This document shows positions 1 through 64,000 of a stretch of 64,000 bases of DNA, one piece after another. A model generated the notes under the pieces. That model made no database searches. It worked only from the letters and a program-made list of their open reading frames with translations, and was not told the origin of the DNA. Source of the DNA: Patescibacteria group bacterium (GTDB taxonomy: Bacteria; Patescibacteriota; Saccharimonadia; Saccharimonadales; UBA4665); the NCBI GenBank assembly GCA_030272735.1, contig JARXKL010000001.1, forward strand, positions 75,571 through 139,570, read 5' to 3'. The translations under genes were made by a program, and so were the position numbers. Within the stretch, counting starts at the first letter, position 1. Each line of letters starts with the position of its first letter.

Positions 1-1
1 A

Positions 2-160
2 GTTGAAGCAGGTACCGCTGCAGGCTTAGTGTCTTTCGGCATGCCATTGCACACGGCTATAGCGGCGGCTGTTATTTACAGGATTATTAGCTTTTGGATA
101 CCACTACTCGTAGGATTCAGTGCGTTTATTTATTGCCAGAGAAAACACTACTTCGGGTAG
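2..160 (+). CDS. 3' end of a membrane protein gene (flippase-like/UPF0104-type C-terminus); 5' end lies outside the window
   Basis: Own translation of frame 2 from the window edge: VEAGTAAGLVSFGMPLHTAIAAAVIYRIISFWIPLLVGFSAFIYCQRKHYFG*. The hydrophobic helices resemble the C-terminus of that family. Confidence 0.4.
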   Translation, partial: VEAGTAAGLVSFGMPLHTAIAAAVIYRIISFWIPLLVGFSAFIYCQRKHYFG

Positions 161-212
161 CGACTTAATCATAAGCATACTGTATACTTAGCCTAATGAA
201 TACGGTTATGTT

Positions 213-1124
213 ATGAGTAAGCATGTCGGAAAAGGCCACATATTTTTGCATCGCTTAAAGTTTGGTATTAGCGCTTTTATTGTTCTGGAACTCATTATTT
301 TTGTGGTTGTGCTGCTTAGCGGAAAAAATTTTGCCGTACTCAATCCAAAAGGTTTTATTGCTAGTGCCCAGTCAAATGTCATTTTACTTTCAGCAGCAAT
401 ATTGTTCACCATTGCAATACCCACTTTAGTAATCCTCTATTTTGTAGCGTGGAAGTACCGGGAGACTAATACGCACGCCGAATACGATCCGCAAGAGAAT
501 CACGGAAAAATGTTTGATTTTGGTATATGGGCTATTCCGAGTTTTTTTATGCTGCTAATGGCTTTCGTCATGATCCCTGCCACACATAGGCTAGACCCAC
601 GGCAACAAATCAGCTCGTATAATAAGCCCCTCACTATTCAAGTTATTGCTATGCGTTGGAAATGGGTCTTTTTATATCCCGATCAAAATATAGCAACGGT
701 CAATTTCGTGCAGATTCCAACGGATACGCCAGTTGAATTTGAACTTTCTGCTGATGAGTCGCCAATGAGTTCGTTCTGGATTCCCAACCTTGGAGGCCAG
801 CTATACGCCATGACGGGTCATGTGAATACATTGCACTTACTGGCAGATAAACCTGGCGATTATGCAGGTAGTACTGCCGAGCTAACCGGTGCTGGCTTTT
901 CGGGTATGAAATTTGTCGCTCGAGCTAGTTCACAAGATAATTTTGATTCTTGGGTCAATGAAGCCAAAAACTCACCGAGCGCTCTCACTAGTGAAGAATA
1001 TGCTCATTTGTTAAAACCGAGTGAGCACAATGCTGCCACTTTGTACGCCAAAACTGACCCAGAGTTATTCAGTACAATGCTCGCAAAATATGCTGGCTCA
1101 CATGACCACGGGATGCACGAATGA
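213..1124 (+). CDS. cyoA: cytochrome bo3-type quinol oxidase subunit II (CuA ligands absent)
   Basis: Two N-terminal TM helices plus a cupredoxin domain. The motif TAELTGAGFSGMKF replaces the CuA CxExCxxxHxxM site, as in quinol oxidases. First gene of the cyoABCDE order. Confidence 0.85.
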   Translation: MSKHVGKGHIFLHRLKFGISAFIVLELIIFVVVLLSGKNFAVLNPKGFIASAQSNVILLSAAILFTIAIPTLVILYFVAWKYRETNTHAEYDPQENHGKMFDFGIWAIPSFFMLLMAFVMIPATHRLDPRQQISSYNKPLTIQVIAMRWKWVFLYPDQNIATVNFVQIPTDTPVEFELSADESPMSSFWIPNLGGQLYAMTGHVNTLHLLADKPGDYAGSTAELTGAGFSGMKFVARASSQDNFDSWVNEAKNSPSALTSEEYAHLLKPSEHNAATLYAKTDPELFSTMLAKYAGSHDHGMHE

Positions 1125-3211
1125 AAGAATTTTTCTTAGGTAGATTAAACATGCATGCGTTGCCGCATGAGTGGTTTTCCGTTGGCGGTACTGCAGGTTT
1201 TATGGGTCTATTTATTCTCGCAGCCATAATACTGACTCGTACAAAGCGTTGGAAGTGGCTCTGGAATGACTGGCTTACCTCTGTAGACCCGAAAAAAATC
1301 GGCATAATGTATTTCATCGTAGGCGCCTTTATGCTCGTGCGAGGTGGCGTAGATGCCATTATGATATGGCTTCAGCAGGCACTATCATCTGGATCATCTC
1401 ACGGTTATCTTACGGCTGATCATTTCCAGCAAATATTTACTGCTCACGGCAATATTATGGTTTTCTTTGTGGCGATGGCTTTTATCTTTGGACTCATAAA
1501 TTATATTGTGCCTCTACAGATCGGCGCGCGCGATCTGGCATCACCATTCATGAACACACTCGGTTTCTGGCTCTACATCGGCGGGGTTGTTATGGTAAAT
1601 ATGTTCTTCGCTTTCGGTGGCGAATACGCAGCTACTGGTTGGCTGGCCGCTTCCCCGCTATCGAGTATCCAGTTTAGCCCAGGTGTCGGTGTCGATTATT
1701 GGATATGGAGTTTACAGATATCAGGGATAGGAACGACATTAGGTGCGATAAACTTTATTATGACTATCCTCAAAATGCGCGCACCAGGCATGAGCTTATG
1801 GAAGATGCCATTGTTCACCTGGGGCTCACTGTGCAGCATGATAATGGCGGTAATAGTTTTCCCATTGCTCACCGCTACGCTGTTCCTCATGTTCTTTGAT
1901 CGATCGTTCGGTACACATTTCTTTACTACGACCGGGGGTGGAGACCCTATGATGTACACCAATCTTATATGGATGTGGGGTCACCCAGAGGTTTACATCT
2001 TGATGCTACCAGCTTTTGGCGTCTTCTCTGAGGTTGTAACAACGTTTAGCCGCAAGTCAATTGCGAGCTATACCTCTAATGTACTCGGTATGATTGGCGT
2101 AACATTATTTGCACTTTCAGTTTGGCTACATCACTTCTTTACAATGGGCGCCAGTGCCGATGTCAATGCCTTCTTTGGCGTAATGACACTTTTCATAGCT
2201 ATTCCTACCTCCGTGCTCGTGTTTACATGGATTGCAACTATGCGTAAAGGCCGCATTCGATACGACACTCCGATGCTGTGGTTCCTCGGTTTTATTGCTA
2301 CCTTTACAATTGGCGGTATTGCCGGTTTAATTTTAGCTGTTCCGCCAGCCGATTTTCAGCTGCACAACAGCTTATTCTTAGTGGCTCATTTCCATTCAAT
2401 GGTCATAGGCGGAGTATTATTTGGTATATTTGCTGGCTTAAATTTCTGGTTCCCTAAATTTACCGGCTTCAGGCTGAATGACAAAATTGGACGATATTCC
2501 TTTTATTGCTGGATAACAGGTTTTTGTCTGTCATTCATCCCAATGTATATTCTTGGTCTGATGGGAGCGACACGTCGCCTCGACCATTATGATGGCGCTA
2601 CCGGTTGGCAGCCGCTGTATATATCGATGTTCATAGGTGGCTTAGTAATTGCAACTGGCGTAGCACTACAATTTGCACAAATTCTGGCTAGTTATCTGCA
2701 AAAGTATCGGTTGCGGGACGAAACAGGTGACCCATGGGACGGACGAACTTTGGAATGGGCTGTAGCCTCTCGCCCGCCCTATTATAACTTTACGGTTATA
2801 CCCGAAGTTACGACACGCGATGCATTTATGGCGATGAAGTCCGCTGGGACAGTTAAAACCGTTTACGAAGATATTATTATTCCGAAAAATACCGCTGCGG
2901 GTATATACATTGCCATCTTTGCTTTTTTTGCTGGCTTTGGATTTGTTTGGCACATTATGTGGTTAGCCTTTGTATCGATCATTGGAGCGATAGTCGTATT
3001 TATCATTCGCGGATTCCATGATGATAGCGAATACACTCTTACGGCGGCCGAGGTTGAGAAACTGGAAAAAGCTAGAATTGCTAAAGCTAAACTAGCAGTT
3101 CCCGGCAAATACGACCATACCGATGAAGATATGGGCCTTCAACAGTTAATTGGCATCAGTTATACATTTTTGATCGATATCGTAAAGAATAAACGGTGGC
3201 GAACATGGTAA
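1121..3211 (+). CDS. cyoB: haem-copper oxidase subunit I (cytochrome o ubiquinol oxidase subunit I)
   Basis: 696 aa polytopic protein with WGHPEVYILMLPAFG and WLHHFFTMG haem/CuB histidine motifs. Overlaps cyoA by 4 nt. Confidence 0.95.
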   Translation: MKEFFLGRLNMHALPHEWFSVGGTAGFMGLFILAAIILTRTKRWKWLWNDWLTSVDPKKIGIMYFIVGAFMLVRGGVDAIMIWLQQALSSGSSHGYLTADHFQQIFTAHGNIMVFFVAMAFIFGLINYIVPLQIGARDLASPFMNTLGFWLYIGGVVMVNMFFAFGGEYAATGWLAASPLSSIQFSPGVGVDYWIWSLQISGIGTTLGAINFIMTILKMRAPGMSLWKMPLFTWGSLCSMIMAVIVFPLLTATLFLMFFDRSFGTHFFTTTGGGDPMMYTNLIWMWGHPEVYILMLPAFGVFSEVVTTFSRKSIASYTSNVLGMIGVTLFALSVWLHHFFTMGASADVNAFFGVMTLFIAIPTSVLVFTWIATMRKGRIRYDTPMLWFLGFIATFTIGGIAGLILAVPPADFQLHNSLFLVAHFHSMVIGGVLFGIFAGLNFWFPKFTGFRLNDKIGRYSFYCWITGFCLSFIPMYILGLMGATRRLDHYDGATGWQPLYISMFIGGLVIATGVALQFAQILASYLQKYRLRDETGDPWDGRTLEWAVASRPPYYNFTVIPEVTTRDAFMAMKSAGTVKTVYEDIIIPKNTAAGIYIAIFAFFAGFGFVWHIMWLAFVSIIGAIVVFIIRGFHDDSEYTLTAAEVEKLEKARIAKAKLAVPGKYDHTDEDMGLQQLIGISYTFLIDIVKNKRWRTW

Positions 3212-3807
3212 AAGAACACGTTTTAAGCCACAAAGAACTGCACGAAGAAGCTGCCGACGACCGTGTAATGTTCGGCTTCTGGATATATCTTATGACTGAC
3301 CTCTTAATTTTCTCGGTTTTGTTCGCGACTTACTCAGTATTACATACTCGCACGCTGGGTGGAGCCCCAGGCAGCGCACTATTCAGTCGGCCGCTTGCTC
3401 TCACAGAAACTCTCATATTGCTCACGAGCAGTTTCACTTGCGGCATTGGCATGATAATGGCACGACAGCGTAAGCAAGCACAAACGTTAGTGTGGTTTGG
3501 CCTAACGTTTATTTTGGGGTTAGCCTTCTTGAGTTTAGAACTTAGAGAATTTTCTGCATTCATTCATGAGGGTCATACCCTGCAGACCAATGCATTCCTG
3601 TCTTCATTCTTTGTGTTAGTGGGCACGCACGGACTCCATATAACCTCTGGTTTACTCTGGATGGGAATTACCCTCGGATACATTGTTAAGCGCGGTCTAA
3701 ACGCTCCCCTGGTTCGGAAACTCGCTATGCTTAGCCTGTTCTGGCACTTCTTGGATATTGTCTGGATATTTATCTTCACCATCGTATACATGGGGGCATA
3801 TACATGA
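3196..3807 (+). CDS. cyoC: cytochrome o ubiquinol oxidase subunit III
   Basis: 203 aa, 5 TM, with FWHFLDIVWIFIFT typical of subunit III. Correct operon position. Confidence 0.9.
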   Translation: MANMVKEHVLSHKELHEEAADDRVMFGFWIYLMTDLLIFSVLFATYSVLHTRTLGGAPGSALFSRPLALTETLILLTSSFTCGIGMIMARQRKQAQTLVWFGLTFILGLAFLSLELREFSAFIHEGHTLQTNAFLSSFFVLVGTHGLHITSGLLWMGITLGYIVKRGLNAPLVRKLAMLSLFWHFLDIVWIFIFTIVYMGAYT

Positions 3808-4496
3808 ACCATCATCTGCATCCCAAAGGCAGCGGCCATACCAGTGAGCGAGGTACGATAATATCTTACATTATTGGCTTTGCACTCTCTTTGATCTTGA
3901 CCTTTGTGACGTATTACTTGGTTGACAAGCAATCTGTTTCAGGCCAGACACTTATGGTAACAATACTTGGTTTTGGCGTATTGCAAATGCTCGTACAAAT
4001 ATTTTTCTTTTTGCATTTGGGTCGTGGGCCTAAGCCTTTATATAATGTCGTATTTTTTGGAGCGACAGTTGGCATAATTATGGTTGTAGTTGGTGGGTCG
4101 ATAATTATTGTTAATAACTTACATTACAATAGCTTGGCACCCGATCAGGTTAAAAAAGTTGTCGACGACGAGGCCATTTATCAAATAAATGGTCACGAAA
4201 CAGGCGCATGCCATGGGCAGTATGCAAATCATCACGTGTCAATAAAATATGGAATTATCACCCCGCTGCACACACAAGCAAAAAAATGCGACACGCTGAC
4301 ATTTCTGAATGAAGACACGGTGTCTCGAGAAATCACATTCGGCACTCACCCCGAGCATAAAGCGTATGCCGGTGACAGCTACGTGCCCGTTAGAAAAGGA
4401 CTTTCGAAAACAATAACACTCTCAGAAGCAGGCAGTTTTAAGTTCCATGATCATCAGCAAGCTGAAGTCGCTGGTGACTTTACGGTCGTCCCATAA
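3804..4496 (+). CDS. cyoD: cytochrome o ubiquinol oxidase subunit IV fused to a C-terminal cupredoxin-like domain of about 110 aa
   Basis: The N-terminal ~110 aa have 3 TM like CyoD (FFFLHLG). The C-terminal part (KCDTLTFLNEDTVSREITFGTHPEH...AGSFKFHDHQQAEVAGDFTVV) follows the cupredoxin beta-sandwich pattern. Confidence 0.75.
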   Translation: MNHHLHPKGSGHTSERGTIISYIIGFALSLILTFVTYYLVDKQSVSGQTLMVTILGFGVLQMLVQIFFFLHLGRGPKPLYNVVFFGATVGIIMVVVGGSIIIVNNLHYNSLAPDQVKKVVDDEAIYQINGHETGACHGQYANHHVSIKYGIITPLHTQAKKCDTLTFLNEDTVSREITFGTHPEHKAYAGDSYVPVRKGLSKTITLSEAGSFKFHDHQQAEVAGDFTVVP

Positions 4497-5377
4497 TGGC
4501 AAAAAAAGCGCAGGAAACGGGTAAGTTCCGCGCTTACTACCTGCTGACTAAACCAGGCATTATCCGCGGAAACATACTTGTTGCCGCAGGCGGCTTTTTA
4601 TTTGCTGCTCGAGGGCATGTGGATATTTTGTTGCTTTTAGCTACGCTTATCGGTACTTCCCTAGTCATTGCATCTGCGTGCGTACTGAACAATTACATTG
4701 ACCGAGATATTGATACGCGAATGGAACGCACTAAAAAACGAGCATTGGTAACCGGCTTTATTACCCCTTCATCAGCACTGATTTACGCTGCAGTTTTGGG
4801 CATTTCAGGCACGATCATTTTATTTGTGTATGTTAACGCCCTGACTGGCGTAATAGGACTATTTGGTTTTTTTGCGTATGTCGTTCTTTATACCTACGCC
4901 AAAAGGCTGACGACGCACGGTACCGTTATAGGCAGCATTTCCGGGGCCATACCACCGGTCGCCGGCTACGCCGCTGTAACGAACTACTTAGATGTTACTG
5001 CCTTGCTGCTATTTATTATTTTAGTAGCTTGGCAAATGCCGCATTTTTACGCCATCGCTGTTTTCCGCCAGGATGAATACGCCGCTGCCAAAATCCCCGT
5101 TTTGCCGGTAAAAAAAGGACTGCATGCTACTAAAATCCAGATTACTCTTTATATTATTGCCTTCACGGCTGTTTGCGTGTCTCTAGGCATTTTAAGCTAC
5201 GCCAGTACCGGATATTTGATTGTTATGACAGGTATGTCGTTACTGTGGCTAAGGCTTGCTATAAAGGGTTTTAAAGCTGATAACGATCACAAATGGGCGC
5301 GTGAGGTCTTTGGTATGTCACTGCTCGTGATATTGGTGTTTAGCATTATGCTCTCGTTAAATTCACTGTTCTCTTGA
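4496..5377 (+). CDS. cyoE: protohaem IX farnesyltransferase (haem O synthase)
   Basis: 293 aa UbiA-family protein with NNYIDRDID and DxxxD-type motifs. Last gene of the cyo operon. Confidence 0.9.
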   Translation: MAKKAQETGKFRAYYLLTKPGIIRGNILVAAGGFLFAARGHVDILLLLATLIGTSLVIASACVLNNYIDRDIDTRMERTKKRALVTGFITPSSALIYAAVLGISGTIILFVYVNALTGVIGLFGFFAYVVLYTYAKRLTTHGTVIGSISGAIPPVAGYAAVTNYLDVTALLLFIILVAWQMPHFYAIAVFRQDEYAAAKIPVLPVKKGLHATKIQITLYIIAFTAVCVSLGILSYASTGYLIVMTGMSLLWLRLAIKGFKADNDHKWAREVFGMSLLVILVFSIMLSLNSLFS

Positions 5378-5420
5378 TGCAAGGAGAACGCTCTAAAGCA
5401 AATTACATTGCACTTATTAT

Positions 5421-5723
5421 CTAAGATGCTTTATTGATAAATAATCCAACGGCGATTGAAGTGTAAAGAATCACCCCTGATATTTCCACAAGAATGAGGG
5501 GTTTGTCCTTATGTTTGAGTGCATATATCAGCCAGACTAATGCAATTACAGAATACGCAGCCCACGTGCTGAACGATGACCCCTGTTTATGCTCAAACCA
5601 AACAGTATAAAACTGCGGGATAGTCATAATGGGTGTTGCAATTGCGGCAAGATACACCAACCGATCAATCACAGGTTCGGGCTTTTTACGTCGATGTTTT
5701 GCTAGTTTTTTGTGTTTAGGCAC
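5421..5723 (-). CDS. SemiSWEET / PQ-loop family small transporter (3 TM)
   Basis: 100 aa. Contains a PQ motif (IMTIPQFYTVW), then G.S...W, then WLIYALKHKDKP, matching SemiSWEET architecture. Confidence 0.5.
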   Translation of the reverse strand: MPKHKKLAKHRRKKPEPVIDRLVYLAAIATPIMTIPQFYTVWFEHKQGSSFSTWAAYSVIALVWLIYALKHKDKPLILVEISGVILYTSIAVGLFINKAS

Positions 5724-5787
5724 AAATAAATAATAGCATAATACTTATGTTTGGTTGAGGCCAAGGAATGACGTTAGCATGAGCATG

Positions 5788-6714
5788 TTAGGAACGAACG
5801 CGCTCGTGCTCGACTTGAGTTGTGCCCGGCAGGAGGTAGTCATTACCAGGGAATTCTAACCGCAATGTTTCACGTATGGGCTTGAGTTTTGCACTCGTCA
5901 CCGCGGATACGTGTTGTTTGTAATAGCATGTTTTTGTTCTAGCATTGTAACGAATAGAATAGTTCCTGCCTGGGTCGCCTGCTCCAACATGGAATATGCG
6001 CACCTGCCCAGCGCACATAGGCGGCGTGACCGTAACGGCCCGCGGCTTAGTGGTGGGGTTATAATCAAGCACCTGCGGCGGTACGCTCAGTTCAATCAGC
6101 TGTGTGTAGCCATCGCCAATCACAATTGGCCCTGCCCTGCCGCTATCCGAGATATACTGCGCCTTCAAATCCACGCTAAGTTTTTTATGCTGGGCGCGGA
6201 TGCTGGCTGCATCCGGGCAATTGCTGGCTTCATCCATTTTCGCAATTTTAGAAATGCCTTCGGGGCTCACATAGGTACAATAACCAGTTGTTACACTTGG
6301 CGCCTGCCGCGAGAATGCGGCATCACCAGTCACTTTCTCGCCTTTTTGTAAGAAGAATAACGTCAACGAGGAAGCTGTACAAACTACTTCGGTCGGCTGA
6401 TCTGCACTAATCCGCACATATCTATAGCCTGATCTTAACTTTTTACCAGCACAATAAGCGTGCGTACTATCCACCACACCCTGGACTGCACCTTTTTTAA
6501 TCGGTGCACCATCTTGATTAGACACCCCAATGGCTGCCAGTTGATACGTCGGCGTACCATAAATAACTAGCTTGCCGGTGGGTAGCTGGCTATCTGCGTG
6601 ACTGGCAACCAGCATAAAAGTTCCGCCGACTGCGACGACAAGAATAATAACGATTGGAATAATGGCATGAGTAATACCTGCCGCGGTGAGTCTGGTGTGG
6701 TTGAATAGTTTCAT
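5788..6714 (-). CDS. hypothetical N-terminally anchored, Cys-containing exported protein
   Basis: 308 aa with a single N-terminal TM (IIPIVIILVVAVGGTFMLVA) and 8 Cys in the ectodomain. No recognisable family. Extended -10 promoter (TGGTACAAT) about 30-40 nt upstream. Confidence 0.6.
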   Translation of the reverse strand: MKLFNHTRLTAAGITHAIIPIVIILVVAVGGTFMLVASHADSQLPTGKLVIYGTPTYQLAAIGVSNQDGAPIKKGAVQGVVDSTHAYCAGKKLRSGYRYVRISADQPTEVVCTASSLTLFFLQKGEKVTGDAAFSRQAPSVTTGYCTYVSPEGISKIAKMDEASNCPDAASIRAQHKKLSVDLKAQYISDSGRAGPIVIGDGYTQLIELSVPPQVLDYNPTTKPRAVTVTPPMCAGQVRIFHVGAGDPGRNYSIRYNARTKTCYYKQHVSAVTSAKLKPIRETLRLEFPGNDYLLPGTTQVEHERVRS

Positions 6715-6826
6715 AGATGTTTTTATATGGTTTATTTTGTAACGTATTCAAATTGTACCACGCTTGTCCAGATGTGCTAACGCCTGGGTGTATCATACTG
6801 AAACAAGCTAGTTGAGCGCCGCTAAA

Positions 6827-6842
6827 GCTGGGGCGGAAGGAT
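6827..6842 (-). repeat. degenerate copy of the 3' end of tRNA-Gln (acceptor 3' strand plus T-stem 3' strand)
   Basis: gctggggcggaaggat here versus gctggggcggcaggat at 6986-7001 (15/16 identical, same orientation). No matching T-stem 5' half, so it is a fragment and not a tRNA. Confidence 0.5.
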
Positions 6843-6949
6843 AGTGCACGTTAGTCCAGGCGCCCGCTGCCGCTGGGACCTGTGCTCGCGAAACGTGCCG
6901 CAGGCACTTACGACCGAACAGTTCGAATAATCCACACACCCTCAAACAC

Positions 6950-6982
6950 GAAGAATGACCTACGCTGGGCAGGTCATTCTTC
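6950..6982 (-). terminator. 12-bp hairpin immediately 3' of tRNA-Gln
   Basis: GAAGAATGACCT-(9 nt loop)-AGGTCATTCTTC. Only a short U tract (GUGUUUG) follows on the minus strand. Confidence 0.5.
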
Positions 6983-6983
6983 G

Positions 6984-7058
6984 TGGCTGGGGCGGCAGGA
7001 TTCGAACCTGCGAATGCTGGTACCAAAAACCAGTGCCTTACCACTTGGCGACGCCCCA
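6984..7058 (-). tRNA. tRNA-Gln (anticodon UUG), CCA encoded
   Basis: The reverse complement folds as a cloverleaf: acceptor UGGGGCG/CGCCCCA, anticodon stem CUGGU/ACCAG with loop UUUUGGU, T arm GCAGG-UUCGAAU-CCUGC, then G-CCA. Confidence 0.95.
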
Positions 7059-7119
7059 ATAACAGATTGATTTTAACGTATGAACGCACAATTAACAACT
7101 CTATTGCGCTCAGTATCTA

Positions 7120-7148
7120 TTGACCGCATCGCAAAAATATAGTAGTAT
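7120..7148 (+). promoter_or_regulatory. candidate sigma70-type promoter
   Basis: TTGACC - 17 nt - TAGTAT, about 30 nt upstream of the 7180 start (RBS AAGGA). Confidence 0.45.
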
Positions 7149-7179
7149 AGTGTTTTAAGCGTAACAAGGATCAAATATT

Positions 7180-7446
7180 ATGTCTGCAAATAGCATCGAA
7201 ACAGCTCAGGACCATACGCCTGTTCTAGAAAGAATCATGAACGGCGCTGTTGCCGTTGTAGGCGCTGCAGGTATTATAGCTGGCGGGGTCGCCGTTGAGC
7301 ATTATGCTGAAAACGCAATTGGCAATGAAGACCCTTTTGACGCGACAACACTGACACTGGCAGGCTTCTCTGCAGGAGCTCTCGCAGTAAGTGTTATGAA
7401 GTCTGCACTGCGCAACAGAGAAATTTTGCGCAATCGTAGCGTTTAA
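7180..7446 (+). CDS. small Gly/Ala-rich two-helix membrane protein
   Basis: 88 aa. Helices AVAVVGAAGIIAGGVAV and LTLAGFSAGALAVSV are separated by an acidic loop. Same design as the ORFs at 28367 and 28650. Confidence 0.5.
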   Translation: MSANSIETAQDHTPVLERIMNGAVAVVGAAGIIAGGVAVEHYAENAIGNEDPFDATTLTLAGFSAGALAVSVMKSALRNREILRNRSV

Positions 7447-7493
7447 ATATAAATGGACGCTTGCACAGTAGTTTGTTAGAGTTGAGTAAAGTT

Positions 7494-8432
7494 ATGGCTA
7501 AAAATATACAGAGGAATCCGGCTGATTTTATACAGCCTTTAAATATTAATGGCATGGAAGGCCGCATGTTGCGCATGCCAGCCCAAGTTAATGGACATGC
7601 AAGCGAAATACTCTACATATATGGTCTGCATTCAAGCCTGGAGCGATGGTGGGGGCTTATTCAGGTATTGAACCGATACGGAGCAGTTACCGCTCCTGAT
7701 ATGCCAGGTTTTGGTGGCATGGACAGCTTTTATAAAATAGGCAAAAAGCCTACGCTAGATAACTATGCTGATTATCTTGCTGCGTTAGTTAAACTGCGTT
7801 ATCGTCGTAAAAAAGTTGTCATTGTTGGGCTTAGTTTTGGATTTTTAATTGCAACGCGGATGCTGCAGCGCTATCCGGAACTTACTAAAAAAGTGACATT
7901 ACTAGTTAGCCTTGTAGGATTTGCCCATCAGGATGATTTTACCTTTAGTAAGCCCCGTTATAACTTTTATTTATATGGCACAAAAATTATCAAAACTAAG
8001 CCTGGTTCAATGCTGTTTCGTACTATAGCTTTGAACCCATCGGTGTTACGAACCTTCTACGGCCGTACGCACAACGCTAAACATAAGTATGCTCAGGCAA
8101 ACAACGATGCAGAAACCGAGCAAATCAAAGAAATTGAAGTAGGTTTATGGCGCAATAACGATGCACGCACATGGGCATTCACCACAAATGAATTCCTAAC
8201 TTTAGATAATTGTAAAGTTCGCGTCAATTTACCTGTATGGCACGTGGGCGCTAAGGTTGATAACTATTTCGATAATAATATTGTTGAGCAACACATGCGC
8301 GTAATATTCTCGGGCTATGAAAGCGCTATGCTTGACCTTGTAGCGCATGCGCCAAGTGTTATTGCTACCGAGAATGATGCTGCAGCACTGATTCCGCCAC
8401 GGCTACGTAAACGCCTTAACAAACTCGACTGA
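7494..8432 (+). CDS. alpha/beta-fold hydrolase
   Basis: The ORF track begins at a TTG at 7461. I prefer the ATG at 7494 (MAKNIQ...). GLSFG nucleophile-elbow-like motif and HG-type oxyanion region (YIYGLHSS). Confidence 0.7.
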   Translation: MAKNIQRNPADFIQPLNINGMEGRMLRMPAQVNGHASEILYIYGLHSSLERWWGLIQVLNRYGAVTAPDMPGFGGMDSFYKIGKKPTLDNYADYLAALVKLRYRRKKVVIVGLSFGFLIATRMLQRYPELTKKVTLLVSLVGFAHQDDFTFSKPRYNFYLYGTKIIKTKPGSMLFRTIALNPSVLRTFYGRTHNAKHKYAQANNDAETEQIKEIEVGLWRNNDARTWAFTTNEFLTLDNCKVRVNLPVWHVGAKVDNYFDNNIVEQHMRVIFSGYESAMLDLVAHAPSVIATENDAAALIPPRLRKRLNKLD

Positions 8433-8452
8433 ATGGTATACTGGACTACACT

Positions 8453-9580
8453 ATGAAGATAGGTCTCGTTTGCCCATATAATGTCCATAAGCAAGGTGGT
8501 GTCCTTGAAGTAGTTTTAGCGCTTAAAACGGGATTAGAAGCTCGTGGGCATAAAGTAAAGATCATTACCCCACAACCTCGTGGCACTGAAGAATTACCCG
8601 TTAAAGACGTAATTTTTGTGGGCGTTTCTACTGATTTTAGGGCTCCATCGCATACAACTGCGCAAGTATCATCGACAAGTGGTGAAGAAAGCATCGACGA
8701 TATGCTCGAAACTGAGCAGTTCGATATTCTGCACTTCCATGAGCCATGGGTTCCACTATTGAGCCGTCAGCTGCTGCAACGTTCTACGAGTGTTAACATT
8801 GCAACGTTCCACGCAAAGATTCCTGAAACTCTGATGAGCCGTACGGTTATTAAAGTTGTCACACCGTACCTCAAATCAGTTATGAAATACCTCAATGTAC
8901 TAACTTCAGTTTCTGATTCTGGTGCGGAATATGCTGCAAGCCTTACCGATCAACCGATCACAATTATCCCTAATGGCATAGACCTTACCAAGTATCAGAC
9001 TGATATTGATCATATTGAAAACGATCATCAAACTATTTTATATATCGGTCGTTTAGAGCGCCGCAAAGGCGTTAAATACTTGCTGCAAGCTTTTCAAGTG
9101 CTTGCTCAAGATAACCCCGATTGCTCACTCATTATTGCTGGTGACGGACCTGACCGCGAAAAGTTAGAGCTCTTAGCGGAGGATTTGCAGTTAACTAATG
9201 TAACTTTTCTTGGGTTCATAAGTGACGATTTAAAGCACGAATTGTTAGCTAAAGCAGATATATTTTGTTCGCCTGCAGTGTTTGGCGAAAGCTTTGGAAT
9301 AGTATTACTTGAAGCGATGGCTACTGGAACTGTTGTGGTTGCTGGAAATAATTCGGGATATATAGATGTCATGCAAGAAGTTGGCACCGTTTCAATAGTG
9401 AACCCTAAGGATGCGCAAGAGTTTGCTCGCCGGCTTGACATGTTGCTTCATGAAAAAGCTTTACGTGAGGTATGGCAGAAATGGGCTAAAAAATACGTAC
9501 AACAGTTCAGTTATGAACGCGTGGTAAAGCAGTACGAAGAACTTTATAAAGAGGCGCTCAAAGAACATGGCCACCGCTAA
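8453..9580 (+). CDS. glycosyltransferase family 4 (GT-B fold)
   Basis: 375 aa with the C-terminal EsFGivllEAMA motif (E-x7-E). Confidence 0.9.
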   Translation: MKIGLVCPYNVHKQGGVLEVVLALKTGLEARGHKVKIITPQPRGTEELPVKDVIFVGVSTDFRAPSHTTAQVSSTSGEESIDDMLETEQFDILHFHEPWVPLLSRQLLQRSTSVNIATFHAKIPETLMSRTVIKVVTPYLKSVMKYLNVLTSVSDSGAEYAASLTDQPITIIPNGIDLTKYQTDIDHIENDHQTILYIGRLERRKGVKYLLQAFQVLAQDNPDCSLIIAGDGPDREKLELLAEDLQLTNVTFLGFISDDLKHELLAKADIFCSPAVFGESFGIVLLEAMATGTVVVAGNNSGYIDVMQEVGTVSIVNPKDAQEFARRLDMLLHEKALREVWQKWAKKYVQQFSYERVVKQYEELYKEALKEHGHR

Positions 9581-10712
9581 GTCATTGAAGATAGGTTTTG
9601 TGCTTGATGACGGCCTTGACAAGCCAGATGGAGTACAACAGTATATCGTGGCAGTTGGATCGTGGATGGGCGCTCAAGGGCACGAAGTCCGGTATTTGGT
9701 TGGCGAAACTAAGCGAACAGACATACCAGGTGTCATTAGTGTTAGCCGCAATATGCGGTGGCAGTTCAACGGGAACCGCGGGACTATGCCCTTGCCCGCC
9801 AGCAGAGTAAAAATTCAGCAGTTATTACAAGATGAACAGTTCGATGTGCTGCATGTCCAAATGCCGTATAGCCCATTTATGGCACATAAAGTTATACTTA
9901 GCGCGCCGCTATCGACTGCAGTCATTGGAACTTATCACATTGCGCCTAATAGTAAACTCGTGATTTATGGCACGAAGGCTCTTGGAGTTTGGCTGCGATC
10001 GTCATTGAGACGTTTTGATACTATGCTGAGTGTTTCACCTGCCGCTGCGGCATTTGCTAAGCAGAGTTTCAACATCGAAACGAGCATCTCGCCGAATGTG
10101 ATCGATTTTCCGCGGTTTCATAAGTCAAAGCCACTCGTCGAATATGACGATGATCTTCCTACAATATTATTTTTAGGGCGCTTAGTGCCACGGAAAGGCT
10201 GTATGGTTCTGCTTCAAGCACTGCAGCTAATGAAGCAAGCTGGCACATTGCCTGAGTGCCGAGTGTTAATCTGTGGCCGCGGCCCGCTAGAAGCGAAACT
10301 AAAAGAGTTTGCAACCATACATAATTTACCTGTTACCTTCGTTGGATTTGTGAGCGAGGACGAAAAGCCGCGATATTACGCATCGGCAGATATCGCGATA
10401 TTTCCGAGTAGTGGCGGCGAAAGTTTTGGTATTGTTCTCTTAGAGGCTATGGCGAGCGGTAATGCAGTAGTTCTAGCTGGCGATAATCCTGGCTATAGGT
10501 CCGTACTTCATAACAATCCAGAATTGTTATTCGACCCATTGAACCCTCAGGCACTTGCAGAAAAAATTACACTCCATATGTCAAACGCGAAGCGAAGCAA
10601 TCAACAGAGGCTGTGGGGAGTTAATTTTACCAAACAGTTCGATATAGGAATCGTTGGTGAGCAAGTTGAATCAATTTACAGAGATGCATTGCAAAAACGT
10701 TCCAAGCAATAG
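9567..10712 (+). CDS. glycosyltransferase family 4 (GT-B fold)
   Basis: 381 aa paralog of the preceding gene. GGESFGIVLLEAMASG motif. 14-nt overlap with the upstream GT. Confidence 0.9.
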   Translation: MATAKSLKIGFVLDDGLDKPDGVQQYIVAVGSWMGAQGHEVRYLVGETKRTDIPGVISVSRNMRWQFNGNRGTMPLPASRVKIQQLLQDEQFDVLHVQMPYSPFMAHKVILSAPLSTAVIGTYHIAPNSKLVIYGTKALGVWLRSSLRRFDTMLSVSPAAAAFAKQSFNIETSISPNVIDFPRFHKSKPLVEYDDDLPTILFLGRLVPRKGCMVLLQALQLMKQAGTLPECRVLICGRGPLEAKLKEFATIHNLPVTFVGFVSEDEKPRYYASADIAIFPSSGGESFGIVLLEAMASGNAVVLAGDNPGYRSVLHNNPELLFDPLNPQALAEKITLHMSNAKRSNQQRLWGVNFTKQFDIGIVGEQVESIYRDALQKRSKQ

Positions 10713-10715
10713 ATA

Positions 10716-11843
10716 ATGCATCGTATGTCACTCTTCCGTAAATCCTCACCTGATCCCGAGATGAACTTAACCTTCTCCAATGCGACCTTTTTTCGGTTTG
10801 CTGCACTAACCATCGCAACACTCGCGCTCCTCCTCGCCGTCCATAAAGCAGCTCACGCACTACTCCTTGTTTTCACCGCTTTTTTCTTAGCCCTTGCTTT
10901 AAATGCCCCAGTCCGAAAAATAAGTAGCCACCTTCCCGGTAAGCGCAGAAATAGTCGCAAACTTGGAACGGTTATTTCATTTCTGTTCGTCATAATTTTC
11001 CTCGGTGGATTTATTGCCAGTATTGTACCGCCACTTATTAAGCAAACCGACAACTTTGCTGCGGCTGCTCCAAGTTTGGTACATGATTTTAGGAGCCAAA
11101 ACAGCACAACAGGTAGATTTATTCGTAAACACAAATTACAGAAACAAGTAGACAAGTTCTCACAACAATTCTCGTCACGCATCAGTAACATCGGCGGTAC
11201 AGTGTTTTCAACCGCCCAACGATTGTTTAGCAGTATTTTCTCGCTACTTACTATATTAGTACTAACTTTCATGATGCTTATAGAAGGCCCTGCTTGGATT
11301 AAATTCATGCGCGAGGTACTACCGGACAGACATCACGAAGTTGCAGATCGTCTCGCAGTAGACATGTATAGAGTTATTAAGGGTTATGTTAATGGCCAGG
11401 TATTACTCGCAGCTTTAGCTGCTGTTTTGATTATGCCTGCAGTACTCATTCTCGACATCAGCTACCCTATCGCGCTGATGGTTATCATATTTATATGCGG
11501 TCTTATACCGATGGTTGGCCATACTATTGGTGCGGCAATAATCACGCTTGTAGCATTGTTTACCTCTTCGTCTGCTGCGCTCATAATTTTGATTTACTAT
11601 ATTTTATATCAACAGATTGAGAATATTTTTATACAGCCAAAGATTCAAGCTAATTCAACCGACATGTCACCATTACTTGTATTTATGTCAGTTGTGATTG
11701 GTGTGAGCTTTGGCGGTCTGTTCGGTGGTCTGGTGGCCATACCAGTGACCGGTTGTATTCGCATTGCCCTGCTTGAATATTTACGCAGCCGTAAAATAAT
11801 TGATACTCCTGAATTCAATAAGATTACAGGGGAAACCAAATAG
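10716..11843 (+). CDS. AI-2E family (PerM/UPF0118) transporter
   Basis: 375 aa, about 8 TM. The conserved GLIPMVG...IENIFIQPKI region is typical of the family. Confidence 0.8.
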   Translation: MHRMSLFRKSSPDPEMNLTFSNATFFRFAALTIATLALLLAVHKAAHALLLVFTAFFLALALNAPVRKISSHLPGKRRNSRKLGTVISFLFVIIFLGGFIASIVPPLIKQTDNFAAAAPSLVHDFRSQNSTTGRFIRKHKLQKQVDKFSQQFSSRISNIGGTVFSTAQRLFSSIFSLLTILVLTFMMLIEGPAWIKFMREVLPDRHHEVADRLAVDMYRVIKGYVNGQVLLAALAAVLIMPAVLILDISYPIALMVIIFICGLIPMVGHTIGAAIITLVALFTSSSAALIILIYYILYQQIENIFIQPKIQANSTDMSPLLVFMSVVIGVSFGGLFGGLVAIPVTGCIRIALLEYLRSRKIIDTPEFNKITGETK

Positions 11844-13233
11844 CGCCATCTGGTGTGTCACGTACGCCGATTTTCTGTTCAGTTAATTTTTGACGCAGTG
11901 CATCAGCTTCTTCCCAGTTTTTTTCTTCACGTGCTTTCGTACGACTTTCAATGAGTAACTTAAGATCATCAGAAATATCACCTATATCGCAGAGTTTTAA
12001 GCCTAAGAGAGCATCTATACCCTCAAGCATAACTACAAAGTGATCAAGCATATCCTCCTCAATGAGAACAGCAAGCAACTGCGTGCTTACTCGACTGAGA
12101 AATGCGAGTGCATGTGGCGTGCTGAGGTCTTCAGCTAATATCGTAGCTAGTTCTTCTGGTACATCACGCAATGAAAAGGTGCCAGCATCGTGAGCGAGAG
12201 GCAATGCTTGCCATCGCAGGGCCGCGACGGCTTGTAGTTCGCGTAATCTATTCTGGGCCGCACCAAGATTCTCCCAGCTAAAATGAGCTTGGTTACGATA
12301 ATGAGATTGCAACACGAGCATGCGGAATGCAAGTGGGTCGTATCCGTTAGCTACTATGTCGCTAACGGTATAAAAGTTATTGAGTGACTTAGCCATCTTT
12401 TTGCCATCTATTAAGAGATGCTCATTGTGTGCAAATACTGTGGCGTAAATTGGATCATGTTGTGTAGCAGTGCTTTGGGCAATTTCGTTTTCATGATGTG
12501 GAAAAATCAAATCAATGCCGCCAGTGTGAATGTCGAATGGCATGTCCAAGCTCGACTGGCTCATGGCGGAGCATTCAATATGCCATCCAGGTCGTCCAGT
12601 AATATTGTGTCCGTCAAGCATGTACTCCCATGCAGGTTCACCAGGCTTTTGTTTTTTCCAAAGTGCAAAATCATGTACCGATTCTTTGTCATATTCATCA
12701 TTATCAATGCGAGCTTCACTCGTCGATTCTGCAGATATTTCAGTCAGTTGCCCGTAAACTTTGCCGGATTTCCGGTATGCGTCAATATCAAAATAAACGC
12801 CGTCTTCGGTAATATAGGCTATTTTATGGTCATATAATGCTGATATAAGTGCTTGCATGTCACCTATATGATCAGTAGCCTTAGTGAAAGTAACTGCCTG
12901 AATATCGTTGCCAACTAATTTCATATCAGTAAAAAACTTTTGACTATATTTGTCGGTAACAGTTAGTAAGGCGTTCATTGGATCAGTGTCAGGCATTTGG
13001 ACACGGCTACCTTTAATCGTTTTGTCGTCTATGTCGGTAATATTCATTACATGAGTAACTTTTCCGGTTTGGGCAGCGACACGACGAACCATATCGGCAA
13101 AAATGAATGAGCTCAGGTTGCCTATATGAATTTCGTTGTACACAGTAGGACCACAGCTATATATTCGCAGCCCTGCAGGTTGGAGAGCTGTTACTGGTTC
13201 AATTTGTTTGGTACGCGTATTGTATAGTTTCAT
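11824..13233 (-). CDS. cysS: cysteine--tRNA ligase
   Basis: HIGN (HIGH) and KMAKS (KMSKS) motifs. Start trimmed to MKLYNTRTKQ (ATG at 13233). The ORF-track N-terminal 19 aa are probably not translated. Confidence 0.95.
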   Translation of the reverse strand: MKLYNTRTKQIEPVTALQPAGLRIYSCGPTVYNEIHIGNLSSFIFADMVRRVAAQTGKVTHVMNITDIDDKTIKGSRVQMPDTDPMNALLTVTDKYSQKFFTDMKLVGNDIQAVTFTKATDHIGDMQALISALYDHKIAYITEDGVYFDIDAYRKSGKVYGQLTEISAESTSEARIDNDEYDKESVHDFALWKKQKPGEPAWEYMLDGHNITGRPGWHIECSAMSQSSLDMPFDIHTGGIDLIFPHHENEIAQSTATQHDPIYATVFAHNEHLLIDGKKMAKSLNNFYTVSDIVANGYDPLAFRMLVLQSHYRNQAHFSWENLGAAQNRLRELQAVAALRWQALPLAHDAGTFSLRDVPEELATILAEDLSTPHALAFLSRVSTQLLAVLIEEDMLDHFVVMLEGIDALLGLKLCDIGDISDDLKLLIESRTKAREEKNWEEADALRQKLTEQKIGVRDTPDGAIWFPL

Positions 13234-14251
13234 CGGGTTTATCCTTATCAAGTGTATCAAGTAATTCAGATGCATACGCCAAACATGCATTTTTTGTTTC
13301 GTCGAAAGGCGTTGCTGTGACTACCTTAAAGCCGCTTGCATAGGCATGTCCCCCGCCGCCGAACTTTATAGCTATTTCGGCCGCAAGACCAGCTGATGGG
13401 TTGCAACGAATTGCTGCGGTAACTTTGCCGTCATCATATGACTTGAAGACAATTGCAATGCGCACGCCGGTAGTTTGCAGCATATCGTTTTGAACAAGCG
13501 GACCCGGGTTATAGAGAGGGCTATACTGATTGATTTCGACTTGTGGAACCGTTACGCTGGCAATACTGCCTTCACGGATGAATTCAGTATGGGCTATAAG
13601 CTGAGCCTTATATTTGAATATGACTGCGGGCATTTTTGTGTATTCGCGGCGTGATTCTTCAAGTGCTGGACGGTCCACTCCGTGCTCAATCATTTCTGCC
13701 ATAATACGGTAGGTTTCCGCTGAAGCCAACTGATTACTTAAGCCCTGAGTATCACCTAATATCGAATAGGTAATGCAATCGAGAGCCGGCTTTGCCATTG
13801 GCCATCCAAGGTCCTTAGCAAGCATATAAATTAGTTCGCCAGCGGATGCACGGGTGTGGTCGTTCACCATGATATTGGCAAACGGCACTAAATTTTCTAC
13901 GGTCTGGTGGTGATCGAGCACGGCACAGGGTTTTGATGCCAGTTGCTTTTCTGCCGGCGTGCCTGCTATGCGCTCAAAAAGCGTCATTGTGGAGGCATCG
14001 ACGATAATACTGGCATCGAATTGTTTCGGCAGGTCTTTTTGGACGCGGTCCCAGCCTAATATGTAGTGGAGGTATCCGGGCATATCTACCGCGCAGTAGA
14101 GCAGCGGTTCCTTGCCCAAATCACTCAGAATTTGCTCGAGTGCCAGTGCACTGCCCAGACTGTCGGCGTCAGGGTTATCGGCCTGCACTACGACTACTAT
14201 ATGTGCAGCGGCAACTAATTCTTGCAAGGCGGTTGCTTCATGGTATTTCAT
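13199..14251 (-). CDS. nrnA: DHH/DHHA1 family phosphoesterase (NrnA-like nanoRNase/pAp phosphatase)
   Basis: DADSLGS, DHH (VLDHHQ) and GGGH motifs in a 350 aa protein. Confidence 0.85.
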   Translation of the reverse strand: MKYHEATALQELVAAAHIVVVVQADNPDADSLGSALALEQILSDLGKEPLLYCAVDMPGYLHYILGWDRVQKDLPKQFDASIIVDASTMTLFERIAGTPAEKQLASKPCAVLDHHQTVENLVPFANIMVNDHTRASAGELIYMLAKDLGWPMAKPALDCITYSILGDTQGLSNQLASAETYRIMAEMIEHGVDRPALEESRREYTKMPAVIFKYKAQLIAHTEFIREGSIASVTVPQVEINQYSPLYNPGPLVQNDMLQTTGVRIAIVFKSYDDGKVTAAIRCNPSAGLAAEIAIKFGGGGHAYASGFKVVTATPFDETKNACLAYASELLDTLDKDKPDETIQYAYQTN

Positions 14252-14853
14252 AATGTACGCCGTTCTGCGAGTGCCCTACCCAGTGTTATCTGATCGGCAT
14301 ACTCAAGATCAACACCAATCGATAAGCCGCGGGCTAAACGTGATATTTCTATGTTGCGGTCGCCAATTTGCTGCTGGATGTACAGTGCTGTAGACTCGCC
14401 CTCTACACTAGCGTTAGTAGCTAATATGAGCTCCTGCACCTCATCTTCATCGATTCGTTTAATGAGTTCTGCGATATGGAGTTGGTCGGGGTTTATCCCG
14501 TCAATAGGCGAAACTAAGCCGCCAAGTACATGATACGTACCATGAAATTGACCGGTTTTTTCCAAAGCAACAATATCGAACGGTTCAGCAACAATCGCAA
14601 CGATAGTTTTATCTCGGCGAGGATCACTGTATAGGTCAGATATTTCCTGCCCTGCTGGCACTAGAGCAAATGTTTTTTTGCAGTAGCCCACTCCGATCTG
14701 GAGTCCTTGTAATGCAGCGGCTATTTTATGGGGAGAGTCGTTAGAATGGCGAATGAGGTAGTATGCATAACGTTCGGCGGTGCGTGGCCCGACACCAGGG
14801 AGTAAACCAAAGGCGTCGATAACGTCCTGCAGTGCGGGCGGCAGTATGTTCAT
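14248..14853 (-). CDS. recR: recombination protein RecR (zinc-finger cysteines mostly lost)
   Basis: LPGVGPRTAER helix-hairpin-helix and a Toprim domain (ILATNASVEGESTA). Start trimmed to MNILPPAL. Confidence 0.9.
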   Translation of the reverse strand: MNILPPALQDVIDAFGLLPGVGPRTAERYAYYLIRHSNDSPHKIAAALQGLQIGVGYCKKTFALVPAGQEISDLYSDPRRDKTIVAIVAEPFDIVALEKTGQFHGTYHVLGGLVSPIDGINPDQLHIAELIKRIDEDEVQELILATNASVEGESTALYIQQQIGDRNIEISRLARGLSIGVDLEYADQITLGRALAERRTL

Positions 14854-14854
14854 G

Positions 14855-15148
14855 CTACAAGCCGAGATTGCCGAGAGCACCCATCATCGGCTGCATCTTC
14901 TCAGCAGCAACACGTTGGCTCTCTTGAATCGCTTCTTTGACAGCATCTTCTACCCATCGCTCAAGCTGACCAATATCATCAAGATCCACGGCTGCTGGAT
15001 CGATATGTACTTTCTTGAGTTTCTGCTCGCCAGTGATTTCTACACGCACGGCGCCATCTCCTTTTTCGACCGTGATCACCAGCTTCTGTAATTCACTCTG
15101 AATTTTCTTTACACGCATAAGCATTTTAGCTTGGTCAAATCGGCTCAT
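14855..15148 (-). CDS. ybaB: YbaB/EbfC nucleoid-associated protein
   Basis: 97 aa with typical family sequence (KMLMRVKKIQSELQKL...V.I.G...). Adjacent to recR. Confidence 0.9.
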   Translation of the reverse strand: MSRFDQAKMLMRVKKIQSELQKLVITVEKGDGAVRVEITGEQKLKKVHIDPAAVDLDDIGQLERWVEDAVKEAIQESQRVAAEKMQPMMGALGNLGL

Positions 15149-15178
15149 GGTAGACTCCCTTTAGATACTGCCAGTATA

Positions 15179-16375
15179 TCAGTTAAGACGCTGATATTGA
15201 AAGGTGGCTTTAGCCGCTAGATTATGCGGCCAGGCAACAAAATATGCCCGTGTATTCAATATGCAACTTAGAAAGACTGCTATAGATAGTACGGCAATGC
15301 CAATTCCTCGGGCTAATGGGTTTCGAGGGAAAACTTTGAGCCATTCATGTAGTAGATACGTTATGCCCATTCCAGCAAAAATATACAGCAGTGGGACTAG
15401 CAAGCTCAAGCTCACTGGCCCATGCAGGCCAATCAGTACTCCGCCACCTATCAGGTAAAACAGTAATAATCTTGCTCGGCTGTTTTTCCAGTGTCGCAGA
15501 TAGAAGTAAATCCCAAGTACGGTGATTGTGAGGGTAAAGATATCCAAAATAGGCATTTTCCCGAGCCACAGGTCTGAATATTCTGGCCCCCTGATAAAAA
15601 GATGTAATGGTACCGCTAAAAATTCTTTAAGAACTGAATGCATGTTTGCGAAATGAGTCGGTAGTCCGAGCCATGTTTTTAAGAAGTCGCCAGAGGTAGC
15701 TAATCTATATAAGAGTAGCGGTAGCCAGATACTACTAAGAAGGCCAAATATAACTCGCTGAGAGACCGTTGACTCGTTCGTAAGCAATGATTTGTACTGC
15801 GGTCGACGCGAATAAATAATAGGTGCGATAAGCCACACCATTCCCGGTATGTATAGTAATAAACCCCATATTGCTATAGTGGAAAACATAAGTACCTTTT
15901 TATTCGGAAATTTACCCGTAAGAGAGTGAAGTAAAAGTATAGTTGGTGTTGCCCACAAATAAAGAACATCAAATGAGGCGAGACGAGTAGTATGGAGCGT
16001 CCAAGCGCTGCTAGCGTACAGTAAGCCGATGAGCAGCGCAGTTCTCCAGCCATGCCATAGCTTTACGAGCGCAATTAGGCTAAGAACGGAAAGCACTCCA
16101 AATAACACATTAGGCAACCTTGTAAGGAGCCGACCGTGATCGATAGCAACGGTAAAGACTATTGAGCGTATAAACTTGAGCGGTAGATACAGCGGATCGT
16201 TACTGAGCCCATGCCAGCCGACAATTTGCGTTGAGGCCATTGACTCTTGATAGCTTAAGCCAGGTACAAGACTCGCGAGTCGATAACTGTAAAAGGCCGA
16301 TAGCCCTGCGAGAACGATGAGCGCTATACCAATCTGAGTTTTATGAGTGAGCAAGAAGGCGCGTGCCTGTTTCAT
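15179..16375 (-). CDS. polytopic membrane protein, possibly a GT-C-fold (ArnT/PMT-like) glycosyltransferase
   Basis: 398 aa with about 11 predicted TM helices. The family assignment rests only on the architecture. Confidence 0.45.
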   Translation of the reverse strand: MKQARAFLLTHKTQIGIALIVLAGLSAFYSYRLASLVPGLSYQESMASTQIVGWHGLSNDPLYLPLKFIRSIVFTVAIDHGRLLTRLPNVLFGVLSVLSLIALVKLWHGWRTALLIGLLYASSAWTLHTTRLASFDVLYLWATPTILLLHSLTGKFPNKKVLMFSTIAIWGLLLYIPGMVWLIAPIIYSRRPQYKSLLTNESTVSQRVIFGLLSSIWLPLLLYRLATSGDFLKTWLGLPTHFANMHSVLKEFLAVPLHLFIRGPEYSDLWLGKMPILDIFTLTITVLGIYFYLRHWKNSRARLLLFYLIGGGVLIGLHGPVSLSLLVPLLYIFAGMGITYLLHEWLKVFPRNPLARGIGIAVLSIAVFLSCILNTRAYFVAWPHNLAAKATFQYQRLN

Positions 16376-16420
16376 GAGTGTATTATAAACTGCTGGTCGT
16401 AATTGCCCTAGTGCTTATAA

Positions 16421-17797
16421 TCAACTAAACGGATCTGCAGCATGCCGGCTATCTACAGAGCGGAAACGCTGCTTTTCATTATCGAAATAGAGTTCTACAC
16501 TTCCAACTGGGCCGTTACGGTGCTTTTTGATAAAAAGATCTGTCAGTTTTTTGCGATCTGTCTCGGGGTTGTAGTACTCTTCGCGGTAAATGAATGCCAC
16601 AACATCGGCATCTTGCTCGATTGAACCCGATTCACGAAGGTCTGATAGCTGCGGAATTTGAGGGCTACGATTTTCTACTGATCGACTTAACTGGCTCAAT
16701 GCAAGCACTGGAACGTTGAGCTCTCTGGCCACACCTTTGAGACCACGCGATATTTCGGATATTTCTTGTACGCGGTTGCCTTCATTGCCAAAACGGTTGC
16801 CGCCACTCATCAGTTGCAGATAGTCCACAATAATCAGTCCTAACGGCCTCTGATGGGCTTCGCGGCGGGCTTTAGTGCGTAAATCGCTAATTGTAATCCC
16901 TGGCGTGTCATCAATAAATATTGGTGCTTCAGATAGCGTACCCATGGCATGGCCGATCTTCTCGAAGTCGCTATCGGTTAAATTACCAGTGCGCAACGCC
17001 CAGGCATCAACACCCGATTCCATGGACAGTAAGCGGTCGACAAGCTGTTCTTTGCTCATCTCCATACTAAAAAACAGGACCGGCTGTTGCGACTGCACCG
17101 CAATATTGTGGGCAAAGTTTAACGACAAGGCTGTTTTACCCATTGATGGACGGGCTGCTAGAATAATCAGATCAGATTTTTGGAAGCCAGCCAACAAATG
17201 GTCTACATCAGCTAGCCCAGTCGGGACACCGCGAATCTTTTGCTTATCTTTATGCAGTTCATCAAGTCGGTCAAAACTGGCAGCTAAAATAGTTTCTAAG
17301 CTGACCATGTCTTGCTTAATATGCTGCTGGCTTACTTGGAAAAGCCTAGTTTCGGCCTCCTCAACTAGTTCTGTGAGTTGTTTTGATTCATCATAGCCAA
17401 GTGCAACCATATCTTTTGAGGCCGCAATTAAACGTCGCCGAAGTGCTTTTTGAGCAACGATATCGGCATACTGTTCGACATGACTGGCAGTCGGTACAAA
17501 ATTTGTGAGTTCAGTTAAGTATGATGGGCCGCCAACTGTATCGAGATGACCATTCCCGCGAAGTCTGTCTGACAAGGTAAGTACGTCTATAGCATCGTGA
17601 TGCTCGTAGAGCTGAGTAATAGCTTGATATATCCGATTATGTCGCGGATCAAAAAAATCATCGTTCGATATCGTGTCGGCAACTTTGACAATAGCGTCCG
17701 TATCAATCAGTAGTGCGCCGAGCAAACTGGCCTCTGCTTCGACGTTTTGTGGTGGTGGCCCAGTGACCATTGACGAATCCATTGCTTCCCTCTCCAT
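16421..17797 (-). CDS. dnaB: replicative DNA helicase DnaB
   Basis: N-terminal PQNVEAEASLLGALL, Walker A ARPSMGKTA, and RecA-like C-terminal domain motifs. Confidence 0.95.
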   Translation of the reverse strand: MEREAMDSSMVTGPPPQNVEAEASLLGALLIDTDAIVKVADTISNDDFFDPRHNRIYQAITQLYEHHDAIDVLTLSDRLRGNGHLDTVGGPSYLTELTNFVPTASHVEQYADIVAQKALRRRLIAASKDMVALGYDESKQLTELVEEAETRLFQVSQQHIKQDMVSLETILAASFDRLDELHKDKQKIRGVPTGLADVDHLLAGFQKSDLIILAARPSMGKTALSLNFAHNIAVQSQQPVLFFSMEMSKEQLVDRLLSMESGVDAWALRTGNLTDSDFEKIGHAMGTLSEAPIFIDDTPGITISDLRTKARREAHQRPLGLIIVDYLQLMSGGNRFGNEGNRVQEISEISRGLKGVARELNVPVLALSQLSRSVENRSPQIPQLSDLRESGSIEQDADVVAFIYREEYYNPETDRKKLTDLFIKKHRNGPVGSVELYFDNEKQRFRSVDSRHAADPFS

Positions 17798-17803
17798 TAT
17801 CTA

Positions 17804-19309
17804 CTAAGAGTCTATCAGTTCCCCGCCGCCAAAAATATTGCTTATGGCTGAAACTGTTTTATTTGGAGCAGTTATCGACTTTCCTAAGGCTGTTTTAGAT
17901 GATTTGTTTTGCTTATCAAACAGACATTCTATGGTAATATCTTGGCCGGTGAGCTCAGTAATAATATTGGCCAACTTTTGACGGTTACTAGCTTCATTAA
18001 TTCTTTTTTGATGGAATGCAAACTGAAAAGTTAATACGACGCCAACAGCGCTGAAAGTAGGCTCGGCCATGCGCACCACTCCATAGAGCGTATTATGCTT
18101 TTGTTTGAGAGCGGTTAACACTGCTGGCCATACAGCCTGATCAAATACTGCCACCGCAGCACTATCTGTTTTTGCTGCTTTAGTTTGTACCTTCTTTGGA
18201 GAATCTACCGGAACTGATTTATCGGGTATTACTTTAACGTCAGGCTCATCCGCGGGAATGTTAACATTCTTTTTTGATTCTTTTAGATTAGTTGTTGATT
18301 TAGTAGTAGGTTCTGCAGTCTCGCTTTGGGTTTTCGACTCTTTAGAGCTACTGTAGGTTAATGTTTGCAATAAAATGAGCTCTAGATAACGACCAGGGTC
18401 AGGTGAAATAGGCACCTCAAGTAAATTTTGGAGAAGTGTAAAAATTGATTCTTTATCTAGCAACATATTGTTAGCTAAAACTGAGTCCCGTAATAATGCG
18501 CTTATTTGTTTCGCAATTGCGGCTGCATGGAAGCCCTGATCAAGCAACTGATTAAGTTGAACAGCCACTTCTGAGCTCGAGCCTGACTGAAGACAGGTAA
18601 CAAGCTCTCTGACTGCTTCGTCTGAAGGTAGACCTAAGAGAGTTTCGATATCACGAAGCTCCAGCTTTGCCTTTTTCCCGCTTGCTTGATCAAGCAAGCT
18701 TATACTGTCACGGAAACTGCCCTCACCATGCTTTGCTAACAGTTCAATAGCTGCATCGCTGACAGAAATGTTCTCACTCTTAGCAATATGTTTGAGGTGT
18801 GCGCTGACAGCTGCTGTTGCTACCGGCTTGAAGTTGTATCGCTGAGTGCGACTCACGATGGTGTCAGGCAGTTTGTGCGCATCTGTGGTGGCTAATATGA
18901 AAACAGCATGCGCCGGCGGTTCCTCGAGAGTCTTAAGCAGCGCATTAAATGCTTCACGCGTTAACATGTGGACTTCGTCTATGATGTATACCTTATACTT
19001 TGCGCTGGTCGGGGCGATATAAACTTTGTCGCGCAGTTCGCGAATTTCATCAATCCGTCGATTGCTTGCTGCATCAATTTCAATAATATCCAAGTGCGCT
19101 GAGTCGTCAGTATATGCTAAGCCATTAATCTCGTGCGCTAATATGCGCGCTATAGATGTCTTACCGACGCCTCTAGGACCCGTAAACAGATAGGCATGGC
19201 TAATTTTATTTTGTTTCAGCGCCTGTGAAAGGGTATCAGTAATGTGTTCCTGCCCAATAATTTCAGGAAGACTTTTAGATCGATATTTTCGGTAGAGCGC
19301 TTGTCCCAT
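17804..19309 (-). CDS. dnaX: DNA polymerase III subunit tau (candidate -1 frameshift site for a gamma form at codons 345-347)
   Basis: GPRGVGKTS Walker A, DEVHML, SRTQ sensor motif. 501 aa. Confidence 0.95.
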   Translation of the reverse strand: MGQALYRKYRSKSLPEIIGQEHITDTLSQALKQNKISHAYLFTGPRGVGKTSIARILAHEINGLAYTDDSAHLDIIEIDAASNRRIDEIRELRDKVYIAPTSAKYKVYIIDEVHMLTREAFNALLKTLEEPPAHAVFILATTDAHKLPDTIVSRTQRYNFKPVATAAVSAHLKHIAKSENISVSDAAIELLAKHGEGSFRDSISLLDQASGKKAKLELRDIETLLGLPSDEAVRELVTCLQSGSSSEVAVQLNQLLDQGFHAAAIAKQISALLRDSVLANNMLLDKESIFTLLQNLLEVPISPDPGRYLELILLQTLTYSSSKESKTQSETAEPTTKSTTNLKESKKNVNIPADEPDVKVIPDKSVPVDSPKKVQTKAAKTDSAAVAVFDQAVWPAVLTALKQKHNTLYGVVRMAEPTFSAVGVVLTFQFAFHQKRINEASNRQKLANIITELTGQDITIECLFDKQNKSSKTALGKSITAPNKTVSAISNIFGGGELIDS

Positions 19310-19391
19310 AGTAATACCAGTATACGCGGTCTATGTGCAGTTTTCTGTTGTGATATTGCTCTAAGGGGTAACTACTGCTTATATCTGAAGT

Positions 19392-19901
19392 TTAGAGCGC
19401 AGCTTCGAGCGCGGCCCACTCGGCTGTAGAATCGTCTTCAGGAACGTTTACGCTGACTTGATCGCCCGGCTTAGCTTTGAAATATGTGACACTAGCTAAT
19501 AGAACGCGCAATTTGCGGCCATTTACATCAACAAAATAATGTCCAGCTTCGAGATTGAGCGTGCCAACAACCTGTTTACGAGGAATAGGGCCTATTTGCT
19601 TATATAAGAATGCTCCGTCTTCAGCGATAGTGAGCTTAAGAATGTCACCTTGGACGAGTTTGGATTTAGAAGCATAGTTAGCGGGAACAGGATAAGTTTT
19701 ACCATCTGAGCCAACCATATTTTGGCCATCAAATACACCTTCAATAACCTTGCCTAAAGTATCTTCGCGGGCAACAGGAGCAACCATCTCATCGTCTCCG
19801 ACGAGGCTAATTAATAATTCTGTGGCTGCACCTAGGCTGGTTTCGGCTTCGCGAATCAGCGCACGTAGGCGTTTGACTTGTTTATCTGGGATGTCTGGCA
19901 T
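19392..19901 (-). CDS. hypothetical protein (two beta-rich repeats)
   Basis: 169 aa ORF with its own promoter. No recognisable family. Confidence 0.6.
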   Translation of the reverse strand: MPDIPDKQVKRLRALIREAETSLGAATELLISLVGDDEMVAPVAREDTLGKVIEGVFDGQNMVGSDGKTYPVPANYASKSKLVQGDILKLTIAEDGAFLYKQIGPIPRKQVVGTLNLEAGHYFVDVNGRKLRVLLASVTYFKAKPGDQVSVNVPEDDSTAEWAALEAAL

Positions 19902-19948
19902 AATGTCTGTCTCTCGTATCAGTGTTTATGAGGTACACTTTCCTCTTA

Positions 19949-19977
19949 AAAGTATCACGAACTGCGTTTTATGTCAA
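19949..19977 (-). promoter_or_regulatory. candidate sigma70-type promoter for the 19901 gene
   Basis: Minus strand: TTGACA - 17 nt - TACTTT. Confidence 0.45.
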
Positions 19978-20006
19978 AGGGAACAGTTATTCTGTGGATA
20001 AGTTGC

Positions 20007-20032
20007 TAAAAGGAGGCCCCGGAGAGCCTCCC
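20007..20032 (-). terminator. intrinsic terminator after rplL
   Basis: Minus strand: GGAGGC-UCUCCGGG-GCCUCC followed by UUUU. Confidence 0.55.
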
Positions 20033-20053
20033 AGCCTTCGAATGGGTAGCAAA

Positions 20054-20431
20054 TTACGCTAGTTCGACGGTTGCACCAGCATCTTCGAGCTGTTTCTTGT
20101 GCTTTTCGGCATCTTCTTTAGGTGCCTTCTCAACGACAGTCTTTGGAGCACCGTCAACGATAGCCTTTGCTTCACCAAGACCTAAGCCGGTGATGTCCTT
20201 GACTGCTTTAATGACAGCGACTTTCTGAGCGCCTGCATCCTTGAGGACTACGTCGTACTCACTCTTCGCGTCTTCTGCTTCACCACCACCTTCAGCAGGT
20301 GCTGCGGCTACTGCAACTGCTGCTGCAGCTGGTTCAATTCCGTATTCATCCTTGAGGATTCCTGCGAGTTCGTTTACTTCGAGCACTGTCAGTCCAACGA
20401 GTTGCTCTGCTACTTTCTTTAAATCTGCCAT
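20054..20431 (-). CDS. rplL: 50S ribosomal protein L7/L12
   Basis: 125 aa with an Ala-rich hinge and a conserved C-terminal domain ([20 protein letters not shown]). Confidence 0.97.
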
Positions 20432-20473
20432 TGTATTCTCCTAGTTAATTAATTGATACGCAGTATGCGTAAT

Positions 20474-20998
20474 TTATGCTGCGGCTTTAGCTTCCAGGCC
20501 TTGTAATAATCCGTGCAAATTACCGCCTAACCCACTCATAACGCCGTTGACCGGACCATTAAGCGTATTGATAAGGCCAGCAATGAGCTGATTCTTACTT
20601 GGAAGACCTGCCAGGGCTTTGACGTCTGAGCCACTGACGAATGTACCATCAGCACTGATTGCACCCACGAATTCGAGGGTTGGGTTTTTCTTCGCAAAAG
20701 TGTTCAAAATCTGCGCTGCAGCTACTTCATCTTCGCCGTTGAAAGCGTAGAGGAGCATTCCCTGCAAGCTCGATGTATCGACATCTTTAAGTGTATCGGT
20801 AGCCTTGAGCGCTTGAATGACCAAACGATTTTTGACGACTTTTACGCGGGTGCCATTAGATTTTGCTTCTTTGCGGAGCGTTTGCAATGCTTTGACTGTA
20901 GTACCTTCGTACTTCGCGACAACTGTCATCTTAGAAGTGCTCAATAATTCAGCGACCTCGCTGATTACGTCCTTCTTCTCGACTTGTGTTAATGCCAT
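20474..20998 (-). CDS. rplJ: 50S ribosomal protein L10
   Basis: Start trimmed to MALTQVEKKD (ATG at 20998, preceded by GGAGAACAACGC). The ORF-track extension runs into the leader. Confidence 0.95.
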   Translation of the reverse strand: MALTQVEKKDVISEVAELLSTSKMTVVAKYEGTTVKALQTLRKEAKSNGTRVKVVKNRLVIQALKATDTLKDVDTSSLQGMLLYAFNGEDEVAAAQILNTFAKKNPTLEFVGAISADGTFVSGSDVKALAGLPSKNQLIAGLINTLNGPVNGVMSGLGGNLHGLLQGLEAKAAA

Positions 20999-21175
20999 GC
21001 GTTGTTCTCCATGTTTTAGTTGAGTAAGACGATCGACCACTGTCCTACTTTCGTTGCCAAACAAAAACGCCTTTGCATCCAAAGACGTTCAAACTTACGA
21101 TAATCGTATGTAATAGTTTGTACCTTGGCGACGTTATCAAGTCTTTCGACCGTCGCTGTCTCTGGCAACTTGAGA
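20999..21175 (-). promoter_or_regulatory. rplJ 5' leader (L10-leader-like) containing an intrinsic terminator at 21057-21088
   Basis: About 175-nt untranslated leader. Minus strand: ACGUCUUUG-GAUG-CAAAGGCGU followed by UUUUUGUUU, upstream of the rplJ RBS. Confidence 0.55.
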
Positions 21176-21178
21176 TTT

Positions 21179-21207
21179 ATTATACTAGGTTACTGCTCGT
21201 CGTGCAA
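21179..21207 (-). promoter_or_regulatory. promoter of rplJL
   Basis: Minus strand: TTGCAC - 17 nt - TATAAT. Confidence 0.6.
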
Positions 21208-21224
21208 CAGGTCAGGAATAAATA

Positions 21225-21503
21225 TTATTCAGACTCCCTAAGGAGGATGGGCTCGTCTTCTGTTGAATGCTGGGGCACTAGCTGCAGCGTTGCTTCTGGA
21301 TTAGTACTTTGTTCGCTCACAGATACTTTTTCCAAAGCCGTGCGTACTATTCTTTGACCGGCACGGTACATCGCTAGTCTGCTCTTTTCTAATTGTGCAA
21401 TACTTTTTACTGGGTCTTCATTATATTCTTCTATATCAAAACCTCGCTGCCGCCTGCGAATATCATCTGCAGGAATTGAAGGATGCAATGATCGTTCGCT
21501 CAT
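21225..21503 (-). CDS. hypothetical 92-aa protein
   Basis: Start trimmed to MSERSLHP (ATG at 21503, RBS GGAAGGG 7 nt upstream). The longer ORF-track version overlaps the upstream small gene. Confidence 0.45.
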   Translation of the reverse strand: MSERSLHPSIPADDIRRRQRGFDIEEYNEDPVKSIAQLEKSRLAMYRAGQRIVRTALEKVSVSEQSTNPEATLQLVPQHSTEDEPILLRESE

Positions 21504-21507
21504 ATTG

Positions 21508-21690
21508 TTACCCTTCCTGATATCCTTCAACTGCTGCCATGAATGGCATATGGCAATTAAGTTCCGAGATTCTACTTCTGAAATTAGTTTGTTGCGCCTT
21601 ACGATTTTCTTCTTCTTGTTCGACTGTATTTCGAACTGCACATTCATCGAATGTGATTTGATCAATTTCTTCAAATTTTTTATGAACCAT
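21508..21690 (-). CDS. hypothetical 60-aa acidic protein
   Basis: Strong RBS (AAAGGAGAUAUAA-AUG). The stop lies 4 nt before the next start, suggesting a two-gene operon. Confidence 0.45.
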   Translation of the reverse strand: MVHKKFEEIDQITFDECAVRNTVEQEEENRKAQQTNFRSRISELNCHMPFMAAVEGYQEG

Positions 21691-21709
21691 TTATATCTCC
21701 TTTTTGTGA

Positions 21710-21775
21710 CAAATAAAAAGCTCCCGGTTTGGCGGGAGCTGCTTGTCGTTTTGTAAATTGCAAAAAGCTGCCCGC
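21710..21775 (-). promoter_or_regulatory. leader terminator with competing antiterminator upstream of the 60-aa gene
   Basis: Minus strand: AGCUCCCG-CCAAAC-CGGGAGCU-UUUUUAUUU (21710-21740). The upstream GCGGGCAGCU (21766-21775) can pair with AGCUCCCGC (21732-21740). Confidence 0.45.
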
Positions 21776-21828
21776 TACTGGGGGGTGAGAATCACGACCT
21801 TTACTGTGAGCATTTGTTGCATAAATGC

Positions 21829-21857
21829 ATGATCGCATACGCTCAGACAGCTGTCAA
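21829..21857 (-). promoter_or_regulatory. candidate promoter (extended -10) for the minus-strand small-gene operon
   Basis: Minus strand: TTGACA - 17 nt (of which the last three are TGC) - GATCAT. It sits back-to-back with the plus-strand promoter 16 bp away. Confidence 0.4.
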
Positions 21858-21873
21858 TATTCAAAAAAAGTTG

Positions 21874-21902
21874 TTGACATAGCTACGATATGGGTCTAAA
21901 GT
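21874..21902 (+). promoter_or_regulatory. candidate sigma70-type promoter for the 22063 leader
   Basis: TTGACA - 17 nt - TAAAGT. Confidence 0.5.
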
Positions 21903-21913
21903 TACCAATTGTG

Positions 21914-22051
21914 AAAACAAGCACTCAAAATATGCATAACACAAATTGCGCGGCCAAGCGTCTCTTTGTGATTTACGCGTAACCTGAGTCCTTGTTTTAG
22001 CAGAAATCAAATAATGTAAAACAGAGGACTCCACTACTGGGGTCCTTTTTT
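21914..22051 (+). promoter_or_regulatory. four-segment transcription attenuator (1:2 / 2:3 / 3:4)
   Basis: seg1 AAAACAAGCACUC (21914-21926), seg2 GAGUCCUUGUUUU (21986-21998), seg3 AAAACAGAGGACUC (22018-22031). Terminator GGACUCC-ACUACU-GGGGUCC-UUUUUU (22026-22051), 12 nt before the RBS/ATG. Confidence 0.55.
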
Positions 22052-22062
22052 ACGGAGAAACT

Positions 22063-22560
22063 ATGGCAGCAACAAGATTACAAAGCGGCGTAGAACATAT
22101 AACTGACAGACGTTTGGACGAGATGGACGATTTTATTGTTCCCGAATTGGCAAAAATTCATGTTGCCAGTATTTTTAATACCGAAAATAAAATCAAGAAG
22201 AATTTATCGTATAAACTAGGCCGTCAAACGGTAAGCTGTTATGTTACACCTGAGCTTATAGTCGCACCTGCAAATGTGGATTTACACGAATACGCATTAT
22301 TACTGGGGAAAGCTTCAGTAAAAGGTAAATACGTTATAGGCTTTACCATGGTTAATGAAGAAGCAGCAACGTACAGTGACGACGCTACTGCCCTAGCAGA
22401 GAAATATATTCAAAGAGACTTCTACAATGATAGCGGCTCAAATGTAGTTCTTTTCGAACAGCCAAGCGAAATCGATTCTGAAAGTCTACCAAGACTAGCA
22501 CGACTGCGTGAGCTGATTGCTGGGTTAGATGTTCCGTCTGCGGTTATCATAGCTCAGTAG
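22063..22560 (+). CDS. hypothetical 165-aa protein
   Basis: ORF with RBS GGAG 8 nt upstream. No recognisable family. Confidence 0.65.
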   Translation: MAATRLQSGVEHITDRRLDEMDDFIVPELAKIHVASIFNTENKIKKNLSYKLGRQTVSCYVTPELIVAPANVDLHEYALLLGKASVKGKYVIGFTMVNEEAATYSDDATALAEKYIQRDFYNDSGSNVVLFEQPSEIDSESLPRLARLRELIAGLDVPSAVIIAQ

Positions 22561-22567
22561 TTTACGG

Positions 22568-24949
22568 TTAGCCGCCCATTTGCTGCAGCTTGAACTGCGT
22601 GTATCGTTCTGCAGCTAAGCGTGTCAGTTCTTCGTCTTCGCCCGAGTTGACGAATTTCATGGCTTCTCCAAGCAGGGGGTGAACTTCTGAGAGTTTCTCG
22701 TGCATTTGGAGGACGAGTTTGCGGTATCCTGGGTGGCCCTGTGGGCTCGTGCGGAGTTCGTGTAAGTGGAAAGCTTCGCGGGCGTTATAAGTGACCTTCC
22801 AGCGCATACGGTGCCCGAGGAGCGTGGCATACTGGGCCTCGAGTCTATAGCCAGCCTGCTGCAAAATGCTATAGAGCTTGAGGCTGAGATCAAAACAAGC
22901 TTCGAATTGATCAGTCATACCGGCGGCCTCGACGAGTTGCGGTATTTCGTAGCCATAACGAGGCGTAAGTTGCTGCCAATTAAGATCATCAACCATACGA
23001 TGCCTCTGTAAATCCCGGAAAATACCATAATCACAAACCAGATCCCAGCTGTAATGGGCTTTTTCGATGGCACGACCAGGCCGGTGGCGACGATTGAGGC
23101 GTTCACCCATATAAGTGTTGAAAACTGTTTGTCGCTGAGAATAATCCCAATTACCAACTTCAGCCTGAAGTTCTTCTAGTGGCAAACTGCTGTGTTCATA
23201 AAGCATATCGGGCACGAGCAACATCTCGTTCTTAGGCCAATAATCTACCAGTGTGACAGGCTCCTGATTAGTTGTGGAATGTTTGTCACTTAAGTATTCT
23301 TTTGCTAAGTCTGCAACAGCGTGACGGGTGTTGGCGTTATACGCAATGGTTGCACCACCGCGCTCTGGTTTGTCGGCGCGCTCTAAGAACATCGGAACGA
23401 TTTTACGGGCCTGCTTTAGTAAGTCTTCGCCCGAAGCCTGTGCTTCTGGCAAGTCATCACCAAGTAAATGCGTAATGAGGCTCTCTAGGGCTTGGCCAGA
23501 TGCGAAGACGCCAACAGTCGATTTTGTGGCGACAGGTAGCACTGCTCGTACAGCGTCACAAGCTTGAGCGCGGGTGGCCCCTTTCCAGGCAATATCTCGT
23601 TCAGCTGCTGGCACTGACGAATGCGCCTGCACATACTCGGTTAAGGAGCGGACCATGGTCGAATACAACTCAAAGAGCTCATCCATAATCTGGTTGTATT
23701 GTGTTTGTATTTCTGGTTCAAAGTGCCCAGGAGTGTAATAACGGTACTTACCATTCGCATCTTTCTGATCAAAGTAGATGTAGCGCGTTGATTGTTCAAG
23801 GTAAGAAGCCATACGCCCCCACTCGAGCTTTTTGGTAAGCAGGTTCGATGCACCTTCGAATACAAAGTGCAACCCGCCCAGCTGCTGCACTGAATCATCG
23901 CCGTAGGCAGTAATGACTCTTTGGAGCAATTGCTCATCCTTGCCCAGCTTACCGGCAAATTCGTCGAGTAAAGTTATGCGCATGTCGTCCCCGCGGCGGC
24001 TGAGGCGTGCCATGGCAGCAGCAATAGTTATCGGACTTAATTTGTCACTAAAGGCGTAGACGTTACCGTCAACGCTGGTTACGGCTCCTGCCAAGTAGGC
24101 CTCGCCTGCCTTTGTAACAGTGATTCCGCTGTCAGTTTTATGCAGAAGCGGTTCATCGCTTTCTGCTATTTGGATTGGTTCGTCGTGGGGGAGGCTTACC
24201 GCTACTGTTGGATCCAGAGGCGGTTCATGGGGAGCTGGCGCAGGTAACGGGGCCGGCACTTGTAGTTGGGCAATAACTTCCTTGATTGGTGTTGCGGCGG
24301 CCAGCACCTTCGATGGTTCGCGGGTGCCGAGCTCGGCGGATACTAGTTTCCAGATTTCATCGGAGACTTGTTCTGGCGAACTAGTTGCATAAACTACTGG
24401 CAGGTTACGCTGTTTTGATTCCCACAAATAGCCAGAACGTACTCGTTCTAGAAATGCGTCATCGAGGTTGTCGAAGCGTTCACCGTTATAACGGTCTCCG
24501 AGTCGTTCTCTGAGTATAGCAACGGGGGCATCGAGCACAATACATAGGTCAGGCTCCATCCCACCGACTGCAAAATTTATAATACTGTTAATAGTATTAT
24601 AATCCGGCACATCACCGCGGCCATAATACTGAATAGCAAGGGTAGTTAAATAATTGCGATCTACGAGACAAATGACTCCGTTGGCTACGCTATCTTTAAT
24701 AACCCCAAGGCTTTGCGCACGCGCAGCATTGTAAAGCAGCACTTCTGTTCGTGTATTCATAGGATAACGAGGGTCTTGAGTAAGCTGTCGGATGGCGCGT
24801 GCCGTAAGATCACTCTGGCTGTCTGGTTCGCGGAGGGTCCGCACCGGCAAGCCTGCAGCTTGCAACCGTCGAGCTAACTCGAGTAATTGTGTAGTCTTCC
24901 CGACACCTTCAGGGCCTTCGAGCACGATGTATTTGCCGACATTATTCAT
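22568..24949 (-). CDS. fusion protein: thymidylate kinase (N-terminal) plus tandem-duplicated FAD-dependent thymidylate synthase ThyX (C-terminal)
   Basis: N-terminus YIVLEGPEGVGKTTQ...DRNYLTTLAIQY (Tmk). After a Pro-rich linker there are two ThyX-like halves: ARLSRRG...WGRMASYLEQSTRY and FRDLQRHRMVDDLNWQQLTPRY...NAREAFHLHELR. Confidence 0.85.
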   Translation of the reverse strand: MNNVGKYIVLEGPEGVGKTTQLLELARRLQAAGLPVRTLREPDSQSDLTARAIRQLTQDPRYPMNTRTEVLLYNAARAQSLGVIKDSVANGVICLVDRNYLTTLAIQYYGRGDVPDYNTINSIINFAVGGMEPDLCIVLDAPVAILRERLGDRYNGERFDNLDDAFLERVRSGYLWESKQRNLPVVYATSSPEQVSDEIWKLVSAELGTREPSKVLAAATPIKEVIAQLQVPAPLPAPAPHEPPLDPTVAVSLPHDEPIQIAESDEPLLHKTDSGITVTKAGEAYLAGAVTSVDGNVYAFSDKLSPITIAAAMARLSRRGDDMRITLLDEFAGKLGKDEQLLQRVITAYGDDSVQQLGGLHFVFEGASNLLTKKLEWGRMASYLEQSTRYIYFDQKDANGKYRYYTPGHFEPEIQTQYNQIMDELFELYSTMVRSLTEYVQAHSSVPAAERDIAWKGATRAQACDAVRAVLPVATKSTVGVFASGQALESLITHLLGDDLPEAQASGEDLLKQARKIVPMFLERADKPERGGATIAYNANTRHAVADLAKEYLSDKHSTTNQEPVTLVDYWPKNEMLLVPDMLYEHSSLPLEELQAEVGNWDYSQRQTVFNTYMGERLNRRHRPGRAIEKAHYSWDLVCDYGIFRDLQRHRMVDDLNWQQLTPRYGYEIPQLVEAAGMTDQFEACFDLSLKLYSILQQAGYRLEAQYATLLGHRMRWKVTYNAREAFHLHELRTSPQGHPGYRKLVLQMHEKLSEVHPLLGEAMKFVNSGEDEELTRLAAERYTQFKLQQMGG

Positions 24950-25655
24950 AGGATAAGCCTTCGATCTTACGAGGCATTTCGCGGACGTCTTTGTAGGCCC
25001 GCGGCAGCATCATATCTGGCGACCACGTCTGTATTATTTGCTCGAGATCAGTTCCTTGCTGGTATTTACCACTGAACCCACCGTCGCGACCAGCACCGTA
25101 GGTGCCTTCAACTGCGCCAGTTTCCACAAACACAGCCTGAGCTATGCGTTCGCCAACTGGTATAAGAACTGTCTCGCGCTCGTTCAGATTATAAATTTCA
25201 AGCGTCAGACGGTTGATGTAGCCAGGATCAACCCAGCCAGCATCAAAACAAACTGCTATCCCGTTACGGCCCCAGCTAGAGCGAGACTTTACCTCATATG
25301 CGCCAGGCGGTTTGATACCAAAGAATTCATGAGTGTGTGCAAGTATGCGTTCACGAGGCTTAAGGCTAATAACTGGGTGGTCGAGCGGAATGTTCGTAAC
25401 AGGCTTAAAACCGTTGAGCTTGCACCATTCGCCGTGAGGCATGGCTTTATATGGTCCGTCAAAGTATCGTTCAACGTCTTCTTTGTCAAAAGGGTTATAA
25501 ATAGTTCGGTCCTGCATGCGCTCAATGCGGTAGAAATAATAACCGAGGGTAACATCGAGACTAGCGTGACTAATGTGTTTCGGGTTGAACGGATGGCAAA
25601 CAATGTGGCCTTCATCAAGGGCTGCTCTGATCTGTTTGTTGCTATAGACTCCCAC
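24942..25655 (-). CDS. dcd: dCTP deaminase family protein (dUTPase superfamily)
   Basis: GTG start with RBS GAAGGGAG. SSWGRNGI and AGWVDPGYINRLTLEIYN correspond to Dcd motifs. Overlaps the tmk-thyX start by 8 nt. Confidence 0.8.
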   Translation of the reverse strand: MGVYSNKQIRAALDEGHIVCHPFNPKHISHASLDVTLGYYFYRIERMQDRTIYNPFDKEDVERYFDGPYKAMPHGEWCKLNGFKPVTNIPLDHPVISLKPRERILAHTHEFFGIKPPGAYEVKSRSSWGRNGIAVCFDAGWVDPGYINRLTLEIYNLNERETVLIPVGERIAQAVFVETGAVEGTYGAGRDGGFSGKYQQGTDLEQIIQTWSPDMMLPRAYKDVREMPRKIEGLSYE

Positions 25656-25758
25656 TAATGCGCTCCCTTCAAAACTTCATTTTATTGTAGTGTAGGCGAA
25701 CAGTTTTAAGCAAGCATAATAACAATGTGTTTTTTACGCAAATAGATGTTGGATTGTG

Positions 25759-26514
25759 CTAAAGCTTATTTCTTTGAGAACTGTAACGCGACTTGAGCGC
25801 ATTGTTTTTCAGATCTGAGTATACTGTTTGCGCTACTCCAATGAGCTCATGCAGTGAACCGTCGTTGCTTATGATGGCATCAGGCTCAATCAGTTTTGAT
25901 TCTCGCTCTGTTATCTCATTTGCATCGCGCACTACGATGTTAGGCCGTTCAATGGTTAGAATATGTCCGCCAGCAGCCCTTAACGCCGCCGCATCCGCGG
26001 GAAAACGTACGCCTCCCACTGTTGCCAGTTCAATAGCACGAGTCGTTGCTATACGCCGTGTTATTTCTCCATACCAAATATCGCCACTTACATTCTTTGC
26101 AAGATATCCACCAAGCCACTGCAATAAACTTCGGTACTGTTCTTTAGAGTCGAGGGTTATAGCACCTTGCTGTAATGAATGATCTCGAGCCAGCGTCTGA
26201 GTGAATTCAAAAAGTTTCGCAAACTGATCAGGATTTGCTGTGACAGCTTGTGTAGTAACTAAACCTTTAGTTTTCGGGAGTGGTTGATGAGTTACTTGCA
26301 GCACGAGATCAGGCAGTGGTTCTAGCCACTTATTGAGTTCAGTGTAGTCACCGCTAAAATCTTTGTTAAGCTGTTCAACGAGTAGCGCGTTGCCGATCTC
26401 TGCAATTAACTCCCAGCTCTCCCAATGCACATGCTTTTCTTGCATAGCAGCTAAAAACTCAGCAAACGTCGTTTTGCCACTGCCGATTGCACCACTGAGC
26501 CCGACTAGTATCAT
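25759..26514 (-). CDS. P-loop NTPase, deoxynucleoside-monophosphate-kinase-like
   Basis: GLSGAIGSGKTT Walker A at the N-terminus and GGVRFPADAAALRAAGG...ERP resembling phage-type dNMP kinases. Long insert between the motifs. Confidence 0.55.
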   Translation of the reverse strand: MILVGLSGAIGSGKTTFAEFLAAMQEKHVHWESWELIAEIGNALLVEQLNKDFSGDYTELNKWLEPLPDLVLQVTHQPLPKTKGLVTTQAVTANPDQFAKLFEFTQTLARDHSLQQGAITLDSKEQYRSLLQWLGGYLAKNVSGDIWYGEITRRIATTRAIELATVGGVRFPADAAALRAAGGHILTIERPNIVVRDANEITERESKLIEPDAIISNDGSLHELIGVAQTVYSDLKNNALKSRYSSQRNKL

Positions 26515-26551
26515 CCAGCTAGTATTGCATAGCTCTTATGCTCGAAACAAA

Positions 26552-27556
26552 TTAGGAGAGCTGAGCGATGTCGACTGAAACTGACGGACCCATGCTGGTC
26601 GTAAGGTGTACGGCTTTAATATATGTGCCCTTAACGCTTTGAGGCTTGTTAGACTTAATACTCGCCATAACTGCGGATACATTCTGTAACAACTGAGTCG
26701 TTGTGAAGCTAACCTTGCCTACACCTAAGTGAACGATTCCGGTAGTGTCTACACGGTACTCAACGCGACCGGCTTTAGCTTCAGAAACTGCTTTATCAAT
26801 GTCGTTAGTTACCGTTCCACTCTTAGGGTTCGGCATAAGGCCACGTGGACCAAGGGCACGCGCATATTTACCAAGCTTTGGCATAAGCGCAGGCGTAGCA
26901 ATCAGAATATCAAAATTCATTTGTCCCTTATCGAGCTGCTCAAGTAGTTCATCGGTGCCGGCAATGTCTGCACCAGCAGCCTTTGCTGTGGCAACGTCAT
27001 CGGTAAGAACGGCGACTTTAACTTTTTTGCCAGTTCCGGCAGGTAACACGAGATTATCACGGATATTTTGATCAGCATGACGAGGATTAACGCCGAGGTT
27101 AATATGCATTTCGACCGTCGCATCAAATTTAACGTGACTGGTTTTTTGAGCTAAAGAAACTGCTTCTTCGAGCGTATAGTTCTTGTCAGCTTCTAGCAAC
27201 TCGGCGCTTTTACGGAAATGCTTACCGCGGCGCTCTAAGCGTGAACGGGTAATCGGAGACGCGCCTTTAGGCTTCTCTACTTCATCTTCTTTGCGTTCTT
27301 GACGAGCTTGTTCAGCGTCTGCTTCTGCGAGTGACTTGGCACTGCGCTTTCCTGCTTTAGCAAGCTTAGGCTCTTCATCAGAGTCGCTCTCTGCAGTTTT
27401 CTCAGCTGTGGCCTCTTTGTCTGCAGGGCTTGGCGCCTCGTCAGTCATCTGCTTATTATTAATTAGTGCCTGAATTTCAGTGATTTTTGCCTTCGCATCG
27501 ACATTGATGCCTAATGCTTTTGCTTCTTCTAATAATGCTGCTTTACTCTGTGCCAT
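26552..27556 (-). CDS. rplA: 50S ribosomal protein L1 with an N-terminal extension of about 110 aa
   Basis: The canonical L1 core starts near GKHFRKSAELLEADKNYTLEEAV...FDATVEMHINLGV. Start set at MAQSKAAL (ATG at 27556, RBS GAGAGGAAA). Confidence 0.93.
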   Translation of the reverse strand: MAQSKAALLEEAKALGINVDAKAKITEIQALINNKQMTDEAPSPADKEATAEKTAESDSDEEPKLAKAGKRSAKSLAEADAEQARQERKEDEVEKPKGASPITRSRLERRGKHFRKSAELLEADKNYTLEEAVSLAQKTSHVKFDATVEMHINLGVNPRHADQNIRDNLVLPAGTGKKVKVAVLTDDVATAKAAGADIAGTDELLEQLDKGQMNFDILIATPALMPKLGKYARALGPRGLMPNPKSGTVTNDIDKAVSEAKAGRVEYRVDTTGIVHLGVGKVSFTTTQLLQNVSAVMASIKSNKPQSVKGTYIKAVHLTTSMGPSVSVDIAQLS

Positions 27557-27603
27557 GTGATTTCCTCTCGTGGTGCTAGCGGCCTTAGCCTCCCACAAAT
27601 TAA

Positions 27604-27816
27604 TTATTGTTCTTGTTCCGGATCTTGCTCGTCCGAAAACGCTCGATCGTCTTCATAGTTTTCATGAGCCATAGTTCCTAGGTGGTGTAAGGCTTCAATG
27701 TTTAAGTCAATATGCTCAGCGGGCGGAATAGATACATCTACCATAAATCTGCATAAGTTTGCTCTCGAAAGTGTGCGAGAGCTTTGGATATCAAAGTCGC
27801 AGTTCTCGAGACTCAT
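27604..27816 (-). CDS. possible 70-aa acidic protein between rplK and rplA (coding status uncertain)
   Basis: ATG 3 nt after the rplK stop with no clear SD. Acidic tail ENYEDDRAFSDEQDPEQEQ. Could instead be a non-coding spacer or leader. Confidence 0.3.
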   Translation of the reverse strand: MSLENCDFDIQSSRTLSRANLCRFMVDVSIPPAEHIDLNIEALHHLGTMAHENYEDDRAFSDEQDPEQEQ

Positions 27817-27819
27817 TGT

Positions 27820-28248
27820 TTAGCTTTCAACCTCAACGCCCATAGAGCGAGCTGTACCGGCGACCATCTTTTTAACGGCGTCGATATCTTCGGTGTTCAT
27901 GTCGTGTGCTTTGTCGGTCGCAATTTTAGTCAACTGTGTATCAGTGAGCTTTTTACTGATCTTTTCGCTGTTAGGCTTTCCAGAACCTTTCTGAATACCA
28001 AGTTCTGCACGAATGCGGTCATCTGTTGGTGGCCCGACAACGCGAAATGCCATGGTTTTATCATCGAAAATTGTAATGTGGGCAGTTAATGCTTGGCCCT
28101 GCATATCTTTAGTGGCGTCGTTGAATGGACCAATGAAGTCCATCATATTTACGCCGTACTGGCCGAGCGTGCTACCTACAGGAGGCGCCGCACTAGCTTG
28201 GCCGCCCTTAAGTTTCATCTTTAGATTTGCTTTTACTACTTTTGCCAT
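27820..28248 (-). CDS. rplK: 50S ribosomal protein L11
   Basis: 142 aa. KGGQASAAPPVGSTLGQYGVNMMDF is typical of L11. Confidence 0.97.
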   Translation of the reverse strand: MAKVVKANLKMKLKGGQASAAPPVGSTLGQYGVNMMDFIGPFNDATKDMQGQALTAHITIFDDKTMAFRVVGPPTDDRIRAELGIQKGSGKPNSEKISKKLTDTQLTKIATDKAHDMNTEDIDAVKKMVAGTARSMGVEVES

Positions 28249-28366
28249 AATGATTTTCGAACCGCATGTTTCAGCGATTCTCCTTCCCTTTCTTGTTATG
28301 ATTTGTCCGGCTTCGCCAGAAGATTTAATAAGACAGAAGTGCGTAACAAATAAATTGTAACAGAGT

Positions 28367-28648
28367 TTACCCCTGTTGTCTAGTGATGCGTTCTTCGATA
28401 GCGTATGCTTTATTTTCTAGCTCTCGCTGGATTACTGCATATGGGCCAGCGACTACTGTAGTTGCTAGTATAAGTGAACTCATTGTTTTTATGGTGCTAC
28501 CGAGCTCTTCAGTGTCGTGAATTTCAAAACCAGCTTTGACTGCACATACACCCATCGCCATGCCGCCAACACCGAAGAAAAACTTACTCATGCCACCCAA
28601 TGTGTTTGCCATATCGCGGTAATGCTGAGGAGTTTTTTGTTCTTGCAT
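28367..28648 (-). CDS. small Gly/Ala-rich two-helix membrane protein
   Basis: 93 aa. The start is 1 nt after the preceding stop (UAA-C-AUG). Helices FFFGVGGMAMGVCAV and LILATTVVAGPYAV. Confidence 0.5.
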   Translation of the reverse strand: MQEQKTPQHYRDMANTLGGMSKFFFGVGGMAMGVCAVKAGFEIHDTEELGSTIKTMSSLILATTVVAGPYAVIQRELENKAYAIEERITRQQG

Positions 28649-28649
28649 G

Positions 28650-28874
28650 TTACTCGTTCCAGAAATGTCGCGTTGCTAAACTCCCCGCCGCAGTAATCGC
28701 AGCATATGCGAAGGTTTTTATAGTCGGTTGTTGTTCGGCGATAGTAGTAATAGTTTCACCAAGCCCAGCAGCTGTTACTAGTCCAGTTAAGGCTCCGACT
28801 ACTGTGCGTAGTTCTTGGTAGCGTTCATTGTGTTCAGATTCGTTTGGAAAATTATTGTAGTTAGCCATATACAA
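28650..28874 (-). CDS. small Gly/Ala-rich two-helix membrane protein (probably starts at the ATG at 28868, leaderless)
   Basis: 72-74 aa. TTGCTT - 17 nt - TATAAA promoter ends 8 nt before the ATG, and there is no SD. Confidence 0.45.
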   Translation of the reverse strand: MYMANYNNFPNESEHNERYQELRTVVGALTGLVTAAGLGETITTIAEQQPTIKTFAYAAITAAGSLATRHFWNE

Positions 28875-28916
28875 TATTTATAGCACAAATGTTAGAAATA
28901 AGCAATTTTAACGCTA

Positions 28917-29465
28917 TTACACTCGTTTGACTTGGAGGCCGTCAAGTTCGACAGGCGTTTCGCGGCCGAACATGTTTACAAGTACTTTAAGTTTGCCCTT
29001 CGCAGGATCGATCTCTGAAATACTGCCATCGAAGCCTTTGAATGGTCCGTCGGTGATACTAACCACTTCGCCGAGTGCAAAGTCAATCTTGTGCTTAGGC
29101 TGCTCGAGGCCCATGCGCTTTTGGATCTTTTCAATTTCATCCTGTTCGACAGGAGTTGGGTCGGTACCCGAGCCGACGAAACCTGTGACCGATGGGGTAT
29201 TGCGCACAATGTACCATGCGTCTTCGGATAACTTCATGTGGACCAAAACATAACCCTGGAATATGCGCTTTTCTACAACTCGGCGCTTTCCGTTCTTGAT
29301 TTCAATCATTTTTTCTTTAGGAACTAAAACTTCAAAGATCTTGTCTTTCATGTCTAAGCTGTCAGCACGTTGCCGGATGCTTTCAGCAACTTTTTCTTCA
29401 TATCCACTGTAGGTATGAATGGCGTACCATCGTTTACTTGTGTCATATCTTTTGATTGTGCTCAT
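28917..29465 (-). CDS. nusG: transcription termination/antitermination factor NusG
   Basis: 182 aa. WYAIHTYSGYEEKV NGN domain and a C-terminal KOW (GEVVSITDGPFKGFDG). Confidence 0.97.
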   Translation of the reverse strand: MSTIKRYDTSKRWYAIHTYSGYEEKVAESIRQRADSLDMKDKIFEVLVPKEKMIEIKNGKRRVVEKRIFQGYVLVHMKLSEDAWYIVRNTPSVTGFVGSGTDPTPVEQDEIEKIQKRMGLEQPKHKIDFALGEVVSITDGPFKGFDGSISEIDPAKGKLKVLVNMFGRETPVELDGLQVKRV

Positions 29466-29478
29466 ATAATCTGATCCT

Positions 29479-29907
29479 TTACTTTAATAAGATGTCTCTA
29501 AATAATCTATCGAGTCCGAAATCGACAACTGCAACAATGACACCAAATACTGATGCAAATAAAATAACTGCAAAAGTCAGTTGTCGTGCTTTTTCCCAAT
29601 TGGGCCAGGTAACTTGGCGCAGTTCTGCCCAACTTCCGCGTACATACTTCGGTAGCAAAACGCGACCGATTATACGAAATGGCTTGCGAAGGAATTTGAA
29701 TGGACCAAAACCGCCAATTTTGCGGCCGGCGCTGCCTATAGGCCTAAAAACCGGTGCTGCCACTTTGCTGCTGGCAGTCTTTGCACGTGTAAAACGCTTT
29801 GGCTTGTCACCTTCTTCGCTGGCTTTAATAGCCCGCTCACGAAACGTTTCTGGATTTTTAACGAGCCGTTTTTTGGTTTTATTATCTGTCGGCTGATTCT
29901 CTGCCAT
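29479..29907 (-). CDS. secE: preprotein translocase subunit SecE (long N-terminal basic extension)
   Basis: C-terminal EL.QVTWP...T..V motif with a single TM. Start trimmed to MAENQPTD (RBS GGGAG). Confidence 0.85.
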   Translation of the reverse strand: MAENQPTDNKTKKRLVKNPETFRERAIKASEEGDKPKRFTRAKTASSKVAAPVFRPIGSAGRKIGGFGPFKFLRKPFRIIGRVLLPKYVRGSWAELRQVTWPNWEKARQLTFAVILFASVFGVIVAVVDFGLDRLFRDILLK

Positions 29908-29935
29908 GATGCTCCGGTACTCCCACAATTACGCC

Positions 29936-29965
29936 AAATAAAAAAGCCTACATGATTTTGTAGGC
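29936..29965 (-). terminator. terminator-like hairpin inside the secE 5' leader
   Basis: Minus strand: GCCUACA-AAAUCA-UGUAGGC-UUUUUUAUUU, about 30 nt upstream of the secE RBS. Confidence 0.4.
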
Positions 29966-29976
29966 AACTGTTGTCA

Positions 29977-30005
29977 AGCATAGCAGGTGATTTTACTTTG
30001 GTCAA
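29977..30005 (-). promoter_or_regulatory. candidate promoter of secE-nusG
   Basis: Minus strand: TTGACC - 17 nt - TATGCT. Confidence 0.4.
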
Positions 30006-30036
30006 CTGATAGGCCTAGAGCTGCTATTATAATGAG

Positions 30037-31545
30037 ATGACGCTTATACTTATAATGCTCATTGCCGCTGTAGTTGTAGAATCAAGCTTATGGCTAAAGC
30101 CAGTCTGGCATTTCCGCAACGCAATAGCACGAATACTGATGATAGCCAATATAGTGTTGTTCATTGCAGCAGGTATTACACACCCAGCAATATGGAATGC
30201 TGTATTGCTGTACTTAGGACTTTATAGATCAGTTAATATGCTGCGGATTATTCGTAACCGACTGCCATCTGACTATTTGTATCACGCTACTTGGCGCACC
30301 AGCCAGGTTCTTATTCTCCTGCAGCTTATCGTTGTATTCCTAGCCTACTTCACACATTATGTAAACATTCCCAATCACGCCCTGTTATATGTGAGCGGCT
30401 GCCTTATACTTCTGCTAAACCTACTTTTACTCTTGCATTTGCACAGACAGCTGCGCGTGACAATGCCAAAAATGCTTACGCAAGATGGGGAATCGGACCA
30501 CATGCCGAGTGTATCAGTGCTCATCCCCGCTCGAAATGAAACCGTAGAGCTACAGGAATGCCTTGAAGCGTTGCTTAGGTCCTCATATCGTAAACTCGAG
30601 ATTATTGTTCTTGACGACTGTTCTCAGAACAATCGCACTTCGGAAATCATCAAAAGTTTTGCACACGACGGCGTGCGGTTTATACCTGGCAACATACCAC
30701 CTAAACATTGGTTAGCCAAAAATCACGCTTACAACCGACTTGTCGAAGAATCTAACGGAGAAATACTGCTGTTCTGCGGTGTCGATACTAGGTTTGCGCC
30801 TGAGACTGTTTCGCAGTTAGTTAGCGAGTTGCAGTCACGTAAGAAAAATATGCTTTCAGTACTTCCTATCAACATATTGCCTCAGCAGTCGTCAATTCTC
30901 TCAAGTGCTGTCCAGGCCACCAGATACGCTTGGGAATTTATGCTACCTCGTCAATATATAGGACGTCCGGCAGTCCTGAGCACATGCTGGCTAATTACTC
31001 GCAAACAGCTGAAAAATAGCGGTGGGTTTAATGCTTATAAACAAAGTATTGTTCCCGAACGGTATTTTGCAAAAGCAGCTGCAGCAACAAACGATAGTTA
31101 CAGCTTTCTGCAATCGCCTAAAACTGGAAGCGTAACAACTAATAAAACATTTGTAGACCAAAAAGACACTGCAGTTCGAACGCGCTATCCATTGTTGCGT
31201 AAGCGTCCTGAAAACGTCGTTATGTTTTGCATAGCCAATACATTGCTTTCGATTTTTCCATTTGCTCTGCTTATAACTGCGTTGCTAACCGGTGACAGAA
31301 CATTGCTTGCAGTAAGTAGCGCAAGCTGCGCATCGCTGATGATAATGGGACTCATGATGACAAAATTGCTTTACCGCCGATTACTCTGGCGAGGAATATT
31401 GCTATTTCCGATGCAAACTATAATCGATATCATTCTGCTCAACATCTCACTCCATAGGTATGAATTTAGTGAAGTGCTATGGAAAGGCCGTAACATCTGT
31501 GTCCCCGTAATGGAGGTTATTCCAAGATTGCCAAAGCTCGACTAA
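30037..31545 (+). CDS. membrane-bound glycosyltransferase family 2
   Basis: N- and C-terminal TM segments flank a GT-A domain (VSVLIPARNE...IIVLDDCS...). Confidence 0.85.
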   Translation: MTLILIMLIAAVVVESSLWLKPVWHFRNAIARILMIANIVLFIAAGITHPAIWNAVLLYLGLYRSVNMLRIIRNRLPSDYLYHATWRTSQVLILLQLIVVFLAYFTHYVNIPNHALLYVSGCLILLLNLLLLLHLHRQLRVTMPKMLTQDGESDHMPSVSVLIPARNETVELQECLEALLRSSYRKLEIIVLDDCSQNNRTSEIIKSFAHDGVRFIPGNIPPKHWLAKNHAYNRLVEESNGEILLFCGVDTRFAPETVSQLVSELQSRKKNMLSVLPINILPQQSSILSSAVQATRYAWEFMLPRQYIGRPAVLSTCWLITRKQLKNSGGFNAYKQSIVPERYFAKAAAATNDSYSFLQSPKTGSVTTNKTFVDQKDTAVRTRYPLLRKRPENVVMFCIANTLLSIFPFALLITALLTGDRTLLAVSSASCASLMIMGLMMTKLLYRRLLWRGILLFPMQTIIDIILLNISLHRYEFSEVLWKGRNICVPVMEVIPRLPKLD

Positions 31546-32639
31546 GCAAGATTTGGTACGAAAATAGTGAATGTTGAGCCTTTGTTGAGCTCACTTTGCA
31601 AGTCGATCTCGGCGTGTATCAAACGCGTTAATTTCATCGTGACATATAGGCCAAGTCCAGTACCGTTTGCTTTTCGGGTTCTATAATCTTCTGATCGGAA
31701 AAATTTATCAAACACTTGATGTTGATCACCCTTTGCTATGCCGATTCCCGTGTCATGTATAGCAAAGCGTACGCCTTTAGGCGCTGTCTGGGCTTCGATT
31801 GTTACCGAGCCTTTTTCGGTGTATTTGATGGCATTGGTTATAAAGTTTTGAAGAATTTCGCGTGTGTAGAGCTTGCTCGACTGTAGTAGTTCGAGCTGCG
31901 GATCGAGCACCGTCTTAATCTGCAATCCTTTAGCTTCGGCCTGCGTTTCATAATTGTGCGAAAGTTCTTTGACTAAATCATGCACATTAATAGGTTCGAC
32001 GTTCACCTGCAAAACACCGCGCTCGGCACGACTCAAGGTTGAAAGGTCGTTGATCATATCTGCTAAAAATAATATTTGGCTATGGGTTTCTTTGAGCGTT
32101 GCGCGAATCGTGGCTAAATCGCCAGTCTTATCGGCAATAAATTCTGCGTTACTGATGTTCCCTTCTGCTATAGCAATTGGAGTGCGTAATTCGTGACTGA
32201 CAACGCTGATAAACTCGTCGCGCTCTTCTTCGAGGGATTTTTCACGGGTAATATCGCGGAGTAAGATTACATAGCCTTTTTGGCCTTTTTCGCCGTAGCC
32301 CAACCGTACTGGTGCGATACTCATGTATAAATTGATACGGCTGCCATCAGCATATTTAAGCAGCAAATCGCGATTTGTGATCGGCACTTTAGCACTTTGA
32401 ATCATAGTAATGATATCTACTGCTTGGTTCTCGGCGTCAATCGGGTTCAGTAAAGTAGTAATTGGCTTATTGATGGTAATAGTATTGACGTCGAACACGT
32501 TAAGCGCTGCGCCGTTATACATTACGATATTCACTTTTTCGTCCACCGCTATAACGGCGTCCGCCATGCTATTAATAAGGCTGGTTAAACGCTCGTGTTC
32601 GAGATGTTCATTTGCAGCGGTTTGTTTTTTAGTAACCAT
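31542..32639 (-). CDS. soluble PAS-domain sensor histidine kinase
   Basis: H-box SHELRTPI, N-box NAIKYT, G-boxes DTGIGI and GTGLGL. No TM segment. Confidence 0.9.
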   Translation of the reverse strand: MVTKKQTAANEHLEHERLTSLINSMADAVIAVDEKVNIVMYNGAALNVFDVNTITINKPITTLLNPIDAENQAVDIITMIQSAKVPITNRDLLLKYADGSRINLYMSIAPVRLGYGEKGQKGYVILLRDITREKSLEEERDEFISVVSHELRTPIAIAEGNISNAEFIADKTGDLATIRATLKETHSQILFLADMINDLSTLSRAERGVLQVNVEPINVHDLVKELSHNYETQAEAKGLQIKTVLDPQLELLQSSKLYTREILQNFITNAIKYTEKGSVTIEAQTAPKGVRFAIHDTGIGIAKGDQHQVFDKFFRSEDYRTRKANGTGLGLYVTMKLTRLIHAEIDLQSELNKGSTFTIFVPNLA

Positions 32640-32664
32640 AAGTGTGATTACAGTATGCCATACC

Positions 32665-33378
32665 TTAGCTAACGCGTGAACTATGGAGCATCGGCTGGTA
32701 GCTACGCATAGCTTTACGGCGGGCTGGTAAGCCGGGCACGATTCGTTTCATTGTTTCCCAAAAATCAGGCCCGTGGTTTAAATGCTGTGTATGAGTTAAT
32801 TCATGAAGTAATACGTAATCAATCAGCTCCCATGGTAGCTGCATCAGATACAAATTGAGTACTATATGCTTTTTCTGGTCACAACTTCCCCAGCGACTTT
32901 TGAGCTGCTTAATCGATACATCTAAGTATGCAAAGCCATATTTTTTCGCTAAAGCGTCGATGCGCTGCGGAAGCAACTTTTCGGCTTGTGATCTGAGCGC
33001 GCGTATACTTGCGCTGGTAATGACTTTTTGAACTGCTGGAGAGTCTGGGGCTATATACGAAGGATAGCGGACCACTACTTTGCCGGGTATAACGCGGCTG
33101 CTTACTTTTTTAGCAATCGGCGATGGGAGCAGTTCTAAATGATGTGCTTTACCAATTGCCTGCCCATTCTGCATGACTGTCGCCGGTTTTTTCTGTGCGG
33201 TTATCCATCCCTGCCTTGATTTCGCAAATTTTAAACCTGCAGCATATGGCGTCCATGTTGGGATTGTAACGCGGATAGTGCCCGTTGAAGTAACGCTCAG
33301 CCGTAAAGAAGTGGCGCCTTTACGCTTATAAATGGTTACCTGGAGGTCCTCATGTAAGACAAATGTCTTGAAAGCCAT
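32665..33378 (-). CDS. YgjP-like (DUF45/M48-related) zinc metallohydrolase
   Basis: The motif LLHELTHTQHLNHGPDFW near the C-terminus is the family signature. Confidence 0.8.
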   Translation of the reverse strand: MAFKTFVLHEDLQVTIYKRKGATSLRLSVTSTGTIRVTIPTWTPYAAGLKFAKSRQGWITAQKKPATVMQNGQAIGKAHHLELLPSPIAKKVSSRVIPGKVVVRYPSYIAPDSPAVQKVITSASIRALRSQAEKLLPQRIDALAKKYGFAYLDVSIKQLKSRWGSCDQKKHIVLNLYLMQLPWELIDYVLLHELTHTQHLNHGPDFWETMKRIVPGLPARRKAMRSYQPMLHSSRVS

Positions 33379-33387
33379 GGTTTAGAA

Positions 33388-34047
33388 TTAACGAATGCGG
33401 ATATTGCGGCGGGTCATATCAACTCGACCAACATTATTTGGAACAAGATTGACCATGCCGGGCTTAATAGTACGAGAAGCAGCTTCGTCGCTCGTCATCA
33501 CGCCGAGTTCACGGAGTTTACTGACGACAGCGCTTTGCTGCATATTAAAAAGATGCTTGCCGCTTACGACCGCGAAATTCTCCCCTTGCTTGGGGTTTTG
33601 CATGTGACCTACCACTTGCTCGAAGGTAGAACGGTCCCACTGAGCTGCATATTTATCATCGGCACGGCGGCGATCGCGTTTTTGGTTACGGGCAAAGGCT
33701 GTATCCGGATCCATCTGGAACCAAACAAGTACTGGCGTAGTGTGATTGCGATAGGCCATATCAAATAAAGCGCGGCGTTGGCCCGAACGGAGAGCGTTAA
33801 CATCATATGCAACGCTGAGACCCGCAGATAGAAACTCTTCAGTCATGTAGTCCATCAACTGAGTTACGATGTCGTTTTCTTGTTTGTCATAACGTGGTGA
33901 TTCAAACAGTTCACCGCGGATACGATCGGCCTGCAAATGAGCAGCCTGTACATTCTCGCAGAATTGACGTGCGAAGTAGGTTTTGCCTGCACCTGGGTAG
34001 CCATAAAACAGCAACAAAAAGGGCTTGGAAGGATATATTTTGGCCAT
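33388..34047 (-). CDS. P-loop kinase (AAA_33/zeta-toxin-like fold)
   Basis: Start trimmed to MAKIYPSKPF (ATG at 34047), because the ORF-track extension runs through tRNA-Trp. Walker A GYPGAGKTY. Confidence 0.65.
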   Translation of the reverse strand: MAKIYPSKPFLLLFYGYPGAGKTYFARQFCENVQAAHLQADRIRGELFESPRYDKQENDIVTQLMDYMTEEFLSAGLSVAYDVNALRSGQRRALFDMAYRNHTTPVLVWFQMDPDTAFARNQKRDRRRADDKYAAQWDRSTFEQVVGHMQNPKQGENFAVVSGKHLFNMQQSAVVSKLRELGVMTSDEAASRTIKPGMVNLVPNNVGRVDMTRRNIRIR

Positions 34048-34139
34048 GTGTATATATGTATAGCAGATTTTACGGAGGTTGAAAAGGCAAAACAGATGAC
34101 AATACGAGCAATTTGGCATAGAATAAATCAGTTGCCTAT

Positions 34140-34214
34140 AGGGGTATAGTACAACGGTTAGTATAAAGGTCTCCAAAACCTTAGATCGTGGTTCGATTCC
34201 ACGTACCCCTGCCA
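34140..34214 (+). tRNA. tRNA-Trp (anticodon CCA), CCA encoded
   Basis: Acceptor AGGGGUA/UACCCCU, anticodon stem AAGGU/ACCUU with loop CUCCAAA, T arm CGUGG-UUCGAUU-CCACG, then G-CCA. Confidence 0.95.
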
Positions 34215-34223
34215 AATAAAAAT

Positions 34224-34251
34224 GCCGACCATCGTGTCGGCCTTTTTATTT
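34224..34251. terminator. intrinsic terminator after tRNA-Trp (A/T tracts on both sides)
   Basis: GCCGAC-CAUCGU-GUCGGC followed by CUUUUUAUUU, and preceded by AAAUAAAAAU. Confidence 0.65.
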
Positions 34252-34444
34252 GTTTGCGGTTCGCGGATCTGAACCACTCAGGCCGAAGGCCGTGGTTCGA
34301 AGATCAAAGCCACGCGCAGGTGCTTGCACCGAGCATGGCTGCAGAGCGCAAGCCGCAGGCTTATACACGCACCATTAAATAAGCCGTTCATGCTTGCATC
34401 TAATAAATTCATCGCCATAATCTATGACATAAGAGGAGTTATGT

Positions 34445-34759
34445 ATGACAGATAACAAGATTGAACTCATAAATACGGACAGCGATGGATATGTTATTCC
34501 AGGTGAAGATTGGCATAAATTTCCTACCCGAGAAAACGCATTCGGTGGTTATTGGCCTACTACATATAGAGGCTGGGGTGTATTTATCGGCGATTTAGCA
34601 TTACGTGAAAAGATGGATGACATACCAAATCGCATAATATCTGCTTTCGCAGAAGCTGCGGAGCCTCCAATAGACGGTGAAGACCTTAGCCACTTTAGCG
34701 AAGGAGTCATCATCGCAAGTTTAGTTAAAAGACATCATCGAGACACCGGAATAGTATAG
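34445..34759 (+). CDS. hypothetical 104-aa protein
   Basis: RBS AAGAGGAG. Promoter TTGCAT - 16 nt - CATAAT at 34394-34421. No recognisable family. Confidence 0.55.
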   Translation: MTDNKIELINTDSDGYVIPGEDWHKFPTRENAFGGYWPTTYRGWGVFIGDLALREKMDDIPNRIISAFAEAAEPPIDGEDLSHFSEGVIIASLVKRHHRDTGIV

Positions 34760-34812
34760 TCAAAAGGTCGGCCTGAGTGAGGGTGTTTAAAAGTGTCTGG
34801 GTTAGTATTTAC

Positions 34813-34842
34813 TTGACTAACTCAAGTATCTTAATCTAAAAT
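34813..34842 (+). promoter_or_regulatory. promoter giving a (near-)leaderless ABC transporter mRNA
   Basis: TTGACT - 18 nt - TAAAAT. The ATG begins 10 nt after the -10 hexamer and there is no SD. Confidence 0.45.
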
Positions 34843-34851
34843 TGTTTACAT

Positions 34852-35643
34852 ATGAACAATACTGCAACTTCTGACCTACCCGCCCTCCGCGTCGTTAACT
34901 TAGAAAAAACTTATGCCACAGGCACGAAGGCCCTAAACGGCATCAGCCTCAACATTCCTCAAGGTTCATTCTTCGGCCTGCTTGGTCCGAATGGTGCCGG
35001 TAAATCGACCCTAATCCACTGCATTATGGGTCTGGCAATGCCAACTGGTGGAACCGCAGAAGTCATGGGTCATGATGTTGTCAAAGACTACAGAGCAGCC
35101 CGCCAGCTCATCGGTTTAGCGCCACAAGAAGTTAACTTAGATTGGTTCCTTTCTGTTGAAGATACACTCGATTATCATGGTGGTTACTACGGTATGCGAA
35201 AAGCCGAACGCAAAGAGCGTATCGACGAGCTCCTCGAGGCATTTTCGTTAACCGAAAAGCGCAAGATTAATACAAGATTCTTATCTGGAGGCATGAAGCG
35301 TAGAGTAGTGCTGGCACGAGCGCTAATGCACCGCCCTAAAATGCTTATTCTCGATGAGCCAACCGCTGGCGTCGACGTTGAGTTAAGGCTTGAACTCTGG
35401 AAATACATGAGCCGCGTAAATAAAGAAGACAAGACAACTATTCTGTTAACGACTCATTACATTGAAGAGGCCGAGCAGCTCTGTGACCATTTAGCGCTCA
35501 TTAACGGGGGCGAAATTATTAAGACTGGCACCGGTGCAGAACTCAAAAAGCATTATAATAAAAAAACTTTAGAAGATGTGTACTTAGAACTAGTAGGTCG
35601 AGGCGAACTGACCCGTAGCAGCCTTACAGGAGCAGACAAATGA
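34852..35643 (+). CDS. ABC transporter ATP-binding protein
   Basis: Walker A GPNGAGKST, signature LSGGMKRR, Walker B ILDEPT. Confidence 0.95.
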   Translation: MNNTATSDLPALRVVNLEKTYATGTKALNGISLNIPQGSFFGLLGPNGAGKSTLIHCIMGLAMPTGGTAEVMGHDVVKDYRAARQLIGLAPQEVNLDWFLSVEDTLDYHGGYYGMRKAERKERIDELLEAFSLTEKRKINTRFLSGGMKRRVVLARALMHRPKMLILDEPTAGVDVELRLELWKYMSRVNKEDKTTILLTTHYIEEAEQLCDHLALINGGEIIKTGTGAELKKHYNKKTLEDVYLELVGRGELTRSSLTGADK

Positions 35644-36416
35644 CCCGCGTTGAATCATTACTGCCATTTTGGACCGTATTACGACGGGAGCTGACTCGCT
35701 TTTGGGGAATCAAGCGCCAGACTATTTTAGGTCCAGTGCTCGAAACGTATCTCTATATAAGTGTGTTTGGGGCAGCGCTCGGTAGCCGCATCAGCCACCT
35801 CGATGGGTACCGCTACATCGTATTCATTATTCCAGGACTGTTAATGATGAGTTTCGCAATAAATATTTTCTCAAATAATTCGTCATCACTTTTTCAGCAA
35901 AAAATGCAGCACTCTATTGATGATCAGCTGGCATCACCCGTTTCTAACACACAGCTATTGCTCGCCTACGGCATGGGCGGCTTTATACGTGCGCTGATTG
36001 TAACTGGTATTACCTACTTAACAGCACTTATTCTTGTAGATGGCCTGCCGATGGCCCATCCATTTCTCTTTATTTTAAGCTTTATTCTCATTGGACTATT
36101 CTTTGCAATGCTCGGAGTGCTCGTTGGATTACGTGCTGAAAAGTTTGACGACATTAGCCTCTACCAGACATTTATACTGCAGCCGCTTATATTCCTAGGA
36201 GGAGTGTTTTACTCAACCTCACTATTGCCGCCGTTCTTTAAAACACTTTCTCAGCTCAATCCAATCCACTACATGATAAATACGGTTCGGTATTCTATGC
36301 TTGGCAAGGCAGATGTAAACGTGGCAGTAAGCCTGTCTGTTATTGGTGCATTTGGTTTCGGTTTATTTATACTCAATTACATCTTATTCCAGCGGGGCTA
36401 TAAACTACGAAGTTAA
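35640..36416 (+). CDS. ABC-2 type transporter permease
   Basis: 258 aa, 6 TM. 4-nt overlap with the ATPase gene. Confidence 0.9.
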   Translation: MTRVESLLPFWTVLRRELTRFWGIKRQTILGPVLETYLYISVFGAALGSRISHLDGYRYIVFIIPGLLMMSFAINIFSNNSSSLFQQKMQHSIDDQLASPVSNTQLLLAYGMGGFIRALIVTGITYLTALILVDGLPMAHPFLFILSFILIGLFFAMLGVLVGLRAEKFDDISLYQTFILQPLIFLGGVFYSTSLLPPFFKTLSQLNPIHYMINTVRYSMLGKADVNVAVSLSVIGAFGFGLFILNYILFQRGYKLRS

Positions 36417-36472
36417 TGTCCATAGTGGCTATGCTTGCATAAATAACCCCTGTTATTCATAATGCTCATCTT

Positions 36473-37054
36473 ATGACTGATATTGCAGCTAACTTTCATC
36501 GAAATACCTTTGAGCAGCGTATGCTCGATGAAGTAAACAAATGTAGAGAAGAGTTTGCATTAGTTATACCGGGTGAATCCGAGATAACACTTCCTGAAGA
36601 TGCAACTATTAAGGCAGGCCTGATAATCCATCAGCCAGTTGCTATTAATGTTTGGCCTAAAGTTGTGTATGCGGAAAGTGAGCAACATGATGATTTGTCT
36701 GAAGAGTTTACGACGCTGCTGAATACCGAATTACCGACGCGCGGGATTTTTACAGTAAGGAAACCTAAAAAACATTTACCTTCAGATGTTATAGAAGCAA
36801 GTCGAGATCTTTTTCGACACCAACGTAATGTGTTAGGCGGCTATGTGCTATTGGAAAGTGATCAAACGGGAGTACTGCTTATGGAAAAATTTATTTCTAA
36901 GTTGTTATTGCTTAGGGCTGGTATAGGACTTACAGTTAGCGGTAAACGGCCTAAAGCCACTGCAGAAGAGCGAGCATTTTCTGCGATCGAACGTGCCGTA
37001 CCAAAGCGTAGACAACTACAGAAAATTATCAGACCTCAAAATCCTGATTTGTAG
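36473..37054 (+). CDS. hypothetical 193-aa protein
   Basis: ORF preceded by TTGCAT - 17 nt - CATAAT. The ATG is 10 nt after the -10 hexamer (near-leaderless). No recognisable family. Confidence 0.6.
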   Translation: MTDIAANFHRNTFEQRMLDEVNKCREEFALVIPGESEITLPEDATIKAGLIIHQPVAINVWPKVVYAESEQHDDLSEEFTTLLNTELPTRGIFTVRKPKKHLPSDVIEASRDLFRHQRNVLGGYVLLESDQTGVLLMEKFISKLLLLRAGIGLTVSGKRPKATAEERAFSAIERAVPKRRQLQKIIRPQNPDL

Positions 37055-37079
37055 TAATTTACACTGTTGTAAAAAAGCT

Positions 37080-37107
37080 TTGACTTAGTAGTCATTTGCT
37101 CTACAAT
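37080..37107 (+). promoter_or_regulatory. candidate promoter of the alpha-glucan cluster
   Basis: TTGACT - 16 nt - TACAAT, about 85 nt upstream of the 37191 start (RBS AAGAGGG). Confidence 0.5.
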
Positions 37108-37190
37108 ATAGAGGTAACGCGCTTGTGCTAGAAGTGTAAATTGCTTATACTTAAGCTAGTTAAAACCAAAGAACCTGAAAAAAGAGGGTA

Positions 37191-38396
37191 ATGAAAATAC
37201 TGATGCTAGGGTGGGAACTGCCACCTCATAACAGCGGTGGACTGGGAACAGCATGTTTGCAGCTCTGTAGAGCCCTCTCGAGACAAGATATCGATCTTGA
37301 ATTCGTTCTTCCCTACGACGCCGATCATGGCATCGACTTTATGAAAGTAACTCCAGCCCAACCACAAGGCGTGGCATCTGTTATACGATCCGGAATAGCT
37401 TATGACAGTTACAAATACGTTAATGAAGATGGTTCCGAAGAGTGGCTCAATATTTATGATCAAGTTGCCCTTTATGAAGAGTCGGTTGCAGTTTTAGTTG
37501 AAGAAAAAGAGTTTGATATTGTTCATGCACATGATTGGCTCACCTTCCGAGCGGCATTACGTGTCAAAGCACTTAAGAACTGTCCGATCATCTTGCATGT
37601 ACACTCAATCGAGGCCGACCGCGCCGGTAGCAGCTTCGGTAACCCCTTGGTGCACGAAATTGAAGCTACGTCATTTGCCCTTGCCGATCGTATTATTGCT
37701 GTTAGCCAGCACACTAAAAATTGCATTATGCGTGAGTACGGTGTGCCGGGAGATAAAATTGAAGTTATTCATAACAGCATCGAGGGAGGCGACATTGCTC
37801 CGTTGAGCGACGAAAATGCTTACAAATATCTCGAAGTAATGCGAACCCTAGGTTATCGAGTAGTCGTGAACATAGGGCGCCTAACGATTCAAAAGGGTTT
37901 AACGAATCTGTTGTTGTCGGCTAAAGAAGTCATTGAACGTGCACCGAAAACGCTCTTCTTAATTGTTGGCAGCGGTGATCAGTACTATGAACTGCTGACT
38001 CTCGCAGCTAGCCTAGGAATAGGCGATAAAGTGTTATTTACAGATTTCCAGCGTGGCAAGAACTTACGCGATGCCTACAAAGTGGCTGATCTGTTTGTGA
38101 TGCCTTCTGTATCTGAACCATTTGGTTTAACGCCGCTTGAGGCTATAAGTTTTGGGACACCGAGCCTCGTCAGCAAACAGTCTGGCGTCAGCGAAGTGCT
38201 CAGAAACAGCCTCAAAGTGGACTATTGGGATATCGATGAAATGACAAACCAAATTGTTAGCGTCGTACTAAGTGACTCTCTCAGAGACGAACTTATGCGA
38301 AATTGCGCCCTGGAATACAACAAATTGTCGTGGCATGATGCCAGCACTAAAGTAACCCAGATTTACCGCGATCACCACGTTGGAGCTAGATCATGA
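37191..38396 (+). CDS. glycogen-synthase-like GT-B glycosyltransferase
   Basis: N-terminal GWELPPHNSGGLGTA and C-terminal SEPFGLTPLEA motifs. Confidence 0.85.
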   Translation: MKILMLGWELPPHNSGGLGTACLQLCRALSRQDIDLEFVLPYDADHGIDFMKVTPAQPQGVASVIRSGIAYDSYKYVNEDGSEEWLNIYDQVALYEESVAVLVEEKEFDIVHAHDWLTFRAALRVKALKNCPIILHVHSIEADRAGSSFGNPLVHEIEATSFALADRIIAVSQHTKNCIMREYGVPGDKIEVIHNSIEGGDIAPLSDENAYKYLEVMRTLGYRVVVNIGRLTIQKGLTNLLLSAKEVIERAPKTLFLIVGSGDQYYELLTLAASLGIGDKVLFTDFQRGKNLRDAYKVADLFVMPSVSEPFGLTPLEAISFGTPSLVSKQSGVSEVLRNSLKVDYWDIDEMTNQIVSVVLSDSLRDELMRNCALEYNKLSWHDASTKVTQIYRDHHVGARS

Positions 38397-39607
38397 CCGA
38401 CACGAAAGCAATCGTCCTCTATCTGCATGTGCACCAACCATACCGCATCCGACATTACACCGTATACGACACAGCGCACAATCATAACTACTTCGAGGCA
38501 CCATACGAAGACCGGCGTAGCAACGAGCGCATACTTCATAAGGTTGCCGAGAAGTCTTATTTAGCGACCAATACCCGCCTGATGGCTATGTTAGCCGAAA
38601 ACCCCGGTTTTAAGCTGAGTATTTCTATTACAGGTACCATCATTGAACAGTTAGAACGCTGGTCTCCACAGGCGCTTAAGTCCTTCCAAGATCTATTTAA
38701 CACGGGTCGCGTGGAGATTGTTGCTGAAACCTACCATCACAGCCTGGCGTTCTTTTATTCTCGTGCAGAATTTGAGATGCAAGTGGAGATGCACAAGAAA
38801 AAAGTGCAAGAAGTTTTTGGTCAGACGCCGCGCGTTTTCCGCAATACCGAACTTTCATACAATAATGATCTTGCTGTATGGGCCGACCGCGCTGGCTACA
38901 AAGGCATTTTGACGGAGGGATGGGATCCAATTTTAGACTGGCGAACATCTAATTTTGTCTATCGTCCTACTTATACTAATCAAATTCGACTTCTCATGAA
39001 AAACTATAAGCTGAGTGATGACATTGCCTTCCGATTTGGAAATCATGATTGGGCTGAATTCCCTCTTACTGCCGATAAATTCTCGCACTGGTTATCTGAA
39101 GATGAAAACGCCACAAACTTTAATTTGTTTATGGACTATGAGACATTCGGCGAACATAATTGGCATGAATCGGGCATATTCGGGTTCCTTGAACACTTAC
39201 CCAAAGAATGGCTCAAAACAGATGGTCACAGCTTTATGACGGTATCGGAAGTAATCGATACTTTTGAGCCTGTTGACGTTATAGATGTTCCTCAAACGAT
39301 TACTTGGGCAGATACTGAGCGTGACTTAAGTGCTTGGCTCGGCAACCCAATGCAGAGCACCTCTATTCAGCAATTGTATGATTTACAAGATAGAGTTATT
39401 AGCACTAAAGACTTAGCGCTCATTGAAGATTGGCGTCGCTTACAAACATCCGATCATTTCTACTACATGTGCACGAAGTATTTCAACGACGGTGACATTC
39501 ATGCGTACTTTAGTCCTTACGAAACGCCATACGAGGCATACATTAACTTTATGAATGCTTACCGCGATATAATTTACCGATTGACGGAGCACGGAGTCAT
39601 GACATGA
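38393..39607 (+). CDS. glycoside hydrolase family 57 (amylase/branching-enzyme-like)
   Basis: HVHQPYR N-terminal signature and a GH57-type catalytic region (WTEGWD.., E..GEH). Confidence 0.8.
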   Translation: MTDTKAIVLYLHVHQPYRIRHYTVYDTAHNHNYFEAPYEDRRSNERILHKVAEKSYLATNTRLMAMLAENPGFKLSISITGTIIEQLERWSPQALKSFQDLFNTGRVEIVAETYHHSLAFFYSRAEFEMQVEMHKKKVQEVFGQTPRVFRNTELSYNNDLAVWADRAGYKGILTEGWDPILDWRTSNFVYRPTYTNQIRLLMKNYKLSDDIAFRFGNHDWAEFPLTADKFSHWLSEDENATNFNLFMDYETFGEHNWHESGIFGFLEHLPKEWLKTDGHSFMTVSEVIDTFEPVDVIDVPQTITWADTERDLSAWLGNPMQSTSIQQLYDLQDRVISTKDLALIEDWRRLQTSDHFYYMCTKYFNDGDIHAYFSPYETPYEAYINFMNAYRDIIYRLTEHGVMT

Positions 39608-39623
39608 AAACAAGGGGGGCATA

Positions 39624-41543
39624 ATGGGGCGACCAGTAGTATTGAGTAATGGGCAGCTTTTTGTTGGGCTCGATGAAAGCGGTTTAGTTCATGACTTTTA
39701 CTACCCGTATGTCGGCCTTGAAAACCTGACCAATGCACGTAGCAGTCAGCATAAGATAGGCGTATGGGTTAATAATCGGTTTTCATGGACTGATGACGGT
39801 TCATGGAAAATCCATGTTGATTTTGAAGATGATGCGCTTATTAGTAACATCAGTATGCGCTCTGAATCGCTTCAGATAACTTTGCAGCTACGCGATTTCA
39901 TAGATAGTGACAACAATTCGTTTATCCGTAATATAACTATTTCAAATGAATCTGACTCTAACCGCGATATTCGCTTGTTTATGCACCAAGTCTTTCAGAT
40001 ATCCCGCGCCGGGCGTGCCGATACCGCTATTTATGTGCCCGATGAACATTATTTACTCGATTACAAAGGTAGATTCTGTCTCCTCATAGCGGGCCAGTTC
40101 GAAGATGATACTAATTTTGATCAATACGCTGTAGGTAATTATGCTATCGAAGGTAAAGCTGGCACCTACCTCGATGCGCTTGACGGTGAATTATCAGGAA
40201 ATGCCGTAGAACATGGCGGAGTAGACAGTGTTCTGCGCTTCCAAAAAGAAGTACCTGCTGGTGAGTCCGTTGCCCTCGACTATTGGATAGTGGCTGGTAG
40301 TACCCAAAATGACGTAGAAGCAGTCCATGTACAGTACAAGCGACAAGCAATGGCCGACCGTGTGCGTCACGTTCGCCAAAATTGGCAGGAGTGGATTGGT
40401 GGAGGAGATGTCGAGTTGCCTGATTTCCATAAGCGAAGCCTGCAGCACAGCATGATGATAATTAAAGCCCATTGTGATGACCGTGGCTCGGTACTCGCTA
40501 GCGGTGATTCAAGCATATTTAACTATGGTCGCGATTATTACTGCTACTGCTGGCCTCGAGATGCAGCTTATGCCCTTTGGCCTCTGATACGCCTCGGTCA
40601 TCTAGACGAAGCCCGACAATCACTTGAGTTCTTCCGCGATACCATGCACCCTGATGGGTATTTGATGCATAAATACCAACCAGACCGTGCCATTGGCAGC
40701 ACCTGGCACCCGCTCGTCCACGGACACCGCAAAGAGTTAGCCATACAAGAAGATGAAACAGCTAGCATTCTGTTTATGATCGGTGAATTATATGAGGCGT
40801 CAGAAGACATAGCATTGGTTGAGAGTATGTATGCCAGTTTCATTCAGCCTTGCGCCAATTTTATGACTAAGTTTATAGATAAGGAAACTGGTTTACCGCA
40901 TGCCACCTATGATTTGTGGGAAGAAAAGTTCTTAACCACTACCTATACGGTTTGCACGGTGATTGCTGGTCTTATGACGGCTTCTAAGCTCGCTAAAGTT
41001 CTAGAACGAGCGCATGACGCTATCACCTGGCAACAAGCCGCAGAGGGCATTAAAGCCAACCTGAATAAGCTCTATCATCCCGACGGGTACTTTAGGAAAG
41101 GCTTTTTACTACACGAGGATGGTTCGATAGACTACGATGACACTATGGACATTTCTAGCTTATACGGACCCTTTATGTATGCTGGCTTAGCAATGGATGA
41201 CGAACGTCTTATAAGCACAGCTAAGCATGTCGAAGAAAGAATTTTGAATACTTCACCTGCGGGCGGGGTTATTCGCTACGAAAACGATAATTACTTCCTG
41301 ACAAAGCGTGAATACAAAGGTAATCCGTGGATAGTAAGTACGTTATGGCTTGCGCAGTACTACGCAACTGCCGGTCAGACGGAGAAAGCACAAGAGTTGC
41401 TGGAATGGGCATTAGCCCGAGAACTACCAAGTGGTGTGCTTAGCGAACAGTTTGATCCTGCAGATGGTTCGCCATTAGGTGTCACTCCTCTGGTATGGAG
41501 CCACGCAGAACTCGTAAATACCATTCTAGACCTCAGCAAGTAG
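39624..41543 (+). CDS. glycoside hydrolase family 15 (glucoamylase/glucodextranase-like)
   Basis: CWPRDAAY and LWEE catalytic-region motifs, (alpha/alpha)6 barrel C-terminal half, and a beta-sandwich N domain. Confidence 0.85.
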   Translation: MGRPVVLSNGQLFVGLDESGLVHDFYYPYVGLENLTNARSSQHKIGVWVNNRFSWTDDGSWKIHVDFEDDALISNISMRSESLQITLQLRDFIDSDNNSFIRNITISNESDSNRDIRLFMHQVFQISRAGRADTAIYVPDEHYLLDYKGRFCLLIAGQFEDDTNFDQYAVGNYAIEGKAGTYLDALDGELSGNAVEHGGVDSVLRFQKEVPAGESVALDYWIVAGSTQNDVEAVHVQYKRQAMADRVRHVRQNWQEWIGGGDVELPDFHKRSLQHSMMIIKAHCDDRGSVLASGDSSIFNYGRDYYCYCWPRDAAYALWPLIRLGHLDEARQSLEFFRDTMHPDGYLMHKYQPDRAIGSTWHPLVHGHRKELAIQEDETASILFMIGELYEASEDIALVESMYASFIQPCANFMTKFIDKETGLPHATYDLWEEKFLTTTYTVCTVIAGLMTASKLAKVLERAHDAITWQQAAEGIKANLNKLYHPDGYFRKGFLLHEDGSIDYDDTMDISSLYGPFMYAGLAMDDERLISTAKHVEERILNTSPAGGVIRYENDNYFLTKREYKGNPWIVSTLWLAQYYATAGQTEKAQELLEWALARELPSGVLSEQFDPADGSPLGVTPLVWSHAELVNTILDLSK

Positions 41544-41553
41544 CATATAAATT

Positions 41554-41583
41554 AACACCTCGCTATCCTGCGAGGTGTTTTTG
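41554..41583. terminator. intrinsic terminator between the convergent GH15 gene and rpmG
   Basis: AACACCUCGC-UAUCCU-GCGAGGUGUU followed by UUUU. Confidence 0.65.
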
Positions 41584-41599
41584 ATAAGGCTAAAGCTGC

Positions 41600-41800
41600 T
41601 TATCGCTTTGGCGCTTCGTTTCGGCCGAGGTTCTTTTTGGTTTCAGTAAAAAGAACGTGCTTACGAAGTTTAGGACTGTACTTTTTAAGTTCTAGCTTGT
41701 CAGGAGTGTTCATAGTGTTCTTAGTAGTGTAATAGAGACGCTCACCGCTCTCCTCAGAGATCATACCAATGATTTTGCGCTTATCGCCTTTTTTAGCCAT
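41600..41800 (-). CDS. rpmG: 50S ribosomal protein L33 (Cys-less form)
   Basis: [48 protein letters not shown] matches L33, with all four zinc Cys replaced. Confidence 0.9.
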
Positions 41801-41869
41801 ATAATTAGAACCTTTATAAACTTAGTTGTATGTATACTAACAGATACAGAGTCGGTTGTAAATGCTTAG

Positions 41870-41906
41870 CTTCAAAACAAAAATACCGACTGATCAGGTC
41901 GGTATT
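41870..41906 (-). terminator. intrinsic terminator after tRNA-Thr(UGU)
   Basis: Minus strand: AAUACCGAC-CUGAUCA-GUCGGUAUU followed by UUUGUUUUG. Confidence 0.6.
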
Positions 41907-42032
41907 GCTGTTTTTACTTCGTGCACGTGTAAAAATTGTTTGTAAAGTGTAATTCTTTTGGTTTTACTTCTTTACTACGCTTATGGTAATCCTACAAATA
42001 TGTTTTGTCAACAGTTTTTTATTATTGCAATT

Positions 42033-42107
42033 TGGAGCCACCTGTCGGTTTCGAACCGACGACCTGCTGTTTACAAAACAGCTGCTCTACCGCTGAGCTA
42101 AGGTGGC
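42033..42107 (-). tRNA. tRNA-Thr (anticodon UGU), CCA encoded
   Basis: The reverse complement folds as a cloverleaf: acceptor GCCACCU/AGGUGGC, anticodon loop UUUGUAA, T arm GUCGG-UUCGAAA-CCGAC. Confidence 0.95.
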
Positions 42108-42296
42108 ATATGTGACTGAGTCTACTCGATAGATTCTAGCAGTTTGGGGCTTTCAACTCAAGCGTCAGATCTATCTTCGTCATCTTATGAGACTTCAACA
42201 TCACGTTTATTTGAAGTTGCATATAAATCACTTATTACTTCTGAGGCCTAATACTTTAATAAACCTACGAAATTTGCTATGATGGGCCAGTTACCT

Positions 42297-42371
42297 GCCA
42301 CCTTAGCTCAGGGGTAGAGCGCATCCATGGTAAGGATGAGGTCGTGGGTTCAAATCCCACAGGTGGCTCCA
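42297..42371 (+). tRNA. tRNA-Thr (anticodon GGU), CCA encoded
   Basis: Acceptor GCCACCU/AGGUGGC, anticodon stem CAUCC/GGAUG with loop AUGGUAA, T arm GUGGG-UUCAAAU-CCCAC. Confidence 0.95.
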
Positions 42372-42378
42372 AACATTT

Positions 42379-42463
42379 GCAGGGTTAGTGAAGCGGTCAA
42401 ACACAGCAGACTGTAAATCTGCCCTCTACGAGTTCGGAGGTTCGAATCCTCCACCCTGCACCA
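42379..42463 (+). tRNA. tRNA-Tyr (anticodon GUA), long variable arm, CCA encoded
   Basis: Acceptor GCAGGGU/ACCCUGC, anticodon loop CUGUAAA, variable arm, T arm GGAGG-UUCGAAU-CCUCC. Confidence 0.95.
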
Positions 42464-42470
42464 ATATAAG

Positions 42471-42493
42471 AACCGGCATAATGCCGGTTTTTG
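42471..42493 (+). terminator. intrinsic terminator after tRNA-Tyr
   Basis: AACCGGC-AUAAU-GCCGGUU followed by UUUUG. Confidence 0.6.
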
Positions 42494-42526
42494 TATATCT
42501 TTGATCTTGAACTATACTGAAAGTTA

Positions 42527-43957
42527 ATGGCCGGAGAAGCACGAGAAAAATGCGCAGTTGGGGGTATTATTTCTCGTGATGAAGAAGTAGAAGCTTCTGC
42601 ACTAATGTATGAGAGTTTGTTCTCTATGCAGCATCGCGGTGCTGAGGCGAGCGGCATAGCGAGTCAGTTAGATAACGGTAATATGGAGTCTAAACGGGAC
42701 CTCGGCCTCGTTCGAGATGTTTATCGCCCTGAAGATATACGCCGTCTTGCGGGCACAACAGCTATCGGACATAATCGTTATTCCACATCCGGAAATAAGT
42801 TTAAACACATGCAGCCATATGAGGACATGCCGCTTGGTCTTGCTTTTAGCCACAATGGTAATTTACCTGTTACTCAACAACTAGAAACGCATTTAGCTCA
42901 CCACAATATTCGCGTACAGCACTTTAATGACTCGGAAATGATGGGTCTGGCAATTGGAAAATATATCAGCGATGGTCGATCCCTCCCGGATGCAATTGAA
43001 TTATCATACCCACTCTTTAGAGGGGCCTTTTCATGTGTAGCTATGCAAGATGGAGTTATAGCTGCTTTCAGAGACAGTAAAGGAATTCGGCCGTTGGCTA
43101 TAGGTTCATTTGAAAATGGCTACGCTGTAACATCAGAGACCTGCGGTTTAGATATTATTGATGCTAAATACGAGAGAGAGGTTATGCCCGGTGAGCTCGT
43201 TATCATTACTAAAGATGGTATTGAGTCGCGGCAACTTGCAGAAGGTGAATCCAAGTTAGATATATTTGAATTCGTATATTTTGCTAGACATGATAGTTAT
43301 TTATACGGGCAACGCGTTAATGAAGTGCGACGCAGATTTGGCGAACAACTTGCGATAAGCCACCCTGCGCGCCCAGATAATGGCGATAACATTCTTGTAG
43401 TTCCTGTCCCAGACACTTCTGTACCAGTGGCAGAAGGTTACGCTGATTCATTAGGGCTTAGGCATGGACAATCAATTATTAAAAACCGCTACATAGGCCG
43501 TACATTCATGCAACCGTCGCAACAAGCTAGAAGACAGCAGCTCCGTCGGAAACACACTATGATAAGTGAGGCGGTAGAAGGCAAAGATTTAATACTGATT
43601 GATGACTCAATTGTCCGCCTAAACACAATTCCAGGTATTGTTGAGCAAGCACGAGAATGTAACGCTCGATCAATTACTGTACTCATTTCGTCACCACCAG
43701 TACGATATCCGGATTTTTATGGCATTGATACACCAGATCAAAGCGAATTAGCAGCAGCTCATCTTACGGTTGAGCAAATGCGAGACAAAGTTGATTGTGA
43801 TTACTTAGGCTTTTTATCGATTAGCGGGATGGTAGAAGCGACTCATATGCCTTACGACGCATTTAGTTTATCCTGTTTTAACGGAGAATATCCTGTAGGT
43901 ATAGGTAAGCGAAAAGACGGGCTCATAAAGCCTGTAAGCAACGAGTACACTGATTAG
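42527..43957 (+). CDS. purF: amidophosphoribosyltransferase
   Basis: Propeptide then catalytic Cys (EKCAVGGII), Ntn glutaminase domain, and PRTase motif LILIDDSIVR. Confidence 0.9.
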   Translation: MAGEAREKCAVGGIISRDEEVEASALMYESLFSMQHRGAEASGIASQLDNGNMESKRDLGLVRDVYRPEDIRRLAGTTAIGHNRYSTSGNKFKHMQPYEDMPLGLAFSHNGNLPVTQQLETHLAHHNIRVQHFNDSEMMGLAIGKYISDGRSLPDAIELSYPLFRGAFSCVAMQDGVIAAFRDSKGIRPLAIGSFENGYAVTSETCGLDIIDAKYEREVMPGELVIITKDGIESRQLAEGESKLDIFEFVYFARHDSYLYGQRVNEVRRRFGEQLAISHPARPDNGDNILVVPVPDTSVPVAEGYADSLGLRHGQSIIKNRYIGRTFMQPSQQARRQQLRRKHTMISEAVEGKDLILIDDSIVRLNTIPGIVEQARECNARSITVLISSPPVRYPDFYGIDTPDQSELAAAHLTVEQMRDKVDCDYLGFLSISGMVEATHMPYDAFSLSCFNGEYPVGIGKRKDGLIKPVSNEYTD

Positions 43958-44632
43958 TTATACGACAACGCGACGTGGCCGAAGTATGCGCTTTGCCCGC
44001 CCGTGGGGTACAATCATCTTCTTAAGTTTGTCTGCTATGAGGTCCGCTTCAGCCTCCATTCCATGGGTTTTGTAAGCTTTATGCAGTAGTGTATAGGTTT
44101 CTTTATTCGGCTCTAGCTCTGAAGCTTTTTCGAGTTCAATAAACATCATCTTGTCATTACCGAGTTTTTCTTGGACTTTAGCGTAGGCAACGTGACGAGC
44201 GGCAAGATTATCTTCGAGTTTCAAAGCTTGCTCAAAGGCAATTGCTGCTTTTTCGTAGTTTTCGGTTTCATAATATATGAGCCCTAGATTGTGGAGGCTT
44301 GATGCAGTAGCTTCAATGCTTGAGGCGATTTCGAAACAATCAATGGCATCTCGGTATTCCTTTTGTTTCGCATACAATATGCCTAAACGGTTGTAAGCTG
44401 CGGCATTCTTTTCATCAATTTTGAGTATTGTTAGTAATGCTTTTTCGGCACGTAAAAAACGATTTTCACGCATCCCCTGATGAGCGATGTCCCATAATTT
44501 ACCCATTTTATCGCCGACTTTTCGGCTGACATTAGCAAACTCGTCGTCGTGCACTTTTGCATTGTGGTAAGCCAAGCCGCCAAAAGCAGCTACAATGAGT
44601 AACTCATACATGCCTTCAAGTATAACAGACAC
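43958..44632 (-). CDS. membrane-anchored TPR repeat protein
   Basis: N-terminal TM plus at least 4 TPR-like repeats (AAYNRLGILYAKQKEYRDAIDCFE...). Confidence 0.75.
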   Translation of the reverse strand: MSVILEGMYELLIVAAFGGLAYHNAKVHDDEFANVSRKVGDKMGKLWDIAHQGMRENRFLRAEKALLTILKIDEKNAAAYNRLGILYAKQKEYRDAIDCFEIASSIEATASSLHNLGLIYYETENYEKAAIAFEQALKLEDNLAARHVAYAKVQEKLGNDKMMFIELEKASELEPNKETYTLLHKAYKTHGMEAEADLIADKLKKMIVPHGRAKRILRPRRVVV

Positions 44633-44636
44633 GCTG

Positions 44637-45488
44637 TTACAGACTAAGCATGAGCTTGGTGAGCGTCAATTTGGGCTGGGCACTCACGGCCAATTCAGTT
44701 GTAGCTTCAAAGCTTGCTGCCAGTACCTGACGCCACTGCTTCGCAGTCTCCTCGCCTGCAGATAGTAAACTCACATGCGCCATTTGCTGCATCATGAAAA
44801 GTACGTTACTAACTAACTCTTTATTCTTAGACAGCTCATCTATGTTGATCAGACGCTCATATGTTGATTTGCCGAGCAGCAATCTCGCCTTATCTAGTGC
44901 CGTCACAAGAGGATGGTCAGAATTTGTTAGAATAGCATGCATAAGACCAGGCAGCCCACCGGTCATCCCATAAGCTCGCTTTATTGCAAACGCTTCAAAG
45001 CCCTGCAGTTCAAAATGGCTCGTTAATTCTCCTAGAGAGGGACTGAGCAGATGTATCTGTTGTACACGGGATATAATAGTTGGCAGTAAGCTCTGAGGCT
45101 GGTTAGCGGTAAGTATAAGGATGGTGTCAGTTGGGGGCTCTTCGAGAGTCTTTAGCAGTGCATTTTGAGCTTCTGTTGTTAGCAGGCTGCCGTTTTCGAT
45201 AATGATTGCCCTATTTATTCCTCTGGAGAATGGAACTTTGAGGCGCAAGAACTTATCAATTTCTCGCACGGACTCGATACCAATTGAAGCGCCCTTGCCT
45301 GCTGTAATATACATAACGTTAGGATTAGTCTTAAACGAAGTTTCGACTTTCATCACCGATTGTACAAGTAGCTTAGCAAAGGCTGACTTACCGCCCCCAG
45401 CAGGTCCGCTCAAGAGGACCGCGTGGGAAGGGTTGGCTATAAAGTGATCCAGCTGCTGCCGAGTTTTGGGATGTATTACCAGCTGCAT
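44637..45488 (-). CDS. holB: DNA polymerase III subunit delta'
   Basis: AVLLSGPAGGGKS P-loop, LLKTLEEPP and SRVQ motifs. Confidence 0.8.
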   Translation of the reverse strand: MQLVIHPKTRQQLDHFIANPSHAVLLSGPAGGGKSAFAKLLVQSVMKVETSFKTNPNVMYITAGKGASIGIESVREIDKFLRLKVPFSRGINRAIIIENGSLLTTEAQNALLKTLEEPPTDTILILTANQPQSLLPTIISRVQQIHLLSPSLGELTSHFELQGFEAFAIKRAYGMTGGLPGLMHAILTNSDHPLVTALDKARLLLGKSTYERLINIDELSKNKELVSNVLFMMQQMAHVSLLSAGEETAKQWRQVLAASFEATTELAVSAQPKLTLTKLMLSL

Positions 45489-45489
45489 A

Positions 45490-46422
45490 CTATTTGCTCA
45501 GTAATTCTTTAAATGCGGTTGGTAACGGAGCTTCGAAAGTTACCCTCTTTCGACTAGGCAACGTGAGCTCAAGACTTTTGGCATGCAAGTACAGCCGAGG
45601 TGCTTTAGTGCCATTATAGAGCGTGTCGCCGACGATAGGGTGGCCTATTTCGTGGAGGTGAACACGTAACTGGTGGGTGCGACCTGTAGAGGGCTTCAAT
45701 TCAAGCAGCGATAGCGCGTCGCTAGTATCAAGCACCTGATATTGCGTAACTGCCGACTTACCATTGCTGCCTACTCTAAATGTTTGCGGCTTTTTGGGAT
45801 TGCGCTCTACTGGCATATCAATTATAGCTTCACCGTTTTGCATTCTTCCTGTAACAACAGCGATATATGACTTTTTTACTTTGCGCTGAGAGAACTGTTT
45901 TTGCAGCCAGCTTAAAGCTACTGGATTTTTAGCACAAATCATAACACCACTTGTTGCTCTGTCGAGGCGATGCACTATGCCTAAGCGATCATTAGACGGA
46001 ACATAAATATTAGGATTCAAAGCCGTTTCATGTGCATCGGACTGTGGCAGAAGTTTGGCAGGCTCGAAAGTATCGATATCCAGTCTAGGTCGTAACCATG
46101 TAGCCACAGTAGCCTCAGGATTAAACGCGCCTTTACTATGTGTCAGCATGCCAATCGGCTTAATAATGACAACACAGTCATCGTCTTCGTATACTATTGG
46201 CAGTTCGACTTCTGGAATGACAATTGTATGGAGCTCATCGAAATGAATTTCTACTACGTCTGCTGTACGTAATTTATAGCCGGATTTGCGCTGCGGATCA
46301 CCGCTTACTGTAACATGACCTTCTTCGATAAGTTTTGATGCAAAGGCGCGACTTACTGATGGCATTTGTCGCACTACATATTGATCAAGGCGCTCGATAA
46401 GCGGTGCAACTGACTCATCCAT
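45490..46422 (-). CDS. rluD: RluA/RluD-family 23S rRNA pseudouridine synthase
   Basis: S4 domain plus the catalytic HRLDRATSG motif. Start trimmed to MDESVAPL (ATG at 46422, directly after the trpS stop). Confidence 0.9.
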   Translation of the reverse strand: MDESVAPLIERLDQYVVRQMPSVSRAFASKLIEEGHVTVSGDPQRKSGYKLRTADVVEIHFDELHTIVIPEVELPIVYEDDDCVVIIKPIGMLTHSKGAFNPEATVATWLRPRLDIDTFEPAKLLPQSDAHETALNPNIYVPSNDRLGIVHRLDRATSGVMICAKNPVALSWLQKQFSQRKVKKSYIAVVTGRMQNGEAIIDMPVERNPKKPQTFRVGSNGKSAVTQYQVLDTSDALSLLELKPSTGRTHQLRVHLHEIGHPIVGDTLYNGTKAPRLYLHAKSLELTLPSRKRVTFEAPLPTAFKELLSK

Positions 46423-46423
46423 G

Positions 46424-47470
46424 TTACGGACGCAGCCCGACTGCTCGTTGCACTCGCAGCAGTGTATTTTGCGCTTGTACAGCCATTGCAGCCTCTGAAT
46501 CTGCAAGTTTATGCATAATAGCAGTATCGTCCACCGCTGCTAACTTAGTTTGGAAAGACGTCAAGAATTCAGTTACAACTGTAGTGACAGCTGTTTTAAG
46601 CGGGCCGTACTGTTCTTGTCCCTGGTATTCGGAGACTACATCGTGCACATCCTTCGCCTGCAAAAAGGCCATAAGCTCGAGCAGTGTTGCTATGCCGGGT
46701 TGCTCAACTTTATTGTATGCGATTGAACCAAGACTATCTGTGGTTGCTGACATGATCTTTTTGCTGGCTACGTCAGGACTATCCGTCAGGAATAGCACAC
46801 CTTTACCGCTTTCATCCGATTTACTCATTTTCTTGCCTGGGTCGCTTAAGTCTTTAACGCGTAAACCTTGGTCTTTGCCAAAGAATTCGTGTTGCGCTGT
46901 AACAGCTTCCGGCACTATGAATACATCACCGAAGCGGTTGTTCATGCGCTGTGCAATGTCACGAGTAAACTCTAGATGTTGCGATTGGTCATCGCCAACC
47001 GGAATATATTTTGCGCCATACAATAATATATCTGCTGCCATCAGGACGGGATAATTGAACAGTCCCACTGATGTCGAAGTTGATTCTTCAGTAAAGCTTG
47101 AGCTCTTCGACTTGTCTTTAAACTGCGTCATGCGTGACATTTCACCATATCCGGTGAAACAATCTAGTATCCAGGTAAGTTCGCTGTGTGCCGGTATGTA
47201 GCTTTGGCGGTAAATATGCACATTTGGATCTGATAGGGGTAAGCCGGCTGCTACAAATACGCGCAGGTTCTGCATGATGCTTTCCTGCAATGTCGCGTGG
47301 TTGATACGAGTGGTAAAGCTATGTAAATCGGGAACAAACAGATTGATCTGATACTCGTCAGCTCGCTGGTTAGCCATGTCGATAATTGGCAATAATCCAC
47401 CTAAATAGTTACCTATATGTAGATCGTTATTTGCGCGGAGGCCGGTCAATATTACAGGTTTTTGGTTCAT
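46424..47470 (-). CDS. trpS: tryptophan--tRNA ligase
   Basis: HIGNYLG (HIGH) and KMSKS motifs. Start trimmed to MNQKPVILTG (ATG at 47470, 4-nt overlap with the upstream gene). Confidence 0.95.
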   Translation of the reverse strand: MNQKPVILTGLRANNDLHIGNYLGGLLPIIDMANQRADEYQINLFVPDLHSFTTRINHATLQESIMQNLRVFVAAGLPLSDPNVHIYRQSYIPAHSELTWILDCFTGYGEMSRMTQFKDKSKSSSFTEESTSTSVGLFNYPVLMAADILLYGAKYIPVGDDQSQHLEFTRDIAQRMNNRFGDVFIVPEAVTAQHEFFGKDQGLRVKDLSDPGKKMSKSDESGKGVLFLTDSPDVASKKIMSATTDSLGSIAYNKVEQPGIATLLELMAFLQAKDVHDVVSEYQGQEQYGPLKTAVTTVVTEFLTSFQTKLAAVDDTAIMHKLADSEAAMAVQAQNTLLRVQRAVGLRP

Positions 47471-48564
47471 AAAATCGCTTCTTTCGTAATGTATGCTTTC
47501 AGTATAGTATAGAATTGCTCTAGAGAGGCAGCATCGACCCATTCATTCTCACCATGTAAGTCTCCACCAATAGGTCGAATCATCATCACAGGAATATTCT
47601 TTGCTGCAAAAAACCGAGCGTCCGAACTACCTCTTTCGCTGAGTTCGCCCAGTTCCTGACCTGTTATCTCTTGATAAGATGTTCTGAAGCGATCGATAGC
47701 GTTACTGTCATCCGCATTCGTGAAAGCCTCTGCCTGTCCTATAACTGTGACTGTAAGTCCATAACTCTCCGCCAACCTAGTAACTTCTTCCAACAATACT
47801 TTTGGTTCATCTTCAATTTGGAATCGGATATCAAGTGTTAGCTGCGCCATATGTGGTATCTGATTGATTGCCTCTCCACCCTTAAACTGCGTAATAACAT
47901 AGGTAGTATTGAATTCATCTTTATTCGGGTGTCGAGCAGTGATATCTGTGACAAAATTAGCTAAGGGGATGATTGGATTGTCTGCCTGTCGAGGACGAGA
48001 ACTATGCCCAGCCCTGCCAGATGACGCTATATTGAGTTGCATAACACCTTTTGAAGTGACGCAGGAGTGCGTGCTACTGCCGGCATCGGGGATAAAGCAT
48101 AGTTCGCACTCGTAATCTTTGACCAGCTCCCCTACTCCATAATAGCCACCAATTTCTTCATCACTGGTAAACATAAACCCCACGTCTAAGTTATGCAGCA
48201 AATTCTGTGAGTGTAATTCGCGCGCTAGGCAGAGATATATCGCCGCAGCAAAAAGCATGTCATACACACCTCGCCCATAGAGCTTGTTGCCGTCAATTCT
48301 CAGCGCAAACTGCTCTGTTTCTGCAGGTACTACATCCATATGAGCTTGTAACAAAACTTTGCTTTTGCGGACTGATTTTGTTCCACATACCAAATAGGGG
48401 TACTTATGATTCTTACCACTAACATATTTGATATCTAGAATGCCAATTTGTTTTTCTAGGTAATCAAATAGCAGCGTGGACTTTTGCTCTTCACCGGTTA
48501 CGGGCTCGAAAGCAACCAATATCGTTAGTTCCTTAATTAGTTCTTGCAAAATTCGCACTATCAA
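47467..48564 (-). CDS. M20 family metallopeptidase (ArgE/DapE-like)
   Basis: HMDVVPA and TSDEEIGG metal-binding motifs. Confidence 0.8.
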   Translation of the reverse strand: MIVRILQELIKELTILVAFEPVTGEEQKSTLLFDYLEKQIGILDIKYVSGKNHKYPYLVCGTKSVRKSKVLLQAHMDVVPAETEQFALRIDGNKLYGRGVYDMLFAAAIYLCLARELHSQNLLHNLDVGFMFTSDEEIGGYYGVGELVKDYECELCFIPDAGSSTHSCVTSKGVMQLNIASSGRAGHSSRPRQADNPIIPLANFVTDITARHPNKDEFNTTYVITQFKGGEAINQIPHMAQLTLDIRFQIEDEPKVLLEEVTRLAESYGLTVTVIGQAEAFTNADDSNAIDRFRTSYQEITGQELGELSERGSSDARFFAAKNIPVMMIRPIGGDLHGENEWVDAASLEQFYTILKAYITKEAIL

Positions 48565-49805
48565 TCGGCCTTTCGGCGCTTATGTAGAGCGTGAGCGAGC
48601 ATTCCGAGCATAACGTCCGTTTCATCGATACTAACGCATTCGTCTGTTATGCTTTGGCCGTACTTTAGTTCGCGAGATTTACCAGGAATCAGTTTTTGAT
48701 TACCCCCTAGCAAAAAACTTTCAATCATTACTCCCTTTATTGCTTGCTGGCCATCGTGTACCTGTCGTGCTACATCTGCAATAACTTTCTGTTGATTAGC
48801 TGCTTTTTTACGACTGTTACCATGAGACGCATCCACGATAATGGCTTGTAGCAACCCTTTCTGTCCTAGAACCTTTATAGCTCGGTTAATATGTTCGGCT
48901 TCGTAATTTGGACCGTCAGCATCTCCACGTAAAATGATGTGCGCACTATCATTGCCTGTTGTTTCGATCTGCTTAGTAGTGTTATTCATGCCTACTCCCA
49001 GGAAGGCGTGCGGTCCACGAGCAGTTACAACGGCTTCAGCGGCTGATAGAACGCTACGCTCACCTTCTGCTGTGTTTTTAAAGCCGACAGGCGAAGATGT
49101 GCCAGAACCGTATTCGCGCGCTTTCTGATCTGTTGTATTGCGCATGCCAATCGCGTCGTAAGCTACGAGTCCGTTTACGTACTGTGGTGTGAGTGCGTTT
49201 AAACGCTCCATTCCAGTAGGTACCCCGGTATTCACAATCTGGCTGGTAAGCATGCGAGTTGCTACTAATCCTAAATTGATATCGTCGGATTCGTCGAGTA
49301 AAGGGTCGTACACAAAACCCTTCCAGCCCAGCTCGGTTCGAGGTTTTTCCATGTAAGCGCGCATGATTATCTCAAGGTCATTGCCGTAAGATTCGCGCCA
49401 GGCAATGACGTGAGATGCATATTCTAGCGCTGCTTCAGGATCGTGTATTGAACAAGGTCCAACTATAACTACTAAGCGGTCGTCATCGCCATGCAAGATC
49501 GCTTCTATTGCTGCGCGTGCAATTCTTGTAGTCGCTGCACCTTCTTTAGTCACTGGAAGGGCTTCTGCTAAAGATTCAGGCGCAATCACGGTTTGCTTAC
49601 TTTCTATTCTAGTATCTATCAAATCTTGTGCGTGATCAGTATCAAGAGGCGCATAGCCTAATCGTTCACGGACGCCTGGTAAGCAATTCAGCCGCGCTTC
49701 ATGAGCTGCTTCCTCTACAACGTTCTCTACGACTAATAATTCATCGCGAACGCGAATCGATTCTTCTAGTATAGTGCTGTGATGTAACGCTGTTTCTGGG
49801 GACAT
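48561..49805 (-). CDS. aroG: 3-deoxy-7-phosphoheptulonate (DAHP) synthase, class I, with an N-terminal extension of about 55 aa
   Basis: GPCSIHD, EKPRTELGWKG and IVDASHGNS motifs. Confidence 0.9.
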   Translation of the reverse strand: MSPETALHHSTILEESIRVRDELLVVENVVEEAAHEARLNCLPGVRERLGYAPLDTDHAQDLIDTRIESKQTVIAPESLAEALPVTKEGAATTRIARAAIEAILHGDDDRLVVIVGPCSIHDPEAALEYASHVIAWRESYGNDLEIIMRAYMEKPRTELGWKGFVYDPLLDESDDINLGLVATRMLTSQIVNTGVPTGMERLNALTPQYVNGLVAYDAIGMRNTTDQKAREYGSGTSSPVGFKNTAEGERSVLSAAEAVVTARGPHAFLGVGMNNTTKQIETTGNDSAHIILRGDADGPNYEAEHINRAIKVLGQKGLLQAIIVDASHGNSRKKAANQQKVIADVARQVHDGQQAIKGVMIESFLLGGNQKLIPGKSRELKYGQSITDECVSIDETDVMLGMLAHALHKRRKAD

Positions 49806-49831
49806 ACTATTCTCGTTTCATATATTGTTAT

Positions 49832-49855
49832 AAAAAAACCGCCTCATTGGCGGTT
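49832..49855 (-). terminator. attenuator terminator in the aroG leader
   Basis: Minus strand: AACCGCC-AAUGA-GGCGGUU-UUUUU, 26 nt upstream of the aroG ATG. Confidence 0.6.
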
Positions 49856-49876
49856 ATGTGTGATTGCTGGTAGTGC

Positions 49877-49954
49877 TTATGCAGATACAGCGAGATAACC
49901 GCTTGGATAATACGGTGTAAACCAATATGCGCAGTTTTGCTGGTTGCTTGACAT
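49877..49954 (-). CDS. candidate 25-codon aromatic-rich leader peptide (MSSNQQNCAYWFTPYYPSGYLAVSA)
   Basis: Own translation. The ATG begins 8 nt after the -10 hexamer (leaderless). Tyr-Trp-Phe at codons 10-12, Tyr-Tyr at 15-16, Tyr at 20. The antiterminator 5' arm lies in codons 18-20. Confidence 0.5.
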   Translation of the reverse strand: MSSNQQNCAYWFTPYYPSGYLAVSA

Positions 49955-49961
49955 AAGGGCT

Positions 49962-49990
49962 AATATACACCCTGTACTAAATCATGTCAA
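49962..49990 (-). promoter_or_regulatory. near-consensus sigma70-type promoter of the aroG operon leader
   Basis: Minus strand: TTGACA - 17 nt - TATATT. Confidence 0.6.
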
Positions 49991-49994
49991 TTTA

Positions 49995-50732
49995 CTAAAT
50001 AATACCGAGACTGTATTCAATTACTGTGGCAACGTGTCCATGATTAGTAACCTGAACAGCTGGGGCAAGATTAACGTCCCACATTGCCCGCACAAGTTCC
50101 TGGCCAGACTCGTATGGTATATACTTGTCGCGCTGTGCGAGGACTACCGAAAGGTTATGGCCCACTAATGCTTCGACGTGTTTGGCGGGAGCAAGATTTG
50201 ACCATGCCCCATCATTTAATGCTTTGACTGTGTAGCCTTTCTCTTTATACCCATCACTCATTCGCTGAGTTCGTTGACCGTTCATAAACGGCCACGCTAG
50301 GGTCGCACCGGGCACTACCATAGCTACATTATTGAACAACTGTGTTCTTGCTGTAACTAAGCTCAACGCAACATTTCCTAAGCTAAAACCAACAAGATTG
50401 ATATTTTTAAAATCAGCTTGTTGTTTATCAATTTCCGCAGCAATGACATCAGCTGTATATTCGAAAGAATCTGCAACCATCTGTGCGTTATACGAAAGCA
50501 TTCTATGGTCGAAGTTATAGAGCATAGAGCTGCTCTTGTTGAATGCGAGTCTTGCTTGCAAGATTTTTGAAAGTGAGTTAGAGGCGTGCCATGGAGGAAA
50601 AACAATTGTTAAGGTGTTGCTATTTTTAACATCACACGATATGACCTCAACGATTGAGTCTTGAGGTTCGAAGCCTGGCATATGCTCGGGTTCGTAACGT
50701 TGAAATGCTTTAGATAGTACTGTATCAATCAT
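49995..50732 (-). CDS. alpha/beta-hydrolase-like protein
   Basis: 245 aa with GFSLGN (GxSxG) nucleophile elbow. C-terminal His candidates. Confidence 0.6.
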   Translation of the reverse strand: MIDTVLSKAFQRYEPEHMPGFEPQDSIVEVISCDVKNSNTLTIVFPPWHASNSLSKILQARLAFNKSSSMLYNFDHRMLSYNAQMVADSFEYTADVIAAEIDKQQADFKNINLVGFSLGNVALSLVTARTQLFNNVAMVVPGATLAWPFMNGQRTQRMSDGYKEKGYTVKALNDGAWSNLAPAKHVEALVGHNLSVVLAQRDKYIPYESGQELVRAMWDVNLAPAVQVTNHGHVATVIEYSLGII

Positions 50733-50794
50733 GTAATATCTCGGACCGAATTACTAGAACTTTACTCTCGGAGTTACAAATGAATTTACGAGTA

Positions 50795-51193
50795 TTAACG
50801 CTTAGTAAATTGGCGTTGTTTGCGAGCGCCTTTGAGGCCGAACTTCTTTCGTTCACGTTCGCGTGCATCGCGAGTAAGAAGGTCAGCGCGCTTGAGGGTG
50901 CTCTTGAGATTTTCGTCCATTACGACGAGTGCCTTCGAGATACCTAAACGGATTGCTTCAACCTGACCTTCGTGGCCGCCACCTGATACCACTACGGTAA
51001 CATCGAACTTGCCGGTATTATCGAGAGCTACAAATGGTTGGTCCAGCTTAGCTAGGAGGTATTTGCTGTCAGCAAAATATTCGCTGGCTGGTTGACCGTT
51101 AATGGTCACATTGCCTTTGCCGCCCATAAGGCGCACGCGAGCTGTTGCACTCTTGCGGCGACCTAAAGCGTAGAAATAACTGTCTTTAGCCAT
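50795..51193 (-). CDS. rpsI: 30S ribosomal protein S9
   Basis: C-terminal RKKFGLKGARKQRQFTKR and the conserved core. Follows rplM. Confidence 0.97.
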   Translation of the reverse strand: MAKDSYFYALGRRKSATARVRLMGGKGNVTINGQPASEYFADSKYLLAKLDQPFVALDNTGKFDVTVVVSGGGHEGQVEAIRLGISKALVVMDENLKSTLKRADLLTRDARERERKKFGLKGARKQRQFTKR

Positions 51194-51633
51194 TATTTAA
51201 TATCCTTAAGTGTTATTGTAATAGGCTTTTGGGCTGCATGCTTGTGTTCAGCATCTGGGTAAACTTTAAGGCGAAGTAAGCGGTCATCGCGCAACTTGTT
51301 AACTGGTAACATACCTCGCACAGCTTTGGTGATGGCAAATATTGGATCTTTGATCATTTTGTCATCGAAGCTCGTAGAGGTTAAGCCACTCGGGTGGCCG
51401 CTATGCTTGTGGTAGATCTTTTTCTGACCTTTATCGCCGGTTACAAACGTGTTCTGAGCATTAATGATGATGACAAAATCGCCTACATCGATGTGCTTCG
51501 TGAACATTGGCTTGTTCTTTCCGGTGAGGAGTTTAGAGACCTGCGTTGCTACACGGCCAAGTGGTGCTTCTCCAGCATCTACGACATACCATTGGCGAGT
51601 TACATCGGTTGGTTTAGCGCTAAAGGTTTTCAT
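51193..51633 (-). CDS. rplM: 50S ribosomal protein L13
   Basis: WYVVDA...LGR.A..V...L.GK motif. Confidence 0.97.
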   Translation of the reverse strand: MKTFSAKPTDVTRQWYVVDAGEAPLGRVATQVSKLLTGKNKPMFTKHIDVGDFVIIINAQNTFVTGDKGQKKIYHKHSGHPSGLTSTSFDDKMIKDPIFAITKAVRGMLPVNKLRDDRLLRLKVYPDAEHKHAAQKPITITLKDIK

Positions 51634-52139
51634 TATTTAGCCTCCTTGGCAGCTGGCTTTGTAGCCGCAGGCTTCTTGGCTGCTGGTTTCTTAAGGGTTT
51701 CTACGATTTCACCTTCAGTTACAGTAGCTGAAGATGCTGCTGCAGCTGTAGTAGCAGCGCGAGCAACCGGTGCCGAACCTAAGTCGTCGACAAAACTTAC
51801 GCGAGCTAGCTGGGCGTTGTCGCCGCGGCGCATGCTCGTCTTAACGATACGTAAGTGACCGCTACTGCGCGCACCGAGCTTTGGTGCAATCTCGTCGACG
51901 AGTTTGTGGGCGCTGGCTATGGTTTGCAAGCTGGCGACGATCTGTCGGCGATTATGTAAGTCACCTTTTTTAGCTTTGGTAATGAGTTTCTCTACATATG
52001 GCACTATTTCTTTGGCTTTAGGAAGAGTAGTTTCAATAGACTCGTACTTTACAAGCGAATCAGCCAGCCCCTTAATCAACGCGCGACGCTGATCACGTTC
52101 TCTATGAAATTTACGTCCTTGATATCCGTGACGATGCAT
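51633..52139 (-). CDS. rplQ: 50S ribosomal protein L17 (Ala/Lys-rich C-terminal tail)
   Basis: MHRHGYQGRKFHR.RDQRRAL core. Tail KKPAAKKPAATKPAAKEAK. Confidence 0.95.
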   Translation of the reverse strand: MHRHGYQGRKFHRERDQRRALIKGLADSLVKYESIETTLPKAKEIVPYVEKLITKAKKGDLHNRRQIVASLQTIASAHKLVDEIAPKLGARSSGHLRIVKTSMRRGDNAQLARVSFVDDLGSAPVARAATTAAAASSATVTEGEIVETLKKPAAKKPAATKPAAKEAK

Positions 52140-53093
52140 CTAAAGCTCCAACTCTGCTAACTTTTCTTTAACTTCATCAAGAGCTTTACTACCGAAACCT
52201 TTAAGGTCGCGGAGTTCAGCGTCATTCAGGGCAAACAGGTCACGAATAGTGTGGATATCGTTGTTGATGAGGGCATTGGTAGTACGTGCAGACAGGTTAA
52301 GGTCTTCAATAGATGTGCTCAAAGCTGTAGACTCGTCGCCGATCATATCTGAACCAAACTCGTCATTGTTAGAAGTGTTGTCGCTGACAGGTTCTGCAGC
52401 AGAAACGCGGGTTTTTCCGGCAAGTGCAGTGTACTGGTTAACAAGAACTGCTGATGCTTCTTCGAATGCATCTTGAGGAGTGATCGAACCGTCGGTTTCA
52501 ACAGTGATCAGCAAACGGTCGAGGTCTGTTGCCTGGCCGACACGGGTGTTCTCAACCTTGTAACGTACGCGCACAACTGGGCTGAAGATCGCATCAACAG
52601 CGACCATGTCGCTGGGCTTTTTAGCAGCAACTTCTTCGATGGTACGGTAGCCGCGTCCGACTTCGACGATGAGGTCGATGACGAGTTTAGCTTTAGCATC
52701 ATCAATAGTTGCAATGACGTGGTCAGGGTTTACGATTTCTACATCAGCATTGGTTTCAATGTCTTTTGCGGTAACAGGACCTTTACCACTCTTAGTAATG
52801 CGAAGGGTTTGTGATTCGCCGCCGTATATACGGAAACGAACACCTTTGAGGTTCATCATGATGTCGACGACGTCTTCCTTGATACCGCTTACAGCAGTGA
52901 ATTCGTGCGTGACACCTTCGATTTTGAATGATGTTACAGCAGCACCGGAAATGCTCGAGAGCAATACACGGCGAAGGCTGTTACCCAGTGTCATACCGTA
53001 ACCACTGTGAAGTGGTTCGATGGCGAAGGTAGCGCTGGTTGCGCTGTGATCGTCAACTTTGACGATACCTGGAGTGTGAATGATATTTGACAT
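52140..53093 (-). CDS. rpoA: DNA-directed RNA polymerase subunit alpha
   Basis: N-terminal domain (GYGMTLGNSLRRVLLSS) and C-terminal domain (LNLSARTTNAL). Confidence 0.97.
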   Translation of the reverse strand: MSNIIHTPGIVKVDDHSATSATFAIEPLHSGYGMTLGNSLRRVLLSSISGAAVTSFKIEGVTHEFTAVSGIKEDVVDIMMNLKGVRFRIYGGESQTLRITKSGKGPVTAKDIETNADVEIVNPDHVIATIDDAKAKLVIDLIVEVGRGYRTIEEVAAKKPSDMVAVDAIFSPVVRVRYKVENTRVGQATDLDRLLITVETDGSITPQDAFEEASAVLVNQYTALAGKTRVSAAEPVSDNTSNNDEFGSDMIGDESTALSTSIEDLNLSARTTNALINNDIHTIRDLFALNDAELRDLKGFGSKALDEVKEKLAELEL

Positions 53094-53112
53094 GGCGAGT
53101 GGTGCTCCTTCT

Positions 53113-53736
53113 TTAGCGTGAATAGTACTCTACGATTAGTTGCTCATTAATTTCCAGTTCAGCGTCTTCTCGCGCAGGAGTGCCGGTTATTGAAACCGAT
53201 ACTTTTTTGCGATCAACTTTTAACCAACCTGGGGTTTCACTTGGGACGGGACTGACTTCATCAAGTTTCTTGAAATACTCAGTTTTAAGAGCATGGGGAC
53301 GAGCAGTAAGAACGTCTCCAGGCTTTAAACGAATAGACGGAATGTCGACACGGGTGTCATTGAGTAGGAAGTGGCCATGGGTAACTAACTGTCTTGCTGC
53401 ACGACGACTTGGGGCGAATCCTGCGCGGTACACGGCGTTATCTGCACGCTGCTCTAAATACTGCAACAGGTTTTGACCAGACTGACCTTGGCGCTTGGTA
53501 GCTTCTTTCATGAGGTTGCTGAATTGCTTTTCAAGTAAACCGTATAAACGCTTTACCTTTTGCTTTTCGCGCAGCTGCAATGAATACTGGCTGGCTTTGC
53601 TGTTACGTCCACCACGGGCGTTCGGGTTTGCACCAGGCATTCCAGTTCGCTTAACGAGGGCTTTGTGCGCCTTCGGATGCAGCGCATAGCCTTCTCGGCG
53701 GCTCATTTTAACAATAGATTGACGATCTCGAGCCAT
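53113..53736 (-). CDS. rpsD: 30S ribosomal protein S4
   Basis: LQLREKQKVKRLYG and an S4 RNA-binding domain. Confidence 0.97.
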   Translation of the reverse strand: MARDRQSIVKMSRREGYALHPKAHKALVKRTGMPGANPNARGGRNSKASQYSLQLREKQKVKRLYGLLEKQFSNLMKEATKRQGQSGQNLLQYLEQRADNAVYRAGFAPSRRAARQLVTHGHFLLNDTRVDIPSIRLKPGDVLTARPHALKTEYFKKLDEVSPVPSETPGWLKVDRKKVSVSITGTPAREDAELEINEQLIVEYYSR

Positions 53737-53738
53737 GG

Positions 53739-54131
53739 TTAGATCCTCCGTGCTTTCTTAGGACGTACGCCACCGTGCGGAACACCGGTAACATCCTTGA
53801 TAGTTTCTACGGCAATATCCATACCAGCTAGTACGCGAACTGCAGCATCGCGGCCGAGTCCGATTCCTTTAATGAACACTTCTGCGCGGTTGAAACCATA
53901 TTGTTGCTTTGCAGCGGTAGCTGCGCGCTCTGCGGCAACCTGGGCTGCATAGGCCGTACCTTTTTTGGAACCACGGAAACCACATGCACCTGAGCTAGAA
54001 GCGGTCAGTTTATTGCCGCTACCATCAGTAAAGGTGATGATGGTGTTATTGAAGGTTGCTTGCACGTGGACTTGGCCACTGCTAACAACGCGTTTAGCTT
54101 TTTTCTTCTTGGATTGTGTTGCTTCTGCCAT
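53739..54131 (-). CDS. rpsK: 30S ribosomal protein S11
   Basis: GFRGSKKGTAYAAQ and DVTGVPHGG.RP.K.RR motifs. Confidence 0.97.
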   Translation of the reverse strand: MAEATQSKKKKAKRVVSSGQVHVQATFNNTIITFTDGSGNKLTASSSGACGFRGSKKGTAYAAQVAAERAATAAKQQYGFNRAEVFIKGIGLGRDAAVRVLAGMDIAVETIKDVTGVPHGGVRPKKARRI

Positions 54132-54149
54132 AAATATATTTCCTCAGAC

Positions 54150-54536
54150 CTAAGTCTTAGATGCTACCTTCTTAGCGGTTCCACCAACAGTTGATTTCTT
54201 ACCACGACGGGTACGGGCGTTGGTTTTGGTGCGTTGTCCACGAGATGGCAAATTCTGACTGTGGCGCATGCCACGGTAAGACTTGATCTCTTTTAAGCGC
54301 TTAATATTGCCACTTACAATACGCTGTAATTCGCCTTCTACAACGAGGTCGGCGTTTATTACGTCTTGAATGCGAGCAATCTCGGCATCAGTCAGCTTTT
54401 CAACGCGTGCAGTAGTCTCAACCTTAGCTGCGGTTAAAATGTCGAGCGAAGTTTTTTCGCCAATGCCGTAGACGTAAGTCAATGCGACCCAGATCTGCTT
54501 CTTGGCTGGAATGGTTACACCAGAAATTCTTGCCAT
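54150..54536 (-). CDS. rpsM: 30S ribosomal protein S13
   Basis: MARISGVTIP...YRG.RH...LP.RGQRT.TNART. Confidence 0.97.
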   Translation of the reverse strand: MARISGVTIPAKKQIWVALTYVYGIGEKTSLDILTAAKVETTARVEKLTDAEIARIQDVINADLVVEGELQRIVSGNIKRLKEIKSYRGMRHSQNLPSRGQRTKTNARTRRGKKSTVGGTAKKVASKT

Positions 54537-54538
54537 GT

Positions 54539-54655
54539 TTAACCCTGCCTCTGCTTATGCTTAGGTTTCAATTTATTGATAACGTACAAACGCCCTTTGC
54601 GACGAACAATCTTGTCGTCTGGACTGATTTTTTTAACACTAGCACGCACCTTCAT
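54539..54655 (-). CDS. rpmJ: 50S ribosomal protein L36 (Cys-less form); not in the ORF track
   Basis: Own translation: [50 protein letters not shown]. Sits between infA and rpsM as expected. Confidence 0.9.
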
Positions 54656-54830
54656 GCGGATCATCCTTTCATGTCGGAGTGACACACTGCTTAAATTTAT
54701 TATAAAATTTACTAACAATTTTTAAGTAGGGCGGCTTTGGATGATTTGGGAAGCCCGTAAGCGAGTCGTACTAGATGTACGACGAGTGCGGACTGGACCA
54801 GATCGCCAGAGAAGTGCTACTAAAAAATTG

Positions 54831-55052
54831 TTAAGACTTGCGATAGGTGATTCTGCCCTTAGTAAGATCATAAGGGGTCAACTCAACCGTAACGCTATCA
54901 CCGGGGACAATCCTGATAAAGTGCTTTCGCATTTTACCGGCAACATGAGCTATGATTTTATGGCCGTTTTCGAGCTCTACGCGAAACTGAGTCCCTGGTA
55001 AGGTCTCAATAATTGTGCCGGTAAGCTCGATTACTTCTTTATTAACTGCCAT
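54831..55052 (-). CDS. infA: translation initiation factor IF-1
   Basis: 73 aa S1-like OB fold. [35 protein letters not shown]. Confidence 0.97.
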
Positions 55053-55110
55053 AAATATAACTAAGGTCTAACTATAGCACGCAATACAACATTTTGTAAA
55101 GTGTTTTTTA

Positions 55111-56619
55111 TTATTTGCTCTTCTTAGAACGATCTAATAATCGACGGCCAAATTTGAGGCGTCGACTGCCTGGTGAAGCAGCAGCTTCAGTATCTGTTGT
55201 GTCGTAGAAAAAGTCGGGCTGTGAGTACTGATCGTATGTAACCATCAAGGAGCGCGATTCAACTGCTCTCAGCGTCTGTAGTGCAACTGATACCAAGATC
55301 AAGACGCTGGTGCCGCCGATAGCAATACTCTGGTTGACGAATAGTTGTCCGATAATTGGGAATAGTGCTAATAAACCTAGGCTGAGCGCACCAAAGAATG
55401 TTAAGCGGTTAACGATACGGCTCAGATGCTTCTCGGTTTGCACTCCAGATCGTACGCCTTCTAAGAATCCACCCTGCTTCTGTAAGTTTTCGGCGATTTC
55501 CTGGGAGTTAAAGGTAATACTCGTATAGAAGAAGGTAAACGTGAAAACGAGCAAGAAGTATGTAACTGGATATATATAGGCCTGCCAACCCATAGTATGG
55601 AATGTCTGTGCAGACGGCGTCGTGAACCATGTAGTAAGATGCTTAGCGAATTCTGCGATACGGGCACTGTGGTTGCTACTGAGCAGCTGGCCAACGAAGC
55701 TCGGGACACTTAAGAACGCAACGGCGAAGATTATTGGAACTACTCCGGCAGTAATCAGTTTGACGGGAAGTACGGTTGTTATACCTCCATACGCTCGGTT
55801 GCCTTGCACACGTTTTGCATAGTTTACCGTCAGGTTACGTGACGCTTCATTGAGCATGACCACGAGATACGTCACTACAAGCACTGCGAAAGCTAATGCC
55901 ACGGCAGTTATGAGGGCATGCTTATTCAGCGGTAAGCTGTGACCAAAGGCCGTAATGTGATCTTTTTTGTTATATACAGAGCCAACAATTCTCGAGATCT
56001 GACCGGGCAATCCACTGACTATGCCAACGGTAATAAGCAGCGAAATACCGTTGCCGACGCTTTGCTCGGTTACGAGTTCACCCAGCCACATAAGCAGCAT
56101 TGAACCGCCAGAAAGAGCTGCAACCATTAGTATCCACTGTCCGGGAGTAGTATTTGCGGTAATATCTCCAATACCTCCGATGGACTGCGCCGCCTGACGT
56201 ATCAAATAAATTGAACCGATTGACTGAATAATTGACAACGGCAAGGTAAGCATGCGGGTGTATTGGTTAATTTTCTTCTGCCCAAACTCGCCTTCTTTAC
56301 GTAGGGCTTCGAGCTGCGGAATAGCTTTGGTGAGCAGTTGCATAATGATTGAGGCGTTAATGTATGGGCCGAGGCCAGCAATCATAATAGAGAAGTTAGC
56401 AAGAGCGCCGCCAGAAAGGACGTTGATAAAGCTCAAAAGCTGGGGAGTATTAGCTGAATTAAAAAGCTTCTGCAGTACCGTATGCAGGGTCTGAGGATCA
56501 GCTAACGGAACAGGAATATGTGCAAGTATACGGAAAATAAGTAAGACTGCGAGTACCACTAAAATGCGGCCGCGCATGTCTTTATGCGTTAGTGACTTCC
56601 CTATAATTTTCCAGTTCAT
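55111..56619 (-). CDS. secY: preprotein translocase subunit SecY
   Basis: 502 aa, 10 TM, with conserved GIMPYI-like (GLGPYINASIIMQLL) and TEQSVGNGISLLI regions. Confidence 0.97.
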   Translation of the reverse strand: MNWKIIGKSLTHKDMRGRILVVLAVLLIFRILAHIPVPLADPQTLHTVLQKLFNSANTPQLLSFINVLSGGALANFSIMIAGLGPYINASIIMQLLTKAIPQLEALRKEGEFGQKKINQYTRMLTLPLSIIQSIGSIYLIRQAAQSIGGIGDITANTTPGQWILMVAALSGGSMLLMWLGELVTEQSVGNGISLLITVGIVSGLPGQISRIVGSVYNKKDHITAFGHSLPLNKHALITAVALAFAVLVVTYLVVMLNEASRNLTVNYAKRVQGNRAYGGITTVLPVKLITAGVVPIIFAVAFLSVPSFVGQLLSSNHSARIAEFAKHLTTWFTTPSAQTFHTMGWQAYIYPVTYFLLVFTFTFFYTSITFNSQEIAENLQKQGGFLEGVRSGVQTEKHLSRIVNRLTFFGALSLGLLALFPIIGQLFVNQSIAIGGTSVLILVSVALQTLRAVESRSLMVTYDQYSQPDFFYDTTDTEAAASPGSRRLKFGRRLLDRSKKSK

Positions 56620-56689
56620 GTTTCTCTCAAATCAGTTTCAACAAGTAATACCAACAGTATGCCATAAACTGCTGCCTAGATGAAGCAAT

Positions 56690-57037
56690 TTATGCTGTTT
56701 TAATAGACTTCATAGCACGTAAGGTATCCGGAACGGCCGTACGAGGCACGATACCATTATGAAAAGTAACTGTATGACCTTTATCCTTAAATGCCTTATA
56801 TGCACCATAAATAATGGTGTTCCCAAGGTAGTACAGATATTCATTAGATTCTAATGGAAATTGGAATTCTGTTGACTCGTTGCCTAGGTAATCGTTACGA
56901 GGAGTCCAGTTATACGGGTTTGGCGCAATGTTACATAGTTCACGCGCCAGTTCTGGGTCAATTACCGGCGGCTCAACTGTAAGCGCCGCATGTAAACCCT
57001 CGCTGTACACAGATATAACGGCGTGAAACTCAGACAT
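56690..57037 (-). CDS. hypothetical 115-aa protein inserted between rplO and secY
   Basis: The ATG is 2 nt after the rplO stop (translational coupling likely). No recognisable family. Confidence 0.55.
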   Translation of the reverse strand: MSEFHAVISVYSEGLHAALTVEPPVIDPELARELCNIAPNPYNWTPRNDYLGNESTEFQFPLESNEYLYYLGNTIIYGAYKAFKDKGHTVTFHNGIVPRTAVPDTLRAMKSIKTA

Positions 57038-57039
57038 GG

Positions 57040-57531
57040 TTACTTCTTAGATGACTTATTCTTTGCAGCTTGCTTGTCGCTGGTCTGAGGGCGGCTCAGG
57101 CGGGCAGTTTTTTCGAATGTTCCGCCGGCAGCTTCGATTGCTGCAATGGCTGTTTGACTTGCGGCAGGAAGTTTTACGGTAAATTTCTTTGTAAGATCAC
57201 CTTTAACTATGAGCTTTACGGTAACAAAAGGATTACTAATCACTCCGGCTTGCGCCAAGACATTTGCATCCACTGTGCCAGTGAACTGCTCTAGTTGACC
57301 AGTTGTGATGTTTTCGGCTGGTGTGCGATGGCTGGTAAAGCCGGGTAGCTTTGGCAGTTTCTGCATCAGTGGGTTTTGACCACCGGCGAAACCTGGTTTT
57401 GCGCTTGAACCAGTACGGGACTTCTGCCCTTTAGTACCACGACCAGCAGTTTTACCTTGTCCAGCGGCAATACCGCGTCCAACACGGTTGCCCTGCTTTT
57501 TCTTGATAGTGTTTAATTCGTGATATTTCAT
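57040..57531 (-). CDS. rplO: 50S ribosomal protein L15
   Basis: RVGRGIAAGQGKTAGRGTKGQKSR motif. Confidence 0.97.
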   Translation of the reverse strand: MKYHELNTIKKKQGNRVGRGIAAGQGKTAGRGTKGQKSRTGSSAKPGFAGGQNPLMQKLPKLPGFTSHRTPAENITTGQLEQFTGTVDANVLAQAGVISNPFVTVKLIVKGDLTKKFTVKLPAASQTAIAAIEAAGGTFEKTARLSRPQTSDKQAAKNKSSKK

Positions 57532-58160
57532 TATTTTGCCTCTACCTTTTCGGCTTTTGCTTTTTTTGTAGCCTTAACTTTGTTGGTTGTTGTGACCCAT
57601 TTGCTTGCTGGAACAAGGCTTTGAAGTGCTTCAATAGTTGCATATGCAGTGTTCGTCTTATTGGTAGAACCAAGTGACTTGCTTAGTGCGTTCTTAACAC
57701 CGGCTACTTCGAGAATGGTTCGCACTACACCTCCGGCAATAAGACCGGTACCAGCTGCTGCTGGCTTCAGTAGAATATGCGCGCCAGAAACTTTTTTCTC
57801 TACTTCGTGAGGGAATGTGCCTTTATATAAAGATACATCAATGAAATTCTTCTTAGCGACTTCTGTAGCCTTTGTGATTGCTGCGGTTACGTCAGCGCCT
57901 TTAGCGGTACCGACACCAACTTTATGCTTGCGATCACCAACAACAACGAGTGCGCGAAAACGGAACCGACGTCCGCCCTTTACCACGCGAGCAACACGGT
58001 CAATGTGCAAGGTGCGCTCGTCGAATTGCTTCTCTTCTTGAGGCATTTCAGGACGACGTCCACGGCCGCCTTGGCCACCGCGCTGAGGACCGCCTGAACG
58101 ACCCTGCTGAGGTGCGTTAGCAGCTGCAGGTGTTTGTGCTTGGGGATTTTGATCTGCCAT
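57531..58160 (-). CDS. rpsE: 30S ribosomal protein S5 (Gln/Gly/Arg-rich N-terminal extension)
   Basis: Start trimmed to MADQNPQ (ATG at 58160). Core RVVKGGRRFRFRALVVVGD. The stop overlaps the rplO start by 1 nt. Confidence 0.95.
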   Translation of the reverse strand: MADQNPQAQTPAAANAPQQGRSGGPQRGGQGGRGRRPEMPQEEKQFDERTLHIDRVARVVKGGRRFRFRALVVVGDRKHKVGVGTAKGADVTAAITKATEVAKKNFIDVSLYKGTFPHEVEKKVSGAHILLKPAAAGTGLIAGGVVRTILEVAGVKNALSKSLGSTNKTNTAYATIEALQSLVPASKWVTTTNKVKATKKAKAEKVEAK

Positions 58161-58161
58161 A

Positions 58162-58521
58162 TTAGAACTCCAGTCCTGCTTTACGAGCGGCATCAGCGAG
58201 TGCTGCAACTCGGCCGTGGTAGATTTTGCCACCGCGGTCGAAAACGACAGCATTTACTTTAGCAGCCTTGGCTTGCTTTGCGATTTCAGTTCCAACCCAC
58301 TGAGCTTTTTCAGTCTTCGTGCCGGTTGCTTCTTTCGCTCCAACGGTACTGACATAACCAAGTGTCTTGTGCTGGGTATCATCAATAAGTTGCGCTGTAA
58401 TGTGCATATTACTAATGAATATGCTCAAACGAGGACGCTTTGGCGTACCGCTCACAACTGAGCGAATACGACCTTTGCGCAGTGCGCGGTTCTGTAGTTT
58501 CTTAGCTAATACTTTACTCAT
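58162..58521 (-). CDS. rplR: 50S ribosomal protein L18
   Basis: [18 protein letters not shown]...[13 protein letters not shown]. Confidence 0.97.
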
Positions 58522-58523
58522 AA

Positions 58524-59063
58524 TTATTTATCCTTACCGCTCTTACCAGACTTGCGGATAATGCGCTCGCCTTCGTACTTAATGCCTTTGCCCTTATATG
58601 GCTCTGGCTTCTTTAATGCGCGAATTTCTGCAGCAACTTGGCCCACCTGCTGTTTACTGATCCCGGTAACTGTAATGCTGGTGCCTTCAATTTTGGTAGA
58701 AACATTCGAGGGAACTTTGAAGATAACATCATGTGAGAAACCGAGGTTTAGCTTAAGATCGGTGCCTTGTGCAGCGACACGGTAACCAACACCATTGATT
58801 TCAAGCTTCTTGCTAAAGCCAACAGTCACGCCGGTCACCATATTCATGATCAGAGCGCGCATTAAGCCGTGCTTAGCGCGGTTCTTAGGTTCATCATTTT
58901 CACGAGTAACCGTTAATTCATTGTCTTTGATCGCGACCGTAACACCGGGCATGGTAAATTGCTTCAACGTGCCCTTGCTACCGGTAACGGTAACTTCAGC
59001 ATCGTCGACAGTGATTGTCACACCGCTCGGGATTGCGATCGGCAGTTTTCCTATACGACTCAT
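58524..59063 (-). CDS. rplF: 50S ribosomal protein L6
   Basis: [15 protein letters not shown]...GVGYRV. Confidence 0.97.
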
Positions 59064-59082
59064 AGTAGTTCCTTATTATTCC

Positions 59083-59490
59083 TTAATAGATCTTACAAAT
59101 TAATTCGCCACCAATTTTTTGGGCCTTGGCTTTGTCGCCAGTCATCAAACCTTTGGAGGTTGAGATGATGACGATTCCGCGACCGCGCTTCACGACAGGG
59201 ATTTCCTTAGCGTTGACGTAGTAACGGCGGCCAGGCTTGCTCAAGCGGACGATTTCACTAATGCGGGCATTACTATTCTCGCCGTTAATGGTGAGTTTCA
59301 TCGTTTTGCCGGGTGCATTGGTATTGTCAGCGACGTTAACGCCATCGATGAAGTTGCTTTCCTTCAGTAGCCGGGCAACAGCTTCTTTTATACTGCTGTG
59401 CGGTAGTGTTACTTCATGCTTGCTAACAAGTATGGCATTACGAATGCGAGTTAGCATATCTGCGATTGGATCGGTTGTAGTAGTACTCAT
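59083..59490 (-). CDS. rpsH: 30S ribosomal protein S8
   Basis: DPIADMLTRIRNA...GGELICKIY. Confidence 0.97.
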   Translation of the reverse strand: MSTTTTDPIADMLTRIRNAILVSKHEVTLPHSSIKEAVARLLKESNFIDGVNVADNTNAPGKTMKLTINGENSNARISEIVRLSKPGRRYYVNAKEIPVVKRGRGIVIISTSKGLMTGDKAKAQKIGGELICKIY

Positions 59491-59500
59491 ATATATATTC

Positions 59501-59770
59501 CTACCAGCTCGACTTTGTTACACCAGGGATTTCGCCCTTGCTTGCATGTTCACGGAAACTGATTCTAGACAAACCAAACTGACGCATAAAAGCACGCGGG
59601 CGGCCTGTTTCAATACACCGGTTGGTGCGGCGTGTTGGGCTCGAATTGCGTGGTAATTTCGCCAAACCTTCTAAATCACCGAGCTCTTTGAGCTCAGCGC
59701 GCTTTGCAGCATACTTTTCAATCATCACTATACGCTTCTTGTCGCGAGCTATATTAGATTTACGAGCCAT
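59501..59770 (-). CDS. rpsN: 30S ribosomal protein S14 (long, non-zinc form)
   Basis: Start trimmed to [13 protein letters not shown] (ATG at 59770). 89 aa with no CxxC pairs. Confidence 0.93.
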
Positions 59771-59771
59771 G

Positions 59772-60371
59772 TTATTTGTCCTCCTTCTCAAAAGGCATGC
59801 CAAACTTCTCTAGGAGAACGCGGGCATGGGCTTGTTTAGCACATTTAATTACGAATACTAATTGCATACCGTGTGGGTGGGTAGTTTCCTCAAACGTTAG
59901 TTCAGGAAATACTGACTGATCTACTAGACCAAGGCTAAAGTTACCTTGTTTATCAAAAGCTGTAGCGCTGACACCGTGGAAGTCACGAAGGCGCGGCAGA
60001 ACAATGTTAATGATGCGGTCAGTGAATTCGTACATGCGATCGCCACGAAGAGTAACTTTGAGGCCAATTTTATTGCCTTCACGAAGTTTGAAACCAGCTA
60101 TTGAATTCTTTGCAATGGTTTCCTGTGGTTGTTGGCCGGTAATTTTGCGTACAGTATTCATAGCCACTTCCATTTGCTTCTTATCGTCTTTTGCGCGGCC
60201 TAAGCCAACATTTACGACGATCTTTTCGAGCTTCGGGACCTGGTGAATGTTAGACAATCCCAAGTCTTTCATGAGCTCTTTGGTCCAGGTATCGTTGTAA
60301 GCGACCCGGAGACGAGCACCAGTATCGACTGTAGTCTTTGCGGTCTTATCGGGTTTGGTTGCAGTAGCCAT
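59772..60371 (-). CDS. rplE: 50S ribosomal protein L5
   Basis: Conserved L5 core (GQQP..T.AK.SIA.FKLREG..IG.KVTLRG). Confidence 0.97.
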
Positions 60372-60709
60372 TACTTGATCTCCTTTCCGGATTTCTTAAA
60401 TATACGTGTTTTGTTGCCATCTTTATCGATGCTGTAGCCGATGCGGCTGGGTTTTTTACTCGTAGGTTCAACAATAGCGACCTTACTGACCCAAATAGGC
60501 TTAGTGATCTCAATAATGCCACCTTGTGGGTGTTGCTGATTTGGCTTCTGATGCTTTTTTACAATATTGATTCCATCAACAGTTACTTTGTTTTCCTGAG
60601 GATGCGTGGCAGAAACTTTGCCCGTCTGGCCTTTTTGCTTTCCAGCAAGTACAACGACGGTATCACCTTTCTTGATGCGAATCTTAAAGATTTTAGTTGA
60701 TACGCTCAT
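60371..60709 (-). CDS. rplX: 50S ribosomal protein L24
   Basis: KOW motif IKKGDTVVVLAGK.KG.TG. Confidence 0.97.
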   Translation of the reverse strand: MSVSTKIFKIRIKKGDTVVVLAGKQKGQTGKVSATHPQENKVTVDGINIVKKHQKPNQQHPQGGIIEITKPIWVSKVAIVEPTSKKPSRIGYSIDKDGNKTRIFKKSGKEIK

Positions 60710-61077
60710 TATAGAACCTCCGGTGCCAGTGAAACGATTTTGGCATAGCCTTGATCACGAAGTTCGCGTGGAACAGGACCGAAAATACGTGTGCCACGTG
60801 GCAACTTTTCATCGTTTAGAATTACAGCTGCATTGTCATCAAACTTGATAGTTGAGCCATCTTTACGGCGAATAGTATTACGGGTGCGAACAACTACTGC
60901 ACGTATAACAGACTTCTTTTTAACTTGTCCGTTTGGAGCAGCTTGCTTAACGGTAGCGACGATAATATCACCGACGCCAGCGTAACGCTTGCGGCTTCCG
61001 CCTAGCACGCGAATGCAAAGTATTTCTTTAGCACCGCTGTTATCGCAGACGAGTAAGCGTGATTCTTGTTGTATCAT
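60709..61077 (-). CDS. rplN: 50S ribosomal protein L14
   Basis: [23 protein letters not shown]. Confidence 0.98.
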
Positions 61078-61421
61078 TACGCTTCCTCGCTCTCGTCTTC
61101 TACGATTGCAGCCTTAGACTTGCTGGCAGGTTGTGCGGCTTCGTCTTCAGTCTTCGTGATCTTCAACGAGTCTTCACGGAGCACAGGCTTTTCGATAATC
61201 TGGTTTAGTTTGTGGTGCTTGCGAGCACTCAATGGGCGGGTCTCAACAATAGAAACTTTGTCACCGACTTCGGCTTCATTGTTTTCATCATGCGCCATGA
61301 ATTTGCTCGTAACCGTATATTGCTTACGGTACAGCGGATGGGTTTTGCGTGTCGAAACCGTCACAACGATAGTTTTATCGCCCTTATTGGAGGACACGAC
61401 ACCTACGATTTGCTTTGCCAT
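61077..61421 (-). CDS. rpsQ: 30S ribosomal protein S17 (acidic C-terminal extension)
   Basis: [15 protein letters not shown]......HP.Y.K core, then about 30 extra C-terminal residues. Confidence 0.95.
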
Positions 61422-61621
61422 TATTTGGCCTCCTTAATTAGGGCTTCACTGAGAATAGTCAACATGCGAGCTAGGTCTTTGCGCTTCCCGCGGATAACGC
61501 GGACGTTTTGGACTTCACCCATATGCAAGCGACGCTTCAGTTCAGCTATTTCTTCTCGTACTTTTGTCGTCTCGGTGGTGAGCTGGGCAGTACTCAATTT
61601 GCGTATTTCTGCGACTTTCAT
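61421..61621 (-). CDS. rpmC: 50S ribosomal protein L29
   Basis: 66 aa. EIRKLS..QL......REE...L. pattern and operon position. Confidence 0.95.
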   Translation of the reverse strand: MKVAEIRKLSTAQLTTETTKVREEIAELKRRLHMGEVQNVRVIRGKRKDLARMLTILSEALIKEAK

Positions 61622-61623
61622 GA

Positions 61624-62037
61624 TTATGCCTCCTCTCTTACCAAGAACTTGGTCTTAACGGGCAGTTTATGTGCGGCTAACCGCATTGCTTCACGTGCTA
61701 CGTCCTCTGGTACACCCTGCATTTCAAACATGATGGTACCGGCGTGAACCTTTGCGACGTAAAACTCTGGGTTACCTTTTCCGCTACCCATTTTTACGTC
61801 TTGAGGCTTACGAGTGACTGGAGTGTGTGGGAAAATTCGGATCCAGATTTTACCACCGCGCTTAATGTGGCGAGTCATAGCTTGACGAGAAGCTTCAATT
61901 TGGCGGGCAGTAATGCGCTCGTTGCCTTGCGCCTGTAATGCGTATTGGCCAAAGGCAATGTAGTTGCCGCTAGTAGCGACGCCACGTATCTTGCCCTTCC
62001 GCACCTTGCGGTGCTTTTGTCGTTTTGGCATCAACAT
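61624..62037 (-). CDS. rplP: 50S ribosomal protein L16
   Basis: Start trimmed to [11 protein letters not shown] (ATG at 62037). The ORF-track extension overlaps rpsC. Confidence 0.95.
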
Positions 62038-62038
62038 G

Positions 62039-62668
62039 CTACTGCACCTCGCCCTTGTAAATCCATACTTTAACGCCGATAACACCGGCAATTGTTTGGG
62101 CATTAACTTGTGCGTAATCAATATCTGCGCGAATGGTGTGTAATGGTACTGAACCAGCAACTTCCTTTTCACGACGTGACATTTCTGCACCGTTTAAACG
62201 ACCAGCAACTTCAATACGAATACCTTTTGCACCGGCACGCATCGTTGCGGCAGCGGTAGATTTGATAGCGCGGCGGAAGCTCATACGGCGCTCCAGCTGA
62301 TGCGCGATGTTTTCGGCAACAAGCTTAGCGAACATGTCTGGCTTTTTAACCTCTTCAATGTTGATGCGGACAGGAATACTATAAATCTTTTCGATTTGCA
62401 GTTTGAGTTCGGTTGCACCCGAACCACCACGGCCGATGACAACACCAGCTTTAGCAGTAGCAATAGTAACCGTAACGAGGTTAGGTGTACGGCTGATTTC
62501 AACTTTATTGATCGCTGCGCGTGAACCGAGCTTAGTTGAAATTAAGCGACGAACTTCGAGATCGTCCTTTAAAAACTTTGCATAGTCGCGCTTGTTGACA
62601 AACCATTTGCTGCGCCAGTCTTTGTTAACTTGGAGACGCATGCTGATTGGATTTACTTTTTGTCCCAT
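62039..62668 (-). CDS. rpsC: 30S ribosomal protein S3
   Basis: [10 protein letters not shown]....DW.S.W and the KH domain. Confidence 0.97.
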
Positions 62669-63087
62669 TATTTGGTCTCCTTCTCGATTACTGGTTGTTC
62701 TGGTACTGGTTTAGCATTACGGGCCGGTCGGGCTTCGCCGTCAACGACGACACGGATGTGTGAAGTTTTGCGCTGGAACGGAAGTGCGCGGCCGTGAGAT
62801 GCTGGGCGGTAACGCTTTAAGCGTGGACCTGGTGTTACACCGATTTCACTAATAAACAGTGTGGCTGGCTTGAGGCCATGGTTATGGTCGGCGTTAGCTT
62901 TGGCGCTTTCGATAACCTTGCGGACAGCGAGTGCTGAACGACGAGGTGTATGGTCAAGGATGGTAAGGGCGTCTTCGACACTACGGCCACGAACTAAGGC
63001 AGCAACAACTGCTACTTTGCGTGGGCTCAACTGAACGCCTTTAGCTAATGCCATAACACCGGGTGTGCCATTCTTAAGAGTTGGCAT
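62668..63087 (-). CDS. rplV: 50S ribosomal protein L22
   Basis: Conserved L22 core (RKV..VA.LVRG..V..AL..L) and operon position. Confidence 0.95.
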   Translation of the reverse strand: MPTLKNGTPGVMALAKGVQLSPRKVAVVAALVRGRSVEDALTILDHTPRRSALAVRKVIESAKANADHNHGLKPATLFISEIGVTPGPRLKRYRPASHGRALPFQRKTSHIRVVVDGEARPARNAKPVPEQPVIEKETK

Positions 63088-63090
63088 AAT

Positions 63091-63363
63091 TTATTTTCCC
63101 TTCGCTAACTTACCGCCGTGGTTGCGGAACTTACGTGTTGGGCTAAACTCACCAAGCTTATGCCCAACCATGTTTTCGGTAACAAATACTGGAACGTGAA
63201 CTTTGCCATTGTGAACAGCGATAGTCTTGCCAACAAACTCTGGAGTAATGGTACTCGCACGAGCCCAAGTCTTGATGATGGTACGATCGTTATCGCCAAG
63301 AGCAGTTACCTTCTTGGCTAGTTTGAAATCGATGTATGGACCTTTTTTTAGTGAACGACTCAT
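63091..63363 (-). CDS. rpsS: 30S ribosomal protein S19
   Basis: [12 protein letters not shown]...GHKLGEF.PTR.F..H. Confidence 0.98.
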
Positions 63364-63365
63364 GG

Positions 63366-64000
63366 TTATTTCCTCTTCGCCGAGTGACGGCTTCTTACGA
63401 TAAATTGACTGGTACTCTTACGGCGACGTGTCTTGTAACCAAGAGTCTTTTGACCCCAAGGCGTACGAGGCGCTTTAGCCATACGGTGACGACCACCATC
63501 ACCACCACCGTGCGGGTGATCTACTGCGTTCATAACAACACCACGTACACCAGGGCGCTTGCCGAGGTGACGGTTACGACCGGCTTTACCGATCTTAACG
63601 TTTTGGTGCTGCTCGTTGCCGATAACACCGAGGCTAGCCGTACAGTTTTCGTGAATCAGGCGAACTTCACCTGATGGTAAACGAACTTGAACGTAACCAT
63701 TATCTGCGCGGCCCATGAGTTGTGCGCTGTTGCCAGCGCTACGCACCATTTGTGCGCCACCACCAACTTTGATTTCGATGGCGTGGATAGTTGAACCAAC
63801 TGGAATGTTCTTAAGTGGTAGACGGTTGCCCATTTCGATTGCAGCTTCTTCGCCGCTCACAATAGTTTGGCCAACCTGCATGCCATTCGCAGCAAGGATG
63901 TAGTGGTAGATGCCATTTGGCTCTTTGATTCGGGCAATGCGGGCACTACGGTTTGGATCGTATTCGATATGCTCGATAGTTGCAGTTACACCTGGAGCGA
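63366..64000 (-). CDS. rplB: 50S ribosomal protein L2, C-terminal two thirds (5' end beyond the window)
   Basis: [13 protein letters not shown] motif. The reading frame stays open to the window edge beyond the internal Met used by the ORF track. Confidence 0.95.

Follow-up and report, generated by a model that had tools for sequence, protein, structure and literature searches.

The window, a stretch of 64,000 nucleotides, is part of a Saccharibacteria (TM7) genome, as seen from loci fetched through the thyX protein, and contains a structured leader situated in a hypervariable gap between a tmk-thyX fusion and rplJ. Other nearby genes are dnaX, rplL, and dcd, and the conserved order is dcd, tmk-thyX, the gap, an L10 leader, rplJ, and rplL. 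Across ~100 loci the gap varies from 271 to 4180 bp, and in most of them it is occupied by a gene convergent on thyX; these convergent genes mostly have no mutual similarity by BLASTP.

In the window the leader is followed by a gene coding for a 165-aa protein. A first-pass annotation, made from the sequence alone, described this gene as an orphan, which agrees with a word-indexed search returning only the protein itself, but not with more sensitive comparisons: local profile searches find homologs in seven other loci, and an exhaustive profile search finds 52 remote clusters. The homologs also adjoin thyX at the equivalent position. Searches of Pfam, PADLOC, PHROGs, and PDB sequences gave no match to the protein. 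AF2 gave a poor model when built from 5 sequences (pLDDT 44.8) and a good one from 41 (pLDDT 92.5); Foldseek reports a weak likeness of the second model to the AAA+ alpha/beta core (TM 0.4–0.56), and the sequence contains no canonical Walker A motif. Most of the homologs have a plain promoter and SD and no leader, so the leader is an optional module, and in other loci it also fronts unrelated genes.

The same annotation proposed a promoter, a terminator, and an SD and ATG for the 165-aa gene, and all of these are confirmed from the sequence at the positions in Table 1, which also lists the other features discussed below.

Table 1. Features of the attenuator and of related leaders in the window (MFE, minimum free energy structure).
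Feature	Position	Strand	Details and basis
−35 box TTGACA	21874–21879	+	Sequence and promoter scan; TTGAC-type in 18/18 family members
−10 box TAAAGT	21897–21902	+	17-nt spacer after the −35 box; 8 nt upstream of GUG
Segment 1	21909–21927	+	5′ strand of the closing helix, holds the start codon; MFE
Mini-ORF VKTSTQNMHNTNCAAKRLFVIYA	21911–21982	+	GUG, 23 codons, stop UAA 21980–21982; translation
Upper hairpin	21931–21981	+	Codons 8–23 of the mini-ORF; MFE; sequence poorly conserved in the family
Segment 2	21985–22003	+	Starts 3 nt past the stop; partner is segment 1 (anti-antiterminator) or segment 3 (antiterminator)
A-rich linker AAAUCAAAUAAUGU	22004–22017	+	Read from the sequence
Segment 3	22018–22033	+	Terminator 5′ arm and upstream A-run; 13 bp with one bulge to segment 2
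Segment 4 and U6 tract	22038–22051	+	Terminator 3′ arm; sequence and MFE
Terminator GGACTCC/ACTACT/GGGGTCC/T6	22026–22032, loop, 22039–22045, 22046–22051	+	Sequence
SD GGAG	22054–22057	+	Sequence
165-aa gene, putatively regulated	22063–22560	+	ATG 22063; sequence
L10 leader (RF00557)	21053–21183	−	Rfam, 57.3 bits; 700 nt from the attenuator
Family C attenuator, divergent partner	21714–21857	−	TTGACA 21857–21852, GATCAT 21834–21829, AUG 21822
Family C ORF MQQMLTVKVVILTPQ	stop UAG 21777–21775	−	
Family C segment 2 GCGGGCAGCUUUUUGCA		−	
Family C terminator	21740–21719	−	
YWF leader	49990–49832	−	TTGACA-17-TATATT, AUG 7 nt later, then terminator; upstream of DAHP synthase (aroG)

The TTGACA-17-TAAAGT promoter scores 10/12 in a promoter scan, and promoter-like matches are not enriched in the surrounding 2-kb stretch (3 found, 3.8 expected); its support comes from its conservation, at fixed spacing, in relatives rather than from the scan. 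With a gap of only 11 nt between the U-tract and the ATG of the 165-aa gene, there is no space for that gene to have a promoter of its own. The terminator is absent from the terminator-scan list, and our guess is that this is due to its stem reaching into the T-run.

RNA from the plus strand of 21905–22056 has a predicted folding energy (RNAfold) of −50.9 kcal/mol, compared with −28.5±3.6 kcal/mol for 200 dinucleotide shuffles (z = −6.2), none of which folds as well. Within this fold, segments 1:2 make up a 95-nt hairpin and segments 3:4 an intrinsic terminator downstream of it, together covering nucleotides 21909–22051. The closing helix of the hairpin in the MFE pairs 21909–21927 with 21985–22003 over 17 bp, taking in the shorter segments 1 and 2 first noticed in the sequence, and the terminator in the same structure spans 22023–22048. 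Helices 1:2 and 2:3 are nearly isoenergetic, with RNAduplex energies of −17.6 and −17.4 kcal/mol respectively. The 1:2 duplex ranks first of 18 when segment 1 is compared against segment 2 of the other loci, as does the 2:3 duplex against partners from the other loci. A minus-strand hairpin with a nearly equal fold (−49.8 kcal/mol, z = −4.8) was rejected, as the promoter, ORF, U-tract, and G-U pairs fit the plus strand.

The element was originally noted as belonging to no recognised riboswitch class, and Rfam bears this out, with no match to the attenuator at the gathering threshold and, under permissive settings, only sub-threshold hits. The best of these is to Phe_leader (20.1 bits against a cutoff of 55) and covers the terminator only, and one to Trp_leader (18.9 bits against a cutoff of 41) is on the opposite strand.

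The four-segment 1:2 / 2:3 / 3:4 competition outlined in the first-pass annotation is present in the window and recurs in 17 other Saccharibacteria loci, giving a family of 18 members with differing sequences; one candidate (L071) is left out of this set. BLASTN and nhmmer comparisons of the gap with relatives aligned mainly the L10 leader and a minus-strand partner, with a single weak match to the attenuator (L008), and the family was therefore collected by architecture. The first members (L007, L008, and L013) were recognised by reading the leaders of the convergent genes, which BLASTN does not align, and the family scan used a promoter, a start codon 6–10 nt after the −10 box, and a short ORF as its criteria. 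With a covariance model built only on the element in the window, full-length matches were limited to L037, L017, and L060; the model was not iterated because it also matched family C units (see below) and the antisense strand.

All members lie on the strand opposite thyX and share a layout of promoter, start codon, ORF, stop codon, segment 2, A-rich linker, terminator, and gene. The −35 to −10 spacing is 16–18 nt in 18/18 members, and the distance from the −10 box to the start codon is 8 nt in 12 of them (range 6–10 nt). Segment 2 often contains GUUGGAG and the complementary terminator 5′ arm often ACUCCAA, and the linkers of L007 and L008 resemble that of the window with a AAUCAAAUAA-like motif. 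Every member has an intrinsic terminator, located 0–35 nt (U-tract to ATG) before the gene in most members; in L030, L037, and L060 the ATG directly follows the U-tract and the SD is carried by the terminator 3′ arm.

Conservation of the helices is not readily addressed by alignment, since MAFFT with RNAalifold (4–18 members) misaligned helix 1:2 and returned only 2:3 or the terminator. Matched and mismatched duplex energies were used for this reason, with segments 1 and 2 and the terminator arms each taken as a fixed stretch, and with each segment paired either with its own partner or with those of the other 17 loci. Own partners give mean duplex energies of −12.7 kcal/mol for 1:2 (−9.0 kcal/mol with other loci), −13.7 kcal/mol for 2:3 (−8.9 kcal/mol), and −14.7 kcal/mol for 3:4 (−8.1 kcal/mol), and for each helix 0 of 20,000 permutations were as good. 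The 2:3 pair is built from differing sequences, such as GAGUCC/GGACUC in the window, CCGGAGU/ACUCCGG in L060, CCCGGUUU/AAACCGGG in L013, and AACCAGGUUUAG/UUAAACCGGGUU in L072. Members with unusual sequences (the window, L013, L072, L025, and L060) retain 2:3 complementarity, and the pairing is weak in L017 and L073.

Covariation among relatives had been suggested as a check of the three helices, and the outcome is divided: all three fit their own partners, but in a column-based test of nine members (MAFFT alignment) the covariation of helix 2:3 is no better than that of shuffles, owing to conservation of the UUGGAG/CUCCAA core. In the same nine members the 2:3 columns are 82.5% paired, compared with 23–50% when slid. 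The four-segment attenuator is real and conserved in related Saccharibacteria, and confidence in its architecture is high.

The sensing element was initially described as not evident, and a possible mini-ORF with a GTG or ATG start and no SD was mentioned. Comparative evidence points to the GTG version of this mini-ORF as the sensor; the alternative start at ATG 21890 overlaps the −10 box and is rejected for that reason. In 18/18 members frame 0 stays open for 21–27 codons, whereas frame +1 stops at once in 17/18 and frame +2 contains a stop before codon 21 in 10/18; the chance of at least 21 open codons is about 0.32 per sequence. Fifteen members start with GUG and three with AUG, at an equivalent position with near-fixed spacing from the −10 box, and the stop codon is no more than a few nucleotides before segment 2 throughout the family. 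As a control for selection bias, the loci were rescanned with promoter and terminator only and with ORFs ignored; every family-like unit has an ORF of 21–33 codons and none has a shorter one, and the L10 leaders have no start codon at the position where the mini-ORF begins.

The spacing of 6–10 nt from the −10 box to the start codon implies a leaderless or nearly leaderless transcript, and as an SD does not fit between the −10 box and the start codon, the mini-ORF, if translated, would be leaderless. From promoter spacing only, we infer that transcription begins at GUG 21911 or 1–2 nt before it, such that the 23-codon ORF would begin the RNA. A point against such a start is that E. coli initiates poorly at a leaderless 5′-terminal GUG; in Actinobacteria it works. 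The missing sensor would most likely be the leaderless 23-codon mini-ORF VKTSTQNMHNTNCAAKRLFVIYA at the 5′ end of the transcript, and we have good confidence in the ribosome as the sensor.

A different possibility is that a trans-acting protein or a small ligand is sensed on the long hairpin and that the mini-ORF is incidental. Such a mechanism would resemble PyrR- and TRAP-type systems or the L10 leader, a presumably protein-sensed attenuator 700 nt away. In its favor, the long hairpin folds very stably, several members share a GC-rich apical stem, and the mini-ORF lacks a run of regulatory codons. The attenuator and the L10 leader occupy a common intergenic island and both have a promoter-proximal structured leader with a terminator-like hairpin. 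They differ in that the L10 leader matches its own Rfam model while the attenuator matches none, the L10 leader has no start codon after its promoter while the attenuator has one, and its presumed sensor is the L10(L12)4 complex rather than the ribosome. Sensing of L10(L12)4 by an L10 leader has been shown for B. subtilis (PMC4538822).

Direct sensing by a protein or ligand is nonetheless unlikely. The frame is open in all members, the start keeps its spacing to the −10 box while switching between GUG and AUG, and the stop abuts segment 2. The upper hairpin is also poorly conserved, unlike a ligand or protein site: mean column identity is 47% and only four columns are invariant, namely T1, T4, and G5 in the start-codon region and one in the terminator U-tract. 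No conserved ligand-binding core is apparent in the hairpin interior across the family, there is no match to an Rfam riboswitch class, and the L10 leaders of the same loci lack the start codon.

The peptide sequence encoded by the mini-ORF evolves fast across the family. A by-eye count of codon differences between one pair, L079 and L084, gives ~10, 6, and 10 at positions 1, 2, and 3, with no clear third-position bias, a point against ribosome-mediated attenuation. The fast change of the peptide bears on whether the element could be an independent small gene that has its own promoter and terminator and specifies a 23-aa protein, a small RNA, or both; the 165-aa gene would then be expressed only through unregulated leak-through. 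The default product of the element would be a stable ~140-nt RNA, most homologs of the 165-aa gene have a plain promoter and no leader, and the rnTrpL RNA and peTrpL peptide are precedents for attenuator-derived small RNAs and trans-acting leader peptides (PMC6614838, PMC7298713). We regard a separate gene of this kind as distinctly unlikely given the rapid change of the peptide, the retention of the 2:3 antiterminator pairing with differing sequences across the family, and the layout of the downstream gene, which has no room for its own promoter and in three loci has its SD within the terminator.

The family mini-ORFs contain no tandem run of one regulatory codon. Thr accounts for 19.4% of codons 2–13, compared with a background of 6.2% (42 in frame, compared with 21 and 13 in the other two frames), and Asn for 11.6%. 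In the last eight codons Val is at 18% (background 7%) and Phe at 12% (background 4%), and Phe, Val, and Ile cluster near the C-terminus. Both the Thr and the Phe/Val/Ile biases overlap RNA-pairing constraints, and the Thr enrichment may be due in part to the 5′ strand of helix 1:2 being A/C-rich. Because the first half of the peptide is rich in Thr and Asn, Thr-tRNA charging is a candidate for the stalling signal, although it is weakly indicated and a general translation-stress signal is equally possible.

The C-terminal cluster raises the prospect of nascent-peptide arrest, in which a small molecule or antibiotic would cause ribosomes to stall on a conserved x-F-V-(I/L) terminus. The motif resembles the IFVI of ErmCL, a similarity that we take as a lead only. 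Val and Phe are enriched in the last eight codons, Phe is present 2–8 residues before the stop in 17/18 members, and LFVI or FV[IL] is found in six (the window, L060, L037, L043, L093, and L095). This is a very unlikely basis for the switch, as L030 does not have the motif and none is recognisable in L007 and L008; UUUGUG pairs inside the upper hairpin in the window, L060, and L037, such that RNA constraint could explain it; a ribosome stalled at codon 21 would leave segment 1 uncovered; and the cargo does not consist of resistance genes, its proteins matching nothing in Pfam, PADLOC, or PHROGs.

A short ORF within a long hairpin pairing the 5′ and 3′ sides, with a hidden start codon and followed by a terminator, is also reminiscent of a type I toxin-antitoxin mRNA, in which a small toxic peptide is encoded by a highly structured message. 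Such a role is highly improbable: VKTSTQNMHNTNCAAKRLFVIYA is largely polar with no membrane-spanning stretch, the promoter scan shows no antisense promoter over the element, and a toxin-antitoxin mRNA would explain neither the conservation of the 2:3 pairing nor the gene that abuts the element downstream.

The reading that we favor, with a probability of about 0.7, is that the element is a ribosome-mediated (leader-peptide) transcription attenuator with a leaderless leader ORF. In the proposed mechanism, segment 1 with its start codon would pair with segment 2 whenever the 5′ end is free of ribosomes as segment 2 emerges, and the 3:4 terminator would form to give a transcript of ~140 nt. A ribosome that reaches the UAA, 3 nt before segment 2, would mask segment 2 with its footprint, and the terminator would again form. 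A ribosome that slows or stalls within the ORF would occupy segment 1 or keep it from segment 2, so that segments 2 and 3 could pair before segment 4 emerges, with readthrough into the 165-aa gene. We infer this direction of regulation by analogy with classical attenuators.

Folding simulations are consistent with part of this scheme. In RNAs truncated before segment 4, the fraction of pairing between the terminator 5′ arm and the segment 2 zone is 0.75 when a ribosome is placed at codon 4 and 0.12 when it is placed at the stop codon. The fraction is 0.64 without a ribosome, and because 2:3 often wins in this state, the proposed ‘default off’ setting rests on folding order. Ribosome masks in equilibrium folding alone do not flip the terminator; with segment 1 masked in the full-length leader, it is still in the MFE in 11–13 of 18 members, including the window, and the switch would therefore have to be kinetic. 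Kinetic switching is normal for attenuators.

A scan of the whole window with leader criteria identified two more units. The first is a leaderless 25-codon ORF, MSSNQQNCAYWFTPYYPSGYLAVSA, that contains Tyr-Trp-Phe (the YWF leader) and precedes a gene for DAHP synthase (PF00793, E = 1.5e-63). Within this ORF GCGGUUAU is complementary to AUAACCGC in the terminator 5′ arm, and a leaderless xYWFT leader is kept in four of five relatives examined, upstream of aroG-(trpR)-trpC-trpB. Apart from being leaderless, it has the textbook form of an amino-acid attenuator, and it is a precedent for leaderless attenuation in the window. It and the thyX-adjacent attenuator have the same promoter type, and in both a leaderless ORF starts 7–8 nt downstream of the −10 box, part of the leader complements the terminator 5′ arm, and the terminator immediately precedes the gene. 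The YWF leader differs in having obvious tandem Tyr-Trp-Phe regulatory codons that match the regulated pathway, in the position of segment 2 inside the ORF, and in having no long hairpin around the whole ORF.

The second unit is divergent from the attenuator, with 16 bp between the two −35 boxes, and its layout fits 30 units (family C) in which the start codon is a few nucleotides after the −10 box, the ORF has 14–18 codons, and the terminator follows early. These units have the same four-segment logic as the attenuator. Most of their peptides are roughly of the form M-[SC]-K-x-[FL]-[VI]-I-[EK]-V-V-[IL]-[IL]-[ST]-P, and Ile and Val together make up 36% of residues in frame, against a 14% background, with almost none in the other frames. 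The window contains at least three predicted leaderless attenuator families: the attenuator itself, its Ile/Val-rich divergent twin, and the Tyr-Trp-Phe leader on the aroG-trp operon.

The attenuator shares a short leader ORF, mutually exclusive 1:2, 2:3, and 3:4 helices, and an intrinsic terminator with E. coli trpL, thrL, ilvL, and pheL (RF00513, RF00506, RF01859), together with a stop codon placed such that a terminating ribosome blocks the antiterminator. It is unlike these classical leaders in that there is no SD and a GUG is at the predicted RNA 5′ end, the 1:2 hairpin encloses the entire ORF and includes the start codon in its paired bases, there is no obvious run of a single codon, and the regulated genes are fast-evolving rather than a biosynthetic operon. 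Leaderless leader peptides have been described for the trp, ilvB, and leu genes of C. glutamicum (PMC3890552) and in D. deserti (PMC4007540), and mycobacteria have polycysteine leaderless short ORFs (bioRxiv 10.1101/834739). As in these Actinobacteria and Deinococcus leaders, the ORF is at the transcription start and its translation governs the downstream genes, both of which are predictions here. The attenuator differs from them in that it is in Saccharibacteria (Candidate Phyla Radiation) with GUG as the usual start, and the leader is optional, with homologous cargo genes present with or without it. Full-text literature searches for Saccharibacteria and Patescibacteria returned no report of attenuation or of leaderless leader peptides. 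Ribosome-mediated attenuation is a known mechanism, of which we found no earlier description in this group of ultra-small bacteria.

These observations suggest that Saccharibacteria use protein-free, ribosome-mediated attenuation in leaderless form. Saccharibacteria and other members of the Candidate Phyla Radiation have tiny genomes with few recognisable regulators and scant experimental genetics, and small ORFs followed by terminators of the type reported here are specific targets for annotators of these genomes. The amino acids encoded by such leaders indicate which nutrients the cell monitors, and if the signal for the attenuator is identified, it would link nutritional or translational state to genes possibly relevant to host-associated life. 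A broader idea, which is speculative and on balance doubtful, is that the attenuator is a cargo-independent sensor of ribosome progress, responding either to host-supplied amino acids (Thr or branched-chain) by way of tRNA charging or to a small molecule by way of FVI-type arrest, and that together with its Ile/Val twin it induces the hypervariable, fast-evolving thyX-adjacent genes upon starvation of, or attack on, the epibiont. If so, it would constitute a switch from nutrients to host interaction in a lineage thought to be poor in regulation.

The attenuator with a leaderless mini-ORF lies upstream of the gene for a 165-aa protein, within the interval between the tmk-thyX fusion gene and the L10 leader/rplJ. 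The thymidylate kinase-ThyX fusion is conserved throughout the loci fetched from related Saccharibacteria (L-numbers), and the interval beside it is a hypervariable hotspot, ranging from 271 to 4180 bp across loci and containing mostly unrelated genes without assigned functions. Among the signatures looked for, no tRNA, integrase or repeat signature is present in this gap.

The 165-aa gene had been listed as an orphan in the first-pass annotation, and is now placed in a family of about 52 clusters; all four clusters with contigs examined (P0002, P0003, P0005, and P0006) adjoin thyX. The protein has a confidently predicted alpha/beta fold (pLDDT 92.5; 41-sequence alignment). The model resembles the core of AAA+ ATPases only weakly, and a canonical Walker A motif is not seen in the protein sequence. 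The clear terminator preceding this gene is missing from the output of the terminator scan, perhaps because the stem extends into the T-run and leaves too few unpaired Ts; absence of a site from the scan is not to be taken as absence of a terminator.

Features of the gap and the DAHP synthase locus (window coordinates).
Feature	Position	Strand	Comment
tmk-thyX to L10 leader/rplJ gap	21083-22567		equivalent in L004-L103
Second leaderless attenuator	21714-21857	-	divergent from that of the 165-aa gene
Its leader ORF, MQQMLTVKVVILTPQ	AUG at 21822, stop UAG 21777-5	-	
Its antiterminator, GCGGGCAGCU		-	competes with terminator 21740-19
Terminator before the 165-aa gene	22023-22051	+	
165-aa protein gene	22063-22560	+	
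793-aa thymidylate kinase-ThyX fusion	22568-24949	-	thymidylate kinase N-terminal; two Thy1 stretches
DAHP synthase gene	48561-49805	-	PF00793
Leaderless leader peptide MSSNQQNCAYWFTPYYPSGYLAVSA (25 codons) and terminator	49832-49990	-	upstream of DAHP synthase

The second, divergent attenuator precedes two orphan genes (60 aa and 92 aa), and the -35 boxes of the two units are 16 bp apart. Its layout is common to 30 units in relatives, the peptides of which are mostly Ile/Val-rich and reminiscent of ilvL. Both leaders are paired back-to-back in the window and in L030, L037, L043, and L060, with start codons ~90–110 bp apart.

Another family of mini-ORFs, on the thyX strand of the gap, encodes peptides ending in LQGLCF(T/S)MVEA (L024, L025, L039, L048, L052, L054, L063, L073, L084, L087, L092, L093, L099, L100, and L102). 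Here the terminator is AGGCUUCAAC...GAAGCCU, and its 5′ arm is complementary to GUUGAAGCC, which spans the V-E-A codons. Peptides of a fourth family end in GS(K/M/D)ERG (L075, L078, L081, and L091) or ATELG (L089). The LQGLCF(T/S)MVEA and GS(K/M/D)ERG families also look like attenuators of this class.

The leader of the DAHP synthase gene contains a Tyr-Trp-Phe triplet and looks like an attenuator that would sense all three aromatic amino acids; triplet and layout are kept in four of five relatives examined (L108, L109, L111, and L112). The gene order in L109–L111 is rplM-rpsI-aroG-trpR-trpC-trpB, with DAHP synthase adjoining a Trp repressor homolog, IGPS, and a TrpB-like PALP enzyme. These aroG-trp genes are unexpected, because the Saccharibacteria lineage is, to our knowledge, usually described as being without amino-acid biosynthesis.

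Follow-up and report, generated by a model that had tools for sequence, protein, structure and literature searches.

The window, which is the whole 64-kb stretch of Saccharibacteria DNA that was analysed, very probably carries a ribosome-mediated leader-peptide transcription attenuator on its minus strand, directly before a gene for DAHP synthase. From its sequence, the element would sense charged tRNA-Tyr, tRNA-Trp, and tRNA-Phe. It has the features by which such attenuators are classically recognised: an open reading frame (ORF) with codons for the end products, a terminator before the gene, an antiterminator that excludes the terminator, and, judged on spacings and masked folds, stalling codons with the fitting geometry. 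An attenuator had been proposed here in an initial annotation made from the sequence. Promoter, ATG and ORF, aromatic codons, 2:3 complementarity, and terminator all lie on the minus strand where that annotation had placed them. The proposal itself has held up, as the unit is present at 16 of 16 distinct related loci and in part at a 17th.

The regulated gene (48561-49805, minus strand) encodes a class I-alpha DAHP synthase of 414 amino acids (Pfam PF00793, TIGR00034). The protein scores 374 bits against the TIGR00034 aroFGH model, for which the cutoff is 173, and fails the AroG-specific model. It had been named AroG; the family stands, and the type is given here as class I-alpha AroF/G/H. ORFs and domain searches indicate that genes for an M20 hydrolase, TrpS, an RluD-like protein, HolB, and a TPR protein follow (43958-48564, minus strand). 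These genes overlap or abut with no convincing terminator between them in a terminator scan, and from this it can be inferred that they are cotranscribed with the DAHP synthase gene. The order of this block recurs in one relative (L020). The placing of trpS in the downstream operon applies to some lineages; elsewhere the trp operon follows or trpS has a promoter of its own.

Predicted Transcription and Translation of the Leader

The promoter was both read from the sequence and found by a promoter scan. It consists of the -35 hexamer TTGACA (49985-49990, minus strand) and the -10 hexamer TATATT (49962-49967, minus strand), separated by a spacer of 17 nt. The scan scores it as an 11/12 match, and it is the top sigma-70-like match in the whole 64-kb window. 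The 15 relatives with the promoter region on the contig each have a TTGAC.-like hexamer 17 nt 5' of the -10 box. Of the 16 leaders, 15 have TATATT as the -10 box and one has TACATT.

The leader ATG follows the -10 hexamer after 7 nt in the window and is preceded by no purine-rich Shine-Dalgarno sequence (SD). Because of this, the leader mRNA is probably leaderless, with transcription starting at, or within 1-2 bases of, the A of the AUG at 49954. The spacing is kept in all 16 relatives (7 nt, with 8 nt in two), and the spacer is variable and pyrimidine-rich. A wider test for leaderless genes showed no clear excess of -10 boxes located 6-8 nt before the starts of long ORFs over other spacings, since internal ATGs swamp the count. 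A start of the leaderless type also fits trpS of another relative (L033), where TATAAT is followed by 7 nt and an ATG. The promoter scan revealed no further promoter-like site on the minus strand between 49960 and 49806. The U run of the terminator is separated from the start of the DAHP synthase gene by 26 nt in the window and by 17-44 nt, SD included, in the relatives. This gap is too short for a promoter, and thus transcription of the gene must cross the terminator.

The leader ORF (49877-49954, minus strand) was taken from the ORF listing and the sequence, and its start is conserved. It has 25 codons followed by TAA, and its product would be MSSNQQNCAYWFTPYYPSGYLAVSA. Six of its codons are aromatic (Y10, W11, F12, Y15, Y16, and Y20). 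The consecutive codons UAU-UGG-UUU (Tyr10-Trp11-Phe12; 49919-49927, minus strand) are the putative ribosome stalling site and the most conserved block in the alignment of the relatives' leaders. The ORFs of the relatives have 20-26 codons and always contain an aromatic core (16/16), which is YWF in 11 leaders, FWF in three, YTWF in one, and YLF in one. The peptide outside the core varies in sequence and in length (20-26 aa). Thus, among the aromatic codons listed in the initial annotation, the core triplet is kept and Y15, Y16, and Y20 are without conservation.

The distance from the ATG to the Trp codon is 21, 27, 30, or 33 nt among the relatives, each a multiple of three. Since these insertions and deletions keep the frame, the leader ORF appears to be read as protein and is taken as translated. 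TAA, TGA, and TAG are all used as leader stops. The open frame is weak evidence alone because frame 2 of the leader is likewise stop-free in many sequences. In addition, about 16 distinct sites with at least three consecutive aromatic codons including Trp were counted in small ORFs in the six frames of the window. Such sites are frequent; therefore, the YWF triplet alone is not significant. Its significance comes from its combination with the promoter, the terminator, the position, and the conservation. One codon per amino acid is below the number in most classical leaders, and the sensitivity of the leader may consequently be low.

The Predicted Alternative RNA Structures

Four segments of the leader can be paired in alternative ways. 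Segment 1 (ACCGU; 49912-49916, minus strand) was identified by folding. It can pair with the 5' part of segment 2 and would then serve as an anti-antiterminator. This 1:2 hairpin, which follows the Phe codon, was missed in the initial annotation. It is weak in the window, with 5 pairs and -4.6 kcal/mol (z = -2.3). In the relatives it has 7-8 pairs, is clear in most, and lies directly 3' of the Phe codon. The cells of the 1:2 helix are paired in 71.5% in register versus 23-45% when slid, and its pair 47:54 is CG in 8 and UA in 4.

Segment 2 (GCGGUUAU; 49895-49902, minus strand), the 5' strand of the antiterminator, and segment 3 (AUAACCGC; 49850-49857, minus strand), its 3' strand, were both defined by sequence, alignment, and folding. 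Read from 49902 to 49895, GCGGUUAU is perfectly complementary to AUAACCGC (49857-49850), which gives a 2:3 helix of 8 bp. A GGCGGU-like segment 2 occurs in all three frames relative to the ORF among the relatives, and it is thus an RNA-level element. In 15 of the 16 leaders, it starts 12-16 nt downstream of the Phe codon. The predicted fold places an internal hairpin (49866-49891, minus strand) between segments 2 and 3, and this holds the leader stop UAA (49879-49877). The sequence of this stretch is not conserved in the relatives. The stop codon is always found within it, at 4-17 nt from segment 2 and at 18-29 nt from segment 3, and a ribosome that terminates there would occupy the stretch.

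Segment 3 overlaps the 5' arm of an intrinsic terminator formed by segments 3:4, AACCGCC-AAUGA-GGCGGUU with a run of U7 (49832-49855, minus strand), which was identified by terminator scan and folding. In the window and in all 16 distinct relatives, the 2:3 and 3:4 helices exclude each other. The core motif of the terminator occurs once in the window versus 0.01 expected. The ACCGCC/GGCGGU core does not vary among 15 of the 16 leaders; U5-7 follows it.

Folding energies of both conformers had been suggested as a check with the initial annotation. They are -15.3 kcal/mol for the antiterminator (z = -2.85) and -11.3 kcal/mol for the terminator hairpin (z = -4.5) in the window, and the 2:3 duplexes range from -11 to -21 kcal/mol across the leaders. 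The 2:3 helix has 79.5% of cells paired in register versus 24-60% when slid. Covariation, which had likewise been named as a check, gave a divided outcome. Three pair types occur at 55:116 of the 2:3 helix (UA in 7, CG in 3, UG in 1). However, the relatives show no variation in the cores of the 2:3 and 3:4 helices, so that true covariation rests on few flanking pairs, and the shuffle controls for 2:3 (7/500 for cells paired, 39/500 for the covariation score) are only moderately strong. RNAalifold, applied to the leader alignment, recovers the terminator only, as expected for an element that is a switch. An extra helix between UUGGUUU and an AACCAA-like element before segment 3 was considered and rejected; it is good in four relatives and absent in the window and most others.

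The leaders were also folded with a ribosome masking the aromatic codons and segment 4 not yet made, using general-knowledge values for the ribosome footprint sizes. The 2:3 helix is then the minimum free energy structure in 16/16. With no ribosome and at equilibrium, 2:3 is preferred in the partial transcript of 12/16. Termination in unstarved cells would thus depend on ribosome position and kinetics.

Distribution of the Unit

The loci compared carry DAHP synthases 52-64% identical to that of the window and are 16 distinct ones of more than 100 Saccharibacteria-type DAHP synthases listed. At each of these Saccharimonadales loci the unit lies directly 5' of the DAHP synthase gene; the 17th locus is partial and includes the 3' part of the unit. 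The order is TTGAC.-17-TATATT, ATG, ORF with aromatic core, segment 2, stop, terminator, SD, and gene. The alignment of homologous upstream regions that had been put forward with the initial annotation shows the ORF, the ATG spacing, the aromatic core, segment 2, the stop, and the terminator to be conserved. Conservation is limited to the hexamers, the ATG, the aromatic core, segments 1-4, and the U run, and the stretches between them vary in sequence and length.

The genes around the unit differ. Upstream there can be rpsI, a divergent def, a divergent unknown gene, or a TPR gene. Downstream of the DAHP synthase gene there can be M20-trpS, a trpR-like gene with trpCBAE, or unknown genes. It appears that the unit travels with DAHP synthase.

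A covariance model of the unit, R1, was searched against about 0.85 Mb of DNA and matches only leader sites of DAHP synthases. It recovers a partial copy outside the training set (L012) at 35.8 bits, with the best other match at 24 bits. Its negative controls were 120 chance loci from viral contigs. These loci came from a scan of viral contigs with the pattern TTGGTTTAC-N10-16-GGCGGT; none of the 120 has a terminator, and they were set aside as chance matches. Two more contigs of the same strain carry a leader identical to that of the window. Similar aromatic leaders are also located 5' of homologous DAHP synthases in Actinomycetota.

A Model of the Switch

From the parts, their conservation, their geometry, and the alternative folds, we infer the following course of events. 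The transcript would begin at or near the A of the leader AUG, and a ribosome would load on its 5' end with no need of an SD. A shortage of any one of the three aromatic aminoacyl-tRNAs would make the ribosome stall on UAU-UGG-UUU. The stalled ribosome would cover segment 1 and leave segment 2, about 13-16 nt downstream, free. Segment 2 would then pair with segment 3 as it emerges, the terminator hairpin would not form, and the polymerase would enter the DAHP synthase gene. With a good supply, the ribosome would move on across segment 2 and reach the stop codon, which is located before segment 3. Segment 2 would be held off segment 3, 3:4 would form, and transcription would end at the U run. 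Transcripts with an untranslated leader would terminate too. These would include read-through from the upstream gene, where the AUG lies within the transcript and lacks an SD.

Other Explanations

Some of the conservation exceeds what this model needs. The Phe and Tyr codons are nearly always UUU and UAU, a bias that codon identity alone leaves unexplained; UUU is found in 16/16 leaders versus a usage of 58% in the genome, and the UAUUGGUUUAC nucleotides are conserved beyond the need of codon identity. This, and the single codon per amino acid, would suit a real switch that is set by a trans-acting factor, such as a TRAP/PyrR-type protein, an uncharged tRNA as in a T-box, or a small ligand, with the ORF incidental. 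Such a switch is improbable. An ATG stands in every leader at a fixed spacing from the -10 box, the frame survives the indels that precede the aromatic codons, and the stop codon is always between segments 2 and 3. An Rfam scan of 49000-51000 at E up to 10 found no T-box and no family of amino acid leaders, and a scan of the whole window at the gathering score likewise showed none for this leader. The matches from the two scans are limited to chance sRNA hits caused by the terminator, tRNAs, and an L10 leader. T-box, TRAP-like, and riboswitch readings were rejected because their motifs, such as (G/U)AG repeats, are missing and the leader of about 120 nt is too short compared with about 200 nt or more for a T-box. 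The leader thus belongs to no curated Rfam family, though it would work like the Trp_leader and Phe_leader families.

A protein candidate for such a factor does exist in other genomes. A gene for a TrpR-like protein (PF01371) adjoins the DAHP synthase gene in many relatives. However, PF01371 proteins are DNA-binding repressors, and the window has no such gene. The trp operon and TrpR-like proteins of the relatives gave no tblastn match in the 64-kb window.

About 120 nt bounded by a strong promoter and a strong terminator amount to a complete transcription unit. It could therefore be an independent small gene for a micropeptide or a trans-acting sRNA, with DAHP synthase expressed through terminator leakage or an unrecognised promoter. 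A precedent for a trans-acting attenuator RNA and peptide exists in Sinorhizobium rnTrpL and peTrpL (PMC6614838, PMC7298713). An independent gene is nevertheless less probable still than a trans-acting factor. The peptide is unconserved beyond the core, and its C-terminal half lies in differing frames relative to the RNA motif. The unit is always directly before DAHP synthase and moves with it, and there is no space for another promoter. Segment 2 would be complementary to the terminator arm, and at a fixed distance from the aromatic codons, to no purpose. A trans role of the leader RNA or peptide on top of attenuation may exist.

Most relatives have no other terminator after rpsI, and for this reason the leader hairpin probably also ends the ribosomal protein operon in most of them. 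This and the frequency of aromatic triplets in small ORFs would allow for an ordinary upstream terminator, an ordinary DAHP synthase promoter, and an accidental ORF and complementarity, but chance is the least credible explanation and is contradicted already by the comparative data, as the promoter is 5' of the terminator and drives the gene only with read-through, and the parts and spacings persist across 16 lineages with DAHP synthases of only 52-64% identity.

Significance

To our knowledge, cis-regulatory RNA elements are almost undescribed in CPR/Patescibacteria. Literature searches found no report of an attenuator, leader peptide, or leaderless mRNA for Saccharibacteria. The novelty claimed in the initial annotation holds to this extent and has to be narrowed, since leaderless leader peptides and an aromatic attenuator of DAHP synthase are known in Actinobacteria. 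The attenuator could be the first recognised leader-peptide attenuator of the CPR, a clade-wide mobile promoter-leader-aroFGH module of Saccharimonadales, and a leaderless two-in-one device; that all of this holds jointly has slightly less than an even chance. As a two-in-one device, it would let transcripts from its own promoter sense Tyr, Trp, and Phe, and read-through from the strong ribosomal protein operon upstream, untranslatable with its internal AUG and no SD, would end by default. This would point to functional coupling of transcription with translation, to leaderless initiation, and to de novo aromatic synthesis under regulation in supposedly host-dependent bacteria.

A conserved attenuator would indicate that at least environmental Saccharimonadales make aromatic compounds de novo and tune this to tRNA charging. 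It would also indicate that their ribosomes can start on 5'-terminal AUGs and that coupling between transcription and translation is tight enough for attenuation. The Y-W-F triplet would be a compact OR gate for the first enzyme of the common pathway. Enterobacteria reach the same end through three isoenzymes that are controlled separately by repressors. The element offers a recognisable annotation signature, as covariance model R1, and a small portable sensor. The module may share ancestry with the aromatic leaders located before DAHP synthases in Actinomycetota, the phylum to which the hosts of cultivated Saccharibacteria belong. The mechanism is a textbook one and has close analogues in Actinobacteria, so that concepts are unchanged.

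Relation to Known Attenuators

The leader would follow the logic of enterobacterial trpL and pheL, with four segments (2:3, 3:4, and a 1:2 pairing that is weak in the window), codons in or just before segment 1, and an intrinsic terminator. In E. coli trpL, the last regulatory codon is about 14 nt from segment 2, compared with 12-16 nt here. A curated family exists for the Phe leader. In trpL and pheL there is a 5' UTR with an SD, the codons for one amino acid are in tandem, and the stop comes before segment 2. In contrast, the window leader appears leaderless, has one codon each for three amino acids, and has its stop between segments 2 and 3. Enterobacterial thr and ilv leaders contain codons for several amino acids, and a shortage of any of these relieves termination. 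The window leader would be multivalent like these, but they hold many codons of each kind and here there is a minimal triplet. The Trp_leader family is RF00513 in Rfam (cited in PMC4046766).

Leaderless leaders are known from Actinobacteria. Examples are the leader peptide of C. diphtheriae ilvB (PMC5784534), the C. glutamicum ilvBNC leader (Morbach 2000, as cited in PMC4046766), and the poly-Cys LL-sORFs of mycobacteria, which are leaderless sORF attenuators (bioRxiv 10.1101/834739). In these, as proposed for the window, the transcript opens with the sensing ORF and has no SD, and expression of the downstream operon rises when ribosomes stall at end-product codons. The amino acids and the regulated genes differ from those of the window. 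In mycobacteria, the Cys elements control translation, with a ribosome-binding site being unmasked, whereas the window has an intrinsic terminator.

The C. glutamicum aroR-aroF system has an aromatic leader peptide, F-Y-F, before a DAHP synthase gene (Mentz 2013, PMC4046766; PMC11802643). As far as the summary of Neshat 2014 in PMC11802643 goes, a response to Phe only was reported. Both aroR and the window leader have three consecutive aromatic codons in a short leader directly before DAHP synthase, and ribosome stalling on these codons raises read-through in aroR-aroF, as is proposed here. The aroF product is a class I enzyme, as is the DAHP synthase of the window. Other corynebacterial leader-peptide genes are leaderless, as the window leader probably is. 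This likeness is judged from the published description of aroR, which belongs to Actinomycetota, and the window leader belongs to Saccharibacteria (CPR). Unlike the F-Y-F of aroR, which has no Trp, the Y-W-F found here has one codon for each end product.

Anatomy of the leader

The DAHP synthase gene of the window is preceded, on the minus strand, by a unit consisting of a promoter, a leader ORF with an aromatic core (Tyr-Trp-Phe codons, 49919-49927) and four RNA segments. The sequence features described in the initial annotation were confirmed in every detail. The -35 hexamer TTGACA (49990-49985) lies 17 nt before the -10 hexamer TATATT (49967-49962). Of 19 promoter-like sites found in the 10 kb scanned, no other reaches 11/12, and this promoter is also the top-scoring match of the entire 64-kb window. 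A spacer of 7 nt, AGCCCUU, separates the -10 hexamer from the AUG at 49954, and no purine-rich SD precedes that AUG in the window. The ORF encodes MSSNQQNCAYWFTPYYPSGYLAVSA and ends at UAA (49879-49877). Segment 2, GCGGUUAU (49902-49895), is the exact complement of segment 3, AUAACCGC (49857-49850), and segment 3 overlaps the 5' arm of the terminator, AACCGCC-AAUGA-GGCGGUU followed by a U run (49855-49832). The antiterminator (2:3) and terminator (3:4) helices are mutually exclusive. Folding gives -11.3 kcal/mol (z = -4.5) for the terminator hairpin and -15.3 kcal/mol (z = -2.85) for the 2:3 conformer including a small internal hairpin. One copy of the motif ACCGCC-N4-7-GGCGGT is present in the window, where 0.01 would be expected.

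The DAHP synthase ATG (49805) follows the U run by 26 nt. Its 414-aa product is a class I-alpha DAHP synthase (PF00793; TIGR00034 aroFGH, 374 bits, cutoff 173), which falls below the AroG-specific cutoff in the family-model search. An identical sequence is on record as a Patescibacteria MAG protein, and the closest relatives are labelled Saccharibacteria or Saccharimonadales. Downstream, overlapping or abutting, are genes for an M20/ArgE-DapE-family hydrolase, TrpS (TIGR00233, 270 bits), an RluD-like pseudouridine synthase, HolB and a TPR protein. Internal promoters may drive holB and other housekeeping genes in this group. No trp operon genes were found within the 64-kb window. Upstream, a 245-aa ORF is followed by rpsI, rplM and rplQ. 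This ORF (49995-50732, minus strand) lies between rpsI and the leader promoter, with its stop codon abutting the -35 box. Two further contigs of the strain contain it, and all other relatives lack it. No Pfam family was matched, and in NCBIfam there was only a sub-threshold match to RcgR-family lactone hydrolases.

Conservation of the unit

Loci of relatives were gathered through their DAHP synthases, with the leader never used as the query. The sources were scans of species-representative genomes and of metagenome contigs, and look-ups of 11 proteins from a protein search plus the window's own. These gave 16 distinct complete upstream regions of the Saccharimonadales type, whose DAHP synthases share 52-64% identity with that of the window; L012 adds a partial region. 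The alignment of aroG-upstream regions proposed in the initial annotation was thus run, and the whole unit was found in 16/16 complete regions and its 3' part in partial L012. A TTGAC.-like -35 hexamer is present in every relative whose contig extends that far. The -10 hexamer is TATATT (TACATT once), and the ATG follows by 7 nt (8 nt in two) across a variable, pyrimidine-rich spacer. The leader ORFs have 20-26 codons and end with TAA, TGA or TAG. They contain the aromatic core and a GGCGGU-like segment 2, after which come ACCGCC-loop-GGCGGU and 5-7 U. The gap from terminator to gene is 17-44 nt, with an SD inside. Examples of the leader peptides are MSRLHGSCQYWFTGTPRGGLFCMYT (L001), MSRFQDGSPYWFSGSARGGRLRLNA (L004), MSKAQSNQYWFTGISDGGRFCA (L022), MSRLMYTGQFWFTDTFMWRSFTQCS (L025), MSIAKSNYTWFTDLYDDGCFNVHL (L028), MLGSNVSYQFWFTELTRAVAA (L030) and MLIADTYLFTETPYGGLLDV (L027).

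A covariance model built from the leader alignment was run on about 0.85 Mb of DNA, made up of the DAHP-synthase loci L001-L033, the window in full and, as negative controls, 66 unrelated viral contigs. It matched only known sites of the unit. The partial copy in L012, outside the training set, was found at 35.8 bits; the next others scored 24 and 19 bits. Judged from its sequence, the unit is a real, conserved cis-regulatory element.

Many relatives also carry a direct repeat, TTGACA-N4-5-TTGACA, over the -35/spacer region of the leader promoter (L001 3818-3840, L002 964-986, and the promoter regions of L010, L020, L021, L023, L024 and L025). It could be an operator or a relic. The window's leader promoter has a single TTGACA copy and no direct repeat.

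The leader ORF as a reading frame

The first four bases of the ORF, ATGT, are invariant, and the distance from the ATG to the -10 hexamer is constant while the spacer sequence changes. Between the ATG and the Trp codon (Leu in L027) the distance is 21, 27, 30 or 33 nt, differences that require three or more independent indels, every one a multiple of three. Single-base indels occur 3' of the Phe codon, and segment 2 falls in each of the three frames: it reads GGC-GGU in most leaders, L025 has UGG-CGG-U, L030 and L033 have G-GCG-GUU, and the window has A-GCG-GUU. The constraint thus acts on codons in the upstream half of the ORF and on RNA in the downstream half, which is as expected for an attenuator leader and not for a functional small protein. 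However, frame 2 is also stop-free in many leaders, and small ORFs often hold aromatic triplets by chance.

In 11/16 leaders each end product is represented by one codon in the core. Variants are F-W-F with Tyr two codons earlier (three leaders), Y-T-W-F (one) and Y-L-F in L027, where UGG has become UUG. L027 is alone in having neither trp genes nor trpS downstream, and this match, a single case, is suggestive.

The aromatic codons hardly vary at their third positions (columns 31-40 of the leader alignment, A1; window 49919-49927). UUU is found in 16/16 and UAU almost always; usage in the genes of the window is 58% TTT and 54% TAT. A candidate pairing partner for these bases was tested in the leaders and is not general. 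One possibility is a preference for wobble-decoded codons.

Evidence for an RNA switch

The islands of conservation in A1 coincide with the parts that an attenuator needs, and two stretches vary freely, one between the ATG and the core and the other between the stop codon and segment 3. The terminator core is invariant, so covariation there is impossible. For the 2:3 helix, 79.5% of cells are paired in register versus 24-60% when slid by 1-3 columns. The pairs flanking its shared core covary: 55:116 is U-A in seven leaders, C-G in three and U-G in one, and 54:117 is G-C in seven and A-U in two. The bases of columns 116 and 117 sit in the terminator loop and are therefore informative on 2:3 specifically. 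Shuffle controls are moderate (7/500 for cells paired, 39/500 for the covariation score), a test that related sequences weaken. The 1:2 (anti-antiterminator) hairpin lies immediately 3' of the Phe codon, with 71.5% of cells paired versus 23-45% slid, and pair 47:54 is C-G in eight leaders and U-A in four.

Spacing is also restricted. Segment 2 lies 12-16 nt from the Phe codon in 15/16 leaders, the stop codon 4-17 nt from segment 2, and segment 3 18-29 nt from the stop codon. A stalled ribosome was represented by folding the transcript without segment 4 and with the 5' nucleotides masked to 10 nt past the Phe codon; 2:3 was the minimum-energy structure in 16/16 such folds. Terminator hairpins range from -7.3 to -13.5 kcal/mol across the leaders. 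On the other hand, three points count against the attenuator model in the window's genome. Its 1:2 hairpin is weak, and its leader has a single codon per amino acid. Without a ribosome, 2:3 is also favoured at equilibrium in 12/16 leaders, so the unstarved outcome would depend on ribosome position and kinetics.

Gene order around the unit

The adjoining upstream neighbour is rpsI in most loci. The others are a divergent def (L028), a divergent unknown gene (L030) and a TPR gene (L033), and in these three trpS-rluD-holB-TPR lie upstream of the unit. Often the attenuator precedes the DAHP synthase gene and a trp operon: in L022-L025, L028, L030 and L033 a TrpR-like gene and then trpC, trpB, trpA and trpE follow. 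The window and L020 have DAHP synthase, M20, trpS, rluD and holB; one further contig (gene order only, no DNA) has trpS directly downstream, and L027 has unknown genes. The leader is kept in all of these arrangements and thus moves with the DAHP synthase gene, to which, rather than to the neighbours, the unit belongs.

In several relatives a Trp-repressor-family (PF01371) protein is encoded right after DAHP synthase, ahead of trpB, trpA and trpE (L022 5265-5528; L023 5706-6809; L024 5303-6415; L025 5256-6368; L028, L030 and L033 at about 5270-5550). Some copies stand alone and others are joined to the N-terminus of indole-3-glycerol-phosphate synthase; the protein may add a second, protein-based level to the control of Trp. 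The window contains no PF01371 gene.

In L033 (139-232), rpsI has its own terminator hairpin, followed by TATAAT, 7 nt and the ATG of trpS. Here, where it is not behind the attenuator, trpS is probably leaderless, which fits leaderless initiation being in ordinary use in the Saccharimonadales clade.

Other RNA elements in the window

A second promoter-leader-terminator-gene unit is present at 21874-22062 (plus strand). It has the promoter TTGACA-17-TAAAGT, a long, very stable hairpin in a leader of about 150 nt, and the terminator GGACUCC-ACUACU-GGGGUCC-U6 (MFE -51.3 kcal/mol, z = -6.0). GAGUCCU of the long hairpin is complementary to the terminator 5' arm, which would allow an antiterminator to form. 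The unit has no Rfam match and precedes a 165-aa ORF (22063-22560) with no Pfam or NCBIfam match. An L10_leader (RF00557) at 21053-21183 (minus strand) scored 57.3 bits, above the Rfam gathering score. It is a ribosomal protein leader of the ordinary kind and shows that the window's genome has at least one recognisable cis-regulatory RNA of a known type.

Proposed mechanism

The ribosome-mediated attenuation put forward in the initial annotation is supported by the conservation, helix exclusion, spacing and folds. Transcription would start at or beside the A of the leader AUG. A leaderless start is suggested by the constant 7-nt spacing, the pyrimidine before the A, the lack of an SD and the likely leaderless trpS of L033. 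A ribosome stalled with UAU, UGG or UUU in the A site would cover segment 1, with its footprint ending just before segment 2. Free segment 2 would then capture segment 3, and termination would be prevented. A ribosome that does not stall would pass segment 2 and rest on the stop codon between segments 2 and 3. The ribosome footprint is about 30 nt, and the RNA held inside would keep the two segments apart; 3:4 would form and transcription would end at the U run. In transcripts without translation, 1:2 and 3:4 would form, leading to termination.

Most relatives have no other terminator after rpsI. In read-through from the ribosomal-protein operon the AUG would be internal and without an SD, hence untranslatable, and such transcripts would terminate at the unit. 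We infer that the leaderless design could insulate the DAHP synthase gene from its strong upstream neighbour.

Comparison with known systems

No Rfam match to the leader was found in the region or the whole window, which places it outside all curated families. Full-text literature yielded no attenuators, leader peptides or leaderless mRNAs for Saccharibacteria or Patescibacteria; the coverage is incomplete and this is absence of evidence only. Aro genes go unmentioned in a 2005 comparative study of actinobacterial attenuators. Of the novelty suggested in the initial annotation, the part that concerns the phylum probably stands. The leaderless form has precedents in the ilvB leader peptide of C. 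diphtheriae (PMC5784534), in that of C. glutamicum ilvBNC (Morbach 2000, as cited in PMC4046766) and in the mycobacterial poly-Cys sORFs, attenuators that act on translation (bioRxiv 10.1101/834739). Attenuation of DAHP synthase is not new either.

A small ORF also lies upstream of more distant DAHP synthase homologues, 42-45% identical, in MAGs of Actinomycetes and Solirubrobacterales (L005 3730-3820; L006 and L007 3736-3830; L008 3728-3820; L014 3748-3840; L018 3726-3820). Its start is 7-8 nt downstream of a TACAAA-like box and it has an aromatic cluster at its end, as in MNRATTLASSIAPQGQRRRAWFWYSRFS, ...RRSYYWRFS, ...SGYWYWRFS, ...FTYYWRFS and ...LYSWYWRFS. A conserved GGCGUCCGGC...GCCGGACGCC helix follows the stop. 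They seem to form a family of multivalent aromatic leaders in their own right.

The closest described system to the Saccharimonadales leader is aroR-aroF of Corynebacterium glutamicum, in which the aroR leader peptide (F-Y-F) lies upstream of aroF, one of that species' DAHP synthase genes, and read-through rises under Phe limitation (PMC4046766, PMC3890552, PMC11802643). As far as sequence can tell, the Saccharimonadales leader has the features of the leader-peptide attenuator class; the 1:2 hairpin is clear in most relatives but weak in the window. The unit is clade-wide and experimentally tractable, and its mechanism would be classical, with the same four-segment logic as trpL and pheL.
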